Shown: positions 1 through 33,883 of the stretch, in pieces | How the letters are laid out: each line of letters begins with the position of its first letter | Numbering within the stretch: position 1 is the stretch's first letter | Assembly: GCA_043381765.1 (NCBI GenBank) | Contig: JBHJMP010000867.1 | Location: forward strand, 1-33,883 | Length of the DNA stretch: 33,883 bases | Direction: 5' to 3' | Origin: Collodictyon triciliatum | Taxonomy: Eukaryota | Notes under the pieces: generated by a model | The model's input: the letters and a program-made list of their open reading frames with translations, nothing else | Told to the model about the DNA's origin: nothing | Databases searched by the model: none | Position numbers and translations under genes: made by a program

Positions 1-102
1 CAATTTTTTTTTTGTTTTAAAATAAGTAGATAGTGGAGTGCCTACATTTTTCACATGGGCTGTAGCATGCAAAATCACTACGAGCATAAGCTTTGAGGGT
101 AC

Positions 103-16289
<16,187 letters not shown>

Positions 16290-16309
16290 ATGAAATATTA
16301 GTCAGGTAA

Positions 16310-16445
16310 TAAAAGAAAAGAAAAGAAAAGAAAAGAAAAGAAAAGAAAAGAAAAGAAAAGAAAAGAAAAGAAAAGAAAAGAAAAGAAAAGAAAAGAAAAG
16401 AAAAGAAAAAGAAAAAGAAAAGAAAAGAAAAAAAGAAAAGAAAAG
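16310..16445. repeat. (AAAAG)n microsatellite
   Basis: Visible pentamer array immediately upstream of the first EML coding exon. Confidence 0.95.
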
Positions 16446-16765
16446 ATCTAAAGTGCAATATCAGCATGTTTGCCCAAGCCCTTCACAGTTTATTCGCTCA
16501 TTTTGCAGCCCTTCATCCTGCCAGGCTACAAACTCTGATTCATAGGAGTCGAGAAGCATGTTAGGGTGTTGGATGCGGTTCTTCATGGGCGTCTACTCGA
16601 ATGGTCACGCCAAGATGCTAATTGGACGATCTTCTGCCATCTGTCTTGTTCTCTTCGCTTCAGCGTGCCATTGGGTTGATTCGCTTTCTGAGAGCAATAG
16701 TTTTCGCTTTTGTGAACAACCCTCTGGATTGGTGGATGGCTTGAGTTTATATGGCTCACGACGGA

Positions 16766-17360
16766 NNNNNNNNNNNNNNNNNNNNNNNNNNNNNNNNNNN
16801 NNNNNNNNNNNNNNNNNNNNNNNNNNNNNNNNNNNNNNNNNNNNNNNNNNNNNNNNNNNNNNNNNNNNNNNNNNNNNNNNNNNNNNNNNNNNNNNNNNNN
16901 NNNNNNNNNNNNNNNNNNNNNNNNNNNNNNNNNNNNNNNNNNNNNNNNNNNNNNNNNNNNNNNNNNNNNNNNNNNNNNNNNNNNNNNNNNNNNNNNNNNN
17001 NNNNNNNNNNNNNNNNNNNNNNNNNNNNNNNNNNNNNNNNNNNNNNNNNNNNNNNNNNNNNNNNNNNNNNNNNNNNNNNNNNNNNNNNNNNNNNNNNNNN
17101 NNNNNNNNNNNNNNNNNNNNNNNNNNNNNNNNNNNNNNNNNNNNNNNNNNNNNNNNNNNNNNNNNNNNNNNNNNNNNNNNNNNNNNNNNNNNNNNNNNNN
17201 NNNNNNNNNNNNNNNNNNNNNNNNNNNNNNNNNNNNNNNNNNNNNNNNNNNNNNNNNNNNNNNNNNNNNNNNNNNNNNNNNNNNNNNNNNNNNNNNNNNN
17301 NNNNNNNNNNNNNNNNNNNNNNNNNNNNNNNNNNNNNNNNNNNNNNNNNNNNNNNNNNNN
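16766..17360. other. Assembly gap (595 N)
   Basis: Run of N between the divergently oriented EML and SAM-NagD genes. Confidence 1.
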
Positions 17361-17529
17361 TCGGTCCCATCCCCACCGCACAGCCGTCTCTCAATCTGAC
17401 GGGCTTCGTTTCTATGTTCGCAGCTTTAGTACAGACCAAAGCAGAGGTTCTTTCTTTTTTTTCTTATAATCATATTTTAGCCATCATTTTACTTGATTGC
17501 CAATATGGAAGAATCTGCCACCATTAAGC

Positions 17530-20323
17530 ATGGATTATCTGCACGTAGAGCCATTGGTTATAGGGTTCCAGTCCTCTGCCGACGACGTTTCTGCGTGGCT
17601 CAAGCAGGAGGGTTTTCACGCACCAGACATCGAAACTCTCAGTGGATTCAATGGTCGCTCCGTTTTAGCTCTTTCCAAAGTCTAGTTTTCTTCGTTTTCG
17701 TTTTTTTTCGTTTTTTTTTCGTTTTTTTCGTTTTTTTCGTTTTTTTCGTTTTTTTCGTTTTTTTTCGTTTTTTCATTTTTATGTTTGTGTTTGTGTTTAT
17801 GTTTATGTTTTATGTTTATGTTTATGTTTATGTTTATGCTTTGGAATGTGGAAGTGGGTGTCTTTGCTCAACAATTCACTACTTTTTTTTCGCAGAACGA
17901 TGCGAAGGAGCTTTTGGGAACTGTTCGTGGAATACGATTGTTTTACGCAAAGTCGGAGCAATATAAAAGATTATTGGAGAAGGAGGGTGATTGATTGTCA
18001 ACTCTGTTTGATATACATCTCCTTGAGTTATATGTGTCAATTTCCATGTCATAAATCTTGTGTTGTAATAAGCATATCACAATGTTTCCATCATTAGAGA
18101 CCGACCGCGCATCAAAACAATATGGAACCCAAATAGATGTAGACGATCCACTCAGCGCAGAAAAGGTATTATGTTTTCTTTCATATATGGCCCATTCCTT
18201 TTCCGATATAAAAATGTAGAACTCGCCTTGAAATATAATTTAAACAATTTAATATGGCCACCGACAGCCGCTTTTTTCTTGTAGAAGCATCAACACTCTT
18301 TGCCACATACTTCCGTCTCAAGAATGTATTTCTTTTTCCTGCTTTATGTTTACCGTCTGACTATTTTGTAATTAAAATAGGTGAGGAAGAAGGAGGGATT
18401 TATCATCGATATGGACGGTGTAATCTATCACAGAGGCATCGTCCTTCCTGGAGTAGACCGGTATCTACCCCAATCCATAGCTAACTTGGATTAAATATCA
18501 TAATTGCAGTATTGTTCTCGGTTGTCTAAGTGATTCTAAAATGAACTTCTTTTTTTTCATGGCCAGTTTCCTTCGTTGGATAAAAAACAATGGAAAGAAT
18601 TATCTCTTTCTGACAAACTCAAGCGACAAGTCACCGCAACAACTGTCACAGAGACTTGCCGGGATGGGAATCGAGGTATCCACTCATTTAATTCAGAAAG
18701 TAATCCTGATATATCTGCTTCAGGGATATTAATTTATCAAATATGAAGCTTATGTCTTTGTTCATGTCGGAAGTGATACTTGAACATCCCATTCCAATAC
18801 GTGGTTCAAGTCGCTCTAAAATCCTTTTGCAGGTCCCTCCATCCAACTTCTACACTTCCGCCCTATCTACGGCACACTTTCTGAACACTCAAAAGCCAAA
18901 GGGGTCAGCTTATGTGATTGGCGAAGGTGGTCTGTTGGAAGCGCTTGCTGATGTTGGATACAAGTATCACTCAGCTTTTCAAATTATTCATTTAATCATC
19001 TGGAATATATCCCATTTGTTTTAAAACTGTTTCTCTATTATGATGCATCACCATCCTTCGTATTTCCGCCTTATTTTGTTGTTTTGATTGCTCCGTTAAT
19101 CTTTCAAAATGATTATGTTAGAATTACAGATGTAAACCCCGATTATGTGATTGTTGGAGAAACTCGAGACTATGATATTGCCAGAATCGAAAAAGCCATT
19201 CAGCTCGTGCAAAGCGGTTTGAATAGCTTACACAATTCTATATACTTTATGTGCATAAAATATACTCATTCCAAGCTGCTGAATTCATTTCTCTTTCAAA
19301 AGATTGAAACAAGTACATTTTACACTAGCTAACCATTTTCCTTAATTCAGGCGCCAAGCTTATCGGTACAAACGTTGATATTTATGATCGTGTTGGAAAG
19401 AATAACATGCCAGCTTGCGGCTCTCTAATCAGCCCGATCCAAATATGCACTGGTATATATATATATGCATATGCATGCATTCCTTCTTCGATAACTTTTC
19501 TTGTTTTCGATATCACTTGTCCCAAATGAAAACTAAAGACCATAAGACATCGTTTTTTCTTCTGGTTTTTTCTTCTGGTTTTTTCTTCTGGTTTTTCTGG
19601 TTGGTATGTTGTTTATTTTTTCTTCTTTTTTTTTTTAATGTTGAAATATTCTCGCCTGGAATTAAACATTCCTAGAAGAGAAAAACCAATCCAGAAATCA
19701 TTCTTAAAATCAAACATAATATAGGAAGTCGAGCATATTTTTGTGGGAAACCTAATCCAATGATTATGCGCTCTGCTCTACGAAAGCTTCAAGTAGCCAG
19801 GTATGTCAATCCGACATTCATACACGACTATATTTTTATCTTCAAATGTCCATACTTTCTTCTTTCCAATAATGATACCCCGAGATAAAGAATAAGTAAT
19901 ATAATTCATATACTCTCATATGTATACGCATAATAGCTCACACGCTGCCATCATCGGAGACCGAATGGATACAGACATCATCGCTGGATTAGAGTCTGGA
20001 ATCGACACCGTCCTTGTCCTCAGTGGTGTCACAAGCCCAGCAGACCTCATCAAGTTTTCATACTCCCCCAGTATGTCATATGTGCCTTTTACATAATTCA
20101 AATAATGATAAACAAAGCAAAGCAAAGCAAAGCAAAACGAACGCTAGGAAATTAATGAATGAACGAATATGTAAGGGACTCACGTTCCTATTTCTTGAAC
20201 AAGAAAAAAAAAAAGAAGAAACATGGTGATAAACTGTGGCAGTCCATTTACTGATGCTCAAATCTTGTAGATTACATCTTCAATGGCATCGGCTCCATCG
20301 TAGACCATGTTTCGATCGAATAA
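17530..20323 (+). CDS. nagD: N-terminal SAM-like domain fused to a NagD-type HAD subfamily IIA phosphatase; about 11 exons
   Basis: Spliced product: SADDVSAWLKQEGF...SGFNGRSVLALSK|NDAKELLGTVRGIRLFYA (SAM-like), then FIIDMDGVIY (motif I), FLTNSS (motif II), TSALSTAHFL, AYVIGEGGL, PDYVIVGETRDY, LIGTNVD, PACGSL, GKPNPMIMRSAL (motif III), IIGDRMDTDIIAGLESGIDTVLVLSGVT (motif IV), TAA at 20321-20323. All junctions are GT-AG and in phase. The start is uncertain because another exon may come from the gap (17361-17446). Confidence 0.9.
17685..17837. repeat. Compound T-rich microsatellite, (TTTTTTTCG)n then (TTTATG)n, intronic
   Basis: Visible arrays in the intron 17680-17895 that splits the SAM-like domain. 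Confidence 0.9.
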
Positions 20324-20608
20324 CTCCACCATAAATAGTCATTTGGATGCCAAATCTCTAGAGAGGTGTAACCCAGCTATCATGTCATGTATTTGTATAT
20401 TCTTTTTATTGCCATGGCATGTGATATGCTATTGCTGCTCTTTGTTCTAGTCGTGCCATTTCCCTTCTTCACATATTTCCCCCTTTCACGATTCTTCTTT
20501 TTATGGTCTGAAGAGAGAAAGAAAAGGAAGGGAAAAGAAAAAGAAAAAGGTAGTATAAGGAGAAACAAAATATGAAGGACGAAAAGCAACCTCCCATTAC
20601 CCATCTCG

Positions 20609-23600
20609 CTAATCCTCCGCCGCAAAGTATACTTTCCTCTCGTGTGTCATGTTAAAGTCAGTCAGGGAGGACTGGACCATGTTTGTGGCGCGCTGCAGCA
20701 TGTCGCTGATGACAGACTCAGGCGTGTTGTGTTGAACCATCGTGTGGTCCGGGTCAGCCAGCAAGAGCGCATAAGGCAGCACAACCCCGTCAATCATCAC
20801 AAAGTCGTACCGCCCAAGTTCCAAGTGCGAGTTGAGATCAATCAGCTGGCTCGGGCATGTGACCATCAGCCCGAAAGGCACTTCGCGCGAGGGCACCTCC
20901 TCCAGATAGATTCGGCGCGCCTCTGCAGAGAGCTCCAACACATTCGCGCCCACAACCACAAACCCGCAATCAAACCCCTCGTTGAAGAGCCGATTCACCG
21001 CCATCAGCTGCGCTCGGAACAGACTTTGGTAGGCCGGCTGCACAAAGCGGCTCAAGCCTTGTATGCTCAGGAATGGCTCTGCATGCAACGCCTCGAACGG
21101 CCGAGCGCCTTGCAGCTCTGTGTACGCATCGGCAGATGATTTGTCCATGACCAGCGCGGTCGTGAGTCCAGGCCTCCCCTTTTCTGTGGCGGTTTCTCGC
21201 AGTTTCTTGTAGATAAGCTCTGTGTATATGTGCTTCAGAATCTCATCCACGTTACCATAGTCCCGAAGCAGCTCGGTAATCAGGACCGTGGGCTGCAAAC
21301 GCGAGCGCCCAGCCCCTGTGAGTCGGATGATGGCCAAGACAGGCTCGATTTCGCTCGAGGTAAGCTCGTTGCCGCTTTGCAGTTCCTGTAGCACGTGAAT
21401 CACATTCAATGGATGGACCTTCTGCTCGAGGATGGGCCCACTTGCACTCACGCAGACAATTCGCTTCGATAAAAAGTCCTGCTCTCCTTGTGCATTGGGC
21501 GAGCTCCAAAGACGCATGGCAATCATATCGCTTTCCTCCAGAGTTCTCTCTTCTATCCCGACAGCCCCATGGTAAATGCATCCAGATTGGAAATCAATTG
21601 TGATTTTCTGATGGTCAAAACATACGAGATTCTCAAACTCCTCCGAGCAAAGAATGATACATGGCTTCCGGAGCCTATGTGCAAACTCTTTACAAAAGGC
21701 CTCGTGTTGGTGCTCTGTGGTGAGAATAAGAGCCCCAATCAACTCCCCAAACTCAAGCTCTTGTAGCTGCTCTACTGATTTGCGTGTCATCAAGACAAAG
21801 TCGCCCACCGATATCTTTTGAATATCCTCTTCCTCGTTGATAACAATCAGCGTTCTGCTGGCTGCTCCCTGGAAGATTGTCGACTTTCCCGATGCTAAGA
21901 GACTGGCAGAGTGTGCTTTCTGAGCCGTCGGTGTCACCATACCCAGGAGCGTTTCTGTGGATGAGAGGACAGAAACTACATTCAGGAAGTTTGGCACAGA
22001 GGAGTAGCATACGTCCACCAATGCAGCTATTTTAGCAGCGACTTCAGGGTATTGAACAGACAGTCTGTTGAGAGCCTCTCCGCTCAGGATTAGCTCAATC
22101 TTATGGGCTTTAGCCACTTTGGCAACATGATATATCGAAAGGTAAATCTCTCGTCTGCTCTCGTCCGAGACTTCCAGGAGATAATTGCCCATCGCGTCGA
22201 TGCGAATGTACGGGCTCTTTTTTGTCATTTGAGACACCTGCTGTCCGAGATTGATTGCCACAAGTTGACTTGTGATTGCTGTGGTGGTTATTGCTGAAGA
22301 TGTTGCAGTTCCATATGTTGTGGGTCGATGATGATTCTGCGATGAATCCTTTGACCTCCCATGCATATTCTCTGGGTACATTGGTGACCAGAAAGTGTTT
22401 CTCACAAACTTGAAAATACCCTGTGTCAAGTCATTGGTTCCCAGGGAGAAAAAAGGAAGAAACTTGTAGCGCCTTGCAAATGAGTTCATAATTTCGGCAT
22501 ATTGTTCGATTTGTAGAACGTTTGCAGGGACCTCAATCATAACACCCATGCTTCTTGGAGAGACTCCATAAGACCGTAATATTTTCAGAGTGACCTCTGC
22601 ACATTCTGGAAGCTGCTCAGGATATCGGACGCAAGAAAAAACGGGGTCCATTTGCATCCCACTCTTGCCGATTTCCCCAAGCACTTCCAACTCCAGCATG
22701 AATGTTGGTCCATTTACTTTGGATAAGAGATAAGGTGGCCCGCGGAAGCCAACAATTGAAAATTCTTGCAGTAAATCCGTAAAAATGTTCCCGCCGATGA
22801 GAGTCTTCATTTCGCGTAGTTTAAAGTCCAAAAATCTGTATGTTCGCTTTTGCCAAAAGGGGCAAGCAGCAGAGATGGAGCAGATTACGCTTGCGTGAGT
22901 CCTTTTGAAAAACGATATTGCTGATGGACGTGACCAGCCGGTAGGAATGTATGCAGCTATTCTGCGGGATATCCTCTTTATTACCGTTGGATGCTGGCGC
23001 AAAACCCGGACATCTTCCAGCAACGTCGGCCAAAATTCTCTGGGTGAATGTATCCCCCAAGTTCGAAGCTTTTCTAGCTGTGCTTTTTCTGTCGGCGTGA
23101 GGCCACCCCGTGCATCCCCGTCCAAAAGTGACATCACTTCATAGGCAATCAAAGCTCGCGGGTTGATTCCCACGTAATGGCAACTGACCTCTGCCCGCAG
23201 TATGCAGAGTCCATATGCAAAACTGCTCTGGTTAAGCTTGCTGATACGCCAAGCATCCAAGTAGTTGTTGAGAATCCAACCAACTTTCCTCCGAAGATTG
23301 GGCAACCTCTCAATATCGATCTTCATATTCACCTGGCGAACAGGCAACTCTAGAGGCTCAACGGCGCAAAATGTGTCTATCAGACGTTGAAGCCGTGACG
23401 CTCGGTCGTATTTTCCTTCTTCTCGGAGTCTGTTTGACTTTGCTTGGAGGAGCGATTTCGCTGACGCGGCTAGATAAATCATCCCTTGATTGCCATCCAC
23501 GGTTATCAAGACCCCGTCTGTGCTGAGAACTTCTTCTACCCATTCTGCCCTATCCGGGTCCTCACACCGCACGTCCTCGATAAAGTATTGGATGCCGACT

Positions 23601-26511
23601 ACAGAGGCTATATTCAGTCCGATGGACTCCACTGACGCATGAGACGTCTTTGTCCCGTACATGGCAACAACCCCAAGACTCTTTTTCATGGCTGAAATGT
23701 CAGTTGGTCGAGTGTTTGTAGTGATAAGAAATTCCACCTTGTCTCCTCCAGCGTTGGTACGAATCAAATCTTCAGATAATGCATCGGTACCACTCAAGGA
23801 TGTGTGAATGGCACCAGATGCAGCCATGGATGTTGCAATACCGGATAGATTTGTGCTTCCTATCAAAGGGACAACGACGCGCCCGTCCGGGCTTGTACCT
23901 TCAATGAATCCGTTGGGATACATTCGAATATCACATCCTTTTTTGCGCAAGCCGCCGATATCGATGATAGTTCGGCGGTCGTGATAGCTCAACGGGTCTG
24001 TCAGGTCAGTTGGGAAGGTGTAATCGGATGATTGAATGATTAAAGGGACTTTTTGGCCCAATTCGCTAGGAAGGCATGTCTCCATACCTTTCACCAACTG
24101 CGTCAGGAAGGATGTGTAGCTTTTTCTTGTTGATGAATCTGCCTGATGGTAAAGCCAGTGCCAAATAGTGCTGAGGGGGTTAATGTCACCGGGTATTGGT
24201 GTCCATGTCGAATGGGATGCATCTTTGAAAAACTGGACAATTCGCTGGTCGATTCCATCCATGAAGAGAGCATCCGCCAGTTGGTTGATTTTCTTTGGAT
24301 GGAGCCACTTCAAAAAGCTACGGAGAATGTAGATGTCGGTCGAACGATCACATATCTTTGCTATGTTGAGCTTTTCAATCTCAGACAAGCAAAATGTAAG
24401 GATGTGTGCCGGGTCCACTGGTAAGTTTACTGTTTTACGTTGTGATGTTTTTGCATCCTCCAACGCTTTCTTAATCTGCTCAGTAAAATGAACGTTTTCT
24501 GGATTTGTCATGTCCCACGCCTCTGCTTCTCGTAGGATTTCCTCGGCATCGTTCAGAGAACCTGTCCAAACCTTTGAAGACAACATCATAAAAAAAAAGG
24601 TTGAAAATGTGCTTCAGAATATTTATTTTTTTGTTTGGTTTTTTTTTTTTTTTTTTTTTTGCATAATATCATTGCTATGAGAATAACACACTTTTTTCGG
24701 TCCGTTCAACTGTCTCAATGTCAAATATTGCCTAACGCCATTGTCATCGTCAAATGCAAGATAAACATCAACATCTGCAGTTACATCCCCCTGAAATTAA
24801 AAAAATAGCGGCAGAAGCCAATATTTTTTTTATTTATTAATCGAATAATTTATATAATTTTTTATTTATTGGTATTACTAGTTTTTTCTATATCTTTCTA
24901 AATATTTCTTAATAGTTCTATTTGTAAAAGAAGGGTATGTTTTAATATGAAATGAAAGCAAATGAAAAAGGAAATATATTAGTATATTTTTTCTAAATTA
25001 ATTGGAAACATACTTGAGCAAGCGCTTCACCCCACCCATAGGACGAATTCATATAAAGTATTCTTGATCGTCTTTCAGACTCTAAATTTCTATTTGTCCC
25101 GAAAATTCTTCCAGTAAATCCGGTGCTTGTATCTAGACAATACACATACGCACATGACGTCCTTTCGATAGACGGCCTCTCGTAATCTATCCCTTGCGCC
25201 TGCTTCTGAATAATCACAGCCATTTCAGCGTAATCAGGGTGGTAGAACAAATGTCTGTACTGCTTCAGCAGGTTGACAAGTTCGTCAGAGTCTTCCCAAT
25301 CATCGAGGGACTCGAGCCACTGCTTCAGAGATAGGGAACTAAACAAGGCTGCCGGCGAAGCGTAGGATGTCTCTGCCTGGCTCTGAAAAAATCGGTAGAT
25401 CTGCCTTGTTAATGTGTCTGACATCATCCTTGATTTGATTGTGGTCAGCAACTCGAAAACACGAGTATGTTGGGAGTAGTTTTTGAGGACTTGCTGGTCT
25501 CTGTAGGATAGCACGCGTTCGGTGTAGTTGCCAGCCCAGTCTCGCTTAACGGCCTCACGCACGTTCTCTGTGCCTCGAATGTTTAGAAAGGTTTCGTACT
25601 GGCCAGGAAAAGCAGCAAAGCTTGTGTCTTCCATTGTGCCAGTCGAGCGCACTGCAACTGTAACACCATGAACGTCCTCGCTCATAAGGTCCACAAACTT
25701 GATGGCTTGGGATGTGTTGATTTCTTCCCAGACCAAAAGGCTATCCCTGAGCTCGCACAGCTGCTCGGTGACTGAAGGGATTGTTTCCTTCCAGGATTCA
25801 ATCGAAGAGTGATTCTTGAATAAAGATTTCAGCCTCTCGATTTTTTCAGAGATAAGGACAAATGACATCTTAAGATTTCCAGAACTTCCTTGTGAGAATG
25901 AACGACGCAGTTGAGGGGATGAATATGAGACAAACTTTGATGGCTCAGTGGAATCATGCGAGAGTTCGGCTTGGATGTGGTTGATCAATTGAACACAACG
26001 TTCTGCTAAATCCTCTCTTGTTACCTCCATATATGCCGTGTCAATTGCTTCTCGAAGCGTGTCATCCAGCTGGATGTTCATGAACCATTCATGGATTTGG
26101 CTTTGAACGGCCCGTCGGTTCTGATTAGGTGATTTACTTAAGATTAGCTTTAAAAAAAAAGCGGATAAAATGGAAATAGCCTGCAAACTTTAAATATGGT
26201 ATTCATATGTCCAAATATGTCTGTAGGGGGTATAAAAACCAAAACAGAAAGGGATATGAGAGAAACAAAAAGGATACCTTTGTATCAGTAGTGTTTAGAT
26301 TAAATGTAAGGTGGATTATTCCATCATTTAGGGTTCTCTTTTCGTCGACTCGATGGTTATTTGTAAAGTGGCGATATGCAAGTGGTGATATAATTCGGAA
26401 AGGCTTTCCAGGGTCTCCATTTAATGCAAGACGAGAAAGATTCGCGCCTTTGCCACCAACACGACCGATTTCTGTTGAAGCTGGGTCCTTTGGGTTATAT
26501 ATCATTTTCAT
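20609..26511 (-). CDS. ppsA: PEP synthase (pyruvate,water dikinase)-like protein, about 1800 aa, with a duplicated degenerate C-terminal His-domain + PEP-binding module
   Basis: Exons 26511-26278, 26120-25014, 24790-24692 and 24571-20609 join in phase 0. Motifs: VGGKGANL, VAVRSTGTMED..F.GQYETFLNI, MAVIIQK, SSYGWGEALAQ|GDVTAD (ATP-grasp); GTKTSHAS..LNIASVVG, ITVDG (His domain); LRAE, GINPRAL, RFLDFK..MKTLIGG, VGFRG, MIEVPAN, FSLGTNDLTQ (PEP barrel). Further 5' exons are possible near 26766-26887 and 26998-27034. The symbol denotes homology, not proven activity. Confidence 0.88.
26121..26277 (-). other. GT-AG intron with a U12-consensus donor in the dikinase gene
   Basis: Donor AAG|GTATCCTTT. 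3' region GCTAATCTTAAGTAAATCACCTAATCAG has only a partial U12 branch match. Splicing gives DTK|NRRAV in frame. Confidence 0.5.
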
Positions 26512-27088
26512 ATCTGCCAAAGGATAAAAATAAAAGTTTTTTTTTAGAAATGAATAGAAATTCCTCTCGAGACATCTTTAATATATTCATGGATATGTTT
26601 ATAACTGAATAAGGTGATATCGAAGCTATTTCCTCTCATTTATTTATTACAAACTGAACTGAAGGTGCGCATTAGAAGGAAAATTATGCTTTAAAAAACT
26701 ACGGGCCATGAACGAAGATAATATTCACGATCAATTTTCTTTGAATCGTATAAAGTGGGGAAAACCTTGATGGCCAATTTTGATTTCTCCAGCTATCTCT
26801 TGGGCAAGGCCAGAAAGAAGATTGGTTGAGTTCGACCGAGGAATCTCCCATGTGACCCTTTTACGATACAACTTGTTTTGAGTTCGACAACCAAGACGGT
26901 TTTGTCTCTACTTTTCTAGGTATATCTTATTTTATGGTATTTTTGTTATTACATTCAAGTGGTGGGTGAATTATCCGTCAAAGTTAAGGCTGCTTACTTT
27001 TGTAAGGTGTCTCCTCGTGGAAACATCGCTTGAGCTATGAAAAAAAAAAAAGGATTCTCGTTGGACATTGAAGTATTTCCAGTCTAAG

Positions 27089-27146
27089 GAAACGAAACGA
27101 AACGAAACGAAAGGAAACGAAAGGAAACGAAACGAAACGAAACGAA
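27089..27146. repeat. (AAACG/AAAGG)n microsatellite
   Basis: Visible pentamer array upstream of the dikinase gene, pyrimidine-rich on its sense strand. Confidence 0.85.
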
Positions 27147-27339
27147 AGGAAAGGGAGAAAAATAGACTCTCGAATAGAAGGGAGATACAGAAACAGAGTT
27201 ATTATATCTTTCAGAACAGGAGCCAAGAAGCTAAAGCCTCGTATTTTTGGAAGCGACTGGTCATCGTAAGTTGTCGATCATAAAGAACCAAGAGCAGAAT
27301 CTTCATCCAGGCCGAATCCAACTCGCAAAGTACTCCATC

Positions 27340-28190
27340 AAAAGGCTGCCGATGTGCGCTACGCTTGGCTGAGTATTTTTTCGTGTGATGAGCGGTGGTG
27401 TTAATTAAGTGGTGCGCGTGATATATACCCTCTGCAATATCATTATAATAATGTTTTTAATATAATTCTTAACTTTGCAGCTGATTATGCGGGATAAATA
27501 TATTAATTTATATTAATCATTATAAAATCCACATTTTAAAATCTATACTGGAATATATAGTATATACGTAATTTTAACAATTCAAGTGTCATCATAAACA
27601 GAATGATAATAAATAAGGTATACAGTATATTGCATCATACTTTTACTTTGAAGTGTTTACATTGAGAGTGCAGCGAACGTTGTGACGTATGGATGGAACG
27701 AAAGAAGCAGGAGATCGGGCAGATTCAATCTTCTATTTTGGCGATCAAAACAAGAACAGTGCCCTGTAACTTTTGTCGTTTTCTTCGAATACCATAACAT
27801 CAACAATCTTCGATCGGGCTTTTTTTTTTTGTTGTGTCCAATACTGCGAAAAGATGAAAGCCTTTCGCTGCCGTTGTAGTTGCCACGCCACTCTCTTTCC
27901 AGAAACAAAACCAAAAGCAACCTTTCCTCCAAGAAGGAAACAAACCATAAGCTCGGAGGCTTAGTATACACGATTTATGGGCTCGTGAAAAAGGATATTT
28001 TTGGAGTCTCTTCTAGCTTACTTATTTTCGTCTCTTTTTTTTTTCCATTTTCTTTTCTTTTTCTCTCCTTTTTTATATGGCATTTCTGTTCCCGCTATTG
28101 CCAGGATCTGATCACCCACCGCATATCCTTACAAGAATTGTAAAAGATTCTGCTCTCAGACTTTGCACTTTTGGTCAAAAAAAAAACCTG
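27340..28190. promoter_or_regulatory. Divergent intergenic/promoter region between the dikinase and ATG4 genes
   Basis: Head-to-head gene arrangement with a very AT-rich core at about 27420-27660. No specific element was identified. Confidence 0.4.
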
Positions 28191-28194
28191 CGAG

Positions 28195-30742
<2,548 letters not shown>

Positions 30743-31376
30743 GAAACAAAAACCGTATCTCTCGGGGTTTTTGCCATAATTTTGCGCTTTTCGTTTGGTT
30801 CTCTATTCACTACAAATAAGAATCTATATATACCCTTAAATACGTATCTGATTTCGAATTCACGTTACCGACCACATACTCATATACATTCTCAAAATAA
30901 GAATTGCCTCCGTCTGTACTTTTTAAGATACACGCAATCGAATCTAAAACCCCTTCCTTCACTTGAATCGAATAAAGGGGAAAAAATCCATGCAATCAAA
31001 TAAATGTTTGACCTCCGAAATACACATAATTTTTCGTTTGTTATATCACACTGGATTAGTAAAAATAGATATATTAATAAATGACTCAGAAGTCGTGTAA
31101 TCTCGAGAATTTATATATCCTGGGTTTAAAAAATTAATGGCGTGAATGCCTTATGTAAATTGTAAACCAGCGGTATTACTTTTTATATTATTTATTCATT
31201 AGCTGAGTCTGTTGTGGTGCGTTAAAATAAAAAAAATCTATCACGTAAATTGATTGTATTTGCATTATTAAAACCAGAGACTGAAGCAAATAGTAAATGT
31301 TTGCAGAGGATGGAATATGGAGATAAAGCAAGCACCACCGAAAAAAATAATCGCAGGAGTAGGAACAAGTAGGACT

Positions 31377-32294
31377 TCAAGATATGTGCATCCTGCCACA
31401 AGCTGACACGATACTAGCCGAATATGACACATTTGCTTTACGGAATCGTGATGGAGAAGCCGTCTTTCCGTGATGGGTGGGCATAGCTGGAGCATGACCT
31501 TGGCTGTGAGCGCTTCCATTCCCAAGATGAAGCGATGCACACTTCAGACTGGGCAAAATAGCATTTGTATGACCGTGTTTGTCAGCTGGAGTCCTTCTAT
31601 GACCAATACAGGGAGATGCAGAATGATGCAAAGGAACAGCAGGTTGGGCGTATTGCTGCAGAGTGGAGGTTGAGGATGAAAGTGAATAGGAGTGATGATG
31701 CGCATGTGTTTGCCCATCCAGCAGCGAGGAAGCAGCAGATTCATCAGAGGCCAGCAGCTTCTGTTGTGATGTGACATCCTGAGCAAAAGCCTCCATCATG
31801 CGGGAAATCTTGTCGTAAGGACAGCGTAGGCGGAAATGAAGCACCGCAAGGAAGTCTACCTCCAGCGCGTTGACATCGAGCAAGGCAATCTCGGCAAGGT
31901 TTGCAAAAGTTGCGTTGTTGTGGGGGATGTCTTCCAGCGTCTTTGTGGCAAGCAGCAAGCCAACCAGGAAAAGCGGACGCACGTTGCGGACCGTCAAGGA
32001 AATCCCTTTGGCGCCCACATAACGCTGCATCAGCACAAGACCTGTCAACACAGCCTCATCCGAGGCCACATCGTACTCGCGCACAAGCCGCAGCATCACC
32101 TCCACACTCCGCTCGATGCCCACCACATCAAAGAGCGTTTCCCTTGCTTTGTGGCTCGCTTCTTGACTGCGGCTGCAACTGGCTTGTAGATACGCTGCGA
32201 TGCGCTCGTGAATCTCTTGGCGCGTCTCGCTGTACTGCGTGGCCATGACGGCTCGGCTGAATGTGTCGTCGGCGTCGTAGCGGTGTTGGCCCAT
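31377..32294 (-). CDS. Single-cyclin-box cyclin (PHO80/cyclin P-U-like), 305 aa, intronless
   Basis: Cyclin box: EAVLTGLVLMQRY...LTVRNVRPLFLVGLLLATKTLEDIPHNNATFANLAEIALLDVNALEVDFLAVLHFRL, followed by a His/Ser-rich low-complexity tail. Confidence 0.88.
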   Translation of the reverse strand: MGQHRYDADDTFSRAVMATQYSETRQEIHERIAAYLQASCSRSQEASHKARETLFDVVGIERSVEVMLRLVREYDVASDEAVLTGLVLMQRYVGAKGISLTVRNVRPLFLVGLLLATKTLEDIPHNNATFANLAEIALLDVNALEVDFLAVLHFRLRCPYDKISRMMEAFAQDVTSQQKLLASDESAASSLLDGQTHAHHHSYSLSSSTSTLQQYAQPAVPLHHSASPCIGHRRTPADKHGHTNAILPSLKCASLHLGNGSAHSQGHAPAMPTHHGKTASPSRFRKANVSYSASIVSACGRMHIS

Positions 32295-33204
32295 GTCTGC
32301 CTTATCTTGTAACTTGGTTTTACTTGGTCTTGATGTCCAGTGAATTCAATCCTTGAGCAATTAAATCAGCTCCATTATATCTCCTCCTTTTTATATCTAC
32401 CGTCTCCCGCATTGACTTTTGTCTTTATAGTGACCTGCTATATGGCCGCGTATTATTTATCCTGCTTTTTTTTTTGTGCGGTTTTCTTCTGTGATGGAAT
32501 CGCTGCGCTTCTATGGGTGTGTTTGGTGGGCTGTTGGGCTTCGGCTCTGCATGACGCTTTGTCCACTCGTCGTATTCTAAAGTCTTTCCAAGTTTTCTGC
32601 AAACAGCCAAAGCCGAATGATGCTGCGCGTCGTAATTGTGCCTGGCATTGCGTCTTTGTGACATCGTTTGTCTGATATCCCTATCGCCTTAATCAGGCTT
32701 TCCCTCGAGGAAGGAAAGAAATCGGCTGTGTCTTTGCGGTATTCTGCTCTGATAGGAAATCGCCTGCTTCGCTGGTTGCGGATGGTGACGTTTTGACGGT
32801 GCGTGGGTGATGCGTGATGGCGTCGTTATTTGTCGTGGGCTTTGTCTGTGGTGGGCGAATGCGGAAAGGAATTGTGATGGTGGCGAGTAATGTAGCGCGA
32901 TAAAGTCACCGTTTCCTTGTTACATTTAGGTGTAATAACTATTCAGCTTCCGTCTAGTGTCCAACAGTGCACAGAAGACATGTACATAGAGCAAAGATAT
33001 AAAAAAAAATATATGGAAATATTGTCTGCTTTAGCTGAGAGTATAGTCCTTTTTTTTTTTCTCTTTCTGAATAGTGCAAGATTTTGTAGGGATATCTGGC
33101 CGGTTGTGGAGCGAGGGCGTGATACAAGTAGGAATCTTCCATATATTTATTGCAACAAGAGCTCCCGGCTTCCTATTTTCGCAGACTAGAACGAGTCTGA
33201 GTTC

Positions 33205-33758
33205 TCATGAGTTTAAGATACCCCGTGATTCGATCAGAAGGCGGGTTCGTTGTTTCACGACTGCATCCATGATTTCATGGATGGCTCGGCAACCGGCAGA
33301 GGCGGCTTCCAGAACCTTCGAGAACACGATTGATAGGATAAGAACATAAAGCGCTATGACCTCGTTATGTAACCATGAAATATACATCCCCGTGCAGAGA
33401 GAAAATTACGAAAGGAAATCCGGTTATTGTGGGGACACGAAAAAGGGGGAAAAAAAAAAAAAGAGTGGGGAAAGGAAGTTATTTGTACATTCTCTTCGCT
33501 TCGTTATCAAAATGTAACAAACTTGTTCGAGTCTGTCGAGTGGCAACTTCGCATCCACTTGAAGCATTGTGATTTTATTTGAGCGAGGGAGAAGTGCAAC
33601 TGGGATATCAGGTCCTCCACCACTAACTTCCAGGTAATTCAGATCTGAAGCACAAAGTCTTTGTTAAAATATGTATCACCCCAGCAAACGAATCGCTAAG
33701 GGAAGACTAACCGCGCGGCATCATCATTAGATGTATATTTCATTGAGTTCATCATCCT

Positions 33759-33809
<51 letters not shown>

Positions 33810-33883
33810 ATTTTTAAAAAAAAAAAGGAAAAAAAAAAAAAAAAAGGAAACATCACACTTTACCATGATGAAATCGATACATG
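33205..33883 (-). CDS. Possible 3' exons of an unidentified gene entering from the right edge
   Basis: Minus-strand donor ATG|GTAAAG near 33863 followed by a poly-T tract, and mixed-composition exon-like blocks at about 33488-33643 and 33205-33354 with plausible splice sites. The frame is ambiguous and no motif was recognised. Confidence 0.3.
33760..33845. repeat. Poly-A tract
   Basis: Long A run with short interruptions, probably an intronic poly-T on the minus strand. Confidence 0.9.

Follow-up and report, generated by a model that had tools for sequence, protein, structure and literature searches.

Why would a protist protein of the phosphoenolpyruvate (PEP) synthase type carry, behind a full set of ATP-grasp, His swivel and PEP-barrel domains, some 430 further residues that look like a second copy of the last two? 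The question is raised by a gene on the minus strand of a 33,883-nucleotide contig of Collodictyon triciliatum (the window, meaning the whole stretch analysed). A preliminary description made from this DNA had read the tail as a catalytically dead module with an inferred role as a single-chain pseudo-dimer or a regulatory element. Our analysis confirms the dead His domain and barrel and adds two features that had not been foreseen, namely a probable origin within a bacterial family and an altered first module.

A spliced gene shared with Diphylleia

The gene consists of six exons separated by five GT-AG introns and encodes, up to a single terminal stop, a protein of 1841 aa (Table 1), close to the earlier estimate of ~1800 aa. 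Its exon junctions and N terminus agree with two transcript-derived proteins, P0005 and P0006, of the collodictyonid Diphylleia rotans, whose orthologue is 76% identical across exon 6. By domain, identity between the two eukaryotes amounts to 76% (ATP-grasp), 81% (His1), 88% (barrel 1, the most conserved region), 70% (His2) and 66% (barrel 2). The 41-aa N-terminal extension has no hydrophobic signal (hydropathy of the Diphylleia N terminus, 0.23) and, judged on hydropathy, no evident targeting peptide. In a search of the organism's own genome, the window gene was the one PF02896 locus, and the tail was also single-copy.

Table 1 Positions of exons, domains and altered sites of the PEP-synthase-type gene in the window
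Feature	Positions	Strand	Remarks
Exon 1	26998..27026	-	Start codon 27026; opens the 41-aa eukaryote N-terminal extension; GT-AG intron; matches start of Diphylleia isoform P0006
Exon 2	26766..26857	-	Remainder of N-terminal extension; collinear with P0005/P0006
Exon 3	26278..26513	-	ATP-grasp domain begins; GGK-motif Lys retained
Exon 4	25014..26120	-	ATP-grasp (PPDK_N), VRS-motif Arg retained; Pfam PF01326 E=8.6e-21; 72% identity to Diphylleia
Exon 5	24692..24790	-	ATP-grasp domain; junctions are those of transcript-derived protein P0005
Exon 6	20609..24571	-	ATP-grasp end, His1, barrel 1, His2, barrel 2, stop
ATP-site motifs, eukaryote-only changes	24026..24088	-	DxE Asp to Gly (24088-24086); QxR Arg to Ser (24028-24026; Thr in Diphylleia)
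First swivel domain (His1)	23471..23872	-	Phospho-His codon 23641-23639, regulatory Thr two residues earlier; PF00391 E=3.3e-11
First PEP barrel	21950..23293	-	Eight strands; Arg, Arg, Arg, Glu, Asn, Asp ligands retained; catalytic Cys to Ser (22084-22082); PF02896
Second, dead swivel domain (His2)	21560..21895	-	Phe at His position, codon 21697-21695; 70% identity to Diphylleia, 35% to P0007
Second, dead truncated PEP barrel	20612..21466	-	Strands 2-7, without strands 1, 8 and Cys-Gly; dimer-interface loops kept; 66% identity to Diphylleia, 34% to P0007

The neighbouring genes are eukaryote-like (a many-intron WD40 gene, a HAD hydrolase and a cyclin) and, together with the five introns and the Diphylleia transcript, rule out bacterial contamination. 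Contigs from RNA libraries of three studies overlay parts of exon 6 at ~98-100% identity and low depth. All their coding differences from the gene are synonymous (7/7), including the four that fall in barrel 2 (4/4); none of these contigs spans an intron or reaches the Cys-to-Ser codon, and they do not amount to proof of transcription or splicing.

Elsewhere in the window, a long minus-strand gene with many short exons (about 1-16500) has, by eye, the look of an EML5/6-type WD40 microtubule-associated protein, an intron-rich NagD-type HAD hydrolase occupies about 17497-20340 on the plus strand, and an intronless cyclin of the PF08613 family (E=3.5e-12) lies at 31377-32345 on the minus strand. 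A short frame at 17497-17682, SAM-domain-like by eye, adjoins an assembly gap (16767-17360) and may be a fused N-terminal exon of the hydrolase gene. Within the PEP-synthase-type gene, GC3 is 0.70 in barrel 2 (20612-21466) versus 0.46-0.52 across the remainder. Barrel 1 carries a low-confidence Ser/Thr-rich insert after helix 6' (about 22350-22270; model residues 500-540), found in the two eukaryotes only and poorly conserved between them, which is possibly a regulatory loop.

The tail is a duplicated His domain and PEP barrel

The tail goes back to an ancient duplication, within the protein, of the PEP synthase His domain and PEP barrel. All the motifs quoted earlier are present in the minus-strand frame 21910-20609, which continues the open frame of the first swivel domain and barrel, and the proposed second copy, 433 residues long, is borne out by profiles and folds. 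Specifically, these 433 residues alone match the NCBIfam PEP synthase profiles PRK06464 (E=2e-9, profile positions 363-720 of 798) and TIGR01418 (E=3.6e-7). Profile-profile comparison with family profiles pairs His2 with His1 (probability 94.9, E=4e-8) and barrel 2 with barrel 1 (probability 99.9, E=1e-36), the crossed controls giving 0.4 and 0.2. A model of the tail alone (pLDDT 78.5, pTM 0.63, from 9 alignment rows) resembles the PEP synthase barrel of 9DAE (220 aligned, Z 18.3, rmsd 3.4) as well as the 2E28 swivel domain (112 aligned, Z 13.2, rmsd 2.7), and its best Foldseek match is 2OLS (E=3.5e-10); the top ESM Atlas match for the tail (0.92) is a cluster carrying PEP-utilizers and PEP-utilizers_C. 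The likeness to a His domain and PEP barrel on which the preliminary description had staked its claim was thus found by NCBIfam, profile-profile and fold matching. The HMMER-type check that it proposed gave a divided answer: the NCBIfam PEP synthase profiles match the tail, whereas Pfam profiles see nothing in it (zero matches at E<=1). A sequence search of the PDB with the tail reached E=0.045 at best.

Pfam's blindness, the faster evolution of barrel 2 relative to barrel 1 (66% versus 88% identity) and its higher GC3 (0.70 versus 0.46-0.52) could be taken as signs of a relic in decay or of a fault in the assembly. However, the tail is also part of the complete ORF of a Diphylleia transcript and of 31 bacterial sequences, which refutes an assembly artefact, and the differences seen in the RNA-library contigs are synonymous, so that we consider this explanation highly improbable.

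The second module is dead and truncated

The phospho-His and the three Arg, Glu, Asn and Asp ligands are invariant in the first modules (31/31). Among the 33 second modules, the His and the Mg-binding Asp are absent throughout (0/33 each), and the Mg-binding Glu and the Arg of the GFRG motif persist in 2/33 and 4/33, respectively (some rows being near-duplicates). The loss of the phospho-His and of most PEP/Mg ligands, claimed at first for the window gene, thus extends to the family; the window gene itself has Phe aligned at the His position, as had been noted, and Diphylleia has Ser. The Cys-Gly after the last helix was found in none of the second barrels (0/33 family copies). What the second modules keep is an Asn-Pro (31/33 and 32/33), two Gly (31/33 and 32/33) and the Asp after helix 6' (28/33). 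In the models, barrel 1 has eight strands and barrel 2 six, equivalent to strands 2-7 (strand numbering read off the alignment); the homology proposed for this part stands, but for a partial barrel. As far as the alignments tell, the second module has lost all chemistry but retains the dimer-contact part of the barrel.

A probable built-in partner for the first barrel

Pyruvate phosphate dikinase (PPDK) is reported to be active only when two chains dimerise through their PEP barrels, with swivel domains proposed to couple the chains (PMC5556012); the same barrel dimer interface occurs in PpsA (10.1101/2022.08.11.503304) and matters in Enzyme I, in which G356S at the interface impairs activity (PMC13598208). 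All 56 residues listed for the PPDK interface, between 657 and 821 (Table S3, PMC5556012), map between strand 3 and helix 6, a part that barrel 2 keeps, and the parts absent from barrel 2 hold none of them. Forty-five of the 56 were placed by ungapped anchors from plant PPDK, and of these the 31 that bury 18 square angstroms or more were used. At these 31 positions, the mean modal frequency in barrel 2 is 0.51, versus 0.39 at other positions (p=0.003 by permutation), and identity to the canonical residue is 0.31 versus 0.19 (p=0.007), p-values that are optimistic because the 33 rows are related and the map was carried over from plant PPDK via ungapped anchors. Canonical identity at 10 active-site positions is 0.06.

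A four-domain model (27 rows) reached pLDDT 84.5 and pTM 0.80. Since His1, barrel 1 and His2 make up only ~0.7 of this chain, barrel 2 would have to be placed confidently relative to barrel 1, with the caveat that the pTM may reflect likeness to solved homodimers, which AlphaFold knows. The interface has drifted in places: in barrel 2 of the window gene the Asn663-equivalent is Glu and the Gly667-equivalent is Ser (Diphylleia keeps Gly), barrel 1 has lost its Asn-Pro, and no neat complementary loop-pairing pattern between the barrels was seen. We take the Gly667-equivalent to be the position altered in Enzyme I G356S.

On the strength of the interface conservation and the four-domain pTM, we think it fairly probable that the tail serves as a built-in pseudo-dimer partner subunit for barrel 1. 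Of the two roles suggested initially, the pseudo-dimer is thus the better supported, by the retained segment, the conserved interface and the pTM of 0.80, and a regulatory ligand site the less likely. Barrel 2 would most likely fold back on barrel 1, one chain doing the job of a PpsA, PPDK or Enzyme I homodimer, with the dead swivel domain probably parked as a fixed brace. His2 is not essential, since 13/31 family members are without it.

Two other roles for the tail have to be weighed against these data. In the first, the old site of barrel 2 would bind a metabolite and tune module 1 as an allosteric sensor, in the manner of the dead halves of eukaryotic phosphofructokinase or hexokinase I. 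Such a role is compatible with a pseudo-dimer; the module has long been conserved (the two eukaryotes are 66-70% identical in it), and the allosteric network of Enzyme I passes through the dimer interface (PMC13598208). However, the positions of the old site show no conservation of other residues in their place (modal frequency 0.36, under the background of 0.39) and barrel 2 is without strands 1 and 8; this unconserved site in an open barrel makes a regulatory ligand site unlikely. Alternatively, the tail could act between chains, barrel 2 pairing with barrel 1 or 2 of another molecule in oligomers or filaments, or scaffolding other proteins. Interface conservation would be explained equally well, and archaeal PpsA forms 24-mers via its PEP barrel domain (10.1101/2022.08.11.503304); yet a single-chain model already attains pTM 0.80, and the linkers permit fold-back even without His2, where only ~20 residues part the barrels, which renders an arrangement between chains improbable.

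The need for dimerisation in PPDK, PpsA and Enzyme I is described as an open question (PMC5556012). A natural single chain that joins a live barrel to a dead one, in versions with and without the dead swivel, allows a direct test of half-of-sites and alternating-site models.

An altered first module in the eukaryotes

The first module had been described as complete. This is true of its domains, all of which are present, but three conserved catalytic-site residues are changed. The barrel Cys is replaced by Ser in the window gene and in Diphylleia; it is Cys in 29/29 bacterial first modules and 12/12 canonical rows. In both eukaryotes, the DxE Asp has become Gly and the QxR Arg has become Ser or Thr, residues that are kept in 27/27 bacterial rows and 6/6 PPDKs (ATP-site count with 5 of 34 rows dropped, the anchor motif not being found in them). 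We take the changed Asp and Arg to correspond to PPDK Asp321 and Arg337; a structure of PPDK R337A is on record. The ATP-site Lys, Arg, Glu and Gln are retained in the eukaryote first module, as are the phospho-His and all PEP/Mg ligands. The barrel Cys is catalytic in PpsA (10.1101/2022.08.11.503304) and its substitution impairs Enzyme I (PMC13598208); our literature search for Cys mutants returned nothing.

Because the live module of both eukaryotes is changed at three residues that are invariant elsewhere, PEP-synthase activity is doubtful. The phospho-His and the PEP/Mg ligands are under strong constraint, but the barrel Cys and two ATP-site residues, Asp and Arg, have changed, which probably makes this a PEP/phospho-His protein that is slow or re-tuned and differs from a standard pyruvate, water dikinase. 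The three changes suggest that annotation pipelines would mislabel the gene as a working PEP synthase.

In the organism's genome, 3 contigs carry ATP-type PEPCK and pyruvate kinase occurs at several loci, so that the window enzyme would be needed for neither direction. A PDRP/PSRP regulator (PF03618) was not found in this genome, the assembly of which is fragmented and its genes interrupted by introns. A more radical possibility, bearing on module 1 and open to combination with the pseudo-dimer reading, is a non-catalytic sensor of PEP/pyruvate or adenylates, or an enzyme with another substrate, the pseudo-dimer holding the sensor barrel in shape. The absence of the ATP-site Asp and Arg (kept in 27/27 bacterial rows) and of the Cys (kept in 29/29) from both eukaryotes would fit such a protein, as would the 88% conservation of barrel 1 and the presence of PEPCK and pyruvate kinases. 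Against it stand the retained ATP-site Lys, Arg, Glu and Gln, the phospho-His and all PEP ligands, and some ATP-site changes are tolerated, given that in rifampin phosphotransferase Lys and Arg are essential and the Mg-binding Glu is dispensable (PMC4844700). We regard a non-standard or non-catalytic role as possible but doubtful, a slowed dikinase accounting for the remainder.

A bacterial family with the same architecture

The architecture had been put forward as one not recognised as described. No published account of it was found in the literature searched, but it is not unique to this genome: a search of other genomes found it in Diphylleia rotans and in 31 bacterial sequences, which form a family of large, mostly signal-peptide-bearing proteins. 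Members with names come from Omnitrophota, bar one Desulforudis MAG protein. A search with the tail against 1.84 billion representatives gave 16 matches and a long-protein search 13. Among the bacterial relatives, P0007, from Ca. Omnitrophota and 2596 aa long, comes nearest, with 39% identity to the eukaryote gene over 1834 columns, tail included; the similarity begins at its residue 297 and covers the enzyme part only. In a 401-genome sample of the phylum of Ca. Aceula meridiana, a tail profile matched 12 genomes (E<=1e-12): 10 matches were inspected, nine having a second barrel and one being a plain PpsA, and the other two are loci L082 and L092 (L092 by frame length). Of the 31 assembled first modules, 18 precede both a His2 and a barrel 2, and the other 13 have a barrel 2 behind them but no His2.

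A crude test found a hydrophobic N terminus in 11/15 bacterial proteins and in none of the Diphylleia proteins, and 6/15 bacterial proteins have a common C-terminal tail motif. P0020 and P0024 are without signal peptide, and secretion is therefore not the whole reason for the design. Of 70 loci found with P0022, eight have the full two-module enzyme and 56 have no PEP-enzyme match in the DNA stretches examined; thus, leader and tail also occur on proteins with other cargo. The window gene has the dead His2 and truncated barrel 2 of common origin that mark the Omnitrophota family, and is without its signal peptide and flanking leader and tail.

Several members deserve separate mention. A leader of ~345 aa and a short C-terminal motif (L082-L151) are common to many Omnitrophota proteins with differing middles, an arrangement like a polymorphic export cassette. 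Four highly diverged two-barrel members (L174, L175, L176 and L177) are without the regulatory Thr before the phospho-His, and L176 sits inside a 59,091-aa frame. The Asn-Pro of barrel 1 is gone in all 18 members with His2, probably through a single event, and its Pro is kept in 12/13 members without His2; His2 possibly took over the lost contact. P0023, a 430-aa archaeal protein (Geothermarchaeales), comprises a His domain and barrel only, with an atypical sequence around the His, and similar 400-aa clusters occur in the ESM Atlas.

Further scans yielded no additional members: 56 candidate stretches found in GTDB with P0019 gave no confirmed case, at least 77 GTDB loci found with alignment A1 encode single-module PPDK-sized proteins without a second barrel, and the best 80 of 173 matches confirmed in a metagenome scan with A4 had no second barrel, several ending at contig edges. 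A shorter-protein search returned one match, a plain PpsA; it missed P0019, which indicates low sensitivity, and it is no proof of absence from other eukaryotes. The window organism and Diphylleia rotans are the only two eukaryotes in which the gene is known.

Origin of the eukaryote gene

In a barrel tree of 20 second barrels and 18 of the 31 first modules, the second barrels (20/20) form one clade (SH-aLRT 100) whose subgroups mirror those of the first barrels, which argues for one duplication inherited in cis. A mixture-model tree of His1 and barrel 1, built from 51 rows with canonical PpsA, PPDK and Enzyme I among them, gives the two eukaryotes Omnitrophota P0007 as their sister (100/99) and L168, from a genome of the Ca. 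Aceula meridiana phylum sample, as the next branch (100/99); all of these sit inside the His2-bearing clade (100/100). A second tree (24 canonical rows, with 10 long or redundant family rows left out) agreed with this placement, the program flagging long branches around their group, and a barrel-2 tree independently joined them to P0007 and P0019 (support 99). An AU test, picked after the first tree, rejected a union of the 11 bacterial His2 rows without the eukaryotes (p-AU 7e-8).

This nesting within the bacterial family makes a horizontal transfer of the enzyme module alone, from Omnitrophota to a eukaryote, the most likely origin of the gene. The two-barrel design would have arisen in bacteria, with the module as cargo of large, mostly secreted Omnitrophota proteins, inside which a self-sufficient monomer would need no partner search. 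The ancestor of the window protist and Diphylleia would have taken the enzyme module without signal and tail regions and gained introns. Such a transfer into a deep-branching protist would be a hint on the ecology of Omnitrophota, linked so far, in the accessible part of the literature, mainly to prokaryote hosts. It is conceivable, if rather unlikely, that the protist went further and domesticated the enzyme cargo of a secreted Omnitrophota protein into a doubly altered one, no longer a PEP synthase but a PEP/phospho-His sensor or phosphotransferase that dimerises with itself and has acquired new chemistry; if true, this would point to close contact between Omnitrophota and protists. The compact spliced gene should be easier to express than bacterial carriers of 2,000-59,000 aa, and therefore offers a route into the enzyme cargo of Omnitrophota giant proteins.

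Comparison with known systems

PpsA (TIGR01418, PRK06464; 2OLS, 8A8E, 9DAE) provides the best profile and fold match for both modules and shares the order of ATP-grasp (PF01326), His swivel (PF00391) and PEP barrel (PF02896) and the phospho-His and PEP/Mg ligands of module 1. Unlike PpsA, which has about 790 aa, the window protein has 1841 aa with large insertions, an extra dead His domain and six-strand barrel, Ser in place of the Cys and a changed ATP-site Asp and Arg. The full-length Diphylleia orthologue (194/598 and 179/740 bits) falls below both NCBIfam equivalog cut-offs for PpsA, as does window exon 6 alone below the one applied to it (112/598 bits); the bacterial barrel-only members P0013 and P0020 exceed the NCBIfam PpsA cut-off.

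PPDK (5JVJ, 1VBG, 1KBL) and Enzyme I of the PTS share the folds and are active as PEP-barrel dimers (PMC5556012; PMC13598208), but these dimers consist of two active chains, whereas the window protein has one live and one dead module. In the tree both fall outside the two-barrel family; the window gene does not group with the PPDKs, nor is TIGR01828 (PPDK) its best profile match.

Pyruvate/PEP dikinase domains are frequent in the giant Omnitrophota proteins called Archaeovorins, and the accessible part of the preprint mentions no dead duplicate or eukaryote copy (10.1101/2023.11.21.568195). The closest relatives of the window gene are proteins of this type, one of them in a 59,091-aa frame; unlike them, the eukaryote gene lacks the signal peptide and the leader and tail regions. 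In the literature searched, with subscription journals mostly outside its scope, we found no description of the His and barrel duplication or of a eukaryote copy, and no paper joining Omnitrophota, giant proteins and phosphoenolpyruvate synthase. The accessible part of a second Omnitrophota preprint held nothing relevant to the duplication, and a look-up by sequence found no prior description.

Enzymes that keep a dead duplicated half as partner or regulator include eukaryotic phosphofructokinase, hexokinase I and the trypanosome AdoMetDC prozyme. The window protein likewise keeps its dead copy, in a different fold. The dead halves of phosphofructokinase and hexokinase keep a ligand site, and no site of this kind is evident in the window tail. 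New here are a eukaryote gene with introns, the origin of that gene and the three additional residue changes in it.

What the first reader, a model, noticed from the sequence alone, without database searches (positions are those of the whole stretch)
22070..24090. Key dikinase catalytic residues are substituted while the phospho-His is kept
Seen: the first module keeps GGKG, VRS, TSH (His codon 23639-23641, Thr at -2), LRAE, MIE and GTND. By manual alignment the GICG motif reads LILSGE (Ser codon 22082-22084), DIEW...IVQARPET reads GMETC...IIQSSDYT (~24020-24090), and GFRGAGRY reads GFRGPPY. Known: in PPDK/PEPS the GICG Cys is the acid/base for the enolate, and the DxE and QxR residues bind Mg-ATP. 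Inference: the ORF is intact over kilobases yet changed at these positions, so it may use another substrate or nucleotide, or act as a phospho-relay or sensor rather than an ordinary PEP synthase.
Basis: partly seen in the sequence, partly recalled or inferred. Interest (0 to 1): 0.75.

Follow-up and report, generated by a model that had tools for sequence, protein, structure and literature searches.

The report
Protist dikinase with altered catalytic residues
A protist gene of bacterial origin encodes a giant relative of PEP synthase that keeps its phosphate-carrying histidine but has replaced three catalytic residues, so it probably no longer works as an ordinary PEP synthase.

Summary
Alignments of 22-23 relatives, an HMM of 49 canonical PEP synthases and two confident AlphaFold models place Gly670, Ser690 and Ser1338 at the positions of C. 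symbiosum PPDK Asp321, Arg337 and Cys831. Glu323, Gln335, Lys22, Arg92, His455, Arg561, Arg617, Glu745, Asn768 and Asp769 equivalents are kept. GFRGPPY is real but touches a variable column.

The ORF is only the last exon. The gene has at least five exons (20609-26847, minus strand), four AT-rich GT..AG introns and eukaryotic neighbours, and encodes about 1828 aa: ATP-grasp, His domain, TIM barrel, then a degenerate second swivel/TIM module. Its closest relatives are Diphylleia rotans (76%) and Rigifila ramosa transcripts. Together they sit inside a clade of long PEPS-like proteins whose named members are Omnitrophota, all of which keep every catalytic residue. So the gene came from bacteria, and the losses arose in the protist lineage and were then conserved (TIM barrel 91% identical between species).

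Function is inferred only: most likely a re-specified or attenuated phospho-His protein rather than a bulk PEP synthase. New variant of a known kind; moderate interest.

The parts
26766..26847 (-). Exon 1 (5' end unresolved), phase-1 donor
   Evidence: tblastn of P0002 residues 3-29 gives 74% identity. The donor GT is at 26765-26764. There is no in-frame ATG between the upstream stop and this exon.
26278..26513 (-). Exon 2: start of the ATP-grasp domain, with GGKG (Lys49 = PPDK Lys22)
   Evidence: tblastn gives 85% identity over 80 aa. The HMM places K49 at the GGK column.
25014..26120 (-). Exon 3: ATP-grasp core (VRS Arg264, AED Glu270, GWGE) with family-specific inserts
   Evidence: Pfam PPDK_N scores 75.2 bits against a cut-off of 27. 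tblastn gives 70% identity over 383 aa.
24692..24790 (-). Exon 4 (33 codons)
   Evidence: tblastn alignment and GT..AG borders.
20609..24571 (-). Exon 5 (1320 codons plus stop). The listed ORF 20609-24589 starts 6 codons inside intron 4.
24017..24088 (-). C-terminal beta-hairpin of the ATP-grasp: G670-M-E672 in place of DxE, Q688-S-S690 in place of QxR
   Evidence: MAFFT alignment of 22 rows. In the AlphaFold model of P0002 1-899 these are strands 674-683 and 690-696. The RPH ATP-binding domain 5hv6_A aligns at 307 of 308 residues to model 31..698, Z 23.3, rmsd 2.6.
23456..23740 (-). Swivelling phospho-His domain (residues 786-880); Thr817-Ser818-His819, with the His codon at 23639-23641
   Evidence: Pfam PEP-utilizers scores 43.1 bits against a cut-off of 23.1. 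The domain is 86.3% identical to P0002.
21917..23311 (-). First TIM barrel (PEP/pyruvate domain, residues 929-1393). It keeps R967, R1087, R1118, E1188, N1221 and D1222; Ser1338 (22082-22084, AGC) replaces the catalytic Cys.
   Evidence: In the AlphaFold model of the window's own 1200 aa (pLDDT 83.4), Ser1338 is model residue 710, right after strand 706-709. 8a8e_A aligns at 298 of 302 residues, Z 23.2, rmsd 2.7, model 301..765; 2ols gives Z 27.4.
22262..22399 (-). Low-complexity Ser/Thr-rich insert inside the TIM barrel, after GTNDLTQ
   Evidence: pLDDT is under 50 at model residues 605-650. The insert is shorter and different in P0002 and absent from most relatives.
20612..21916 (-). Second, degenerate module: a swivel-like domain without a conserved His, plus a TIM-like domain lacking the Glu, Asn-Asp and Cys
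   Evidence: HMM second-domain matches and the family alignment. The ESM Atlas returns 'putative PEP-binding protein' clusters at 0.92. The module is 65% identical to P0002. Its fold was not searched on its own.

Best explanation
Window 20609-26847 (minus strand) is one intron-bearing eukaryotic gene for a protein of about 1828 aa. The domain order is ATP-grasp, swivelling His domain, PEP/pyruvate TIM barrel, then a degenerate second swivel/TIM module.

It descends from the long PEP-synthase-like proteins of PVC-group bacteria (named relatives: Omnitrophota). A transfer into an ancestor of CRuMs protists brought it in.

After the transfer three catalytic residues were replaced and then held fixed. 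PPDK Asp321 became Gly670 and Arg337 became Ser690 at the nucleotide site. Cys831, the acid/base for the pyruvate enolate, became Ser1338 at the PEP site.

Everything else needed to bind nucleotide (Lys49, Arg264, Thr283, Glu672, Gln688), to carry phosphate (Thr817, His819) and to bind Mg-PEP (Arg967, Arg1087, Glu1188, Asn1221, Asp1222) is kept.

Inferred mechanism: it is still a swivelling phospho-His protein that binds a nucleotide and a PEP-like acid. Both half-reactions are altered, so it works as a re-specified or strongly slowed phosphotransferase, or as a metabolite sensor. It does not work as a bulk PEP synthase.

Shown: gene structure, homology, residue states, origin and conservation. 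Inferred: all chemistry.
For: Gene model. tblastn of the Diphylleia transcript protein P0002 covers residues 3-1821 in four collinear pieces, one of which spans intron 4. There are four GT..AG introns of 252, 157, 223 and 120 bases. Intron GC is 19-31% against 48% in the CDS. Eukaryotic neighbours (EML propeller exons, a cyclin) lie on the same contig.

Domains. Pfam and NCBIfam hits. AlphaFold gives pLDDT 88.4 and 83.4. VIA-align Z is 23-27 to PEP synthase, RPH and PPDK.

Residues. Alignments, with numbering.

Origin. The window plus P0002 is sister to the Omnitrophota protein P0010 (SH-aLRT 100) inside the long bacterial clade (96-99). With Rigifila added, the three CRuMs rows form one clade (92), sister to P0010 (100). 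P0010 and all 12 other long relatives in that clade keep D, R and C.

Selection. Identity to P0002 is 90.7% in the TIM barrel, 86% in the His domain and 80-87% in the ATP-grasp cores. It is 65% in module 2 and 48% in the low-complexity inserts.

Role of the Cys. In P. furiosus PEP synthase 'only Cys756 is engaged in the catalysis' (bioRxiv 10.1101/2022.08.11.503304, passage).
Against: No activity was measured. In rifampin phosphotransferase, which has the same ATP-grasp, Glu297Ala (a Mg ligand) stays fully active, while Lys22, Arg117 and Thr136 matter (PMC4844700, passages). The window keeps the equivalents of those three, so ATP use may be normal.

A Ser hydroxyl with a water could still pass a proton to the enolate (my inference).

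The quantitative effects of D321, R337 and C831 mutations in PPDK are recalled from memory. Ye et al. 2001 is not held, and three searches found no readable source.

In one search, 16 of 123 family proteins lack the Cys, so Cys-less barrels are not unique.

The state of the Cys position in Rigifila is unknown, because P0011 is cut off inside the barrel.
Confidence: 0.58

Rival explanations
1. It is still a working PEP synthase or PPDK-type enzyme. The three substitutions are tolerated: Ser plus water protonates the enolate, and the remaining Glu and Gln hold Mg-ATP.
For: All other catalytic and ligand residues are kept. The TIM barrel is the most conserved part, at 90.7% identity. RPH Glu297Ala is active (PMC4844700). 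Relatives are fused to enolase, PGM and a histidine phosphatase, which points to a role in lower glycolysis for the family.
Against: Every bacterial long relative keeps D, R and C: 13 of 13 in the clade. Across the wider hit set Cys is present in 107 of 123, Asp in 99 of 108 and Arg in 101 of 109. Both half-reaction sites are hit at once. The Cys is described as the catalytic one in PEP synthase.
Confidence: 0.25
2. It is a pseudoenzyme with no phosphotransfer at all, kept for a structural or regulatory role (for instance through the second module), or a gene on its way to decay.
For: Catalytic residues are lost in both active sites. Module 2 is already degenerate in the whole family.
Against: The frame is open over 1828 codons. 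The catalytic domains, including the His motif and all PEP/Mg ligands, are more conserved than module 2 and the inserts. Transcripts exist in Diphylleia and Rigifila: P0002, P0145 and P0011 come from transcriptome assemblies.
Confidence: 0.12
3. It is an artefact: bacterial contamination, or a misalignment that only seems to move the catalytic residues.
For: The gene's GC (48%) stands out from its flanks (36-37%). The closest non-protist relatives are bacterial.
Against: Four spliceosomal-type introns and eukaryotic neighbouring genes lie on one contig. An independent transcriptome protein shows the same residues. MAFFT, HMMER and the structure models agree on the columns.
Confidence: 0.03

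Closest known systems
PEP synthase (pyruvate, water dikinase; e.g. Neisseria meningitidis 2OLS, P. furiosus PPSA 8A8E)
   Same: Same three domains in the same order. It is the best sequence and fold match. The His motif and the PEP/Mg ligands are kept.
   Different: About 1000 residues longer, with large inserts in the ATP-grasp and a second degenerate module. The Asp, Arg and Cys are replaced. It scores 194 bits against the curated cut-off of 598.
Clostridium symbiosum pyruvate phosphate dikinase (1DIK/1KBL)
   Same: Homologous domains. The residue numbering used here (K22, R92, D321, E323, Q335, R337, H455, R561, R617, E745, N768, D769, C831) was read from this chain.
   Different: It is a weaker match than PEP synthase (TIGR01828 56 bits against 843). 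D321, R337 and C831 are not conserved in the window.
Long PEPS-like proteins of Omnitrophota MAGs (P0010, 2596 aa, 43% identical; also P0014-P0028)
   Same: Same ATP-grasp inserts and the same second swivel/TIM module. P0010 is the sister in both trees.
   Different: These are bacterial and intron-less, often longer and sometimes fused to other enzymes. They keep all catalytic residues.
VadK (Rv1127c), a kinase evolved from PPDK (PMC13400623, passages)
   Same: It is a precedent for a PPDK-family protein that left PEP/pyruvate metabolism while keeping the ATP site and the catalytic His.
   Different: The paper's AlphaFold model of VadK shows only an ATP-binding and a kinase (His) domain. The window keeps a highly conserved barrel and instead changes single residues.
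Rifampin phosphotransferase and the phenolic dikinases HpeHI, CreHI, PpsAB (PMC4844700, PMC12167813)
   Same: Same ATP-grasp and swivel His domain. Fold match Z is 22-25. They show that the scaffold can be re-aimed at other acceptors.
   Different: Their acceptor-binding domain has a different fold. Here the third domain is the PEP-type TIM barrel.

Membership tests
PEP synthase (NCBIfam NF005057 / TIGR01418) | ATP-grasp (PPDK_N), mobile His domain and PEP-utilizers_C barrel in one chain | tested here: met
   Pfam hits; fold matches.
PEP synthase (NCBIfam NF005057 / TIGR01418) | Score above the curated equivalog cut-off | tested here: not met
   Full-length orthologue P0002 scores 194.1 against 598 and 179.4 against 739.75. 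The window's exon-5 product scores 112.5 and 97.4.
PEP synthase (NCBIfam NF005057 / TIGR01418) | Phospho-carrier His in a T-S/C-H motif | tested here: met
   T817-S818-His819.
PEP synthase (NCBIfam NF005057 / TIGR01418) | Catalytic Cys of the barrel (PPDK Cys831, P. furiosus Cys756) | tested here: not met
   Ser1338. Cys is present in 21 of 23 aligned rows.
PEP synthase (NCBIfam NF005057 / TIGR01418) | ATP-grasp DxE Asp and QxR Arg (PPDK Asp321, Arg337) | tested here: not met
   Gly670 and Ser690. D is in 18 of 22 rows and R in 18 of 22. The Glu and Gln are met.
PEP synthase (NCBIfam NF005057 / TIGR01418) | PEP/Mg ligands (PPDK Arg561, Arg617, Glu745, Asn768, Asp769) | tested here: met
   R967, R1087, E1188, N1221, D1222.
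PEP synthase (NCBIfam NF005057 / TIGR01418) | ATP + pyruvate + water gives AMP + Pi + PEP | not testable with these tools
   This needs an enzyme assay.
Pyruvate phosphate dikinase (TIGR01828) | Score above the curated cut-off | tested here: not met
   56 bits against 843.45 for P0002.
Long PVC-group PEPS-like proteins with a second degenerate module (no curated name) | Placement inside the clade in trees of both halves of module 1 | tested here: met
   SH-aLRT 96-100 and 97-100. These are quick searches without bootstrap.
Long PVC-group PEPS-like proteins with a second degenerate module (no curated name) | Second swivel-like plus TIM-like module lacking the catalytic Glu, Asn-Asp and Cys | tested here: met
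Long PVC-group PEPS-like proteins with a second degenerate module (no curated name) | Full canonical catalytic set in module 1 | tested here: not met
   All 13 bacterial members of the clade have it. The window, P0002 and P0011 do not.
Enzyme I of the PTS | N-terminal HPr-binding domain (PEP-utilisers_N) and no ATP-grasp | tested here: not met
   No PF05524 hit at E up to 1 on the exon-5 product or up to 0.1 on full-length P0002. An ATP-grasp is present.
Rifampin/phenolic small-molecule dikinases | RPH-type acceptor-binding domain instead of a TIM barrel | tested here: not met
   The third domain matches PEP-binding barrels at Z 20-27.

The most novel reading that the evidence does not exclude
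An ancient transfer from an Omnitrophota-like bacterium gave CRuMs protists a giant dikinase. It was then rewired at both active sites into a new activity of the PEP-utiliser superfamily. Either the phospho-His passes phosphate to an acceptor that needs no carbon protonation, or the protein is a non-turnover sensor of PEP and nucleotide whose output runs through the conserved but catalytically empty second module.
Probability: 0.25. Interest if true: 0.75.

Novelty: new variant of a known kind. Interest (0 to 1): 0.5.

Why it matters
The locus is a clear case of a large bacterial gene, from a candidate phylum known only from metagenomes, that became a spliced and conserved nuclear gene in a deep-branching protist group. 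The active-site changes can be dated to the period after the transfer.

It gives a natural experiment on what the Asp321, Arg337 and Cys831 positions do in the dikinase scaffold. It also points to a whole uncharacterised family of PEP-synthase-like proteins that carry a second, catalytically empty swivel/TIM module. If the protein has a new acceptor or a sensing role, that would add a function to a well-studied enzyme superfamily.

Tried and rejected
- Search for short fragments covering the Ser region: 3071 candidates, none at E <= 0.001. No further orthologue was found to test the Cys column.
It returned ordinary PEP synthases at 21-31% identity, which says nothing about close relatives.
- Literature on Cys831, Arg337 and Cys502: nothing usable. 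Ye et al. 2001 is not held. PMC5371819 has no residue-level text.
- Search for the family in print: I saw no paper on this protein family or on a Diphylleia PEP-synthase transfer in those two listings. I read only titles and abstract starts.
- Earlier findings of the scan: nothing.
- No whole genome is held for the window, so I could not ask whether the organism also has a canonical PEP synthase or PPDK.
- Sequencing runs: only small shares (0.05-0.14). Near-identical short contigs occur in freshwater metagenomes. Three contigs of one metatranscriptome lie inside exon 5. No joint across any intron was seen, so the splice model rests on the orthologue's transcript and on the splice signals. Uncovered parts prove nothing.
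- The automatic tally gives wrong residues for the window at the D, E, Q and R columns, because HMMER aligned module 2 there. Those entries were ignored.
- Module 2 was not folded and searched on its own. In one search the listed matches span model residues 78-892.
- My first guess that DMTNPEN (residues 528-534) might be the DxE site was dropped.

Full report
**What is at the coordinates.** The window holds one long ORF on the minus strand, 20609-24589, of 1326 aa. Pfam finds in it a PEP-utilizers mobile domain (residues 288-369, 43.1 bits) and part of PEP-utilizers_C (612-731, 34.1 bits). NCBIfam ranks PEP synthase first, but far below its cut-off (112.5 against 598). The rest of the window is 35-37% GC with few ORFs. 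Pfam hits on short ORFs are to EML beta-propellers and a cyclin, with weaker ones to a HAD hydrolase and peptidase C54. This is a eukaryotic contig.

**Gene model.** The best database relative is a 1826-aa protein from a Diphylleia rotans transcriptome (P0002, 76% identity over the whole ORF). It carries an N-terminal PPDK_N domain that the ORF lacks.
- tblastn of P0002 on the window gives four collinear pieces in three frames; the longest runs through intron 4, so the pieces resolve into five exons.
- Reading the junctions gives exons at 26766-26847 or longer, 26278-26513, 25014-26120, 24692-24790 and 20609-24571.
- The four introns are 252, 157, 223 and 120 bases long, all GT..AG. They are 19-31% GC against 48% for the CDS.
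- The spliced product is 1828 aa with no internal stop.
- The first six residues of the listed ORF are intron.
- The 5' end is open. There is no in-frame ATG between the upstream stop and exon 1, and a Diphylleia isoform has 11 more N-terminal residues.
- Public runs gave no read across an intron, so splicing is inferred from the orthologous transcript and the splice signals.

**Checking the observation.** To test the manual alignment I collected relatives with an exhaustive HMMER search (136 proteins at E <= 0.001). I built an HMM from the 49 of ordinary PEP-synthase length and read the residues at the motif columns.
- link these columns, through a PPDK-like protein (P0006), to chain 1dik_A of C. 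symbiosum PPDK. The linked columns are K22, D321, E323, Q335, R337, T453, H455, R561, E745, N768, D769 and C831. R92 and R617 are matched by motif and by reading chain 1dik_A (P0006 was not aligned to the model at those columns).
- That these numbers are the literature's catalytic residues is recalled. It is supported by the PDB titles 'R337A mutant', 'K22A mutant' and 'T453A mutant'.
- The window keeps K49, R264, E270, T817, S818, H819, R967, E969, R1087, D1090, R1118, E1188, N1221, D1222, T1224 and Q1225.

**The three substituted positions.** HMMER could not align two regions because of inserts, so I aligned them with MAFFT.
- Around the Cys (23 rows), K-I-E-L-I-L-S-G-E-A-L-N-R-L lines up with G-L-C-G-Q-A-I-V-K-L. 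Cys is present in 21 of 23 rows, and Ser only in the window and P0002. The closest bacterial relative, P0010, reads L-K-L-C-G-E-A-L-N-K-L.
- Around the ATP-grasp hairpin (22 rows), G-M-E lines up with D-M/I-E and Q-S-S with Q-S/A/R-R.
- In that hairpin alignment Asp is present in 18 of 22 rows, with Gly in the window, P0002 and Rigifila P0011.
- Glu is present in 22 of 22 and Gln in 21 of 22.
- Arg is present in 18 of 22. The exceptions are Ser in the window and P0011, Thr in P0002 and Phe in P0003.
- The codons are GGT, TCC and AGC.

**Structure check.**
- An AlphaFold model of P0002 residues 1-899, built on alignment A1, has pLDDT 88.4 and pTM 0.89. It puts G-M-E and Q-S-T on two adjacent strands, 674-683 and 690-696.
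- The isolated ATP-binding domain of rifampin phosphotransferase (5hv6_A) aligns at 307 of its 308 residues to model 31..698 (Z 23.3, rmsd 2.6). HpeI aligns to 30..704 (Z 22.4). So the hairpin closes the ATP-grasp despite roughly 350 residues of inserts.
- A model of the window's own 1200 residues (20612-24211) has pLDDT 83.4. Its barrel matches the PEP-binding domains of PEP synthases: 2ols at Z 27.4 and rmsd 2.2; 8a8e_A at 298 of 302 residues and Z 23.2.
- Ser1338 is model residue 710, directly after strand 706-709, in a block of pLDDT 95.

**How unusual are the changes?** In the 144-sequence set the module-1 columns read as follows:

| Column | Canonical residue present |
|---|---|
| Lys (K22) | 97 of 97 |
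| Asp (D321) | 99 of 108 |
| Glu (E323) | 102 of 108 |
| Gln (Q335) | 99 of 109 |
| Arg (R337) | 101 of 109 |
| His (H455) | 123 of 125 |
| Cys (C831) | 107 of 123 |

The window's own entries for D, E, Q and R in that tally are spurious and were ignored.

**Where the gene came from.** The sources name P0002 as Diphylleia rotans and P0011 as Rigifila ramosa, both CRuMs.
- The next relatives are proteins of 1700-3655 aa. The named ones are Omnitrophota MAGs: P0010, P0016, P0017, P0019 (Ca. Aceula meridiana, on a 538-kb contig) and members of the P0024 cluster. That is 5 of the 13 in the clade; the other 8 are unnamed.
- P0003 is from Ca. Auribacterota.
- A tree of the His domain plus barrel used 37 rows and 404 columns; P0011 was left out because it fills only 56 columns. 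It puts the window and P0002 as sister to P0010 (SH-aLRT 100), inside the long bacterial clade (96-99), with 15 canonical PEP synthases as outgroup.
- A tree of the ATP-grasp plus His domain used 34 rows and 468 columns. It recovers window + P0002 + P0011 as one clade (92), sister to P0010 (100), inside the long clade (97).
- Both trees are quick searches without bootstraps.
- The simplest reading is one bacterium-to-protist transfer before collodictyonids and rigifilids split. Asp-to-Gly and Arg-to-Ser/Thr then arose on the protist stem. Cys-to-Ser arose at the latest in the collodictyonid line; Rigifila's barrel is cut off.

**Is it still under selection?** Identity between the window and P0002 is highest in the barrel (90.7% of 290; 86.7% of 105 at its end). 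The His domain follows (86.3%), then the hairpin (85.7%) and the ATP-grasp cores (80.0-86.9%). Identity is lowest in module 2 (65%) and the low-complexity inserts (about 48%). A decaying gene would not show this pattern.

**What it most likely does.** The nucleotide-site residues shown to matter in the homologous rifampin phosphotransferase are Lys22, Arg117 and Thr136. All three are kept here, as K49, R264 and T283. In the same enzyme, loss of a Mg-ligand Glu was harmless (PMC4844700, passages). So nucleotide binding and His phosphorylation may survive the loss of Asp and Arg.
- The Cys is the residue 'engaged in the catalysis' in the PEP-binding domain of P. furiosus PEP synthase (bioRxiv 10.1101/2022.08.11.503304, passage). 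I recall it as the proton donor to the pyruvate enolate in PPDK and Enzyme I. A Ser is a much poorer acid.
- All PEP/Mg ligands are intact and the barrel is strongly conserved. I therefore read the barrel as still binding a PEP-like acid but not turning it over in the canonical way.
- I put about 0.58 on 're-specified or attenuated phospho-His protein, not a bulk PEP synthase'. I put 0.25 on 'still a PEP synthase', 0.12 on 'pure pseudoenzyme' and 0.03 on artefact.
- VadK of M. tuberculosis, a PPDK-derived kinase, is a precedent for such a shift (PMC13400623, passages).

**The second module.** Every member of the wider family carries, after the first barrel, a second PEP-utilizers_C-like domain that lacks the Glu, the Asn-Asp and the Cys. 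The long forms also carry a swivel-like domain there, without a conserved His. The ESM Atlas groups the window's module 2 with 'putative PEP-binding protein' clusters (0.92). Its role is unknown.

**Verdict.** The finding is a new variant of a known kind, of moderate interest.

Noticed in passing
P0024, P0020, P0015, P0003 (relatives, not in the window): Some long bacterial relatives are fused to other enzymes: enolase C-terminal domain (P0024), all four PGM/PMM domains (P0020, 3655 aa), a branch-1 histidine phosphatase (P0015) and a GT9 heptosyltransferase domain (P0003). The first three suggest very large lower-glycolysis fusion proteins in Omnitrophota-type bacteria.
   Followed up: partly
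window 20612-21916 and all family members: A second, catalytically empty TIM-like module follows the first barrel in the whole family. That includes 1100-1470-aa forms that pass the PEP-synthase cut-off (P0026 at 814.7 bits, P0029 at 937.8 bits). One Arg (model column 609) is kept in most second modules, and an Arg/Lys pair often replaces Asn-Asp.
   Followed up: partly
P0003 (Ca. Ancaeobacter aquaticus, Auribacterota): This bacterial relative independently has a degenerate ATP-grasp hairpin (K-I-E and D-A-F instead of DxE and QxR). Its first barrel, including the Cys, is intact.
   Followed up: no
window 26848-27147, minus strand: There is no in-frame ATG upstream of exon 1 before a stop. An out-of-frame ATG lies at 26849-26851. 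The true start is probably in a further 5' exon.
   Followed up: partly
window 22262-22399: A Ser/Thr-rich low-complexity insert sits inside the first TIM barrel, after GTNDLTQ. It is poorly conserved between the two collodictyonid sequences and is predicted disordered.
   Followed up: no
window 494-12973, minus strand: Short ORFs match the first and second EML (echinoderm microtubule-associated protein-like) beta-propellers. This is probably one multi-exon gene.
   Followed up: no
window 31377-32294 (minus) and 30392-30742 (plus): There is a PHO80-type cyclin ORF (PF08613, E 3.5e-12) and a weak peptidase C54 (Atg4-like) fragment (E 3.9e-4, below the cut-off).
   Followed up: no
window 16311-16446, 17686-17842 and 24619-24669: Simple repeats: (AAAAG)x27, T-rich 9- and 6-base arrays, and a long A run in intron 4 where laid contigs seem cut. 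The 16-18 kb stretch is 28% GC, with overlapping ORFs on both strands that have no Pfam hit.
   Followed up: no
window 20609-25519 (pieces): Short contigs 95-100% identical to parts of the gene occur in several freshwater metagenomes. Three contigs of one metatranscriptome lie within exon 5 (22469-22619, 22639-22789, 23225-23459). This is a weak hint of transcription in nature.
   Followed up: partly
P0068, P0092, P0097, P0110, P0142 and others (hits): In one search, 16 of 123 PEPS-family hits lack the barrel Cys (G, H, S, T, D and others). Several are 430-500-aa swivel+barrel proteins that also replace the Asn of Asn-Asp by Met. This looks like another uncharacterised Cys-less subfamily.
   Followed up: no
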